Positions 1 to 64,000 of a stretch of DNA of 64,000 bases are shown piece after piece. The translations under genes and the position numbers were made by a program. Origin of the DNA: Torpedo marmorata (lineage: Eukaryota); contig OZ360223.1 in assembly GCA_977017645.1 (NCBI GenBank), forward strand, positions 224,502,001-224,566,000, in the 5' to 3' direction. Every line of letters begins with the position of its first letter. Positions within the stretch are counted from its first letter, which is position 1. A model generated the notes under the pieces. That model worked only from the letters and a program-made list of their open reading frames with translations. It was not told the DNA's origin and made no database searches.

Positions 1-291
1 GGTGGTGAATGTCAGGGTCACATTTCAGCAGGGTTCATGGTGGAGGCCTGTGGTGGAATGCGGTGCCGCGGGTATGTCCGGGCATGTCTGGGCATTTCCT
101 CCCTGGCTCATTGGGGTAACCTGTAGCCCCTCCCCATTACATCCCCTAATAAAGGCTGAGAGCCCTAGTCTCTCCCCTATACCTGCCTTGGAAGTGAGCC
201 AGCAGCATGTAGAGGCATGCTCGAACTTTCTGATCAATAAAGCCTTTGATCACTTTCTTCGTGTCTGTGAGTGGTCATTGATCGCACTACA
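1..291 (+). mobile_element. LTR-like sequence (solo or 3' LTR), related in architecture to the Gypsy LTR at 4082-4329
   Basis: Shares cccctcccc..aataaaggc, aataaaagcct and gtc..gtcattgat..ca blocks with the Gypsy LTR read on the minus strand; ends ...actaca at 291; left end at or cut by the window edge. Confidence 0.55.
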
Positions 292-904
292 AGGCACAAG
301 GTATGAGGAGTACACATACACCTTAAAAGAAGCATACTTGTTGCTGGTCCTGAATGCAAAAATCCATAGCCTACTGAGGCAGGACCCTTTAAGTAATGCT
401 GATGTGAGCCTCCCAGATATTGAAGAGACCTGGCTCTGCATGAGTCGTATGTGCTGCATGAGGCATGGATTCTGTTGTAACAACATCCAAATGTGCCTTG
501 TACTTTACTGAGCGTGTCTTGACTAGGTTGTATGTTAGTGCTCCAAATCTAAATTCAAGAGGATTCAAGATCAGATTGGTGTCTTCTGGCAATTATCTGT
601 GAAGACCAATCAGGTTTTGTGATTGGCTTTCAAAAGCTGTCAACAGCTTTGTTTATCCCATTCTTTCAGGCAGAGCATTCCAGGTGCTCACCACGGTCCC
701 ACCTCTATCCCATATAGTTCGGATCAGTCCTGTCAGTCCAACTCATCCATGCTAACCAAGTTGGCATTCTTGGATAGTCCATCTGCCTGCATTTGGTCCA
801 CTTCCTTTGAAACTCTTCCTGCTTCAATAGCATCCTCTGGCAGTTCATTCCAGATACAAAATCTACATCCTTTCACAAAAAATAATGTTCTCTAGTTTTA
901 TTCA

Positions 905-1165
905 CATGATAACATAGAACATTACAGCACAGTACAGGCCCTTCGGCCCTCGATGTTGCGCCAACCAAAATAACCTAAAAAAAAACGAAACCCTCCTTAC
1001 CTCGTAACCCTCTATTTTTCTTTCATCCATGTGCCTGTCTGAGAGTCTCTTAAATGCCCCTAATGTTTCAGCCTCCACCACCACCCCTGGCAAGGCATTC
1101 CAGGTACCCACAACTCTCTGTGTAAAAAAACGTACCCCTGATGTCTCCCCTAAACTTTCCTCCCT
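905..1165 (-). mobile_element. CR1 LINE 3' end fragment
   Basis: ORF2 C-terminus FFTQRVVGTWNALP...GAFKRLSDRHMD plus typical 3' tail (ggccgaagggcctgtactgtgctgtaatgttctatgt). Confidence 0.85.
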
Positions 1166-1289
1166 TCTCTGGCATGGCATGTGATGCACGCACGCTGGGC
1201 CCATGTACGCGCCAGTCTGCCACCCTCGTGGCGTTCGAGGTTTGTTCGCTTGAGAAACCCTCTCCCTCGTCCTGCAAGACCCCTGCGGT

Positions 1290-2339
1290 CATCTTGATAA
1301 AGGGAGATGTTTCCTGCAGTTTACCCTATCTATGCCCTTCATAATTTTATATACCTCAGTCATGTTCCTTCTTAAGCTTCTCAACTCTGAGGAATTCAGA
1401 CTTAGCCTCTCCACTCTCTCCTCATCACAGAAATGCCCCATCCTGGGCAACATCTTGGTGAAGAGAAACATGCTGGAATCTTGAGCAAGCAGAAAGAAGC
1501 TGGAGGGACTCAGCAGGTCAAGTAGCATCCATAGAGAAAATGAACTGTCAATGTTTAGGTCAGGATCACTTCTCGAGACTAAGCTCAATAATGAAGTAAT
1601 GCATTCCTTGACTGACAGTACAATGTCACTTCCTATTTTACATCCCCATCCGTCTTGCCTGAAAATTATACATCTCAAGATGCTGAGTTGCCAGTTCTGC
1701 CTATCTTTCAATCATATCTCAGTGATGACATATATAATCCCATGTTTTAATTAAAGCTTTAAGTTCATCTGCCTCACTAATTAGGCTCCTTGCATTAAAA
1801 TAGATGCAGTTTAGTTTCGTATTCCCCTCACCAGAATTTACTTGCCTTCCCTGCCTACAAAACTTATTGACTTTTTCTCCTCCAGGTAACCGTACCTCCT
1901 CATCTAAAAAATTACTCCGAGCCATCTTCTCCTGCCAACTCAGTTTAAACCTTCCTCAAGAGTGCGAGCAAACCTCCCTACTTGCATTTTGGTCCCTTTC
2001 CTATTTAGGTACAACTCGTCCCTCTTGTACAGGCCATACCTTCCCCAGAAATGTCCCCAGTGACCCAGGAACCCTAAATACCACACTCCTACCCCATAGC
2101 TTCAGCCACACATTCATCTGACCTATCCTCCTATCCTTCTTTTCCTGTACACACCAGTTTGTGGCACTGAAGCGATCCAGAGATTACAGCCTTTGAGATC
2201 CTACTCTTTATACATATATCTGGCACTATAAGCTCATGCTGCAGGACCTCACCCTATCACCTATCCAAGTTGTTGGTACCAATATGTACCACTATCACTG
2301 ACTATTCACCCTTCCTTTTCAGAATGTACTGCAGATGCT
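1290..2339 (-). mobile_element. Degraded CR1 fragments (ORF1 end/ORF2 start and ORF2 C-terminus)
   Basis: LNCIYFNARSL (CR1 endonuclease start) and EVYKIMKGIDRV motifs; many disablements. Confidence 0.65.
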
Positions 2340-3735
2340 CTTTGGAAAAGTTTTTTTTTTTTTTAAAATATTTTATTTTAAAATTTTCAATTTTTTCACA
2401 ATAATACAAAATAATGTAAAATATACATTAAACATCAGTTAAATTCGATACATAGGAATTTCGCATTACCATGAGTCTAACCCCATCTAAACCACCCTTA
2501 CTAAAACAACCCACCCTCCACCCTTCCCATCCCTTATCCCCCCCCCATACTAGAACTAAAAAAGAAAAGGGAAGGGAAAAGAACAATTGAAAATATATCT
2601 GTACATATCCATGGCTTGATGGAGGAAATTCCACAATGTTCATTATTCAAATTTAAACTTAAGAGAGCCAGCGGGGTCTGGGATGCAAGGCAACATATTT
2701 AAATATTCATTCCTGATAATTGGATAAATGGACGCCAAATTTGTAAAAAGAGCCCGTACTTATTCCTCATATTGTATGTTATTTTTTCCAATGGGATACA
2801 ACTCTGCATCTCTGAATTCCATCTACTCATACTCAGATTTATGTCCAATTTCCAGGTCACTGCTATACCTTTCCTAGCTACTGCTAGTGCAATTTTTACG
2901 AATTTTAATTACCATATGGATAATTTCAATTTTGGTCTAGCTCCCTCTACATTTCCCAATAAGAACAGGTCAGGCCTTCTTCTTCTCCACATCTAAAACA
3001 TCTATTTGGTATTGTAGAATTCATCTTGTTCAGTTTTTGTGGTGTGAGGTATATTTGGTGTAAGAAGTTGTATTGTACCAGTCTATATCTTACATTAACA
3101 GTATTAGTCATACTATCTAAGCATAGATCCGACCATCTTTTTTCATCAATTATAATATTAAGATCTTGTTCCCATCTTTGTCTGGACTTATGAAGTCCTC
3201 GTTTTTGAGCTCCCTTCTGTAACAAAGAATATAATTGGTCCATTTATCCCATTAATGTTAAAATTCAAGAATCTCAATACGTTACTCATTTTTAATTATG
3301 TTTCGTTCCTATTAATGTCACCCCCTTCATCCCAGACCCCCTTCTCACCCTCCATAACTACTTTCTTCAGTCTCCATCGAGCCAACATATATTCCTTGCA
3401 ATAATACATAGTTACTATAATAAAAATATACAATTACTAAGTACATTCCCCCTCCCTATAGAAAAGAAAACATGCTCTAACTATAACCCCACTAACGCTG
3501 CTAATATATACAGCGCTACCCCCCTCTATTTTACGGGCCGCGGCCTTAGCCGCGGAAGTACACATGATTGTAGCAGGAGTCAGGAACTCACCCTCCTCTC
3601 CCCGACCCCCCTGATATCACACTTTTAACATAAACCATTTCTTATCATTAGGATTTCCAAGTTATAAATTATAAACTGGTATATATCCCTCTTTTTACCA
3701 ATATATAATAGAAACTAGAAAAACACATTCATTTT

Positions 3736-4076
3736 TCAATGTTCCTCTCTAGTCGGTGGCAGCTCATTGGCAAATTCCTCTGCTAAAGCATAGTTTGTAA
3801 AGAATTTGTTTTGCTGGTCCGGTGTAAAGATCTTCAAGGTCGCTGGGTGTCGCAGCACAAATCTATACCCCTTCTCCCACAAAGTCTTTTTAGCTGTATT
3901 GAATTCTTTCCTCCTCTTCATCAAGTCGGCGCTTATGTCCGGGTAAAAAAGAACTTTGGCTGCTTTATATATCAAGGGACCTCCTCTCTGTCTTGCTACC
4001 TTCATTGCGGTCTGCAAAATTCGCTCCCTGTCTTGGTATCTTGAAAACTTGATTAGTATAGAACGTGGGTATTGAT
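3736..4076 (-). CDS. L1 ORF1p C-terminal part (downstream of Gypsy insertion)
   Basis: DQYPRSILIKFSRYQDRERIL...FYPDISADLMKRRKEF...HPATLKI; in frame with 8286-9054 once the Gypsy element and one TSD are removed (369 aa reconstructed). Confidence 0.88.
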
Positions 4077-4081
4077 CTTGT

Positions 4082-4329
4082 TGATATACCTATCAATGAC
4101 AGACGCGAGTCTAGAAGTGCAGGAATTAATAGGCTTTTATTACCAGAATCAAAGCCAGGGCTAATACACCTTGACCTGATGATCCCTGCTGGATTGTCCC
4201 GGAACTGGGGGAGGAGTAGCTGGCTCAATGCCTTTATTCCATGTAAAGGGGGAGGGGTCACCGGGACAGACAGACAGGTCATGGTCATACTTGCCTCAGG
4301 CCACAATACAAACAAAGTGGTTTACCACA
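4082..4329 (-). repeat. Gypsy 3' LTR
   Basis: Direct repeat of 8038-8285, preceded by the polypurine tract on the minus strand. Confidence 0.97.
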
Positions 4330-4424
4330 TTCACCCCTTCTTTTAGAACAAGTCCGACGGGGGGGTGAAGTGGATACCATAGAGGAGAAAAAAAATACAA
4401 ATATCCATAGATTATATACAGTCT

Positions 4425-5395
4425 TTACAAATCAAGTTTCACCGGCGGCCGGATTTGCCGCCGTGACCTGCGTAGCGCCAGCGGTGATGGTAGTGGTTGT
4501 GGAATGAGGGTACGAGTGAGGGTACGTGATACCTGCGGAGACGGTTGTGGTTGTGGAACGGGAGTAGGTATAGTAGGGTGGATCTGGGTCGGGTTCGCCT
4601 CCTGCCTGGCTAGTGGCCTGTCCAGCTGTGACGGGGGCGTTGTAGCCGCCGTGCTGGGAGGCGGATGGGCCGGAGGGGGCAGCTGCGACCCGGCATTCCC
4701 GCTGTCGGGGACCTCTTCTGACGCTCCTGCAGGCGCCAGGTCCCGTATTGACACCGTGTCTTCCCGCCCGTCGGGGAAAACCACGAATGCGTACTGCGGG
4801 TTCGCATGGATCAGCTGCACCCTCTCGACCAAGGGCTCGTACTTGCTACTCCGAAGATGTTTGCGGAGTAGCACCGGCCCCGGGGACGTCAGCCAGGCAG
4901 GGAGTGTAGTCCCGGTGGTCGATTTTCTGGGGAAGGAAAAGATACGTTCGTGAGGGGTAGCGTTAGTGGCAGTACACAGAAGGGATCGTATGGAGTGGAG
5001 GGCGTCCGGGAGAACCTCCTGCCAGCGAGCCACTGGCCACCCTTTTGCTTTCAGGGCCAGTAGTGTCGCTGTCCATACTGTGGCGTTCTCCCTCTCCACC
5101 TGTCCGTTCCCCCGTGGGTTGTACCCCGTGGTCCTACTGGTAGCGATGCCTCGGGTCTGCAAGTGCTGTCTCAGCTCCCCGCTCATGAACGCGGATCCCC
5201 GGTCGCTATGGACATAGCTGGGGAACCCGAACACGGTGAAAACCTGGTGGAGAGCCTTGATAGCCGACGCCGCCAAGGTATCTGGGCAGGGGATGGCAAA
5301 GGGAAACCGCGAGTACTCATCGATGATGTTGAGGAAGTACACATTGCGGTTCGTGGAGGGAAGGGGGCCCTTGAAGTCTATACTGAGACGTTGAA
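4425..5395 (-). pseudogene. Gypsy integrase core and C-terminus (frameshifted from pol)
   Basis: SIDFKGP, HSDRGSAF, GNGQVERENA (D,D35E); 1-nt frameshift near 5390 separates it from the HHCC region (HNDLCH..CRVC). Confidence 0.92.
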
Positions 5396-6820
5396 CGGGC
5401 GGGTGGCTTTGACCAGCTGTGCTCTGTCGGGGCGGTAGTACTGCGGTTTGCATTCCGCACAGACTCGGCAGCTGCTGGTCATGGTCTTGACCTCATCCAG
5501 GGAGAAAGGCAGGTTCCGTGCTTTAATGAAGTGGAACAGCCTGGTAACTCCTGGGTGGCAGAGGTCATTATGCAGGGAGTATAACCGGTCGATCTGCGCG
5601 CTGGCGCACGATCCCCGGGATAGAGCGTCAGGGGGCTCGTTGAGCTTCCCGGGCCGGTAAAGGATGTCGTAATTGTAGGTGGAGAGTTCTATTCTCCACC
5701 TCATGATTTTGTCATTTTTAATTTTACCCCGCTGCTGGCTGTTAAACATGAAAGCGACGGAGCGCTGGTCCGTCAGCAGGGTAAAATGTTTTCCGGCGAG
5801 ATAGTGCCTCCAGTGTCGGACAGCCTCGACAATGGCCTGGGCCTCTTTCTCTACCGCGGAGTGCCGAATTTCGGGGCCTTGCAGGGTGCGGGAGAAAAAC
5901 GCTACCGGTCTTCCCGCCTGGTTGAGGGTAGCAGCCAGTGCGAAGTCCGAGGCGTCACTCTCCACCTGGAAAGGTTCCGACTCGTCCACCGCGTGCATCG
6001 CTGCTCGGGCGATGTCCCCTTTTATGAGGTCGAAGGCCTCACGTGCCTCCGCTGCTAGGGGAAACTTGGTGGATTTGACGAGGGGTCGGGCTTTGTCCGA
6101 GTAGTTTGGGACCCACTGTGCATAATACGAAAAAAACCCGAGGCATCGTTTAAGTGCTTTGGGGGTAACGGGGATCGGAAGTTCCAACAGGGGGCGCATG
6201 CGGTCGGGGTCGGGTCCAATCACCCCGTTTTCCATGACGCACCCCAGGATAGCGAGTCGGGTAGTCCCGAACACGCATTTCTCCTTGTTATAGGTGAGGT
6301 TCAGCGTCTCGGCCGCCTGTAAGAACTTCCGAAGGTTCCTATCGTGATCCTGGCGATCATGACCACAAATGGTGATGTCGTCCAGGTACGGGAAGGTGGC
6401 AGTGAGCTTGAACTGGTCAATGATCCTGTCCATCTCCCTTTGGAACACGGATACCCCATTTGTTACCCCAAAGGGGACGCGCAGAAAATGAAATAATCTG
6501 CCGTCCGCCTCGAAAGCGGTGTATACTCGGTCCTCCCGGCGGATTGGGAGCTGATGGTAAGCCGACTTAAGGTCGATGGTGGAGAACACTTTATATTGAG
6601 CAATCTGGTTGACCATATCCGCGATCTTTGGCAGCGGATAGGCGCCCAGTTGCGTGAACCGGTTGATGGTCTGGCTATAGTCCACCACCATCCGGCTCTT
6701 ATCCCCGTTCTTTACCACGACTACCTGTGCTCTCCAGGGGCTGTTACTGGGTGCAATGATCCCTTCCCCCAGTAAACGCTGCACCTCCGCCTTAATAAAT
6801 GCCCTGTCCCCTGCACTGTA
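5378..6820 (-). pseudogene. Gypsy pol: reverse transcriptase, RNase H and integrase zinc finger
   Basis: RMVVDY, IDLKSAYHQ, VPFGV, YLDD; RNase H SDASD/EKEA/TDQRS/PDALSR; separated from upstream frame by TGA at 6821-6823. Confidence 0.95.
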
Positions 6821-7996
6821 TCACCTACTTTTCGTTGCAATGGGCTTACAGTCAGGGGTCAGGTTGGCGAAGAGTGGCGGGGGTTGGGTCTTTAGCGTGG
6901 AGAGACCACAGGTAGTCTGGGGCGTGTTATTTACGTATTGGGGGTTAGTCACAACGATTGGGGGGTGGGGCCCATCATAGTGCATGGTGACGCTACACAG
7001 GTGGCTTGGCCGCCCCCTCCCGTCGCACGTGGCGCTGCTGGAAACCGGAAGTGCTGCGCGCTGTGATGGCCGCCTCCAGACCTCGCACGAGGTCTCCGCC
7101 GGAAGTGAAGTCAGGTAAGATGGCCGCTCCCGTACCTCGCACGCGGCGCTGCTCGGACCCGTACGCGACTTGGAGCGGCAGGCCTTAGCATAGTGGCCTT
7201 TCTTGCCACAGCTAGAACAAGTCGCGTCTCGGGCCGGGCAGCGCTTGCGCGGGTGCTTGTCGAGCCCGCAGAAGTAGCACTTCTCGGGCTCCCGGGTGAT
7301 AGCGGCGGCGGTTAACTCACAGGTAGCGGCGGGCTCTCGGGCGGCGGCGGCAGCGGCCAACTCACGGATAGCGTCGGCGGCGGCGAGCGGGTCCCGGTAG
7401 ACGGCAGCGGCCGTCGCGTTGCTTGCAGGGCTGACGGTTGGGGCGATCCAAGAAGCAGGCTGCGCCTGCATAGCGTCAGCGTTCTTTAGGGCCGAGTCCA
7501 GATTAAGGATGTTCTGGACGGTCGATTTCAGGGTCAGGTCGGCGTGTTCCAGCAATCGCTGGCGGATGTAGCCCGACCTGATCCCCTTTATGATTGTGTC
7601 CTTTGCCAGTATTTCGGAGTGTTGCTCGGCCGTCAGGGCTCGACAGTCACACGCCCGCACCAGGAGCATCACGTCCTGGATGTATTCGGAGACCGACTCT
7701 CCGGGTCGCTGGTACCGCTGCGATATCCGGTGCCTTGCGAAAATCTCGTTCGCTGGCGTCAGGTACAGCTTTCGGAGGGCTCCCAAGGCATTATCAAAAG
7801 TCTCACAGTCCCTGACGGCGCCATACACTCGCTTGCTTACCCTGGACATGAGGATATCGAGTTTCTGTTCGTCAGTAACTGCTCCGGACGACCTCATGTA
7901 GGCTACGAAGCAGCGTTGCCAAAGTTCGAAATCGCTTGCAGCGTCTTGGGCCAGGGGGTCGATGTCTAGCTTATCCGGCTTTAACAAATTCTCCAT
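6821..7996 (-). CDS. Gypsy Gag with two zinc knuckles, fused across a protease deletion to the pre-RT linker
   Basis: CYFCGLDKHPRKRC and CSSCGKKGHYAKAC; QRPGESVSEY capsid-like motif; no D[ST]G protease motif. Confidence 0.9.
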   Translation of the reverse strand: MENLLKPDKLDIDPLAQDAASDFELWQRCFVAYMRSSGAVTDEQKLDILMSRVSKRVYGAVRDCETFDNALGALRKLYLTPANEIFARHRISQRYQRPGESVSEYIQDVMLLVRACDCRALTAEQHSEILAKDTIIKGIRSGYIRQRLLEHADLTLKSTVQNILNLDSALKNADAMQAQPASWIAPTVSPASNATAAAVYRDPLAAADAIRELAAAAAAREPAATCELTAAAITREPEKCYFCGLDKHPRKRCPARDATCSSCGKKGHYAKACRSKSRTGPSSAACEVRERPSYLTSLPAETSCEVWRRPSQRAALPVSSSATCDGRGRPSHLCSVTMHYDGPHPPIVVTNPQYVNNTPQTTCGLSTLKTQPPPLFANLTPDCKPIATKSR

Positions 7997-8037
7997 CGAT
8001 TGCTCGATTCGGATTTTCTTGAAACTGGTAATAAAAT

Positions 8038-8285
8038 TGATATACCTATCAATGACAGACGCGAGTCTAGAAGTGCAGGAATTAATAGGCTTTTATTACC
8101 AGAATCAAAGCCAGGGCTAATACACCTTGACCTGATGATCCCTGCTGGATTGTCCCGGAACTGGGGGAGGAGTAGCTGGCTCAATGCCTTTATTCCATGT
8201 AAAGGGGGAGGGATCACCGGGACAGACAGACAGGTCATGGTCATACTTGCCTCAGGCCACAATACAAACAAAGTGGTTTACCACA
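8038..8285 (-). repeat. Gypsy 5' LTR
   Basis: Direct repeat of 4082-4329; about 41 nt upstream of the gag ATG. Confidence 0.97.
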
Positions 8286-9054
8286 CTTGTGCTGGTCTTG
8301 CTCTTAAAGCCCTATGGGCTCTTTCAATTTCAATTTCACGCTCAAACTTATCCGCGCCCAGCACTTTCGGTAGCCAAGTCTTCATGAAAGCGATCATGTC
8401 TTGTTCTTCCTCACCGTCTTTAAGACTAACGATCTTTATGTTATTTCTTCTACTAAAATTTTCCATTATGTCCATTTGCTGCTTGAGTTTTTTATTTTCC
8501 ATCTCTAAAACAGTGTAATTATTTTCCATTGCCTCCACTCTTCCTTTAGTATTTTCCACTTCTACTTTTATTTTCTTAACTTTATATTCAATCTTCTTTA
8601 CTTTTAACTTCAAGTCTTTCATATCATCAATTACCTTTTTCACATAGTTCATATCTTCCTTTAATTCCCTGAGTGCTGTTAGTATAGCTGTAGTTGTTGA
8701 CACTTCCCCTTTAAATACTTGCTGTGACGTCTCCGGCGGTTGTTGTTGTAGCGCTTCGGCCTCCAGCTGATCATCCTCATCTTCCGAATCGGAGCTGCTC
8801 GTGTCTCCCTGATCTGAGGACGTTCTTGCCGGTGTTTCGCGCATGCGCGAAGCAGGCCCGATTTCCTCACCGGCGCCATGTTTTTGGCGTCGGGAGGAGT
8901 CAGTGCCTGCCGCCGTACCCATCAACGGAGCCTCCTCCTGGGGCTCCGTTCGCACTTCAGCTCCCTGCTGCCGAGGCCTCTTCCCTGCCGAGGTCTTCTC
9001 TCTCCGTTGAAGCCCAGGTAAGTCCTTTGTTGTTTTAAGTTTTTTCGGAGGCAT
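8286..9054 (-). CDS. L1 ORF1p N-terminal part
   Basis: Coiled-coil region, ENFSRRNNIKIV and IERAHRAL motifs. Confidence 0.9.
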
Positions 9055-9289
9055 TTTTTTCTTTTCTTTGGTAGGTTAAAGCCCCTTTAGAGTAATTTTT
9101 AGCTTACAAGAAGCGGTTTTTTTTCACTTTTTTTAGAGTTCTCAGGGTTTCTACGCCCTGACTCTACTCCATCACGTGACGTCCCCCCTTTGGAAAAGTT
9201 TTTGTTCCCTCTCTGAAGTTTGTCTTTTTTTTCCTCAGGTTTTGACTCCAATCCATCCAGGAAGATCCCCTTGCTGAATGTAACCGTTT

Positions 9290-9400
9290 CACCCCCTCCC
9301 ACCTCCCCCACCCCCAACCCCAACCGCCCCCACTCCCCCACGACCCACCCCCCCACGACCCACCCCCCCACAACCCCACCCCCCCTGACCCCCCCTACCC
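9290..9400. repeat. C-rich low-complexity tract (G-runs on minus strand)
   Basis: Repeated ccccccacgaccca / cccaac units. Confidence 0.8.
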
Positions 9401-9711
9401 TGTTCCAATTGAGTATTTGTAAATTGGGATATTTTTTTTCTCCTTTTCACAAACAATTGTAAATATCATAGAATTATGATCAGAGTTTCCTAAATGTCCA
9501 ACAATAAAACAAAAATTCTGAAAATACCTAGCTGATCCAGTAGCATCCATGGAGAAAGAAATACTTAACATTTCAAATCATTGACCAATAATCAGGAAAT
9601 ACTTTCCCCAACATTCTCCCACTGTGGCATATTCTTCAATCACAGTATTGTGACTTGTTGCATTTTATTCCACAGAATCTCTTTGCAAATATTTGATAAC
9701 AAACTTCTTAC

Positions 9712-9770
9712 TGTCCATGCTTAAGAAATTCCCTCTTCTCTTTGTTCTTTACATTATTCAATTTCTCTGG
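9712..9770 (-). CDS. Candidate 59-nt internal exon of an unidentified host gene (PEKLNNVKNKEKREFLKHG)
   Basis: ttgttttag acceptor, ACA|gtaaga donor, open phase-0 frame, non-repeat context. Confidence 0.3.
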
Positions 9771-10099
9771 CTAAAACAATCCACAAACAATTTTTTCTCT
9801 GTTTAGTAGCTAATGTTACACAAGCATATTTGATGTCTATATTGTCCCCAAATTTGAACAGTATTTAAAATTTGCATCAAGTTGTACAAACGGCATTTTT
9901 GAATCAAAGAATGCTCTTTGGTTGAGAGCCACACCCTTCATCATTCCTCTCCTACAAAAATACCCATTGCAATTGCACTAATTGAACTAAATCAAATGTC
10001 TTTGAACCTATATCATTCCTTTCCAGTGCTGAAACAGTATCTGTGATTGTTATTGCCATATCACTTTCACATTTCCTTCCTATCTTTCCTGACTATCTT

Positions 10100-12520
10100 A
10101 TAACCATATAACCAGAAATATTTACAACACAGAAACAGGCCAGTTTGGCCCTTCTAGTCCATGCCGAACACATTCTCCCACCTAGTCCCACTGACCCGCA
10201 CCCGGCCCATAACCCCCCACACCTCTCTCGTCCATATACCTATCCAACTTTTCCTTAAACATTAAAATTGAACCTGCATCCATCACTTCGGCCGGAGGCT
10301 CGTTCCATCCTCCTACCACCCTCTGAGTGAAGAAATTCCCCCTCATGTTTCCTCTAAACTTTTCCCCCTTCAATCTCAATCCATGCCATCTTGTTTGAAT
10401 CTTCCCCACTCTCAATGGAAAAAGCCTGTCCACATTGACTCATAATTTTAAACACATCCATCAAACCACCCCTCAACCTTCTATGCTCCAGGGAATAAAG
10501 TCCCAGCCTGTTCAACCTTTCCCTATAACTCAAACCCAGAAACCCGGGCAACGTTCTTGTAAATCTCCTCTGCACTCTCTCTATTCTGTTTATATCCTTC
10601 CTGTAATTCGGCGACCAAAACTGCGCACAATATTCCAAATTTGGTCTCACCAACGCCTTATACAACTTCAACATGACATCCCAACTCCTATATTCAATAC
10701 TCTGATTTATGAAGGCCAACATACCAAATGCTTTCTTCACCACCCTATCTACGTGTGACTTAACTTTCAGGGAATTATGTACCAGAATTCCTAAATCCCT
10801 CTGTTCTACTGCACTTCTCAATTGTCTTCCATTTAACATGTATGACGTTGCTGATTAATCCTACCAAAATGTAGCACCTCACATTTATCAGTATTAAACT
10901 CCATCTGCCATGTTTCCGCACACTCTTCTAACTGTCCAATATCCCCCTGTAAGCTTTGATATCCCTCTTCACTGTACACAACACCACCAATCTTCATATC
11001 ATCTGCATACTTACTAATCCAATTTACCACCCTATCATCTAGATCATTAATATATATGACAAACAACAATGGACCCAGTACCGATCCCTGAGGCACTCCA
11101 CTAGTCACCGGCCTCCAATTTGACAAACAATTTTCCACCACTACTCTCTGGCATCTCCAATCCAACCATTGTTGAATCCATTTCACTACTTCGTCGTCAA
11201 TACCTAATGCTTGAACCTTCCTAACGAGCCTCTTATGCGGAACCTTGTCAAATGCCTTACTAAAGTCCATAGAGACAACATCCACAGCCTTCCCCTTGTC
11301 AACCCTCTTAGTAACCTCAATGAAAAACTCTATGAGATTTGTCAAACATGATCTACCACGAACAAAACCGTGTTGACTACTCCTAATCAATACTTGTCTT
11401 TCCAAATAACTGTATACACCATCTCTAAGAACACTCTCCATTAATTTACCTACCACCGATGTCAGACTCACAGGCCTATAATTTTCAGGTTTACTTTTGG
11501 AGCCCTTCTTAAAAAGCGGGACAACATGAGCTACCCTCCAATCCTCCGGCACCTCCCCCGTGGCCAGTGACATTTTAAATATTTCTGTCAGAGCCCCCAC
11601 TATTTGTACACTAATCTCCCTCAGGGTCCTCTGGAATATCCTGTCAGGACCTGGAGATTTATCCACCTTTATACTCTTTAAAATAGCCAATACTACCTCC
11701 TCATTAATCTTTATATTATCCATGACCTCACTGCCAGATTTCCTTACCTCACCTGGCTCAATATTCCTTTCCTTTGTAAATACTGAAGAAAAAAATTCAT
11801 TTAAAATCTCCCCCATCTCCTCTGACTTCTCACATAGCCTACCCGTCTGATCCTCAATGGGCCCAATTTTATCCCTCACTATTCTTTTGCTTTTAATGTA
11901 CCTGTAGAAACCCTTTGGATTTATTTTTACCTTGCCTGCCAAAGCAGCCTCATATCTCCTTTTAGCCTTTCTAATTTATTTCTTAAGATTTTTTTCACAC
12001 TCCTTATATTCCTCAAGGACCTCATCTATTCCCTGCTGTCTATACCTGTTGTACACATCCCTCTTCCTCTGAACCAAATTCCCGATATCCTTTGAAAACC
12101 AAGGCTCCCTATATTTTCTAACTCTTCCTTTAATCCTCACAGGGACGAACCGACTCTGTACTCTCAAAATTTCCCCTTTGAATATCCTCCATTTATCTGT
12201 GACATCCTTTCCTAAAAATAAATTATCCCAATCCACACCCTCTAAATCCTTCCTCATCTCCTTGAAATTTGCCTTATTCCAATCAAGAATCTCAACCTTA
12301 GGCCCAGCCCTATCCTTCTCCATTATCAACCTAAAACTAATGGTATTATGATCACTAGACCCAAAGTGTTCCCTAACACAAACCTCTGTCACCTGACCAA
12401 CCTAATAGGAGATCCAATACTGCCCCCTCTCTCGTCGGTTCTTCTATGTATTGATTTAGAAAACTTTCCTGAACACATTTGACAAACTCCAACCCATCCT
12501 GCCCTATTAAAGTATGGCCA
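10100..12520 (-). mobile_element. 5'-truncated CR1 LINE, disrupted ORF2
   Basis: SSDHN (endonuclease end), NYRPVSLTS, DFSKAFDKV, GVPQGSVLGP, KYADD; frameshifts; 3' tail ending in (tatggtta)-like repeat. Confidence 0.95.
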
Positions 12521-13848
12521 GGAATATTTTCATTTCTCTGCTCCTCTGTGCCAGGTCTCCATCATCCCAATTCTATTACATCCTACACGGCTCCTTGTAT
12601 CGTGAGCTCTCCAACTTTATGTAACATGCAATGACCATTTACCAACATGCAGTTGAGACCTATTCTCATGATATATGCTATTAATATAAAAATGTACTCT
12701 TGGCTTCTTCATTGTCCTCTCCTTCTCGTAGTTTGAAATGATCAAGTAACCTGGGCCAAACATGTATATCAGTTGATATTTATTGTGGAATGCCTTTCAT
12801 CAGCTGAAGTATTCACTGTAATGAATTCTGTGAGCCAGAGAAAAGTCACTAAACCTTACTTCTGGTGCTGGATACCTTTCAAGTGTCATCTTTCAATAAT
12901 AACCCTTCAAAATCGAATGTAGAAAGTAATCAGAACTATTAGGCTTTTGGCAACAAAAAAAAGAGAAAGATAGACAAAGACAGATACAAATGTGTAGCAG
13001 TTTTCAAAAAAAATATTTTATTTAAAATTTTAAATCACAAAATACATAAGGTAAAATATAAAATTATCAAAATACTTGTGATATCTTTTCACCCCCCCTC
13101 CCAACCTCCCCTCCCTAACCCTCCCATCCCTACTAATCTAATAAAATAAAATAAAAGAAAGAAAAAGATAGAGTAAGGAGAATGTCAATCTAAAAAATAC
13201 ATCTATAAACTAATTCTATTAGGTTCGCCAGTAGATCCGATACCCAGAGATTTTCAGATCCTTAAACCGACAACTTTCATATATGGGCTCCAAATTTTTA
13301 AAAAGAAATGATATTTATTACGTAAATTATAAGTCATTTTTTCAAGTGGTATACATGCACAAAGTTCTTCATGCCATCTTTCTAACCCTAAATCTACATC
13401 AGATTTCCAAGTAATAGCAATACATTTCATTGAAACAGCTAAAGCAATTTGCCGAAATTCTATTTGATACATATTTAATTTCATCTTAATACTAAGTTTT
13501 TTAATATCTCCAAACAAAAATAACATAGGATCCATTGGGAATGTAATCTTAAATACTTTATGTAAAAAATTTTAACTTTCAACCAAAAATCATAAACTTT
13601 CGGACAAAACCATGTAGAATGTACAAAAGAACCTTCCTGTTTATTACATCTAAAACATAAACCTGATAATTTCGGATTAAATTTCTTTAATTTTTTAGGT
13701 GTTAAATATAATTGATGGGGGGCGTGGCGTGATGGCGTAGGAAGAAGATGCAGAGATACACCTCTCCCAGCAGATAAAACTAAGAAGACTTTTTAAATAA
13801 CTCAACAAAATCAAGAACATCATAAAAAGTGCTATAACTACTTTAAGA

Positions 13849-15219
13849 ATGGCTGGCAGAAAAACGAGAGAACAAAAAGCTAAAAAAACCATGGTACAAA
13901 CAACTCTAATACATGAAGAAAAAAGGCCTACCTTGGAGATGGAGCCTGGGACTGTCCTGCAGATGAAGGCTGGTAAGCGACCTGGCAAACGCTTGTCTGA
14001 ATCGGGAACGCCGACGCTACCTCCGCAGGGAGCTGCGGAAGATGGCGCCGGCGCCCGATCTAAAACTACAAAAAGATTAGAAGAACAAGCGCGCATGCGC
14101 AGAATCGCCGATCTACAACTGCAACTATACGAGGCCAGGATGATGTCATCGGAGGCTTCCCAGACCATACTACAGGCTGGGAAGCCTGCATTATCGTCGG
14201 AATCTGAAGGGGAAAAAGAAGATAGCCAGCTGGGAGAAGAGGAAGCTGAAGATTTTGATGTATATGAAGGTGATATGCAGAGAAAGTTATGTTCAATTCA
14301 AGATAATATTTTACAGGCTATAGCAAAATTGGAAAGGAAAATGGATGCTAAGCTTAATATGACTATAAGTAAAATGCAAGATGAATTTACAGAAGTAAAA
14401 CAGAATATGGGAAGATTGGAGAGTGCTGTAAGTAAAGTGGATGAGAGAGTTAAAAGAATGGAAGAGGAAACTGAAAATAATAAGCATGAAGTTGAAGATT
14501 GTAGAGATAGAGTGGATAAGATGGAAGATACTTTTACTGGATGGCAAAAGCAAAGAGATGAAATGATGCTGAAAATAGAACAGATGGAAAATCAAAGTCG
14601 CAGAAATAATGTGAAAATATTGGGAATACCTGAAAATTTTGAACCTTTAGATACGACCAAGTTTTTTCAAGATTGGTTGAAGCAGATTTTTGAATTTGAC
14701 CAACCAATAGAGCTTGAACGTGCCCATAGGATTGGAAGGAGAGATCAGATAGATCGGAGACCACGTCCAATTTTGATAAAGTGTTTAAGATATCAAGACA
14801 GAGAAAGAATTTTAAGATCAGCAATTCAACATACACGAGATCATGGTGCTCCGATGCAAATTCAAGAGAACAGAATTCTCTTCTATCCTGATTTGAGTCC
14901 TACGCTGGTCAAACAACGTAAAGAATTTAATCCTGCTAAGGCAAAGTTATGGGAGAAAGGCTATAAATTTTCGTTTAAATATCCGGCGACTTTGAGAATT
15001 CAAAATGGTGATGGTTCTCTATTATTTATGGATCCTCGACAAGCCCTGTTACATGCAAATAATCTTCCGAATCTGAGAAGAGTTTACACTGTGGGTACTA
15101 TTCAACAAGCGCAAGAAAGTCAAGTAAGAAGAGAGAATGAAATGCCAGGTTTGATAACCGAAGAAGCTGCCTTGGTTCAGATTGAAGAAGAAAGTGAAAA
15201 TTTGAGAGGAGTTAACTGA
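13849..15219 (+). CDS. L1 ORF1p (coiled coil, RRM, CTD; Transposase_22-like)
   Basis: 456 aa; ENQSRRNNVKILGIPE, LERAHRIG, RPRPILIK, FYPDLS, YPATLRI. Confidence 0.95.
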   Translation: MAGRKTREQKAKKTMVQTTLIHEEKRPTLEMEPGTVLQMKAGKRPGKRLSESGTPTLPPQGAAEDGAGARSKTTKRLEEQARMRRIADLQLQLYEARMMSSEASQTILQAGKPALSSESEGEKEDSQLGEEEAEDFDVYEGDMQRKLCSIQDNILQAIAKLERKMDAKLNMTISKMQDEFTEVKQNMGRLESAVSKVDERVKRMEEETENNKHEVEDCRDRVDKMEDTFTGWQKQRDEMMLKIEQMENQSRRNNVKILGIPENFEPLDTTKFFQDWLKQIFEFDQPIELERAHRIGRRDQIDRRPRPILIKCLRYQDRERILRSAIQHTRDHGAPMQIQENRILFYPDLSPTLVKQRKEFNPAKAKLWEKGYKFSFKYPATLRIQNGDGSLLFMDPRQALLHANNLPNLRRVYTVGTIQQAQESQVRRENEMPGLITEEAALVQIEEESENLRGVN

Positions 15220-15487
15220 ATATTAAATGTATGATTAATTATCTGTTTGGGGGAGGTGGACTCATTGGGACTTTTTCCGAAACCACCACCACTTTAGCGG
15301 TTGTACCGCTTCTCGAGCGACGGAGGGGGGTAGCACTGGGATATATACAGTCCAGTGTTAATTATGGGATGTTCTTTTTTCTTGCTTTTCTATTATTTCA
15401 CTCTATTTGAGGAGAAAATATGTAATCAACGGAATAGGAGGGATGCGTCGGCGGATCTGACAGATAGAGAATGTTTAAAATTTAATT

Positions 15488-18400
15488 ATGGTTGATTCTA
15501 GAAGTATTAATTTTGTAAGTATTAATGTTAATGGGCTTAATAATCCAATTAAAAGGAAAAAAACTTTGGCATATATTAAAAAATTAAAAGTAGATATAGC
15601 TTTTTTACAGGAAACACATTTGACTGATAAAGAACATCAAAAGTTGAAGAGAGAATGGGTAGGACATGTAGTAGCTTCGTCTTTTAATTCTAAAGCGAGA
15701 GGAGTAGCAATTTTAATCAATAAAAAATTACCATTTAAAATACAATCAGTAATGACGGATATAGCTGGTAGGTTTGTTATGGTGCATTGTCAAATTTATT
15801 CAGAAACATGGACTTTTTTAAATTTATATATTGTAAACCCAGAGGATGAACAATTTATTCAAGATACCTGTTTACATTTATCTGAAGCTAAGGAAAATAT
15901 TTTAATTGGGGGAGATTTTAATTGTTGTCTTAATACGAATATGGATAAAACATCTAAAACATCTGTTAGACCTAAAATAGTTAAAAGAATTATTAATTTA
16001 ATGGATGATTTAAATTTAGTAGATATTTGGAGAAAGGTAAACCCTAGAGAAAAAGATTATTCATTTTATTCTTTTCGACATAATTCATTCTCGAGGATTG
16101 ATTTATTTTTAATATCGTCACAAATTCAGGATAGAATAACTCAAATTTCTTATAAAGCAAGAATAATTTCAGACCATTCACCGTTATTAATGACATGTAT
16201 AATTCCAGAGAAAGAAAAAACTGTATATAATTGGAGATTAGATTCTTCTTTATTAAATAGAAAAGATTTTTGTGATTATATGAGAAAAGAAATTCAGGAA
16301 TTTTTAAGAATTAATAACAATTCAGTTGATGATAAGTTTATAATTTGGGAATCTTTAAAAGCATATTTAAGAGGATTGATAATAAGCTTCTCGGCAAAAA
16401 TCAGAAAAGATTATTTGAAGGAAGAAGAAAAATTGGAGGGGGAGATTGAAGTTATGGAAAAAGATTTTCAAAGAAACAAAACAATTTTTAAGAGACAACG
16501 TTTAATGGGGAAAAAATTACATTATAATATATTACAAACTCAAAAAATGGAAAAATTAATTGGTAGAACAAAGCAAAGATATTATGAATTGGGAGAAAGA
16601 GCACATAAAGTTTTAGCATGGCAATTAAAGAAAGAACAAGTTTCTAAAACTATAAATGCTATAAAGAAAAGTAATGGAGATATAACTTATAAACCTCAAG
16701 AAATAAACAATTCTTTTAAAGAATATTATCAAAATTTATATACTTCACAAATGAGTCAAGATGTTGTAAAAATTGATGATTTTTTATCTAAAATTATATT
16801 GCCCAAATTAAATAGTTCTAACAGAGATTTGTTAGATTTACCAATTACAATGAGAGAAGTAGGTGAAGCTTTATCATCATTGAATAGTGGTAAATCTCCT
16901 GGTGATGATGGATTTCCTGTAGAGTTTTATAAGAAGTTTAAAGATTTATTGATACCTATATATATGGAAGTATTGACTCAAATAAAGGAAACTCAGTTAT
17001 TACCGAAAACATTTTTAAATGCTGTTATTACAGTTATACCAAAGAAGGATAGAGATGTATTGAAAACTGAATCGTATAGACCTATATCATTGTTAAATGT
17101 AGATTATAAATTAATGGCGAAAATCTTGACAAATAGACTAGCTAAGTTTTTACCATTTTTAATACATCCAGATCAAGCAGGATTTATTAAAAATAGATAT
17201 TCAAAGGATAATATAGCAAGATTAATAAGTTTGATTAATTTACAAAAGAAGAAACAGGATTTACCGTTAGTGATAGCATTAGATGCAGAAAAAGCATTTG
17301 ATAGATTAGAGTGGAAGTTTTTATTTAAGGTTTTAGAGAAATATGGATTTGGAAATATGTTTATAAATTGGATTAAAACTATATATAAGGAACCTACAGC
17401 TAAAGTAATTACAAATGGTCAAATATCATCTAAATTTTCTTTGACACGGTCAACAAGACAAGGATGTCCATTGTCACCTGCTTTATTTGTATTGGCAATA
17501 GAACCGTTGGCGGAAATGATTAGGAAAGATATGAATATAAATGGGATAAAAGTAGGTGCAGAAGAGCATAAAATTAGTTTGTTTGCAGATGATGTATTAA
17601 TATATATGACAAAGTCTATTGAATCACTTCAACAATTAGATAAAATATTGAGGGATTATGGTGAAATATCTGGATATAAAATAAATTCGGATAAAAGTGA
17701 GATAATGGCTTTATCTCAAGGAGACTATACTAAATGTAAAGAAGTTACAAAATTTAAATGGGCTAAAGAAGCTATTAAATATTTGGGAGTTAAAGTGGAT
17801 ACAAAGTTAGAAAATTTATATAAATTAAATTACATACCTTTATTTCAGAAAATAAAGAAGGATTTGGATAATTGGAAAGATTTACCTATAACTTTAATAG
17901 GAAGAGTGAATTGTATTAAAATGAATATTTTTCCAAGAGTTCAATATCTTTTTCAATCTATACCTTTTGGTATTCCTCAAAAATTTTTTAAAGATTTAAA
18001 AAGTATTATTAGAAAGTTTTTATGGAAAGGAAAACTGGCAAGAGTAAGTATGGATAAATTAACTTGGGAATATGAAATGGGTGGACTACAACTTCCTAAT
18101 TTTCAATATTATTATAAGGCAGCACAATTAAAATTTATAAATGAATTATTTGATTTAACTAAAAATACGGCTTGGATCAATATAGAATTAAGTAATATAG
18201 GAGAAAGAAATAAGGAAGATATTATTTATAAATGGAATTCTAAATTATTATTGATTAAAAAGAAAAAGTCACCGATTATTAGACATTTATTAGAGATTTG
18301 GAATCAATTAGATAATGAAATAGGGCGAAAAGGATTAATTTCTTTAAATATGCCATTATATCAGAATTTATTACTACCATTTTCTATGGATAATCAATTT

Positions 18401-19273
18401 TTAAAATTATGGTATCAAAAAGGAATTAAGAAGATTAAAGATTGTTTTGAGGCAGGAAGATTTGTTACTTTTTCTAGATTGAAAGAAAAATTTGGAATAA
18501 TGGATAATACAATTTTGGCTTATTATCAAGTTAAAGGATTTTTAGTTGAGAAATTAGGGAATCAATTAATATCTCCTAGACAGGATGGGTTAGAGTTATT
18601 AATTACTAATGGAAATGTTAATAAATTTATATCGCAAATGTATAAATTATTTCAGAAAAAGATACCTAAAGTAGGACTGCATAAATCTAGATTAAATTGG
18701 GAATCAGATCTAAATACTAGTATAGATGAACAACACTGGAAAGAATTGTGTAAATTGAGTATGACTAAGATTATTAATGTTAGATATAGATTAGTACAGT
18801 ATAACTTTTTTCATCAATTATATATAACACCTAAAAAATTAAAGAAATTCAATCCGGCATTGTCAGATATGTGTTTTAGATGTAAAGATGAAATAGGTTC
18901 TTTTGTACATTGTACATGGTCATGTTTGAAAATTAAAAATTTTTGGTTTAAAGTCAAAGATTTTTTAGATAGAATTTTTAATATTATGATTCCAATGGAT
19001 CCTATGATATTTTTATTTGGAGATATAAAAAAAATTAGTATTAGAAATAGATTAAATATGTACCAAATAGAATTTTTACGAATCGTGTTAGCTATTTCAA
19101 AAAAATGTATTGCTATTACTTGGAAATCAGATTTAGATTTGAATTTAGATAGATTACATGCAGAGTTACGTTCTTGTATACCACTGGAAAAAATTACGTA
19201 TAATTTACGAGACAAATATCATTTCTTTTTGAAAATTTGGAGCCCATATATGAGAATTATGGGTATGAATTAA
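15488..19273 (+). CDS. L1 ORF2p (APE endonuclease, reverse transcriptase, CCHC domain)
   Basis: 1261 aa; NVNGLN, LQETH, GGDFN, SRIDLF, SDHSP; YRPISLLN, LDAEKAFD, RQGCPLSP, LFADD; CFRC-x8-H-x4-C. Confidence 0.97.
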   Translation: MVDSRSINFVSINVNGLNNPIKRKKTLAYIKKLKVDIAFLQETHLTDKEHQKLKREWVGHVVASSFNSKARGVAILINKKLPFKIQSVMTDIAGRFVMVHCQIYSETWTFLNLYIVNPEDEQFIQDTCLHLSEAKENILIGGDFNCCLNTNMDKTSKTSVRPKIVKRIINLMDDLNLVDIWRKVNPREKDYSFYSFRHNSFSRIDLFLISSQIQDRITQISYKARIISDHSPLLMTCIIPEKEKTVYNWRLDSSLLNRKDFCDYMRKEIQEFLRINNNSVDDKFIIWESLKAYLRGLIISFSAKIRKDYLKEEEKLEGEIEVMEKDFQRNKTIFKRQRLMGKKLHYNILQTQKMEKLIGRTKQRYYELGERAHKVLAWQLKKEQVSKTINAIKKSNGDITYKPQEINNSFKEYYQNLYTSQMSQDVVKIDDFLSKIILPKLNSSNRDLLDLPITMREVGEALSSLNSGKSPGDDGFPVEFYKKFKDLLIPIYMEVLTQIKETQLLPKTFLNAVITVIPKKDRDVLKTESYRPISLLNVDYKLMAKILTNRLAKFLPFLIHPDQAGFIKNRYSKDNIARLISLINLQKKKQDLPLVIALDAEKAFDRLEWKFLFKVLEKYGFGNMFINWIKTIYKEPTAKVITNGQISSKFSLTRSTRQGCPLSPALFVLAIEPLAEMIRKDMNINGIKVGAEEHKISLFADDVLIYMTKSIESLQQLDKILRDYGEISGYKINSDKSEIMALSQGDYTKCKEVTKFKWAKEAIKYLGVKVDTKLENLYKLNYIPLFQKIKKDLDNWKDLPITLIGRVNCIKMNIFPRVQYLFQSIPFGIPQKFFKDLKSIIRKFLWKGKLARVSMDKLTWEYEMGGLQLPNFQYYYKAAQLKFINELFDLTKNTAWINIELSNIGERNKEDIIYKWNSKLLLIKKKKSPIIRHLLEIWNQLDNEIGRKGLISLNMPLYQNLLLPFSMDNQFLKLWYQKGIKKIKDCFEAGRFVTFSRLKEKFGIMDNTILAYYQVKGFLVEKLGNQLISPRQDGLELLITNGNVNKFISQMYKLFQKKIPKVGLHKSRLNWESDLNTSIDEQHWKELCKLSMTKIINVRYRLVQYNFFHQLYITPKKLKKFNPALSDMCFRCKDEIGSFVHCTWSCLKIKNFWFKVKDFLDRIFNIMIPMDPMIFLFGDIKKISIRNRLNMYQIEFLRIVLAISKKCIAITWKSDLDLNLDRLHAELRSCIPLEKITYNLRDKYHFFLKIWSPYMRIMGMN

Positions 19274-20354
19274 TTCTCTAAAAGTTAGTACCGCTGACAA
19301 AAGTAACCTCCAATATACAAATAGAGTTAGTTTGAAATAGTTTTCTCCTCATACTAACTCTCTTAACTTTATTTCTCATTCTATTTCTTTCCTTTTAACT
19401 AACATTTTTATATATTCTTATTTTTCTCTTTATTAGAATAGTGTGGGAGGGCTGGGGAGGGGAGGGAGGGAAGGGGGGATGGTAAATGTATCACATGTAT
19501 TTTGAATAATATATTATTTTTGATTATGTATTTTGTGATTTTAAAAACTAAATAAAATTTTTTTTTTAAAAAATAAAAATATATAATTGATGAAAAAAAT
19601 TATATTGTACTAATCTATATCTGACATTAATAATCTTCGTCATACTTAATTTACATAATTCTTTCCAATAATTTTCATCTATTGTTACATTCAAATCTAA
19701 TTCCCACTTTAATCTTGATTTAGGAATTCCTACTTTAGGAATTTTTCTCTGAAACAATTTATACATTTGAGAAATAAATTTATTTATATCTCCTTTAGTA
19801 ACTAATAATTCTAATTCATTCTCTCTTGGTAAGATCAAACTATAACCTAATTTCTCAACCAGAAATTCTCTAATATGATAATAAGCAAAAAGTGTATTAT
19901 CCAATATATTGAATTTGTCTTTCATTCTTTGAAAAGTAATACATTTCCCAGCTTCAAAACAGTCATTTATTTTCTTAATTCCTTTTTGAAACCAAATTTT
20001 AAATAATTGATTATTGATAGTAAATGGAATAAGTTCATTTTGATATAAAGGCATCTTTGGAGAAATCGTTCCTTTTCCTCTTATTTCTTTATCCGTCTTG
20101 TTCCAAATTTCTAACAGATGTTTAAGAATAGGAGAATTTTTCCTTCTTGTTGATATTAATTTAGAATCCCATTTATAAATAACTTCTTCTTTAGAATCTT
20201 CTCCTATATTATTTAATTCTATTCTAATCCAAGCAGAAGATTTAGTTAAATCAAAAAATTCATTAATAAATTTTAATTGTTTATAATAATCTTGAAAATT
20301 AGGAAGTTGTAAACCACCCATTTCATAATTCCAAGTTAATTTTTCTATACCTAC

Positions 20355-21216
20355 TGTTACAAAATCAAACCAGCAACGACAGAAGACGCAATGCAAAAGG
20401 GGTAAAATTGAAATTTATATTTATTAAAGACAATTAAACATATAATTTCACAACAATTAACCCCACTATAAACGTCTATAAACACTATTCTTATCTAAAA
20501 GGTGTGTGTGTGTGTGTAAAGGCCAGACCATTACAGTCTGTGCCCAACCTTTATGTAAAAATGGAAAAACTTTCCCCAAAAAGTCCCAGGTCAGTCATAA
20601 GAACAAGTCAGTCAAAAAAAGAATAATACAGCCCACAAAAATTCACTCTCTAAGTTCAGGTTTCAAATTCAGCTCGGTGTGCTGGTAGAAGTACTTCTGA
20701 ATGAACGTTGGAGAGAGACAATGACGGTTTATGCTTACAAATAATTGTTTTTCTTCTCTGATGACATTCCCTTCTTGTGTTTTCATAAGGATTGCGAATT
20801 CAGATCAGCATACCACTGATTGAGGCGTGTGCTTGGATCTCACAGCTGGTCTCGCTGATCTCACGCCTGTTCTCTACAGAAGTTGCTTTTAACTCAAGAT
20901 TTCTCTGAGACAGGAGGCCATGTGCTATTCTTCCAGCCTTTTCTCTGGGATGCACAAGCCTGGATTTCGCTGTGTTCTCTAGCCTTTGCAACTCCCAACT
21001 GTCTGCTTTTGCAGAGGTCTGCACCTGCTTTTGCAAAAGTGCAACAAAGTATCTTTTCCACAGCCCTTCTCTCTCTACTCTCTCTCTCTCTCTCTGGGTA
21101 CACCAAGTCCTGGGCAAGTTAACTCTTTCAGTACCTGGTCCCAGTGTATACTCCAAAAGACTTCATCCTTCCTGCTGACCGTCCACAGTCCAAATGGTCA
21201 GTCATGGTCCATAACA
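20355..21216 (-). mobile_element. Solo LTR (862 bp)
   Basis: TGTTA...TAACA termini, 4-bp TSD ctac (20351-20354, 21217-21220); host L1 ORF2 rejoins across it; AATAAA about 65 nt from the minus-strand 3' end. Confidence 0.88.
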
Positions 21217-24200
21217 CTACCCTTGCCAACTTTCCTTTCCATAAAAACTTCCTAATAATTGAATTTAAATCTTTAAAAAATATTTGAGGAATTTCATAAG
21301 GCATTGATTGAAAAAGATATTAAATTCTTGGAAAAACATTCATTTTAATACAATTTACCCTTCCCATTAAAGTTATAGGTAAATATTTCCAATTTTCTAA
21401 ATCTTTTTTTATTTTCATAAACAATGGTAGATAATTTAATTTATATAAATTAGCCAATTTTGTATCAATCTTTATTTTCAAATATTTAATTCCTTCTTTT
21501 GCCCATTTAAATTGTGTAATTTCTTTACATTTACTATAATCCCCTTGTGATAATGCCATAATTTCACTTTTATCAGAATTAATTTTATATCCAGATATTT
21601 CCCCGTATTCTCTCAATAAAGCAGACAATTGTACTAAAGGTGTAATAGGTTTTGTCATATATATCAATACATCATCTGCAAAGAAACTAATTTTATGTTC
21701 TTCCGTTCCAACTTCAATACATACAATTTTAACATCTTTTCTAACTAATTCTGCCAAAGGTTCTATCACTAAAGTAAATAATGCTGGTGACAAAGGACAT
21801 CCTAGTCTAGTAGATCTAGTCAGGGGAAATCTTGAAGAAATTTGTCCATTTGTAATTACTTTAGCAGATGGTTCTTTATATATAGTTTTAATCCAATTAA
21901 TAAATATAGTTCCGAAACCAAATTTCTCCAATACCTTAAATAAAAAATTCCACTCTAATCTATCAAAAGCCTTTTCAGCATCTAGCGTTAATACTAATGG
22001 TAAATCTTCCTTCTTTTTATGCACATTAATTAAACTAATTAATCTAGCTATATTATCTTTTGAATATCTATTTTTAATAAAACCAGCTTGATCTACATGG
22101 ATTAAATCAGGTAAATAGTTAGCCATTCTATTTGCTAAAATTTTTGCCATTATCTTATAATCTACATTTAGCAATAAAATAGGTCTATATGATTCAGTTT
22201 TCAATACATTTCTGTCTTTTTTAGGTATAACTGTAATTATTGCATTCAAAAATATATCCAGTAACGAATGAGTTTCCGTAATTTGTTTCAATACATCCAT
22301 ATACGGAGGTATCAATAAATCTTTAAACTCTTTATAAAATTCTGATGGAAATCCATCTTCCCCTGGAGATTTACCACTTGTTAAAGAAGTAAGAACTTCA
22401 TTAACTTCCCTCATTGAGAAAGGCAAATCCAAAAAATCCCTACTTTGAGTATTTAATTTAGGTAATGTAATTTTAGATAAGAATCTATTAATTTTAGAAT
22501 CATCTTGATCAATCTGAGATTTATATAAATTCAAATAATAATCTTTAAAAGAATCATTTGTTTCTCGAGGTTTATATGTTATTTCCCTAGAATTCTTTTT
22601 TTTTATAGCATTTATAGTTCTGGAAGTTTGATCTTTTTTTAATTGCCATGCCAAAACTTTATGTGCTCTTTCTCCTAACTCATAATATCTTTGTTTAGTT
22701 CTTTCAATTAATTTTTCCATTTTATATGTTTGTAATAAATTATAATGTAATTTTTTTTCCCAACTACATTATTCCTTTTTTGAGCTGATCTATTTTTTTG
22801 TAAATCTTTCTCCAAGCATTCAATCTCCTTCTCTAAATTGTCTACCTCCCGAAGATAATCCTTCTTAGTTTTAGCTGAATAACTTATTATTTGACCTCTT
22901 AAATAAGCCTTTAAAGCTTCCCAAATAATAAATTTATTATCAGTAGAATTAGAATTTATTTGTAAAAATTCCTGAATTTCCCTTCTCATATAATCACAAA
23001 AATCTTTTCTTTTTAGTAAAGAAGAATTAAATCTCCAGCTATATACAGTTTTCTCTTTTTCCGGAATTATACAAGATATTAATAAAGGTGAATGATCAGA
23101 AATTATTCTCGCTTTATAAGATGCTTGTGTTATTCTATTTTGAACCTGTGAAGACAATAAAAAATAAATCTATCCTAGAATATGAATCATGTCTAAAAGA
23201 ATAAAAAGAATAATCTTTTTCTCTAGGATTCAGTTTCCTCCAAATATCTATTAAATATAAAACTTTCATCAAAGTGAGAACTCTTTTAGCAATTTTAGTT
23301 TTAGCAAGTGATCTTGAAGTTTTATCCATTATTGGATCCAAACAACAAATAAAATCCTCACCAATTAAAATATTCTCATTAGCTTCTGACAAATGTAAAA
23401 AAGAATCTTGAATAAACTGTTCATCATCCGGATTTGATACAAACAAATTCATGTGTCCAAAATTCTGAATATACCTGGCAACGTATTAAAACATATCTAC
23501 CTGCCACATCTATAACTACAGATTGTATTTTAAAAGGTAACTTTTTATTGACTAATATAGCTACTCCTCTTGCTTTAGAATTAAATGAGGAAGCCACCAC
23601 TTGACCAACCCATTCTCTTTTTAATTTCTGATGTTCCGAATCTGTCAAATGGGTCTCTTGTAAAAAAGATATATCTACATTCAATTTTTTAATATACGCT
23701 AAAGTTCTCTTTCTTTTAATCGGATTATTAAGTCCATTTATATTAATACTTACTACATTTATTATCTTACTATCCATCATTACTAAATTTTATTAAATCT
23801 CTTTCGATCAAATCCACCAGCTCCTTCCTCCAAAATTGTAGTCTATTTGACATCTCCTTAAAAAGAAAAAAGAAAAGGAAAAAACAAAACCCCAATGAAT
23901 AAAATACTGGTGAAATTACCCCAGTATTACCCCCCTCCATTACTCGAGAAGTGGCCCTCGCCACTAAGGTGGTATGTGGCTAGGAAGGAGAAACAAAAAG
24001 TCCACCTCCCCCCAACAGATTTTACACAACATTTATAATCATAACTTCATTTAACTTTTTCAGAGTCCACAATATCTTGATCTTCATCAATCACGACCTC
24101 AGCCTCTTCCTCTTTTCCTGAAGTACTTGGCAAAGAAATTTGCGATGGTGAAATCTCTTGAACTTATTGATAAACCATCAAATCTTGTTCTTTCTTCAAA

Positions 24201-25399
24201 TAAGGAAGAGAATTTGCATATTGTAGCGCTTGTTGGCAGTCCGTAAAAGAAAGGAATTGATATTCTTCAGTTTGAATCTTCAAAACCGCAGGATATCTAA
24301 AAGAAAACTTATATCCCTTTTTCCAAAGAATCGCTTTTGTTGGATTAAATTCTTTCCGACTTTTAACTATAGTTGAGCTCAAATCAGGATAAAAAAAAAA
24401 CTCTTTTATCATTAACCATAAGTGGAGATTTTTTCATTTTCGCATTTTGAATAGCTGCTCTTTATATTTTTTCTCTGTCTTGATATCGAAGACATTTAAT
24501 CAGAACTGGACGTGGCCTTTGATCCATATATTGATTTTGTCTTCCAATTCTATGTGCTCTCTCCAACTCCACTGGCTTGTCTAAAGGCAGAACCTCCAAA
24601 AGCCAATTTTGAAAAAATTCAGTTATATCATATTTTTCAAAATTTTCAGGAATTCCCACAATTTTAATATTATTCCTCCGGCTTCGATTTTCCAATACAT
24701 CCAATTTCTGTAAAAGTTGATTTCTTTGTTGTTCCCAACCTGTAAATGAATCTTATATTTTATCAACTCTATCCTTATAATCCACCATTTCTTCATAATT
24801 TTCTTTAACTTCTTTATCAATTTCTTGCACTTGCATTTTCACTGCATTCGCAGTATTTTTCAGACCTTTTATATCTTGTTTCACATCTCTGATCTCATTT
24901 TCAATTACATTAAATCTAAATTGCATTTGTGATTCCATTTGTGAAATAGCTTGAAGTATTTGGTGAGTATGTCTTGCTGACTGGTCTTCCTCATTTGAGT
25001 CCTCAGGGTCTCCCTCCAGTTCTTCCATTTCTTGCTGCAGCATTTGTTTCTTTTCTTTCATTTTTTCATCAGAATCTGACGATGTTTCATGTCCCACAGC
25101 GAATTGCAACGACTGTGGGACGTCTCTTTTGCTGTCAGATCTTTGAAAATTGGTTAATTGGTCATTGTTTTACCAGTTTTTGGGGAACAGAAGATTTGCC
25201 TGTCCACAGTGGTATTATAACAGACATTGTATTCTGATTAAAAATTTTAAAAAACAAAGGGCCTACCTGCATTTGCCTGCAATTGTTACGTGGATTCCTG
25301 CTCGTCTGTTTCAAGTACATTTCTATGCATTACCAAAGCTGGTTGCAACTTCTTTTACAAGCACATCATCATTTATAATTATACCATATCAATTGTATT

Positions 25400-25890
25400 T
25401 ATCTTTACTTTTTAAATTATTTTTATTCATTTTAAACAATACAAATTTAAAAGTACAATGAAAATCCATTATGAAGTTTTATACATGGCTATTCAACAAT
25501 CGGTACATCAAAACAAGTATATAAATTGAAAAACATCCATAAATCATAGTCCAAGTAGTATATTATATTCAAACAAATGAAAGAAAAAAAGAGAGTAGAA
25601 AAAAAGAGGAAAGAGAAAAAGAAAAGAAAAAATAAAAAATCCAAACCGTTTTCCTTACCACCGTTGTATGATGTTATATATACTTAACATTGAAATAAAA
25701 GCAAAGGGAGAAAAAAAAAGGAATTAAGGAATTAAAAAAAAAAGATATAGATCAGACAGTCAAATTATGCTGAAAAATTATAGAGTGGGAAAGTGAGTCA
25801 TGATTGACCCCCACAACATCTGAAATCCTATACCTGAATTATTAACTGAATATCGAATCTATTCCATATTCAAACAGGACATGAAAAACA
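25400..25890 (-). mobile_element. 3' end of a different, degraded L1-like element
   Basis: CLNME*IRY-like ORF2 terminus followed by T-rich 3' UTR and AATAAA on the minus strand. Confidence 0.5.
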
Positions 25891-25983
25891 GTTGGGATAT
25901 AATTTTTAAGCTGGTTAATAGTTCTTTGTTATGGGCTTGTTATTGTTTATTGCAATTCAAGGTGGCACATAGAGCGGACATGT

Positions 25984-27332
25984 CAGAATCAGAATCAGAA
26001 TCAGAATTTATTGTCATGAACAAGTCATGAAATTCGGTGTTTTGCGGCAGCATCATAGTGCAAACATTCATATTATAACCATCTTACGACATTACTATAA
26101 AAAATATAAATAATAGTGCACGAAAAGTAAGGCAGTGTCTTTGGTTCATTGATTATTCAGGAATCAGATGGCAGTGGGGAAGAAGCTGTCCTTGTGCCGT
26201 TGAGTGATCGTCTTTAGGCTCCTGTACCTTTCGCCCGATGGTAGCAGAGAGAAGAGGGCATGGCCTGGGTGGTGGGGGTCTTTGAGGATAGAGGCTTTTT
26301 TTAAGACACCGCCTCTTGTAGATGTCCTCGATGAAGTGAAGTCTGGTGCCTGTGATGTCACAGGCCGAGTTAACAACCCTCTGGCGTTTATTCTTGTCCT
26401 GAGAATTGGCGTCTCCATACCAGGCAATGATGCAACCAGCCAGAATGCTCTCCACGGTACACCTGTAGAAGTTTACGAGAGTCTTCGGTGACATACCGAA
26501 TCTTCTCAGACACTTCACAAAATATAGCCGCTGGCGAGCCTTCTTTGTGATTGCATCAACGTGGAGGCTCCAGGACAGATCCTCGGAGATGTTGACACCC
26601 AGGAATTTGAAGTTCTTGACCCTCTCCACTACTGAGCCCTCGATGAGGACTGCGTCATGTTCCCCTGACTTCCTCCTGAAGTCCACAATCATCTCCTTGG
26701 TTTTGCTGACGTTGAGCTCAAGGTTGTTGTTGTTACACCATTCAACGAGCGGATCTATCTCCCTCCTGTACGCTTCCTCATTGCCGTTTGTGATTCTGCC
26801 GACAACTGTGGTGTCATTGGCAAACTTGTAGATGGAATTGGAATTGTGCCTGGCCACACAGTCATGGGTGTATAACGAGTAGAGCAGTGGACTAAGCACG
26901 CATCCTTGGGGTGCACCTGTGTTGATAATTAGTGAGGAGGAGACGTTGTTTCCAATTCGTACTGACTGTGGTCTTCTGATGAGAAAGTCAAGGATCCAGT
27001 AGCAGAGGGGGGTACAGAGGCCTAGAGTTTGTAGCTTCTTGACCAGCACTGATGGAATAATGGTATTGAAGGCCGAGCTGTAGTCGATGAAGAGCAGCCG
27101 TATGTATGAATTGTTGTTTTCGAGGTGATCCAGAGCTGAGTGGAGAGCCAGTGATATTGCATCTGCTGTGGAGTGATTGTGACGATAGACGAATTGCATT
27201 GGGTCCAGAGCTTTGCTTAGGTACGTGTTAATTCTGGCCATGACCAGCCTCTCAAAGCATTTCATCACAGTAGCAGTTAGTGCTACTGGGCGGTAGTCGT
27301 TGAGGCAACCTGCACTACTCTTCTTAGGTATC
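25984..27332 (-). mobile_element. Rex1/Babar-type LINE, 5'-truncated, RT active site mutated
   Basis: [35 protein letters not shown] (D to N); (ATTCTG)n 3' tail. Confidence 0.92.
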
Positions 27333-27334
27333 TA

Positions 27335-27680
27335 ATATGTCTGGCTTTTATCCTGATATAAGTTCTAGTTGTGATAGGTGTAAGAGAGGAGAAGCTTCCT
27401 TAATTCATATGTTCTGGACTTGTCCTAGTCTGGAAAAGTACTGGAGAGAGATTTTCAGCACCCTATCTTTAATTCTGAATACAAAATTAGAGCCGAATCC
27501 TTTGGTTGCTCTCTTTGGTACAACAGGAAAGGATGGCGTTCCTTTGTCTTCAGTTAAGAGTCATACTCTTTCCTTTGCTTCTCTTTTGGCGAGACGTGCG
27601 ATTTTGCTTAAATGGAAGGATGCTGCCCCGCCCACTCACGGACAATGGCTGGGAGACACAATTGTATTTATCTAATTGAA
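27335..27680 (+). mobile_element. L1 ORF2 C-terminal fragment (distinct family)
   Basis: CDRCKRGEASLIHMFWTC CCHC motif, ARRAILLKWK. Confidence 0.8.
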
Positions 27681-28879
27681 AAAAGTGGGTCCATTTCTGC
27701 CGTAACTTAAAGGTATTGAACTTCAATATTCCACGCCATGACAATGATAAATTCTAATTGTTAATAATTTGCAGTAAGAAAATGTTAGAATTAAGGAAAT
27801 TATATTAGATTTGACATAATTGTTTTATCTTAGATTATGAATGATTCATAAATAATTATGCTGTTATAGCAAAACAAAATAACTTGAGAAATTGGAGAGT
27901 ATTTATTTGCTTAGAAATTTATTTCTGGTTGGTAGCAGCTAACATACTTTATAGTAGCATTGGCACTTTATACCTCATTACAACAGAACGAAAATCAGAA
28001 AGAAAATATAACATGCTTATGTGTCAAATAGTGCCACTGATCAAGGATGAACTTCTCATTTAAATATTGCCTCGGTAATTTTCTAATGAAACAGTTGGAT
28101 ACAGCAGGATTAGGCTACTTGAGCCTGCTCCTCTATTTAGGAAGATCACAGCTGATCTGACTGTAACCTCCTTCTGCATTCTTATTGATCCCGACAACCT
28201 ATCTCCCACTTAGTTATCAAGAATCGATGCAGTCAATATTGTTGTCCATCCCATTCTTATTAATTCTACTAAATCTACATTTTAAAAGACCCTCCATGTT
28301 TGTATAATTCAGGATGTTTCACTTGGAGTTTTGATGAGATGGGGATAGAAAGAGAAATGGTTTACATTTGAACATTCCCCAAGTTTATGCATGTGTGTCT
28401 TCCAAGCCCAACTTTGAAATGCCAGGGTAATTCAATATATGAGGGCAATTCAATATGTAAGGGTAATTCGATATGCAAAGTGAGCACTGAGTTAAACAGC
28501 TATGGGCACTTGCATGCAATGTAATGGAATTTTAAATTGCTACTGCAGCTGTTTAATGGGCACTCCAACCACAAACTTAATAATGCCAATATTGTCATTA
28601 GTATTATTACATTCCCACCAAAATTAAAATACAGTTGGCAAGAGCATTGACGACGATAAGTGTTGCCCAAAAGAAGACTGAAAAGTTGAGCAGCATATGA
28701 AAAAGACACACTACAAGGCTATGAATGAAAATACTTTAATTAGATGAATATTTTGAATCTTTCTTGAAGTTACATTTTGCCTTGGAAAGTAAACATTTTG
28801 AGAATTTTGAAAACAATAAGATTTTATTAAGAAATAGCCTTTGTTGATTTCAAATAGCAACGGCAGAAAAATGTGATCA

Positions 28880-30690
28880 GTCTTATTGAATCATAAAGGT
28901 ATAAAGCATGAAAATAGGCCCTTAGTTGTCAAACGTGATCCTGTCTGACAAACTTGATTCAATTCTATGAAGAGGTAACAAAGTGTATTGAAGAGGGCAG
29001 GGCAGTAGATGTGATGTTCATGGGCTTTAAATTTATTTATTTTTAAAAAATATTTAGACATACAGCATGGTAACAGGCCGTTTCGAACCACGAGTCTGTG
29101 CCGTCCAATTTACACCCAATTAACCTACACCCCCGGTACGTTTCGAACGGTGGGAGGAAACCGGAACCCCCAGGGAAAACCCACGCAGACACGGGGAGAA
29201 CGTACAAGCTCCTTGCAGATGGCGTGGGATTAGAACCCTGGTCCCAATCGCTGGAACTGTAAAGGCGTTGCATTAACCGCTACGCCAACCATGCCGCCCT
29301 TTTGCAAGGTCCCATATGGCAGTCCAGTTGAAAATGCTAGGACATATGGAATGCAAGGCATGTTGGAAAACTGGATCCAAAATTAGCCTGGAGATAGAGG
29401 CTGATCAGTTTAAAAGCTTGAGTGGAGTGGGGGGGGGGGGGCTGGATTGAAAGGCCTGGAAAGAGTGGATGAGGAGAGGAGTTTCGGGTGGTGGGAGAAT
29501 CTAGGACCAATGTGCAGTGTCACCATAAAAGGACATCTATTTATAACAGATATGAGGAGAAATTTTGTTTGCCAGAAGGTGGTGAATCTATGGAGTATAT
29601 TGTAATAGACAGCTGTGGAGGCCATTATTGGATATATTTAGAGCAAAGGTTGATAGGTTCTTGATTAGTAAGGGTGTCAAAGGTTACGGGGAGAAGGCAG
29701 GAGAATTGGATCGAGAGGAAAAATATATCAGCCATGACTCAATTGGTAGAGTAGACTCGATGGGCCAAATGGCCTAATTCTGCTACTATGATAGAGGTTG
29801 TTTTTGCGATTGGTTGCCTTTGACAAGAGGTGTCCCACAAGGATCAGTGCTGGGACCCTTCTGTGTGTAATATACATTAATGATTTGGATATGGATGTGG
29901 GAGGCATGCTCAGTAAATTTGTGGACAACCTGAAGATTGGTGGAGTTGCTGACAGTGTGGAAGGTGTGTTTTAATGTGTTGGTGAAATGGGTTAAAAATT
30001 GGCAAATAGAGTTTAATCCAGACAAATGTGAGGTGTAGCATTTTGGGAATTTCAATGGCTAGAACATACACCTTGAATGGCAGCATCTTTGGGAGTATTG
30101 ATGAGAAGTGGGACTGTTGAGTACCTCCATAGATCCTATGTTTAGGAAGGCATATGGGATACTGGCCTTCGTTAGGTAGGGCATTGAATACTGAAGTAGG
30201 GAGATTATGTTTCAACTTTATAAACCTTGCTCAGACCTTCACTGGAGCATTGTGTGCAGTTCTGGTCAGCATGCTATAGGAGAGATATGATAGTCCTGAA
30301 GAAGGTGCAAAGGAGATTCACAAGCATGTTTCCTGGGATGGAGCAGTTCAGTTATAAGGAGAGAGTGGAGAAGATCGCTCTGTTCTCCCTGGAAAGTAGG
30401 AGGTTAAGAGGGGTATAGAACTATGAAGGTTATAGATAGAGTAAACTGCAGGAAAATCTTGCCCATGCTGGAGGTGAATAAAATTGCAGCTGTAGATTTT
30501 GGGTAAGTGGAAAAGATTGAAAGGGGCGATGAGGGGAACCTTCTTCACCTAGAGAGTAGTGAGTACTTGAAATAAACTGCCTGAGAAAGTGGTTGAAGCT
30601 GAGTTGTGACAGCATCCAAGATGTATCTCAATCAGCACTTGGATAGTTTAGGCAACGAAGGGTGTGGACCAAGTGGGATTGGTGAAACAG
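28880..30690 (+). mobile_element. Degraded CR1 ORF2, with a V-SINE and a second CR1 3' end nested inside
   Basis: SCLTNLI, GVPQGSVLGP-like and RPSLEHCVQFWS motifs with many disablements. Confidence 0.75.
29045..29299 (-). mobile_element. tRNA-derived V-SINE
   Basis: A-box tggcgtagcgg, B-box ggttctaatcc, V-domain ttctccccgtgtctgcgtgggtttt..ccggtttcctcccac, LINE-like tail and A-rich end. Confidence 0.88.
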
Positions 30691-30934
30691 GGAGAGGCAA
30701 AGCATGGCGGACAGAGGCAGAAGATTGACAGGTGCCAGATGAAGTGAGAGAGGCAAGAAAAATAAAGGGGTCAGGTGGAGGATGATGAGTCATACGAGGT
30801 GGAGGGAGTGATGAGAAGACAAAGGCTGTCAGTGCTGGAAAGTGCTCAGTAGTGATGGTGAGAAACATGCAATAAGGGGAGACCAGAAGGTGCAGGAGGG
30901 TAGGGGGAGGTGGGAGGGGGCAGATAGTCGAAGT

Positions 30935-31173
30935 GTTATATCAGTTAGTGCAATGCTATTACATCATCAGCAACCTGGGATCGAACCTGACATTGACTGT
31001 AAGGAGTTTGTACGCTCTCCCCGTGACCTATGTGGGATTTTTAGGAGCTCCGGTTTCATCCCACCTTCCAAAACATAAGTGGTTGGTAGAATAATTGGGT
31101 GTACAAGGGCAGCATGGGTTTCATGGGCTGGAAGGGCACTCTACTGTGTTGTATTGTTAAAATGAAAAAAAAA
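30935..31173 (+). mobile_element. Degraded V-SINE within a Penelope-like remnant (about 30700-31555)
   Basis: gggatcgaacct B-box, ctctccccgtgacctatgtggg..ctccggtttcatcccac core, A tail. Confidence 0.65.
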
Positions 31174-31699
31174 AGATTTTTTTAAAGAATCCAGTGGCAA
31201 AAGGGGAGTGGAAGGAGATGGGGCCAAAGAGGAGGGGAGATGAGAACGGATGGGGAGGTGGATGGGTGTGCGTGGGAAAGGGGATAAAAAAGGGAAGAGT
31301 GGAAGGTGTACAGAGGAAGTGAGAAGGGAGACATTAGCTGAAATTCGAAAATTCTATGTTCATATCATTTTAGGCTGTAGAATGGAATATGAGGTGTTGT
31401 TCCTCTGGTTTATGTTGGGCCTAACTCTGGCAGTGGAGAAGGCCCAGGACAGAAGGTCATGGTGGTATCGGTAGGGGAGTTAAAATGGTGTGCAATCGGG
31501 AGCTCAGGATGACCATTGCGACAGAGCATAGATGGTTTGGTCTTACCGATGCAGGGGGGAGAGAAGAGTCAGAATTGTTCCAAGTGAACTTTAGTGCACA
31601 GTGGAGGTTAGTAGCTAACTTGATAAGATTGAGGTCCTGAATAGGGAATATAGGGAGTTAGGAAGGAAGCTGAAAAACAGGACATCAAGGGTTGTAATC

Positions 31700-34600
31700 C
31701 CTTTGTAGCAAAGAGTACATTATAGAAGTAAATTTTTTAATATTTCCTTTCCTAATAAGAATTTCTCCCTCACTACAATCTTGTAACAACATATCTGGCC
31801 CTAGTTTTTCTCTTAGAAAACCTCTTAGTTGAAAATGACAAAAAAGAGTGTTATTGGGTATTCCATATTTATTCCGTAATTGTACAAACGACATCAACTG
31901 GTTCCCTTCATAACAATCTTCTATCTTCTTTATTCCTTTCTGTGACCATATGTTTAAAAATTGATTATCTTTTGTAAATGGTATAAGATTATTCTGTATC
32001 AAAGACATTTTGGGTGATATGTTTCCTTTCATCCCTATCTCATCATTAATCTTGTTCCAAGCATTAATCAAATGTTTTAACAATGGCATTTCTTTAGCAC
32101 CTATCAATAATTTTGAATTCCATTTATATATAAATTCTTCTGGTACCTTTTCTCCTATTTCTCCAAGCTCTATTCCAACCCATGCAGGTCTTACTTCACT
32201 TTCAAAAAACGAAGTAACAAATCTCATTTGTGCCGCTCGATAATAATTCTTAAAATTAGGGAGTTGTAGACCTCCCAGTTGATATTTCCATGTTAGACGT
32301 TCCATAGAAACTCTTGACATTTTACCTTTCCAAAGAAATTTTCGCACTTGTTTGTTTAAATCCTGAAAAAAAGCCTGTGGTAATAAAATAGGTATAGTTT
32401 GATACAGGTACTGTATCCTTGGAAATATATTCATTTTAATACAATTAACTCTTCCAATCAATGTAATGGGTAAATTAATCTATTTCTCCAAGTCTTCTTT
32501 AATCTTTTTAAGCAATGGTAGATAATTCAATTTATATAAATTTTTTAATTTATTATCTGTTCGAACCCCAAGATATTTTATTCCCTTATGTGGCCATTTG
32601 AACTGAGTACTTCTTTTACATAAAGTATAATCTCCCTCTGTAAGGGGCATAATTTCACTTTTATCCCAATTTATCTTATAACCAGAGACTTTCCCATATT
32701 CCTCCAATTTAAAATGCAATCTTTGCAAAGAAGTCTCAGGCTCCGTCAAATATATTAAGACATCATCCGCAAATAAACTAATTTTATGTTGCTCTTGACC
32801 AACTGTAAATCCCTTAATTGCCAAATCACTTCTAATTGCCTCTGCTAACGGTTCTATAGCTAATATAAATAAAGCTGGTGACAACGGGCATCCCTGTCGG
32901 CTAGATCTTGTTAGGCAGAACGAAGTTGATATTTGTCCATTAGTCACTACTTTAGCTTTTGGAGCATTATATAATGCTTTAATCCAATCTATATAAATCT
33001 TCCCAAATCCAAATTTCTCCAATACTTTAAACAAAAAGTCCCATTCTAGTCTATCAAAAGCTTTCTCTGCGTCTAGTGCCACTGCTACACTTAGTACTTT
33101 TCTTTTTTGAGCTAAATGAATAATACTAAGTAACCTTGCTACATTGTCAGCTGCTTGTCTCTTTTTTATAAAGCCTGTTTGATCCATGTTTACTAATTTT
33201 GGCAAAATTTTTGTTATCCTATTAGCCAAGATTTTCGCCACAATCTTATAATCTGCATTCAATAATGAAATTGGTCTATATGATGAAGGTTTCAGAGGGT
33301 CTCTATCTTTTTTTGGTATTACTGTAATTATTGCAGTAGAAAAAGATTCTGGAAGTGTATGAGTCACAGACGCTTGTTGTAACGTATCCATAAAAATAGG
33401 AATTAATAATTCCTTAAATTCTTTATAAAACTCTGGTGGAAAACTAACCTCCCCCGGTGCTTTATTACTTTGTAATGAACTCATTGCATCTTTCACTTCC
33501 CTCTGCATAAATTGGGTGCTTAATTCTAATCGCTCTTGCGTACTTAATCTTGGTAAATTTATCTGTGATAAATATCCATCAATTTTACTATCATCTTGCA
33601 GAGATTCTGATTTGTATAAATCAGAATAGAATTTTTTAAAAGAATCATTTATTATTTGAGGTTTATAACTAATAACATCAGCCTCAGTTTTAACTGCATT
33701 AATTGTTCTTGATGCCTGTTCTGTTTTTAATTGCCATGCTAATACTTTATGTGAGCGTTCACCTAACTCATAGTATCTTTGCTTGGTTCTTGTAATAGTC
33801 TTCTCCGTTCTATAAGTCTGTAACATATTATATTGAAGTTTTTTATTAGTTAATTGTCTACGTTTATCTACAGAGTTCCTCTTTTGTAAATCCTTTTCTA
33901 GAATCGTTATTTCTTTTTCTAATTGGTCTATTTCTCTCATATAATCCTTTTTAATTTTTGAAGAGTAACTTATGATTTGACCTCTTAAATATACTTTCAA
34001 AGTTTCCCATATTACAAATTTATCAGGCACGGAGTTTAGATTTGTTTCACAAAATATCTGAATTTGCCTCCTTATAAAATCGCAAAAGTCTATTCTTTTT
34101 AATAATAAAGGGTTTAATCTCCATCTATATATCGACTTTTCTTTATCATGTACAACAACTGTCATCAATAAAGGTGAATGGTCAGACAGGATTCTTGCTT
34201 TATACTCTGCTTCTAAAATTCTATCTTGCAATTGAGCTGAAACTAAAAATAAATCAATTCTGGAATAAGAGTCATGTCTGCGAGAGTAAAAAGAAAAATC
34301 TTTATCCCTAGGATGAATTCTTCTCCAAGCATCAATCAAGTTTAAATCATTCATTAATACCAACGTAGCTTTTGCTGCCTTAGTTCTCTTCACTCCTCTT
34401 GTAGACTTATCTAAAACCGGATCTAAACAAAAGTTGAAGTCTCCCCCTATTATAATATTCTCATGCGCTTCTGCTATGTTGAGAAAGGTCTCTTGAATAA
34501 ACTTATCATCATCCGTATTGGGAGCATATATATTCAAAAAAGTCCAAAATTCTGAATATATCTGACAGTGAATCATTACATATCTCCCTGCAGGATCTGT

Positions 34601-36068
34601 CACAACATTCTGAATTATAATTGGAAGATTCTTTTTTATTAAAATTGCCACACCTCTTGCCTTGGAGTTAAATGAAGAAGCCGCTACATACCCCACCCAG
34701 TCCCTTTTTAATTTCAAATGTTCTTTCTCTATTAAATGCGTCTCTTGTAAAAAAGCCACATCAACACCTAATTTTTTTAATATATGCTAGTATCCTTTTC
34801 CTCTTAATTGGTCCATTTATCCCATTAATATTAAAATTCAAGAATCTTACTATATTACTCATTTTAGATTATATTTCATTCCTTCTAATGTTACCTCTTC
34901 CAGCCCAGACCCCTAACTCTCTCCCTTTTACTTCATTCTTCAATCTCCATCGCATCAGCATGTGTCCCCCCCAGCAATCCATACAGACAAAAAAGAAAAA
35001 ATATACAATTAAAGAATACAATCCCCCCCTTCCACAAAAATGAAAAAATAATCTAACTATATCCCCTCTAGCGCTTTTGAAATATACAGTGCTAACCCCC
35101 TCTATTTTACGGGCCACGACTTCATAAATCTAGACAAAGATGGGAGCAAGATCTTAACGTTACAATTGATGAAAAAAGATGGTCGGATTTATGTCAAGAT
35201 AGTATGACTAATACTGTTAATGTAAGATATAGATTAGTACAGTACAATTTTTTACATCAATTATACCTTACACCACAAAAACTGAATAAGATCAAATCTA
35301 CATTATCAAATAGGTGTTTTAGATGTGGCGAAGTGGAGGGAACTTTTCTACATTCAACATGGTTATGTTCTAAAGTTAAATGTTTTTGGATAGAGTTAGG
35401 GAACTGGTTAAAGCAAATTACAGGTGTTACATTTCCACAGAATCCTGATTTATTTTTATTAGGAAATGTGGAAGGAACTAGACCAAAGTTGAAGTTATCT
35501 ACATGTCAATTGAAATTTGTAAAAATTGCTTTAGCAGTAGCAAGGAAGTGTATAGCAGTAACTTGGAAATCAGATACAAATTTAAGCATGGATAGATGGA
35601 ATTCAGAGATGCGGAGCTGTATTCCTTTGGAAAGAATAACATATAATACGAGAAACAAATATGGGATATTTTTGCAAATTTGGCGTCCATATATCCAATC
35701 ATTAGGTATGAATATTTGAATGTGTTGCTCTACATCCTGGACCCTATTGACTCTCTCAAACTTAAAGAATAAATATTGTTGAATACCACGCGTCGAGCTG
35801 TGGACCCAGCAGCGATCCATTCAGTTGTTTTTGATAAGAAATATCAATGCCTTCTTTTCTATTTTTCTTTTAGTTTTTAGTAAGGGGAGGGAGTTAAAGG
35901 GAGGGGAAGGGTGGAGGGTGGGCAACTTTATAGAGGGTGGGTTAAGTAATGGGTTAGATACACTGTAATACAAATTATGTCTTTTACATACTGGAATTAA
36001 TAATGTATACTACGTATGTTGTATTACTGTGAGAAAATTTAAAATTTAAAATAAAATATTTTTAAAAA
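31700..36068. mobile_element. L1 with 5' inversion (minus 31700-35117, plus 35118-36068)
   Basis: 13-bp TSD aagggttgtaatc at 31687-31699 and 36069-36081; ORF2 reads ...MYSLLQR on the minus arm and resumes LHKSRQRWEQ on the plus arm. Confidence 0.93.
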
Positions 36069-38375
36069 AAGGGTTGTAATCTCAGGATTGCAGCCTTTGC
36101 CATGAGCCAGTAAGGGCAGGAATAGGAAGTTGTGGCAGATGAATGCATGGCTGAAGAGTTTGTGCAGGGGGCAGGGGTTCGGATTTGTGGATCATTGAGA
36201 TCTCTTCTGGGGTAGGTATGACCTGTAGAAAAAGGATAGGCTGCACCTGAACTGGAGAGGGACCAATATTCTGGCGGCAGGTTTGCTAGAGCTCTTGGGG
36301 AGGGTTTAAACTAGTTTATCAGGGAGATGGGAACCAGAATGTGAGGGCAGAGAATGGAACAGAAGGTGGAAAGGATGATACAGTGTGTTATGGGTTTGTG
36401 AAGAAGGACAGGCAGGGAAGAAGAATAAATGTAGTCAGTTGGACGGTTTGAAATATGTCTATTTTAATGCAAGTAGTGTTAGGAATAAAGGAGGTGAACT
36501 TAGAGCATGGATCAGTACGTGGAATTATAATGTTGTGGCTGTTACAGAGACATGGCTGACACAAGGCCAGGATTGGCTGATGCAAGTACCGGGCTTTAGA
36601 TGTTTTAAAAGGGATAGGATGGGAGGTAAAAGAGGGGGGAGTAGTATTACTGGTCAGGGATAGTATCACAGCTGCAGAAAGAGAGGACACTGTGGAGGGA
36701 GTATCTACTGAGTCAGTGAGGGTGGAATTCAGAAATGGGAAAGGGAGCAATCACTGTATTGGGAGTAGTCTATAGGCCCCCACATAACCTTGTTACTGAG
36801 TAACAGATAAGTAGGCAGATTTTGGAATGGTGCAGAAACAACAGGGTTATTGTTATGGGAGACTTAAATTTCCCTAATATTGACTGGCACCTCCTAACTG
36901 CAAGAGGGATAGATGGGGCAGAATTTGTCAGGTGTGTCCAAGAAGGATTCCTGACACAGTATGTGGAACAGCCGACTAGAGGAGAGGCCATACTGGAACT
37001 AGTACTAGGTAATGAACCTGATCAGGTGACAGACCTCTCGGTGGGGAAGCATTTCGGTGATGGTGAACACAACTCCCTGAGCTTTAGCATAGCTATGGAC
37101 AAGGATAAAAGCAGACAAATTGGTAAAGTGCTCAATTGGAGAAGGGTTAATTACGATGGGATGAGGCAGGAACTAGGGAGAGTAAATTGGGAATAGATTT
37201 TGTCAGGAGAAAGTACCGAAGTAATATGGAGAATGTTTAGGGACCACTTGTGTGGGATTCTGGATAGTTTTATCCCACTGAGAAAGGGAAAAGATGGTAG
37301 AAAAAGGGAATTGTGTTTAACGAAACAGATGAGGCAGCTAATTAAGAGGAAGAAGGAAGCATACATTAGATTTAGGAAGCAAAAAACAGGAAGGGCTCAT
37401 GAGAATTATATGGTAGTCAGAAAGGAACTTAAGAAAGGACTTATGAGAGCTAGAAGGGGGCATGAGAAGGCCTTGGTAAGTAGGATTAAGGAAAACCCTA
37501 AGGCATTCTATGCATTCGTGAAGAACAGAAGGATGACAGGAGTAAAGGTAGGGCCGTTGAAGGATAAAGGATGCAACATGTGCCTGGAAGCAGAGGAAGT
37601 TGGAGAGGTCCTAAATGAATACTTTGCTTCAGTATTCACCAGAGAAAAGGACCTTGGTCAAGGTGAGGTCAGAATAGAACAAGCTTATGTGCTGGACTAT
37701 GTTGCGATTAAGAAAGAGGAAGTGCTGGATCTTCTTAAAAACATTAGGATTGATAAGTCCCTGGGACTTATACCCAGGTTGCTATGGGAAGGGAGAGAAG
37801 AGATTGCTGGGGTGTTGGCAATGATCTTTATGTCCTTCTTGGCCACAGGAATGGTGCCGGAGGATTGGAGAATGCCAAATGTGGTCTCCTTGTTTAAAAA
37901 AGGTAATAGGGAGAATCCTGGGAATTAGAGACCAGTGAGTCTTTCATCAGTGGTGGGCAACCTATTGGAGAGAATTCTTAAGGACAGGCATAACAAGTAT
38001 TTGGAGAAGTACAGTCTTCTCAGGGATGGTCAGCATGGATTTGTGAAGGGGAGGTCATGCCTCACCATCCTAATTGTGTTTTAAAGGAGGTAATCAAAAA
38101 ATTGATGAAGGTAGGGCAGTCAATGGATTTTAGTAAGGCATTTGACAAGGTCTCCCATGGGAGACTCATTCAGAAAGTCATGAGGCATAGGATCCATGGA
38201 TCCTTGGCTGTGTTGATTCAAAATTGGCTTGTCTGCAGAAAGCAGAGAATAGTAGTGGACGGAAAGTATTCTGCCTGGAGGTCAGTGACTAGTGGAGTTC
38301 TTCAGGGATCTGTTCAGCGACCCCTCCTTTGTGATATTTATAAATGACCTGGACAAAGAAGTAGAGGAATAGGTC

Positions 38376-39457
38376 CAGATCTTCTGAAATGTCTGCCTTC
38401 TTCCACAAACGTGGCTTCCCCTCCACCACCATCAATTTAGCCCTCACCCGCATCTCCTCCATTTCCCGCTCAACTTCCCTGGCCCCCTCTGCCCCCAGAC
38501 GCAACAAACATAGAATCCCGCTCATCCTCACCTACCACCCCACCAGCCTCCGCATCCAACACATTATCCGCCAGAATTTACGGCACTTACTACAGGATCC
38601 CACCACCAGACATATTTTTCCTTCTCCTCCCCTCTCGGCCTTCCGCAGGGACCGCTCCCTCCGCGATTCCCTTGTTTCACTCATCCCTCCCCACCCATCG
38701 CACCCCCGGCACCTTCCCCTGTGCCCGCAGGAGGTGCAACACCTGCGCCCACACCTCCCCCCTCACCACGGTCCGGGGCCCCAAACAGGCCTTTCAAGTG
38801 AAGCTACACTTCACTTGTACATACAGAGAACTTATTTACTGCATCCGGTGCTCCCTTTGTGGCTTTCTCTACATCGGAGAGACCGGTCGTAGATTGGGAG
38901 ATCGCTTCGATGAGCACCTCCTCTCCGTCCGCAACAGCGACCTCCCAGTAGCCAACCATTTCAATTCCGAGTCACACTCCCACACTTACATGTCTGTCCA
39001 TGGCCTCATGTACTATCCCACCCAGACTACCCGCAAATTGGAGGAACAACATCTCATTTTCCATCTGGGCACTCTCCAGCCAGATGGCATTAACATTGAC
39101 TTTTCTGCTTTCCACTAAACCTGCTTGTCGTTTCCTTCCCCTCCCCCCTCACCTGTCCTTCCTTTTTTTTTCCACCCACCCAGCCATCCCTCCTCCCCCT
39201 CTTTTCTGCTGTCCCCTCCCTCCTTTCTCCACCTATCATCTCCTGCCTTTGCCACACCCCCCCCCTTACCCCCCTCACTCTTTTGTTCGGACGCCTGCTG
39301 GCATTTCTCATTATTTGATGAAGAGCTCAAGCCCGAAACGTTGGTTGTGTATTTCTACCTTTGCTACACAAAAGACACTGTTTGACCTGCTGAGTTTCTC
39401 CAGCATTTGTGTTTTTTACTTCAACCACGGTGTCTACAGATTTTCGTGATTTACTTC
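38376..39457 (+). mobile_element. Penelope-like element (Neptune type), 5'-truncated
   Basis: CARRRCNTC..H linker zinc finger, LIYCIRC..LYIGET GIY-YIG; TSD tagagg(a/g)ataggtc at 38362-38375 and 39458-39471. Confidence 0.92.
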
Positions 39458-40675
39458 TAGAGGGATAGGTCAGTAAGTTTGTGGTTGATATGAAGTTTGG
39501 AGGTGTTATGGATGGTATTGAAGATTGTAGGTTACAACAGGATATAGACAGGATGCAGAGTTGGGCAGAAAAGTGGCAGATGGTGTTCAATCCAGATAAG
39601 TGTGAGGTGATGCAATTTGCAAGGTCAAACTTGAAGGCAGAGTGTGTGGTTAATGGTAGGATATTTAATAGAGTGGAAGAACAGAAGTACCTTGTGTCCA
39701 AATCCATAGATCTCTCAAGGTTTCCGTGCAGGTTGAAAGGATAGTTAAGAAGGCCTATGGTATGCTGGGCTTCATTAGTTGGAGGATTGAGTTCAGTAGT
39801 TGTGAAGTAATTTTGTAGCTCTATAAATTCCTGGTGAGACCACACTTAGAATATTGTGTTCAGTTCTGGTCACCTCATTACAGGAAGGGCGTGTAAGCTA
39901 TGGAGAGGGTGCAGAGGAGATTTACCAGGATGTTGCCTGGATTGGAAAATAAGTCTTATGAGGCAAGTTTAGCAGAGCTGGGACTTTTTCCTTTGGAGCG
40001 TAGAAGGAAGAGAGGAGACTTAATAGAGGTCTACAAGATTATGAGAGGCATAGATAGGGTGGACAGCCAGCACCTGTTTCCCAGGGTAGGAGTAGCAAAC
40101 CCAGAGGACATATGAACAAAGTGAAGGGAGGGAAGTTTAGGGGAGACATCATGGGTAAGTTTTTTACGCAGAGAGTTGTGGGTTACTAGAATGCCTTGCC
40201 AGGGATGGTGGTGGAGGTTGAAACATTAGGGTCATTTAAGAGATTCTTAGACAGACACATGGATGGAAGAAAAATAGAGGAATCTGGGGTAGGGAGGGTT
40301 TAGTACATTTTTTAAAGGAATGTATGGGTCAGCACAACATCGAGGGCCGAAGGGCTATACTGTGCTGTAGTGTTCTATGTTCTAGTTGTTATTATTATTA
40401 TGGATGATTTTAATATGCATGTAGATTGGGAGAACCAAACTGGTAGCGATACAGCAAGGATTTCCTGGAGTGTGTAAGGGATGGATTCCTTGACCAATAT
40501 GTCAGGGGACAAACTAGAGAGCAGGCAATTCCAGACTAGGTGTTTTGGAATGAGGCAATATTAATTAGCGATCTTGTTGCATGTGGCCACTTTAGAAAGA
40601 GTGACCTCAAAATGGTGGCATTTTTCATCAGAAAAAAAACATTATTTCAGAGACTTGGGTTCAGAAAGGTAACTA

Positions 40676-41030
40676 CAGGGAGTTCCTGGGTTATGAACGA
40701 AATCCGTTCCTACTTCTGTCTTTAAGTCAAATTAGTCGATAAGTCGGAACAGGTACATACTGTTCTTATTTAGCATCAGTTAATCAAATGTTTGTCTTAG
40801 TACTGTAAAAAAAAACATTAAAGAAACAGTTTTAAAACAGTTTAGATAGAAAAAAAGAAAGAAGATCATGATTAAAAGTTAACACTTACTCTCGTTCCAT
40901 CGAAGGGGCATTCGTGAGGTAACATTATGCGCATGCGCAAATTGGGGGCGCATGCGTGAATTGGGGCTACAATTTGTTCGTAAGTACGAGTTGTCCGTAA
41001 GTCAGACGTTCGTAACCCGGGGACTCCCTG
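40676..41030. mobile_element. Tc1/mariner (Tigger/pogo-like) MITE
   Basis: 24-bp TIRs cagggagttcctgggttatgaacg vs reverse complement cagggagtccccgggttacgaacg; TA on the left, GA on the right. Confidence 0.82.
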
Positions 41031-43084
41031 GACAATGGTATGAGGTGTGAATTGGCTAGGATAGACTGTCAAGGTACACTTGATGGGTTGACGGTAGATA
41101 GACAATGGCAGATATTTAAAGATCATCTGGAGGAACTTCAAAAACTGCACATTCCTGTTTGCAGTAAAAATAATGCAAGGAAGGTGGCTCAAACATGGCT
41201 AATTAGGAAAATCAGGGATAGCATTAAAACCAAAGAAGGGGCAAATAAATTTCCTAGGAAAAGCAGACTTCAGCAGAGTAAGCCAAAAGGTCTAATTAGA
41301 AGGGGGAAAGTAAAGTACAAGTAGAAACTTTCTGAGAAAATAAAAGATTCTATAGGTATGTAAAGAGAAAAAAAGACTAGTTAAAGCAAATGTAGGTGTA
41401 GGTGCAGGTTAGAATCAGGGAAATTCGTAATGGAAGCAAGGAAATGGCAGATCAATTGGATAGATTCTTTAAATCATTCTTCACTAAGGAAGATACACAA
41501 AGCATTCTGGGAGTATTAAGGCTTTGAGGGACCAGCATTGAGGAGGATTTGATAGAAATTGTTATCAGTCATGAAATTGTGTTTGGTAAATTGATGGCGT
41601 TGAAAGTCGATAAATCCCAAGGGCCTGATAAACTGCATCCCACAGTGCTTAAGAAGATGCCCAGAGATAATGAATGCATTAGTGATTATTTTCCAACATT
41701 CTGCATCAGTTCTGTTGGATTGGAGAGTAGCTAATGTGACACCACTTTTTAAGAAGGGAGTGAGGGAGAAACCAGGGAATTACAGACCACTTAGCCCGAC
41801 TTCAGTGGTGGGGAAAATGCAGGAGTCAACAGCTAAAGATGCCAATACTGTGTATTTGAGAGGATCAGTCCAAGTCAGCATAGATTTATGAAAGGAAAAT
41901 CAACTTCTAATTTTTTTGAGGATGTAATCAGTCGAGTGAACAGTGTTGAACCAATTCATGTAGTGTATTTGGACTTTCAAAAGGCCTTTGATATTGGTGT
42001 GGAAAATTGGTGTGGAAAATTGATATGGAAAATTAGAGAACATGGTATCAGATGTATGGTACTGATATGAATAGAAAAAATATGAATAGAAAGCTTGTTG
42101 GCAGACAGGAAGCAAAGAGTGATAATAAAGGGGTCCTTTTCAGATTGGCAGGCAATTACTAGTGGGGTATCATAAGGTTCAGCAGTGGGACCTCAGCTAT
42201 TTACAATATATATTGATCAAGATGAAGCAATTGTACATAATATCTCTAAGTTTGCAGATGACACTAACCTAGGTGGCAGGGTGAGCTGTGAAGAACATAC
42301 CACGAGGCTGTAGGGTGACTAGGACAGTTTAGGAGAGTGGGCAAATACATAGCAGATGCCAGATAATGTAGACAAATGTGAAGTTATCCACTGCAGCCAA
42401 TAACAGAAGGCAGATTATTATCTGAATGGTGACAGATTAGGAAAAGGGGAAATGGAGACCTGGGTGTCTTGGTGGTTGGAATACAGTTACAGAAGGCGGT
42501 GAAGAAAGCAAGGCATTTATTGTGAGAGGTTTTGAATATAGAAGCAAGGAGGTCTTATTACAGTTGTATAGGGCCTTGGTGAGGTCACACATTGAGTATT
42601 GTGTACAGTTTTGGAATCCTAATCTGAGGAAGGACATTCTTGCTATTGAGGGTATGCAGGAAAGGTTCACCAGACTGGTTCCTGGAATGGCAGGACTGAC
42701 ATATGAAGAAAGACTGGACGGACTAGGGTTATACTCATTGAAATTTAGAAGAATGAGAAGGGAACTCATTGATGCATGTAGAATTCTGACAGGACTAGAT
42801 AGATGAAGGAAGAATGTTTCTGATGTTGGGGAAGCTAAGACGTTCAAGTTTATTTATCATCTGATTGTACCAGTACAACCCGACAAAACAGCGTTCTCCA
42901 GTCCACGGGGCAGAACAGTGCAATCACATGTGCAGACATAGCACACATACTGATAAATGATGCATATATACAGTACATAGGTACATGTAGTAAAATAAAT
43001 ATTATTAATAAATAGTAGAGACACGGAGAGTTGTTTTAGCAGTCATCCATCAGTCTCACTGCCTGTGGGAAGAAGCTATTCTTC

Positions 43085-44539
43085 CCCCACACAGAAGGTC
43101 TGAAAGCACTTCGCTTCTTCCTGGACCAAAGACCCGACCAGTCACCCTCTACCACCACCCTCCTCCGCCTGGCAGAACTTGTCCTCACTCTCAATAACTT
43201 CTCCTTCAACTCATCCCACTTCCTCCAAATCAAAGGAGTAGCCATGGGTACCCGCATGGGTCCCAGCTACGCCTGCCTGTTTGTGGGCTTTGTGGAGCAA
43301 TCCATGCTGCAAGCCTACACAGGCAAGACCCCTCATCTCTTCCTCCGGTATATCGACGACTACATCGGGGCTGCCTCATGAACCCACGATGAGCTTGTCA
43401 ACTTCATCCACTTCGCATCCAACTTTCACCACGATCTCAAACTCACCTGGTCCATCTCCGATAACACTCTCTCCTTCCTGGATCTCTCTGTCTCCATCTC
43501 GGGAGACAAGCTTTCCACCGACATTTACTACAAACCCTCCAACTCCCACAACTATCTGGACTACACATCCTCACACCCTGTCCCCTGCAAGGACTCCATC
43601 CCCTTCTCTCAATTTCTCCGCCTCCGCCGCATCTGTTCCCAAGATGAGGTGTTCCACTCCAGATCTTCTGAAATGTCTGCCTTTTTCCACCAACGTGGCT
43701 TCCCCTCCACCACCATCAACTCAGCCCTCACCCGCATCTCCTCCATTTCCCGCTCATCTGCCCTGGCCCCCTCTGCCCCCAGACGCAACAAACATAGAAT
43801 ACCCCTCATCCTCACCTACCACCCCACCAGCCTCCACATCCAACACATTATCCGCCGGAATATCCTGCACTTGCTGCAGGATCCCACCACCAGACACATT
43901 TTTCCTTCTCCTCCCCTCTCAGCCTTCCGTAGGGACCGCTCCCTCCGCGATTCACTCGTGCACTCGTCCCTCCCCACCCATCATTGGAGAGACTGGTCGT
44001 AGATTGGGAGACCGCTTTGCTGAGCACCTCCTCTCCGTCCGCAACAACAGCGACCTCCCAGTAGCCAACCATTTCAATTCTGGGACACACTCCCACACTC
44101 ACATGTCCATGGCCTCATGTACTATCCCACCCAGACTACCCGCAAATTGGAGGAACAACATCTCATATTCCGTCTCGGCACTCTCCAGCCAGATGGCATT
44201 AACATTGACTTTTCTGCTTTCCACTAAACCTGCTTGTTGTTCCCTTCCCCTCCCCCCTCACCTGTCCTTCCTGTTTTTTTCCACCCACCCAGCCATCCCT
44301 CCTCCCCCTCTTTGCTGCTGTCCCCTCCCTCCTTTCTCCACCTATCATCTCCTGCCTTTTCCACCCCCCTTCCCCCCTCACTCTTTTGTTCGGACGCCTG
44401 CCGGCATTTTCTCATACTTTGATGAAGGGCTCAAGCCCGAAATGTCGGTTATGTATTTCTACGTTTGCTACATAAAAGACACTGTTTGACCTGCTGAGTT
44501 CTCCAGCATTTGTGTTTTTTACTTCAACCACGGTGTCTA
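43085..44539 (+). mobile_element. Penelope-like element with RT region, premature stop and internal deletion
   Basis: GVAMGTRMGPSYACLFVG, LRYIDDYIG, FLDLSV; TGA at 43379; linker and first half of GIY-YIG missing at about 43980. Confidence 0.92.
44413..44453 (+). ncRNA. Minimal type I hammerhead ribozyme (stem III palindrome mutated)
   Basis: catact-TTGATGA-a-gggc/tcaa/gccc-GAAA-tg-TC-ggttatg. Confidence 0.6.
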
Positions 44540-45490
44540 CAGATTTTCGTGTTTACTTCAGCCTGGTGATTCTGGCTCTGATACTTCTGTATCTTTTTCC
44601 CGATGGGAGTAGCTGGAAGATGCTGCATGCGAGGCGGTAGTGGTCCTCCCTGAACTTGCAAGCCCTCTTTAAATAATGATCCCAGTAAAATCACATCAAT
44701 GGAGCGAAGGGAGACCCCAGTGATCCTCTCTGCCGCTTTTATGGTCCTGTGGCTTGACCTCCAATCCGAAGCTCAACAGCAAGAGGTCACAGATAAGGGT
44801 AGGCCGTTTAGGACTGAGATGAGGAGATTTTTTTCATTCACAGAGTTGTGAATTTTGGAACCCCCTACAACAGAAAGTTGCTGAGGCCAGTTCATTAGAT
44901 ATATTTGAAAGGGAGTTGAATGTAGCCCTATTGGCGAAAGGGATCAAAGAGTATGGAGATAAAATAAGAATATGGTACTGAAATTGTGTGATCGACCATA
45001 ATTGTATTGAATGGTGGAGCAGGCTCAAAGAGCTGAATAGCCTTCTCCTACTTTCTATGTTTCCATGTTTACTGCCAAGTGTAATACTGCTCTTGCATCT
45101 CTCAATATCTTCACTTGCCGGAGAAACATCTACCTCACTATTCCATTTGCTGAATTTTCCTGCATCTGCGCCGTCACGTTTATCATTCCCATAGTATGAT
45201 CTTTTTTTCTACCCATATTCTTAATTTATTTTACATTAACTTGAGTTAGAGCTTCATTATTAGTCAACCCCTTAATGGAGGAAAGAGACAATTTTGCTAA
45301 TTAATCATAATTTTAACCTCACCTCCAAGTCCTTCTCACCTGTACCTGAGTACTCAAGGTGGCACAACAGACCAATAGCTTCATTCGTACTTCCCAGCCC
45401 TCATCTGCTTATTCCAAGTAATGGTAACACAACTGCTTCATTAATCAATTGCTAATGTAACACATAATTGGCAATATTGATGGATCTTAC

Positions 45491-45527
45491 AGTTGATGAG
45501 CAAATATCCTGGTTATCATCCTCTTTC
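45491..45527 (-). CDS. Candidate 37-nt internal exon of an unidentified host gene
   Basis: tacttattacag acceptor, ACT|gtaaga donor; open as KEDDNQDICSST (phase 2 to 0) or KRMITRIFAHQ (phase 1 to 2). Confidence 0.27.
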
Positions 45528-45837
45528 CTGTAATAAGTAATATTGGGGCAATGTGACTGGAGGTTGCATTGTTTCATGCATCTATCATTTTACATTTTAT
45601 GATAATTATGATCTAATGAATGATGAGAGCTTCAGGTGAAAACATTAGTTTGGAATTTCTTGGAAACTGAAACAGCAGATATAGACAACCGGAAAGACAT
45701 GAGGCTATCATTTTCAGTGGCTATTCTGAACTATTATTTTTTCTTTTCACTGGAAGGATATGTAAATTAAAATCTGCTTCAATTAAATGAAAACAAAATG
45801 AAACAAAATGCAGTACATGTGAGACTGAATCACAGCA

Positions 45838-46408
45838 CTGATCGCTTCGCTGAGGACCTTCGCTCTGTCAGTGACAGGGATCTCCCAGTGGCCAACCACT
45901 TCAATTTTGCACCCCACTCCCATGCTCACATGTCTATCCATGGCCTCGTGTACTATCGCACCAAGACCACCCGTAAAGTGGAGGAACAACACTTGATTTT
46001 CCGTCTGGGAACTCTCTAACCAGATAGCACTAAAATCGACTTCTCTGGTTTCTGCTAGCCTCCCCGTTCTCCCTCCATTCCCTTTCCCTTTGTCTTCTTT
46101 CCTCCAGCTCTCCACCCCCTTCCCTCTCCATTCACAGAGCCATCCCTCCTCCCCGGCTTGCTTGTGTGCCATCCCTCCCTTATCCACCTATTACCTCCTG
46201 CCTTTGGGACCGTGCCCCTCCCCAACCCCCCCCTACCATTTTGTTCGGGCGCCTGTCGACATTTTTTCATACTTTGATGAAGGGCTCAAGCCCGAAACTT
46301 TGGTTAAGTACCTTTATCTTTGCTACATAAAGTACACCGTTTGACCTGCTGAGTTTCTCCAGCATTGTTTTTACTTCAACCACGGTGTCTGCAGACTTTC
46401 GTGTTTTA
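45838..46408 (+). mobile_element. Penelope 3' end/pseudo-LTR, second subfamily
   Basis: DRFAEDL..LPVANHFN..EEQHLIFRLGTL; degenerate hammerhead at about 46268-46306. Confidence 0.85.
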
Positions 46409-46796
46409 CAGCTCAGAAAAAAATCTGAAGATTCAAATGACAACGAGTAACAGTTTTACATCATTTTTCCACTTTAGACAGACGTGCTCCTGTTTAATAA
46501 AATTAGAAAACTATACAAAGGAAATAAAATTCCAATAACTCTTAGCCATTTGGAATGAAAGCCCAGGTTAAACACAATTAGATGCTTCATGTAAGGAACT
46601 GGTAATATCCAAGGATTCCCAGAGATCGCTACCTCCCCTATCGATGGGGCTGATAGTGTTCTTTATACTTTTATTCATTTTTATTATTTTTCTGACTTTC
46701 CAGCTAAATTACCTTAACTATTATGAACGATTTATTGTCTCCCTATGACCTTTAACCCTCTCCCACTGAGGGAATCATGCACCCCAGATTTTGAAT

Positions 46797-48137
46797 AGCT
46801 GCCTCAACGACTATCGCCCAGTAGCACTAACTTCTACGGTGATGAAATGTTTTGAGAGGCTGGTCATGACCAGAATTAACACATACCTAAGCAAAGATCT
46901 GGACCCATTGCAATTCGCCTATCGTCACAATCGCTCCACAGCAGATGCAATATCGCTGGCTCTCCACTCAGCTCTGGATCACCTCGAAAACAGCAATTCA
47001 TACATACGGCTGCTCTTCATAGACTACAGCTCGGCCTTCAATACCATTATTCCCTCAGTGCTGGTCAAGAAGCTACAAACTCTAGGCCTCTGTACCCCAC
47101 TCTGCAACTGGATCCTTGACTTTCTCATCGGAAGACCACAGTCAGTACGAATTGGAAACAACGTCTCCTCCTCACTGATTATCAACACAGGCGCACCCCA
47201 AGGATGTGTGCTTAGCCCACTGCTCTACTCGCTATACACTCATGACTGTGAGGCCAGGCACAATTCCAATGCCATATACAAGTTTGCCGATGACACCACA
47301 GTTGTCGGCAGAATCACAAACGGCAATGAGGAAGCGTACAGGAGGGAGATAGATCAGCTCATTGAATGGTGTAATGACAACAACCTCGAGCTCAACGTCA
47401 GTAAAACCAAGGAGATGATTGTGGACTTCAGGAGGAAGTCAGGGGAACACAACCCAGTCCTCATCGAGGGCTCAGTCGTGGAGAGGGTCAAGAACTTCAA
47501 ATTCCTGGGTGTCAACATCTCCGAGGATCTGTCCTGGAGCATCCACGTGGATGCAATCACAAAGAAGGCTCGTCAGCGGCTATACTTTGTGAGGCGATTG
47601 CGGAGATTCGGTATGTCGCCAAAGACTCTTGTGAACTTCTACAGGTGTACCGTGGAGAGCATTCTAGCTGGTTGCATCACTGCCTGGTATGGTGGTGCCA
47701 ACTCCCAGGACAAGTGCAAACTCCAGAAGGTTGTTACCTCGGCTTGTGACATCACGGGCACCAAACTTCACTCCATCGAGGACATCTACATGAGGCGATG
47801 TCTTAATAAAGCAGCCTCTATCCTCAAGGACCCCCACCACCCAGGCCATGCCCTCTTCACGCTGCTTCCATCAGGGAAAAGGTACAGGAGCCTAAAGACG
47901 AGCACTCAACGGCACAAGGTCAGCTTCTTCCCCGCTGCCATCAGATTCCTGAACAATCAATGAACCAAAGACACTAGTGCACTATTGTTTATAATTTTTA
48001 TATAGTAATGTCGTTAGAATGGTTAATATGAATGTTAATTGCACTATGATGCTGCCGCAAAGCACCGAATTTCATGACTTGTTCATGACAATAAATTCTG
48101 ATTCTGATTCTGATTCTGATTCTGATTCTGATTCTGA
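46797..48137 (+). mobile_element. Rex1/Babar-type LINE, 5'-truncated, uninterrupted RT-containing frame (to 47963)
   Basis: [49 protein letters not shown]; about 7 ATTCTG units at the 3' end. Confidence 0.95.
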
Positions 48138-48699
48138 GCATTCCTGAATGGAAGTGTGTGCTAGTTAATGTTATCTCTTTCACTGAGAGCTATTTAAGTT
48201 TGTAGCATGCCTGGGGATCAAACAGATAACTCTTTTCTTTTATTTCAGCTCAGGGTTATCCTATCACTTGTTCTTCTGTGATTTTCTTTGACCAGAAGAA
48301 AGCAAACTAAAATATCCCTGTTCATTGTGACTTGGACTACCTGCTCAGCACATTTCCTCAAGAAGAAAGGAATAACCAAACTAAAAAAATGACATGTTGT
48401 AGGTAATATCTTTATCAGGTTTTACAGGCAGTTTCGCATGGAAATTCTAGCATTTACCCCTGAAGGTGTCAACTGGTTCAGGATCACACATGGATCTGGA
48501 AGCCCTGAACTTACTGATTGACTTCTACTGGTGTCCACTGATGGAGCTGGATTTTTCTGAACCTTCACAGCCTTTATACTGCAGCATTTACTCCAAGTTC
48601 ATATGCCAAATTAGACCTGCTGCAAGATCTGTGATTCCATTCAATTGAATGGAGATTTTTCTCCTTTGAGGAAGGAAGTTAAAAATAAGTAAGTTAGAT

Positions 48700-49480
48700 T
48701 AAATTCAAAGTTCAAAATTCAGATTTATTGTCAGAGTACATGCATAACATCATATCAACCCTGAGATTCTTTTCTCTGCAAGCCAGGCAGAATTTCTACT
48801 TATCGGAAGTGCAAAAAACTGTACTCAAGAAAAGATATGTATACAATAGAGAGAAATATAAACAAAGGAAGAAATGTAAACAAATTGACTGTGCAATACA
48901 GAAAATAAATGAATACTCAGTAATAAATAATCTGCAAAGTACGAGTCCTTAAATGAGTCTCTGATTGTGTCTGTTGTTTAGGAGTCTGATGGTGAAGGGG
49001 TAGAAACTGTTCCAGAACCTGATGGTACGAGTCTTGTGGCACCTATACCTCTTTCCTGTTGGCAGCAGCGAGAACAGTGTAGTCCTGCATGGTGTGGATC
49101 CTTGATGATTGCTGCTGCTCCCCGACAGAATGCAGATTTTCTAGATGGTGGGGAGTGTTTTCCTATGATGTACTGGGCTGTGTCTACTACCTTTTGTAGG
49201 GCTTTTGCTCAGTATTAGTGCCCCCATACCAGGCAGTCATGCAGTCAGTCAGCAAAATTTCCACTACACATCTGTAGAAGTGTGCCAAGGTTTCCTATGT
49301 CATACCGAACCTCCACAAACTCCTGAGGAAGCAGAGGCGCTGACGTGTTTTCTTCATGATGACATTAGTCTGTTGGGTCCAGAAAAAGTCTTCCGAGATA
49401 GTGACTCCCAGGAATTTAAATTTGCTCACCCTCTCCACCTCTGATCTCCCAATGATCACTGGATCAGATACCTCTGGTTT
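48700..49480 (-). mobile_element. Degraded Rex1/Babar 3' fragment
   Basis: VERVSKFKFLGVTISED..RQRLCFLRSL; ttcaaa-like tail. Confidence 0.75.
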
Positions 49481-49904
49481 TGATGACATTGAGTGCGAGG
49501 GGTTTTGTGCCAGTGGCTCATTCTTGCTACTACTCCCACTTCGCATTCCTACAATATACGACATGTTGCATAAGATCCTACCACCATGCTTATCTCTCTG
49601 CTCAGCTCCAGGACAATCTTTTCCAGCGAGATCACCTTCCTGGCCATGGTTGGAGAAAGTGGCCAAAGTTGAGGCAATGAGAATGGGGGTTGGGCCAATA
49701 TTTGTCAATACTTACCTCTAATCCCTGGCTGATCACAAAATGTTGATTTAGCCCATTCGGAGAACAGTGTGCAGTTTTTTTGTGTCCCATTGCAGAGAGA
49801 TGTTAAATTAAAGAGAATATGTAGTGTATATACATAAGCATTATTTTAAACATGAGAACACTGCAGCAGTGAACAATGATAGTAATCAGGATCTCCCAAA
49901 GAGA

Positions 49905-50400
49905 ATAAAACACAAAAGTCTGCAGACACCGTGATTGAAGTAAAAACACAATGCTGGAGAAACTCAGCAGGTCAAACAGTGTAATTTATATAGCAAAGAT
50001 AAAGATGCATAACCAAGGTTTCAGGCTTGAGCCCTTCAGCAAGTATGACCAAAATGTAGGCAAGCACCTGAACAAAATAGGGGGGGGGACAGGGGGAGGA
50101 GTACAGTCTCACAGGCAGGAGGTAATAGATGGATGTGGGAGGGAGGGCTCACTAGCAAACAGGGGGAGGGGGGATGGCTCTGTGAATGGAGCGGGAAGGG
50201 GGTGGTGCGCTGGAGGAAAGGAGACAGAGGGATGGGGAAGAGTGGAAGAGTGGGAGTAGCAGAAACCAGAGAAGTTGTTGTTAATGCCATCCAATTGAAG
50301 AGTGCCCAGATGAAAATTAGGCATTGCTCTTCCAATTTACAGGTGGCCTTGGTTTGGCAGTGCATGGACAGACATGTCAGCTTGGGAGTGTGACGCAGAT
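49905..50400 (-). mobile_element. Penelope 3' end/pseudo-LTR remnant
   Basis: KLEEQCLIF, gacctgctgagtttctccagca terminus, degenerate hammerhead at about 50008-50047. Confidence 0.8.
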
Positions 50401-51527
50401 TTGAAATGATTTTTGACAGGAGTAAAAAAAGGAGTTTCAATATGTTTATTCTGAAGCAATGAACTGTGAAGTGCCCTTTGAACATGAAAGCTGGTGTAGT
50501 GTTCGGCAGCCAGAGGCATCCTCTTCAATCCTGTCCAGTGGTACTCTGACCGTAACTATTGGACAGGACAAGAGCGCAGATACAACAAGGTTTGCGCAGC
50601 TATTAGAAGAACAGCAGAACCTCCTATTGTCAGTCATTCCGATATTTGGGCAAATCCCATGTTAAATCCTTATCACAGCTCCATTTGTCACCATAGCCCA
50701 CTGCAATTTCCACATTCAGCTGCCTCCATTAGATAGGCCATGTTGTTTCATGGCATTCCAATCAGACACTTTGTTCAGAACTCTGCTGGGGAAGAGACTG
50801 CCAGGTGGGGAGAGGAGAAGAATCAAGGATGTGCACAAATGCTCCTTGCAAACATGCAACATCTCTGCTAACCCCAGAGAACCTTTGGCCCATAACCACT
50901 CCATGTGGAGAAGGAGCATTTGAGACGGTATTGACATCCTTGAACTCATACATTGGAAGCATACAAAAGCCTGTGCAGAAGGTGGAAAGAGAGCATCACC
51001 TCACAAGCCACCCACAACCCCATCAGTTCTCAGAGAACTGTGGAGAGATTCAGTATGGAAACAGACCCTTTGGTCCACTGAGTCTGCACCAATCATCAAC
51101 CACCCATTTACACTAATCCTACGTTAATCACATTTTTGGTATCCTCCCCACATTCTCTTTAACTCACCCCATATTCTGCTACTCACCAACACACTATGTG
51201 TTGATAGTGGTCAATTAATCTGACCAGCTTTTTTGTCTTTGGGATGTGAAAGGAAGCCAAAGCTCCCAGATCTCCTGTCAACATACAGAAAAAGACCTGA
51301 AATGCTGCGCTGGACATTTATCTTCGACGTGTGGATTAAAAAGGTGAGACAGACGTGAATGGGCCTTAAATTCAGTTTCTTAAATTCAGTTTCACTAAAG
51401 GCAGCAGAAACTTTCCTATTTGCTATATTTTTGGGGTTTTTTTCCCCAGAATTTAACAAAGTGCCTCTATTTGGGGAGGTGGTGGGAGGGTCAAAGAGTG
51501 AATGGTATAGTCTTACCAGCTGCTTAT

Positions 51528-52240
51528 TGAACATAGAACAGTACAGCGCAGGGGCATCCCCTTTGTCGCACTATGTCCATGCTGGCCACGATGCCAATCT
51601 GACCAAATCTGCCTATATATAGTCTATATCACACTATTCCCTATCTGTTCACGTGTCTGTCTAAATGCCTATTAAACATTGCCATTGATGCTGCTTCTAC
51701 CACCTTCTCTGGCAATGTGTTCTAGGTATCTATCACTGTCTGTGTAAAAAATGTGCCTCGCAAATCTCATTTAAATTTCTCTCCTCTCACCTTAAATCTG
51801 TTGTCTATTGTTTGACATTTCTGCCTCAGGAAAAATACCCTATCTACTTTATACTCTATCAGGTCACCCCTCGGCCTCTGATGCTCCACAGAAAACAATC
51901 CAAGTTTGCCCAACCTCTCCTTATAGCTAATAATCTCCAATCGAAGCAACATCCTGGTGAATCTCCTGTTCATTCGCTCCAAAGGCTTCACATTCTTCTT
52001 GTAATGCAGAAACCAGAACTGCACACAATACTCCAAATGTGGCCTCATTAACATGACTTGCCAACATTTGTACTCATTGTCTTGACCGATGAAGGCAAGT
52101 GTGTTCTATACCATTGTTACCACCCTATCACTTGGGTTGCCAAGTTCAGGGAGCTTTAGACTTGCACCCAAATGCTCTGAAGGGTCCTGAAATTTATGAT
52201 ATATTTTCCCTTTACATTTGACCTCCCCAGTGCAACACCT
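51528..52240 (-). mobile_element. Degraded CR1 3' fragment
   Basis: RPHLEYCVQFW, RFTRML, ctgtactgttctatgttc tail. Confidence 0.8.
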
Positions 52241-52435
52241 TGAGAATGTACATTTTAAAATGTTGACTGGGAAAGGGAGAAACTAACTGCATTCTTTTAT
52301 TTTTAATTCAACAAGGCTAGGGCTGATAATGTAAAACATGAAAATCTGTAGACACCGTGGTTGAAGTAAAAAACACAAATGCTGGAGAAACTCAGCAGGT
52401 CAAACAGTGTCTTTTATGTAGCAAAGGTAGAAATA

Positions 52436-52476
52436 CATAACCGACGTTTCGGGCTTGAGCCCTTCATCAAAGTATG
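52436..52476 (-). ncRNA. Minimal type I hammerhead ribozyme
   Basis: Reverse complement reads catact-TTGATGA-a-gggc/tcaa/gccc-GAAA-cg-TC-ggttatg. Confidence 0.75.
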
Positions 52477-53875
52477 AGAAAATGCCGGCAGGCGTCCGAA
52501 CAAAGGAGTGAGGGGGGAAGGGGGATGGCAAAGGCAGGAGATGATAGGTGGAGAAAGGAGGGAGGGGACAGCAGCAAAGAGGGGGAGGAGGGATGGCTAG
52601 GTAGCTGGAGAAAAACAGGAAGGACAGGTGAGGGGGGAGGGGAAGGGAACGACAAGCAGGTTTAGTGGAAAGCAGAAAAGTCAATGTTAATGCCATCTGG
52701 CTGGAGAGTGCCGAGACAGAATATGAGATGTTGTTCCTCCAATTTGCGGGTAGTCTGGGTGGGATAGTACATGAGGCCATGGACAGACATGTGAGTGTGG
52801 GAGTGTGACCCGGAATTGAAATGGTTGGCTACTGGGAGGTCGCTGTTGTTGTGGATGGAGAGGAGGTGCTCAGCAAAGCGGTCTCCCAATCTACGACCGG
52901 TCTCTCCAATGTATAGAAAGCCACAAAGGGAGCACCAGATGCAGTAAATAAGTTCTCTGGATGTACAAGTGAAGTGGAGTTTCACTTGGAAGGCCTGTTT
53001 GGGGCCCTGGACCGTGGTGAGGGGGGAGGTGTGGGCGCAGGTGTTGCACCTCCTGCGGGCACAGGGGAAGGTTCTGGGGGTGCGATGGGTGGGGAGGGAT
53101 GAGTGCCATGGAGCAATCCATGCTGCAAGCCTACACAGGCAAGACCCCTCATCTCCTCCTCCGGTATATCGACGACTACATCGGGGCTGCCTCATGCACC
53201 CGCGATGAGCTTGTCAACTTCATCCACTTCGCATCCAACTTTCACCACGATCTCAAACTCACCTGGTCCATCTCTGATAACACTCTCCCCTTCCTGGATC
53301 TCTCTGTCTCCATCTCGGGAGACAAGCTTTCCACCGACATTTACTACAAACCCTCCAACTCCCACAACTATCTGGACTGCACATCCTCACACCCTGTGAC
53401 TTATTTACTGCATCCGGTGCTCCCTTTGTGGCTTTCTATACATTGGAGAGACCGGTCGTAGATTGGGAGACCGCTTTGCTGAGCACCTCCTCTCCATCCG
53501 CAACAACAGCGACCTCCCAGTAGCCAACCATTTCAATTCCGGGTCACACTCCCACACTCACATGTCTGTCCATGGCCTCATGTACTATCCCACCCAGACT
53601 ACCCGCAAATTGGAGGAACAACATCTCATATTCCGTCTCGGCACTCTCCAGCCAGCTGGCATTAACATTGACTTTTCTGCTTTCCACTAAACCTGCTTGT
53701 CGTTCCCTTCCCCTCCCCCCTCACCTGTCCTTCCTGTTTTTCTCCAGCTACCTAGCCATCCCTCCTCCCCCTCTTTGCTGCTGTCCCCTCCCTCCTTCCT
53801 CCACCTATCATCTCCTGCCTTTGCCATCCCCCTTCCCCCCTCACTCCTTTGTTCGGACGCCTGCCGGCATTTTCT

Positions 53876-53916
53876 CATACTTTGATGAAGGGCTCAAGCC
53901 CGAAACGTCGGTTATG
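53876..53916 (+). ncRNA. Minimal type I hammerhead ribozyme
   Basis: catact-TTGATGA-a-gggc/tcaa/gccc-GAAA-cg-TC-ggttatg; stem I catact:ggttatg with one bulge; ACGT palindromic stem III; predicted cleavage after C53909. Confidence 0.75.
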
Positions 53917-55149
53917 TATTTCTACCTTTGCTACATAAAAGACACTGTTTGACCTGCTGAGTTTCTCCAGCATTTGTGTTTTTTAGGGCTGATAATGAAC
54001 TCCTTATTTGGCAAAACAGTAAAAGATTATTAACCATTGGGTAAGGGACATGACCCTGGTTAATGAAACACAAGAGTGTCTTGAGAAGCATGTTACTTTT
54101 ATGGTGAAAGTTTGTTTGAATGTTCTAGAAAACTGGAAGTTTGTCTGTATAAATATATGACTTGTAAGCCACAAGGCAAACTCTCTTGGGGTGAGACTAG
54201 CTGCTTGTGGCAGTGCTTCTTGCTGTAATGGAGTTCTCATGCTTTGCAAAGTGATAAAAAATTTGTTTTTGCAGCTGCATTCGTATTTGTTTTCAAGCAA
54301 CCTCAGGTCCACTGTAACATCCTCACCCTTGTTTGGATTAAACTCCACCTGCGATTTCCACCCATATTTCCTACTGACCTGTATCGTGCTGTATCATTGG
54401 ACAACTTTCCTCATTATCCCTAACTCCAACAATATTTGGGTGGTCTGCAAACTTACTAATCAGCCCACCTACATTTTTGTCAAATTCATTTATATATATC
54501 ACAAAGTTACTGCCTAAAATAACTTAAATGTAATGGACATTTTCTAATTTTTTCTATCATTTCAGCTTTATTTATTGTACACTTATTTTCAACCACTGTG
54601 CAACCTGTTAGGTATAATGGATAATACTTCCATTTATATAGCACCATAATAACCTTCTCATCTCAATTTAGAAATAATTTCAGAATGTACGGGACATTGA
54701 ATTTGCTTCATCTGTTGCATCTGTGCTGTGAATATTGAATTGAATTCAGGGCTCTGAAAAAATAGAAATACAGCATGCCTATTCAGTGGAACCTCAATTA
54801 TGTGTACTCATGATTATCCACAAAACAACTTTTTTTAAAAATAGGAACCATCTTTGGTTTTGCATAAACCATCCGAAATGCAATGAAGCATTTAAAATTG
54901 ATTTCCAGACCCAAAGTTATTGAAGAGTAGAGTTCAGCTACCACCAGAATGTATATCAAGAGAATCGCTTGTCACAGAATCCTTAATTCAAGTCTGATCC
55001 TCTTTCTTTACCAGAGAGCTCAATGCACAGTTCCTGGCTGGAGAAGATCACTTAAAGGAGAAATCCCATCCTCTTTCCTCTCACAAGGGCAATCTCAGGC
55101 AGCTCTTGGGTACTCAAACAGCACTTACGGTGGAGCTGCTGAGGGACTG

Positions 55150-56010
55150 AAATAGAAATTACTGGCAGCACTCAGCAGGCCGGTGAGAAGAGGAACAGAG
55201 TCAATGTTTCGGGTTAAGGACCCTTGATCAGAACGAGTAAAGTGAGAAAAAAAAGTGTGTAGATTCAGAGAGAAGGGCAGGAGTGGAGAGAACAGAAGGG
55301 TGAAGCCCAAAGTTCTGAAGGGAACAATGACTTGTTGACAAACAACCAAACTGGTTACTTAAGACATCTAAATTCAATATTAAATCCCAAAGGCTTCAAA
55401 GTACCCAGATGGAAAATAAGCTACTGTTCTTTGAATTTAAAAAAGGCGTTGTTGGAGTTGAAATTAGCATCCTTTTAGTCTGCAAGGGAGACTGAGCATC
55501 CAGTTATATTATGCCTAATTCTTTGCGCCAGTCCCATTCTTATATCTCTCTCTCTTCACCTTCTATATTTCTACAAATATGCCCAATGTCAGCTCAAGGA
55601 TCAATATCTCAACTTCCATTTGGGTTCATTGAAACCCTTAGGATTTAATATTGAATTTAACAATTTCATATCTCTCTCTCTCTTTCTCTCTCTCTCTCTC
55701 CCTCCCTCCATATATTTGGCTATATCTCTGATTCAATTTGTTTCTTTTTTTCTTATCTATCTCCAACTGCTTTTTTTTAAATTGTTTTTCCATTGATAAC
55801 TTTGGTCTGCATCCTATCAGAGACATTCCCTCTGTTTTCTCTGACCTTGCCGCTCTCTGCCACATGCTTGTTTTCTCACTTTTCCAGTTCTAATCAAGAT
55901 TCATGACCTGTGATATGAAAGGCTTTGCCCCACAGATGCTGCTCAACTTACTGAAACTTTGCGACACATTTCTGATTTTGTTTCAGATTTCCAGCATCTG
56001 CAGCATTTTA
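55150..56010. mobile_element. Old Penelope-type terminal remnants in opposite orientations
   Basis: ctgctgagt..ccag termini; decayed hammerhead ctgatcaagggtcc..cccgaaacattg at about 55198-55233 (minus). Confidence 0.55.
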
Positions 56011-56057
56011 TTCACACCACCTTGGAGATAGGCTATAGACTGCTATGCTCTATGTTT

Positions 56058-56385
56058 GCAGTGTAGCTAGTCAAGCCACTGCCTCACAGTACCAGAGACC
56101 AGGGTGCAATCCTGATTGTGTCTAATTTGCACATCCTCCTTGTGATTAAATGAGTTTCTTCTGAGTGTTCCAGTTTCTTTCTACATCCCAAAGACATGTA
56201 GGTTGGAAGCCACTGTAATTTACCTATAGAGTATAGGTGAGTGGCAGAATTTTGGGGGAGGAGGTGGGAGAGTTGATAAGAATGTGGGGATTTTAAAAAC
56301 AAGATTCATGTAGTAATAGTGTAATAGAGTGTTTGCTGGTCTGTCCATTCTCAATGGTCCGATGGGCCTCTTTCCATGCTGTAGC
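56058..56385 (+). mobile_element. Degraded V-SINE
   Basis: ctgcctcacag..agagaccagggtgcaatcctg head, tccagtttctttctacatcccaaagac core. Confidence 0.6.
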
Positions 56386-56808
56386 TCCCAGTTTCAGCTC
56401 AACCCCAAGTAGGTTTTTGTCTGACCTGTGCTCCTCAAAATATCAGGCAAGTGTAATGCAGGTCTCAGACCAGGCTGTCGATGGAATAATGACACTCACA
56501 TGTGGCAGCTGGAATGAATTAGCCTATCTCCAGGGGTTGATTGCATTTAAATATGCACAGTTATAACACTAAGTCAAAAGAAGCATATAAATAAGTCACA
56601 TAGTGTTCCTGCTGTTGCATGCCCTGCTGAGTTTCTCCATTACATTTGCGTATTGTCATTTTTTGATTCCCCTGTGTTTTGTTCCAGAGTCCAAGGCAAA
56701 TAGTCCATTTGTCTTTAAATGGTTTATCCTTCATCTCTGCACTGTGGCTAATGAATACCCTCTCAGTTTACTAATTCACAAAAATAAATAAAAACATTAA
56801 GCATGAAC

Positions 56809-58633
56809 CAGGGTCGGTGCCAGAACGAGTCTTAGCGGGGGGCATTAGGGTAACCGGCAGGGGGGGGGGGCACACTCTTACGCTGGAAAACTCGCTCGGG
56901 GGGGGGTGTGGTGCCTACCTGCCTCCATGCGCCGCCGCCGTCACACTTCCCCCTCTCCCTCCGGCGTTTCAGAGAAGCGTGCGTGGTTTCGGAAACCACG
57001 TGACTCCTTTTGGTGACACCCCCTCTGATGGCGTCACCCACAACCCCTAGTGACGCTAGTGCTGGGGTTTCTGCACTTGGACCTGAAGCTTAAAGACTTA
57101 CAACTTCGGGTCCTGGAGAAAGGGCTGAAAGTCAATGAATGAATCTCAGGAACTGATGACCTGCCTCCCAGGATTTTGAAATAGGTATTCATGGAGTTAG
57201 TGGATAAAATGGTTGTCACGTTCCAATGTACTGTTTATTCTAGAATAGTTCCTACAAATTGAAGGCAGCAAATGCATTCCTGCTGGCTTAAAAAAAACTT
57301 TCAGTTTTGTACACTTGGGTTTGGGATCACAGAGAAAACAGAAAGAAGATTATGAAAGCCTTGGAAGTGATTTAGACATGGCTGTCTTTGTTCTTGTAAG
57401 TTATTGTCTGTCTTAAACTCCTTCTCAAGACTAACTATTATTTAGGACTGCAAACTGTTCAAAGCAAGAGAATTATTTATACCTTGTGTAAGGCAGCTAA
57501 CACTGCAATCACTGTACTAAGAAAAATGGACTCGATTAATGTTTAGAAAATTTGGAATTTTTTTGGTTGCAGGCAGTATCATTTTATTCAGCAGTCCTAA
57601 GTTACTGGTCCTGTCAATTTGGCTGGGTTTCTGGTTGGATCCTTAATGCTAATGATATGAGAATCTGTTGTTAAAGATTGCCCAATTCACAGAAAAAAAA
57701 GACAGACAAAGGCTGCTTTTCATCACTGTTACTTTCAATATTTTGGGGTTTCTGCACTTGGACCTGCAGCTTAAAGACCTACATCTTCGGGTCCTGCACT
57801 CGAGTGTCCATGGTTGGGAATAAAGCTATTTTCGAAAGCAACCATTTTGTGCTTCACATGTATACAAAAGGAAAACAGTTCAAAGTTCTGTATCCATAAA
57901 ATTCCATCACTGTACATTGTTACATTCATTTCTATTTACACCATTACCAGTACCACCACTGTGGCATCATCTAACCACCCACAAGCTGCTGATAATAAGA
58001 CTTTGCTGTCAACAACCAACACACCAACCCAGTTCCAATTTAAAAACATGCTGCAAAGTCCCTCTCTTTCACACACACACTGCACTGTGCGCGTCATTAG
58101 AACATCATTTGAAATAGACTATATACTCCACTCATACCGAATAAATGCAGACAGACTCAAAAAATATTCAACATTTTGCGTAATAATCATGAAAGCCAAG
58201 GCTGGCATCATAAAGTGAATTAAACGCATGACTTAGCTTCAGAAGAGTTCCGTTGTGTATATTTCTTTAACAACGTTTTGCAACGGAGGAACGGTAAAGC
58301 ACACTTTCTTCAGTTTTAAATCTGGCACGCAAACTGCTCGCAATCCCGACGCAACTTCTGGTATGGCGTCATGTGCGCATGCGCGCTCCACACATCACAA
58401 CGTAACTTCCTTTTTGATGTCACGAGAGTATGTAATTTTCTTTTCCTATTTTTGTTTTTATTTCATTTAATTTCATTTAACGAAAAGGTAAGTTTTAATA
58501 TGATAAATATAATTTAATTTAAAAAGTTTTCAAAGGCTTGGCCTGCGCGGGTGGGTGCGTGGATGGGGGGGTCACAAGACCTCGTTTGGGGGGGCAATGC
58601 CAACGAATGCCCCCCCCCTTGGCGCCGACACTG
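56809..58633. mobile_element. Non-autonomous hAT-type DNA transposon (1.8 kb) with composite interior
   Basis: TIRs cagggtcggtgcca / reverse complement cagtgtcggcgcca; perfect 8-bp TSD gcatgaac at 56801-56808 and 58634-58641. Confidence 0.85.
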
Positions 58634-58934
58634 GCATGAACAAAAAATATTGGAACATCCAGCAATTGTGGATGGGAACTGCATGGGTGGGCTAGAATAA
58701 TACTGATGGGAAAGTAGAAGAGAATGCAAGATAGGATATGTGTTGTTGTATGAACCAGAATGTGTAGAAAATTGGGGATGAGACAACAGCTGAGTGAAGA
58801 CTTTTAACAGTGAGTTTGCAGTCATCAGTCATATAAAACGTTCAAGTGCAGAAGGCCTGGGAGGTTTGGAGGTGGAAGCTTCAGGTGAATGTTACATTTT
58901 CAAGGGAAGCATAAGGTTGCAAGTTCAGTTTGAG

Positions 58935-60998
58935 ATCAAGAGCAACATAAAATTAGTCTATTTGCGGATGATGTTTTAATATACTTGACAGAGCCTGAGA
59001 CTTCTTTGCAAAGACTGCATTTCAAGCTGGAGGAATATGGAAAAGTCTCTGGTTATAAGATAAATTGGGATAAAAGTGAAGTTATGCCTCTTAAAGAGGG
59101 AGACTATACTGCATGCAAAAGAACTACTCAGTTTAAATGGCCACATAACGGAATAAAATATCTTGGGGTTCGGACAGATAATAAATTAAAAAATTTATAT
59201 AAATGGAACTATGTACCATTACTTAACAAGATTAAGGAGGATTTAGAAAAGTGGACTAATTTACCAATCACACTGATAGGAAGAGTTAACTTATCAAAAT
59301 GAATATATTTCCAAGGATACAGTATTTGTATCAGACTATACCTATTTTATTACCACAGGTTTTCTTTCAGGACTTAAATAAACAAGTGCGAAAATTTTTA
59401 TGGAAAGGTAAAATGTCAAGAGTCTCAATGGAACGTTTAACATGGAAATATGAATTGGGGGTTTGCAACTCCCTAATTTTAAGAATTATTATCGAGCGGC
59501 ACAAATGCGATTTGTTGCTTCTTTTTTTGAAACTGAAGAAAGACCTGCGTGGGTTGGAATAGAACTAGGAGAAATAGGAGAAAAGGTACCACAAGAATTT
59601 ATATATAAATGGAATTCAAAACTACTGACAGGAGTTAAAGAAACGCCGTTATTAAAACATTTGATTAATGCTTGGAATAAGGTTAATGATGATATAGGGT
59701 TGAAAGGAAGTATATCACCCAAAGTGCCTTTGATACAGAATAATCTTATACCATTTACAAAAGATAATCAATTTTTAAATACTTGGTCATTAAAAGGAAT
59801 AAAGAAGATAGAAGACTGTTATGAAGGAAATCAGTTGATGTCATTTATACAATTACGGAATAAATATGGAATACCTAATAATACTCTTTTTTGTTATTTT
59901 CAATTAAGAGGTTATTTAAGAGAAAAACTAGGTCCAGATATGTTGTTACAAGATTGTAGTGAGGTAGAAACCCTTATTAGGAAAGGAAATGTTAAGAAAT
60001 TTACTTCTATAGTGTATTCTTTACTACAAAGGGGAGCTTTAAAACGAGGACTTCATAAATCTAGACAAAGATGGGAACAAGATCTTAATGTTACAATTGA
60101 TGAAAAAAGGTGGTCGGATTTATGTTTAGATAGTATGACTAATACTGTTAATGTAAGATATAGACAGGTACAATATAACTTTTTACATCAATTATATCTT
60201 ACACCACAAAAATTGAATAAGATAAACTCTACGATATCAAATAGATGTTTTAGATGTGGTGAAGAAGAGGGAACCTTTTTACACTCAACGTGGTCATGTC
60301 CAAAAGTTAAAGGTTTTTGGATAGAGTTAGGAAACCGGTTAAAACAAATTACAGGTGTTACATTTCCACAGAATCCTGACTTATTTTTATTGGGAAATGT
60401 GGAAGGAACTAGACCAAAATTGAAGTTATCTACATGGCAATTGAAATTTGTAAAAATTGCATTAGCAGTAGCAAGGAAATGTATAGCAGTAATCGGATAC
60501 AAATCTAAGTATGGATAGATGGAACTCAGAGATGCGGAGTTGTATTCCGTTGGAAAGAATAACATATAATATGAGGAATAAATATGGGGTATTTTTGCAA
60601 ATTTGGCGTCCATTCATCCAATTATTAGGAATGAATATTTAAATGTGTTGCTCTACATCCTAGACCCTGCTGACTCTCTTAAATTTAAACTTAAAGAATG
60701 GACATTGTTGAATGTCTCGAACCGAGCCGTGGACCCGTACAGATGTTTTTCGATAAATGTCAATGTCTTCTCCTCTTTCTTCTTTTTTCTTTTCTTTATT
60801 TTTAGTAAGGGGAGGGAGTAAGGGATGGGAAGGGTGGAGGGTGGGTTGTTCTAGTGAGGGTGGGTTGAGATGGGGTTAGCACCACGGTAATACAAATTTT
60901 GTTTGTATTGGACTCATTAATGTTTATTATATATTGTGAACTATTTTGTATTATTGTGAAAAATTTGAAAATTTAAAATAAAAGATTTAAAAAAAAAG
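58935..60998 (+). mobile_element. 5'-truncated L1 (same family as 31700-36068 and 2356-9187), frameshifted
   Basis: QHKISLFADD start, CFRCGEEEGTFLHSTWSC, G-rich 3' UTR, AATAAA and A tail; no clear TSD. Confidence 0.93.
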
Positions 60999-61094
60999 CA
61001 GCATGGAAAAGCTGTGCTAAGGTGTTAAATTATAAAAGTTAAGAGCAGGCGACTATAGCATGTAGCAAGTTGAATAAAACTGGCTCTGCAAATT

Positions 61095-61099
<5 letters not shown>

Positions 61100-61162
<63 letters not shown>

Positions 61163-61180
61163 AGAGAGAAAAAAAAAAAG
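61100..61180. repeat. (GA)n microsatellite, continuing at 61553-61573
   Basis: Directly visible. Confidence 0.95.
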
Positions 61181-61183
61181 AAA

Positions 61184-61552
61184 AGCCCTTTTCACACTGG
61201 CTAACCAGTAAATTGGCTGTTCAACAAACCGGTTAAAGAAGCCGTTTTTGCCGTTCACACTGGACCACTGTTAACCGGTTCTCTGCGTCCTTTCACACTC
61301 ACCACCAGGCATCCCAGGGGAGAGGGGCGCCTATCGTCCACTAATTGGTCCCAGGATACCCCCTGTCCCTTTCACACTGAGCTAACCGGCACGTTGGCGT
61401 CAGATCGCCCCGGGGATGATACACGCTACCTAGGCGGTCCATCCCCGGGGTGATCTGATGCCTGCGTGCTGATTCGCGAGTGTTCACACTGGCACGTTAA
61501 CCGCTATATTGGCAGTTAATTACTGGGATAAAGTGGCAGTGTGAATGGGGCT
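61184..61552. mobile_element. MITE, probably PIF/Harbinger-type
   Basis: 16-bp TIRs agcccttttcacactg vs reverse complement agccccattcacactg; repeated internal ttcacact motifs. Confidence 0.75.
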
Positions 61553-61619
61553 AGAGAGAGAGAGAGAGAGAGAATCCATCATCCATCTCCCAAACCTACA
61601 ATTACTTTGGCATTAGAAG

Positions 61620-61975
61620 ATAGGGCATAGAACAGTACAGCACAGAGGCTGCCCCTTAGGCCCAAGTATCTGTGCCGAATGTCATATCCAAATAAAACTA
61701 AAACTCTGCTGCTTGCACTTGATAAATATGCCTCCATCCCCTTCACAGTTATGTGCCTAGCTCGAAGCCTCTTAAACAATACTATGGCATCTGCTTCCAC
61801 CACTACTCCTGGCAGCCCATTCCGGGCACACACCACTGTTTAAACAATTTGCCGCACATATTCCCCTAAACCTTTCTGCCCCTCATCTTAAATGCATGTC
61901 CTCTGGTATGTGATGTTTCTACCCTGGGAAGAAGGTTCTGACAGTCCACCCTATCAAAGCCTTTCATGATTTTAC
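61620..61975 (-). mobile_element. CR1 3' end fragment
   Basis: KIMKGFDRVD..TRGHAFK, RNGLPGVVVEA, gtgctgtactgttctatg tail. Confidence 0.8.
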
Positions 61976-62002
61976 ACAAAGCACAGTGCATTCTGCTGCA
62001 TG

Positions 62003-63340
62003 GAGTTAAACAAGAAAGTCTGCAGATGCTGTGATTGTATTTCAATACACAAAAGTGCTGGAGAAACTCAGCAGGTCGCGCAGCGTTCTTCCAAAATCTC
62101 TCCAAATTGGGGCATTCCCAAAACATATGTATCAGTGAAGCTTCAAAAATTTTACATCTCTCACACAATGGATCTATGTCAGTGTAAAAACGAGATAGTT
62201 TAAGTTTAGACATATGAATTCTATGCACCACTTTAAATTGTAATAAACAGTGTCCAGCACAAAAAGATGAGGCGTTAATTAGATCAAGAGCATTGTACCA
62301 ATCTTGATCTGAAAATGTAACATTCAAATCACGTTCCCATTCATTCTTGATCCCCGTCATAGAAGCTACTCTGATTTCCAATAAATTATTATATATACAT
62401 GACGTTAATCCAATTTGGAAAAAAAAACGTATATTAAAAAGTAAATCGAGAAAATTAGAACTTAAAATTCCAGGAAAATCTGAAAGCTTAGACTGAACAA
62501 AATGTCTAATTTGTAAGTATCTAAAAAAATGTCTATTAGTAAGATTACATTTATTGACCAATTGTTCGAAAGTAGCAAAACTATCTCGAATAAAAAGATC
62601 ATTAAAACTATGAATTCCCAATCTATACCATTCCCTAAATCCTACATCCATCACAGATGGCTGGTAAAGGTGATTATCTATAATAGCACAAGCCAGAGAA
62701 AAGCTATTAAATCCAAAAAAAATTCTAAACTGTGCCCATATTCTCATCCTATATCTCAATACTGGATTATGAGTTAATTTAACAAATGAAAATGTTAAAA
62801 AGGATCCTAAAATTGCTAACATAGATTTTTTTTTTTGAAAACTTCAATTCCATTTCCACCCAGCGCAGCGTTCTTTATGCAGCAAAGATATATAACCAAC
62901 GTCCTCCCGCAAATTGGAGGAACAAAACCTAATATTCTGTCTGGGCATTCTCCAACCAGATGGTATTGACATCGACTTCTCTGGTTTCTGTTAGGCCCCT
63001 CCCTTTTCTCTTTCTCTCTCCCTTTCCCTGTCTCCTTTCCTCCAGCTCCCCACCCCTTCCCTCTCCATTCAGAGAGCTAATCCCTTCTCTCTATCACTTC
63101 CCAGCATTTTTTCTCTTCTGCCCACCCACCCATATCCATCCATGCCTGTGGGCCTATGCTCTTCCCTCTGCCCCTCCCGCCACCATTTTATTCAGGCGCC
63201 TGCCTGCTATTTTGCTCATATCTTGACAAAAGGCTCAAGCCAGAAGCATTGGTAGTATATATTTGCTACATAAAGAACGCTGCGTGACCTGCTGAGTTTC
63301 TCCAGCACTTTTGTGTATTGAACTACAATACATTTTTGGT
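62003..63340. mobile_element. Penelope pseudo-LTR with short inverted terminal copy, interrupted by an L1 fragment
   Basis: Minus-strand terminus 62003-62090 and 62863-62902; plus-strand RKLEEQNLIF..gacctgctgagtttctccagc 62903-63340. Confidence 0.75.
62091..62862 (-). mobile_element. Internal L1 ORF2 fragment without 3' UTR or poly(A)
   Basis: HFFRYLQIRHFV, CERCKIFEASLIHMFWEC; flanked by 13-bp direct repeat gcgcagcgttctt (62078-62090, 62863-62875). Confidence 0.85.
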
Positions 63341-63813
63341 ATTGTATTCTGTTGCATTGTGGCTCTGTGTCAAAGTGAGAAATCCCTTCCATTTCACCGT
63401 TAAATAATGCAAGATGGCAGAGATATCTGCTGGAGTGAGGAGGGAAAATATCTTGATTTAAGAGCAAAGGTGCAGAAGTAGATCCTGAAACCCTGTGTTC
63501 TTCAACCCAATTCAACCAATGTTGCTTGAAATATTTTAAAAACACAATGGTGTGGAACACAGACTATGACCACAATAAAAGATGCTTCAAACTATCTGTG
63601 TTCTTGATGATTCTCTTAGACAACCTGAACCTTGAACCATTTGTGCATGTGATGAAGAAATACTGTCACACACAAGAAAATGGTTACATGTTTCACTGCT
63701 CTTGTTAAATTCCCTGAATCTGAAGGAAATGCTGTTGATGTGGCAGCTCTGTAGCATATCTGATATTTACAAGATCCACAATGAAAATATATAGTAAAGG
63801 ATACATTGATTAC

Positions 63814-63955
63814 CAGTCTCGTAAACAAGATTGGTGCTCCAAAAAGCACAGTTGCAGGTTTGAATCCTGAGGCTGTCCAAAATTGAAAAGGTCAGAAGAG
63901 TTTTCTTTATTCTCTTTAGGACTAATAGATAAAATTTTATACAAAAAATCTTCAC
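63814..63955 (-). CDS. Candidate 142-nt internal exon of an unidentified host gene (EDFLYKILSISPKENKENSSDLFNFGQPQDSNLQLCFLEHQSCLRD)
   Basis: Strong acceptor atttttcttacag, donor CTG|gtaatc, open frame that stops just past the donor, non-repeat context; phase 1 to 2. Confidence 0.5.
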
Positions 63956-64000
63956 CTGTAAGAAAAATTTGAAACAAATCTCCTCCTCCCAAATTTGTCC

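Follow-up and report, generated by a model that had tools for sequence, protein, structure and literature searches.

The window, by which we mean the whole 64,000-nucleotide stretch of DNA that was analyzed, carries on its minus strand a 4.2-kb Ty3/Gypsy retrotransposon bounded by 248-bp LTRs and a 5-bp target-site duplication (TSD). The 5' LTR (8038–8285), which starts with TG and ends with CA, is a direct repeat of the 3' LTR (4082–4329) with one difference. The duplicated target ACAAG was located at 8286–8290 and 4077–4081, within a LINE ORF1-like frame that occupies 3700–4081 and 8286–9075. Three frames were found on the minus strand between the LTRs: gag with two CX2CX4HX4C knuckles (6821–7996), reverse transcriptase (RT) with RNase H and the start of integrase (5378–6820; Pfam RVT_1 and RT_RNaseH), and integrase (4425–5492), which gave no chromodomain or SH3_Tf2-1 (GPY/F) match. 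A polypurine tract (PPT, 4330–4344, minus strand) was assigned from its sequence, whose GGGG-x-GAA end is common to relatives. The window copy is broken. A stretch of approximately 530 nt near 7007 that contains the protease core is missing, which makes it shorter than five of seven other fetched copies; a stop lies ahead of RT, and a frame change places integrase in a frame different from that of RT. The protease was found in other copies of the family and in homologues, and the LTRs, TSD, PPT and order gag-PR-RT-RH-IN are those of Ty3/Gypsy elements, with Ty3 RT as the top match among solved structures. A first look yielded 1,611 candidate copies, 40 of which were scored and were all identical over 171 nt, and the window family is young. 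The leader was also identical in 30 of 30 fetched family loci, counting the window copy. The nearest named homologues occur in rays and sharks (79–84% RT identity), followed by those of sea anemones, insects and nematodes (~60%). Other elements nearby are a long LINE in two frames (13801–19273; stop-to-stop lengths of 472 and 1,264 aa) and, on the minus strand at 10354–12401, a fragmented RT element.

Read in minus-strand order, the 5' LTR (8285–8038) is followed by a single A (8037) and then by TTTTATTACCAG (8036–8025), which is a perfect 12-nt reverse complement of CTGGTAATAAAA (8102–8091) in the same LTR, 54 nt away. The LTR end is fixed at this position because the 3' LTR, with its one difference in 248 nt, and the ACAAG duplication define it. 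A 12-nt complement to the leader start arose in only 1 of 20,000 dinucleotide-shuffled LTRs, and the 90-nt stretch folded with z = −5.6. The preliminary description had noted such a complement of the element's own LTR one base past the 5' LTR, in place of TGG, and the LTR ends, TSD, shuffles and fold bear this out. We refer to the minus-strand segments 8025–8036 and 8091–8102 as the primer-binding site and the priming arm, respectively. The arm includes AATAAA (8097–8092) and ends at a predicted cut between 8091 and 8090 (AAA|GCC), while the AATAAA of the 3' LTR has no partner and is predicted to be unpaired. An RCC motif was present at the loop start in 23 of 23 representatives, where it doubled as the anchor. 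A splice-site reading of TTTTATTACCAG and CTGGTAAT was dropped, as neither CAG nor GT is kept in relatives.

Conservation of this pairing was examined on loci from this genome, collected in two gag searches, and from metagenome contigs, which were scanned once. A gag start could be located in 85 loci, of which 62 belong to this genome and 23 to metagenomes (12 of the latter from a single assembly); 23 further metagenome loci lacked one. A perfect inverted repeat of 13–18 nt was present at the same place in 19 of 23 metagenome loci, and one of 9 nt in two. The remaining two failed: L075 has lost its site, and the site of L096 is mismatched to its LTR. At L096 (1300–1460), the primer site of one family type lies behind an LTR with an unmatched arm, as in a decayed, recombinant or misassembled copy. 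Motif anchoring placed 82 of the 85 loci, and 76 pair at 11 or 12 of the 12 positions. When 23 hand-picked arm types drawn from this genome and the metagenome contigs were compared at positions 1–12, Watson–Crick pairs occupied 266 of 276 cells, against 182 ± 8 (maximum 214) for 20,000 shuffles of the partners, a permutation null that, like the others used here, ignores relatedness. Among the pairs of 14 families aligned from this genome, the seven formed by AATAAAA were invariant, and each of the other seven had changed on both sides. Such compensatory change in both arms is what the preliminary description had proposed to look for among family members. Judged from these alignments, the pairing is a lineage trait that is kept while its letters change. 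The 3' end of the arm meets the base 0–1 nt past the LTR end throughout, while the loop length ranges over 34–68 nt. As a control, 20 loci of one Mag-type family in the same genome were inspected; a TGG site was present in 17, and the inverted repeats were only 5–10 nt long.

A second helix, which had been missed in the preliminary description, was predicted by folding between 8090–8081 and 8053–8044 (8044–8090, minus strand). It consists of 10 bp, begins at the base next to the arm and would stack on the primer duplex. In the 14 families 93% of its cells were paired, with two-sided change at only 1 of 10 pairs, and in the 23 representatives it comprised 102 bp versus a null of 71 (maximum 91). 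The two helices also differ in their pairing: the primer helix gave 299 Watson–Crick, no G–U and nine mismatched cells in 22 types (L096 left out), versus 82 Watson–Crick and 17 G–U among 99 cells of the second helix. A primer helix free of G–U pairs would be the outcome if the primer served as template for the site; in Tf1, according to PMC11042837, the primer is copied into the cDNA end.

The ends of the RNA were approached through LINE-made retrocopies, which served as genomic traces of them; two contig runs contained only related sequence and were uninformative for starts. An A-run follows the arm at 12 places in sister families. Four of these are true retrocopy ends, situated 16–18 nt past AATAAAA and accompanied at two of the four by target duplications of 13 and 14 bp, and the arm's AATAAA is a working poly(A) signal in sister families. 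The other eight places were discarded as reverse LINE ends. The latter (L255, L260–L262, L265–L267 and L271) are eight independent reverse LINE insertions into the LTR loop, 10–13 nt past the arm; an insertion hot spot is only suggested by them, as the search pattern favors such finds. For the window's own family no poly(A) retrocopy was found, and its poly(A) site is predicted at 8072–8074 (minus strand) by analogy with the four sister-family retrocopies, which leaves approximately 17 nt of terminal redundancy past the cut. One sister-family retrocopy, L253, is an 82-nt insert with a 13-bp TSD and an A-run at its end. It begins, with one additional G, at the A of CCCC|AGTCC, 53 nt ahead of the predicted cut and approximately 32 nt downstream of the TATA-like GAATAAAGG. 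L253 thus extends from the initiator to the poly(A) end and includes the arm, indirect evidence that the arm lies within the transcript. The window has the corresponding elements on its minus strand, namely GAATAAAGG at 8187–8195, which is conserved in sister families and whose putative TATA function is judged from its spacing of ~32 nt, and the initiator-like CCCC|AGTT at 8159–8166. Transcription of the window element probably starts at the A of the latter (8162), as suggested by the equivalent base of L253 and by a pile-up in a hand-curated set of 24 rearranged copies described below. The preliminary description had expected a start at, or a cleavage near, CTGGTAAT under self-priming; transcription probably does not start there, as the start suggested by L253 and these copies lies 72 nt upstream of the predicted cut. 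Most families also keep an ATTC/ATTT motif 15–18 nt ahead of the predicted cut (8105–8102 in the window, and equivalents).

The rearranged copies carry over-extended primer sites. In L280, the 5' LTR is followed by the exact stretch from initiator A to AATAAAA in inverted orientation and then by a jump into the protease region. Two search patterns for such sites gave 112 and 18 matches, and 116 loci were analyzed, with 12 matches and 2 near-duplicates outside the set. A permissive sort placed 81 of the 116 as reaching the LTR start, and these resemble fold-back products or inversions. The set of 24 comprises copies with an intact 5' LTR and an early stop; L280 was left out, two copies with one junction were merged, 12 rows were dropped for lack of an intact arm or of an initiator that could be located, and the values of four rows were curated. 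Seven of the 24 stop within −1 to +2 of the initiator A and 11 within −6 to +2, both of these intervals having been picked after the data were seen; without curation, the numbers were 7 and 11 of 22. Loop-flipped controls had scattered ends, with 1 of 27 in either window (Fisher p = 0.02 and 0.0006), and 20 of 27 controls ran past the initiator versus 6 of 24 over-extended copies (Fisher p = 0.0007). L319, a close relative of the window family, stops at the initiator A with an offset of 0. Switching could be favored by the C-run beside the initiator. The simplest reading of these sequences is that plus-strand synthesis copied an attached RNA, the 5' end of which would be the start site.

We consider it probable, at approximately 85%, that the element primes reverse transcription with its own RNA, a 5' fragment of which (~72 nt here) would pair with the primer site. 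This predicted self-primer corresponds to 8091–8162 on the minus strand, with the last 12 nt paired, and was deduced from L253 and the over-extended copies. Transcription would start at 8162, after which the arm would pair with the primer site and the second helix would stack on the duplex. A cut at AAA|GCC, at the junction of the two stacked helices, may then be made by the element's RNase H by analogy with Tf1, for which RNase H cleavage of the self-primer is described in the portions available of PMC7175516, PMC5341516 and PMC4600332. Such a cut would free the 72-nt fragment, which stays annealed by its last 12 nt and would serve as the primer. RT would extend it into a 54-nt strong-stop DNA, which could jump to the 3' end through the ~17 nt of redundancy, and plus-strand copying of the attached primer would rewrite the primer site from the arm in every cycle. 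In the families of this genome, the poly(A) signal of the 5' LTR is likely concealed by this duplex as well. Of the two options raised in the preliminary description, tRNA-independent self-priming is the general one.

The exact Tf1 mode, in which transcription starts at the ATTC before the arm to give a primer of 15–18 nt and the RNA from the upstream initiator is minor or non-replicating, is a compatible variant of this reading. An initiator-like motif does lie 15–18 nt ahead of the cut in most representatives, and perfect pairing begins at the ATTC motif in several metagenome types. Furthermore, as the search pattern was blind to extensions of less than 21 nt from the arm, transcription may also start at the conserved ATTC and yield a short primer. 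The over-extended copies, however, pass the ATTC and stop at the upstream initiator, where L253 also starts. We regard this mode as unlikely, though it deserves to be kept in mind and may hold for invertebrate-type families.

The second option of the preliminary description was a hairpin that masks AATAAA only at the 5' LTR. In its favor, the arm's AATAAA is used in four retrocopies and invariant in 14 of 14 aligned families, and folding predicted a probability of being unpaired of ~0 at the 5' LTR versus 0.73–0.97 at the 3' LTR. Masking hence fits this genome's families, in which the signal is used and predicted to be buried, but it does not extend to most metagenome relatives: neither AATAAA nor ATTAAA occurs in the arm of 8 of 12 metagenome arm types, and in two AATAAA lies in the loop instead. 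That the hairpin does nothing but mask, while some other primer is used, is very improbable. Priming is preferred over masking because the pairing keeps a constant register relative to the LTR end whatever the loop length (34–68 nt), as a primer but not a mask would require. Masking alone also leaves the lack of G–U pairs and the stops at the initiator unexplained, and the element without a primer. The reading we favor is Tf1-like self-priming, with poly(A) masking as a likely second role in this genome's families.

Priming by a host small RNA or tRNA fragment, of which the LTR arm would be a captured or mimicking copy, is more doubtful still. Half-tRNA priming is known in Copia lineages, as stated in the available parts of PMC6317226 and PMC10886601, and the tRNA scan that the preliminary description had suggested covered just 30 loci of seven amino-acid types (Lys, Thr, Cys, Gly, Arg, Ala and Asp; top gene per locus). 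The longest matches to the primer site in this set were 4–7 nt, and a search of Rfam gave nothing above threshold and two chance-level matches. tRNA 3' ends are excluded because the primer would end in AAAA, not CCA, and the primer sites of the families differ in step with their own LTRs. With no TGG found in relatives, no tRNA match in this partial set and the pairing conserved, none of the outcomes that the preliminary description had named as fatal to its claim was observed. Least likely of all is that the inverted repeat is kept by DNA fold-back or gene conversion without a priming role: such rearrangements are common (81 of 116 extended-site loci), but their ends are scattered, unlike those of the class behind intact LTRs, they supply no primer, and the register is fixed from fishes to metagenome relatives.

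The lineage was placed on RT–integrase trees, in which reference chromoviruses were recognized by their Pfam domains or by grouping with such rows, and the Mag-type label was assigned from gag and RT motifs. The rows were thinned by identity and by hand to 51, 41 and 30, and Tf1 and sushi were not among them. All members of the lineage fell into a single long-stemmed clade (100/100), apart from both the chromoviruses and the Mag-type elements. It took a weak sister position to the Mag-type clade (supports 72/84 and 84/65) but was not nested in it (100/99), and its RT identity to Mag-type elements is ~30%. AU tests did not reject sisterhood with three chromovirus rows (p = 0.245), nor, on RT–RH alone, nesting in chromoviruses (p = 0.45), a tree that was under-searched such that constrained trees scored higher. 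The RT placement called for in the preliminary description hence yields best trees outside the chromoviruses and AU tests that reject nothing; an origin of the lineage independent of chromoviruses is likely. A Pfam scan of the window and homologues upheld the earlier remark that no chromodomain is visible: chromodomain and SH3_Tf2-1 were absent from the window and from 6 of 6 homologues scanned, while present in reference rows P0228 and P0251, and PF00385 was found in none of the 120 homologues listed. None of the loci from a Chromo search of this genome had an integrase match beside it, and four frames that were read resembled host genes; a chromodomain query for chromovirus polyproteins gave no match. 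The SH3_Tf2-1 search of this genome detected elements with integrase before RT. These abundant Gypsy elements (L239–L248) are presumably of Gmr1 type. Viral contigs contained no relative of the lineage, and the ESM Atlas returned generic RT clusters only.

The window lineage has in common with Tf1 and Tf2 of Schizosaccharomyces pombe, Tj1 of S. japonicus and the Tf1/sushi chromoviruses a primer site beside the 5' LTR that can pair with the element's own R region, independence from tRNA, and a 5-bp TSD. The second helix beside the primer duplex recalls the U5-IR stem of Tf1. Tf1 itself is not known to carry a chromodomain. In contrast to Tf1/sushi, the window lineage forms a separate clade outside the chromovirus rows of the best trees, lacks chromodomain and SH3_Tf2-1, and has two zinc knuckles, a 12–18-bp duplex and a predicted cut at a conserved AAA|RCC, with an arm that bears the poly(A) signal in this genome's families. 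[quoted passage not shown] The lineage appears to work like Tf1; the domain test for membership of the Tf1/sushi group failed. Self-priming is associated with the Tf1/sushi, Tcn1 and plant TAR elements in PMC6317226, PMC6934838 and PMC4600332. In plants it is likewise predicted from sequence for Tcn1 (Gypsy) and for TAR/Houba/Osr-1 (Copia), which differ from the present case in their plant hosts, Tcn1 being a chromovirus and TAR a Copia element. Because TAR belongs to Copia (PMC6317226, in the part available), self-priming can arise outside chromoviruses.

Among animal elements, the Mag lineage shares two knuckles and the 5-bp TSD with the window lineage, but the Mag-type elements found in this genome carry TGG sites. 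The Cigr-1 clade (Ciona; molluscs) is represented by Cigr-1, which is alike in size and in its 245-bp LTR. Its markers, according to the available text of PMC2774666 (supplement 3), are two CCHC arrays, integrase after RNase H, loss of GPY/F, and the lack of a chromodomain and env; the window lineage has this marker set, which is not diagnostic and is shared with the Osvaldo clade. No statement on Cigr-1 priming was found in the literature consulted. In HIV-1, the retroviral poly(A) hairpin occludes AAUAAA in the 5' LTR copy only. Here, by comparison, the hiding strand would be the primer site itself, outside the LTR. To our knowledge, self-priming has been shown experimentally only in fission-yeast elements and predicted mainly for chromovirus kin. 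No report of it in this lineage was found in a literature search that covered older papers and element databases incompletely, so that a prior mention is possible; the available parts of PMC6238403, PMC10886601, PMC3601003 and PMC13524379 contain nothing on this lineage.

In its broadest form, our reading would be that self-priming arose separately from that of Tf1 in a large Ty3/Gypsy lineage spread across animals, and that in cartilaginous fishes a capped 5' fragment of 53–72 nt, cut just behind AAUAAA, is the primer, the duplex both priming and silencing the 5' poly(A) signal and primer copying allowing families to switch primer; we hold this tentatively, at somewhat less than even odds. 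Rays, sharks, sea anemones, insects and nematodes all have named homologues of the lineage, whose copies are very numerous in this 6.2-Gb genome. Self-primed elements would evade control exerted through tRNA supply and tRNA fragments, and annotation that demands a tRNA site overlooks them. If the long primer is real, RNase H-type self-cleavage needs no nearby cap, and priming would be tied to the choice of the poly(A) site. The rearranged copies supply exact candidate coordinates of start, cut and poly(A) site. Other rearranged forms were also observed in the course of the analysis. Three loci of this genome (L320, L322 and L326) are palindromic mini-elements of ~445 bp that consist of a whole LTR, one A, and an inverted U3-plus-arm. 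They are flanked by perfect 5-bp target duplications, which indicates that integrase inserted DNA with two U3 ends. L325, a 3' LTR, bears this additional inverted end as well. In seven further copies (L086, L312, L331, L343, L376, L384 and L389), the primer site is followed by an inverted 3' LTR start and PPT, an arrangement that fits inversion of the internal region from the primer site to the arm of the 3' LTR.
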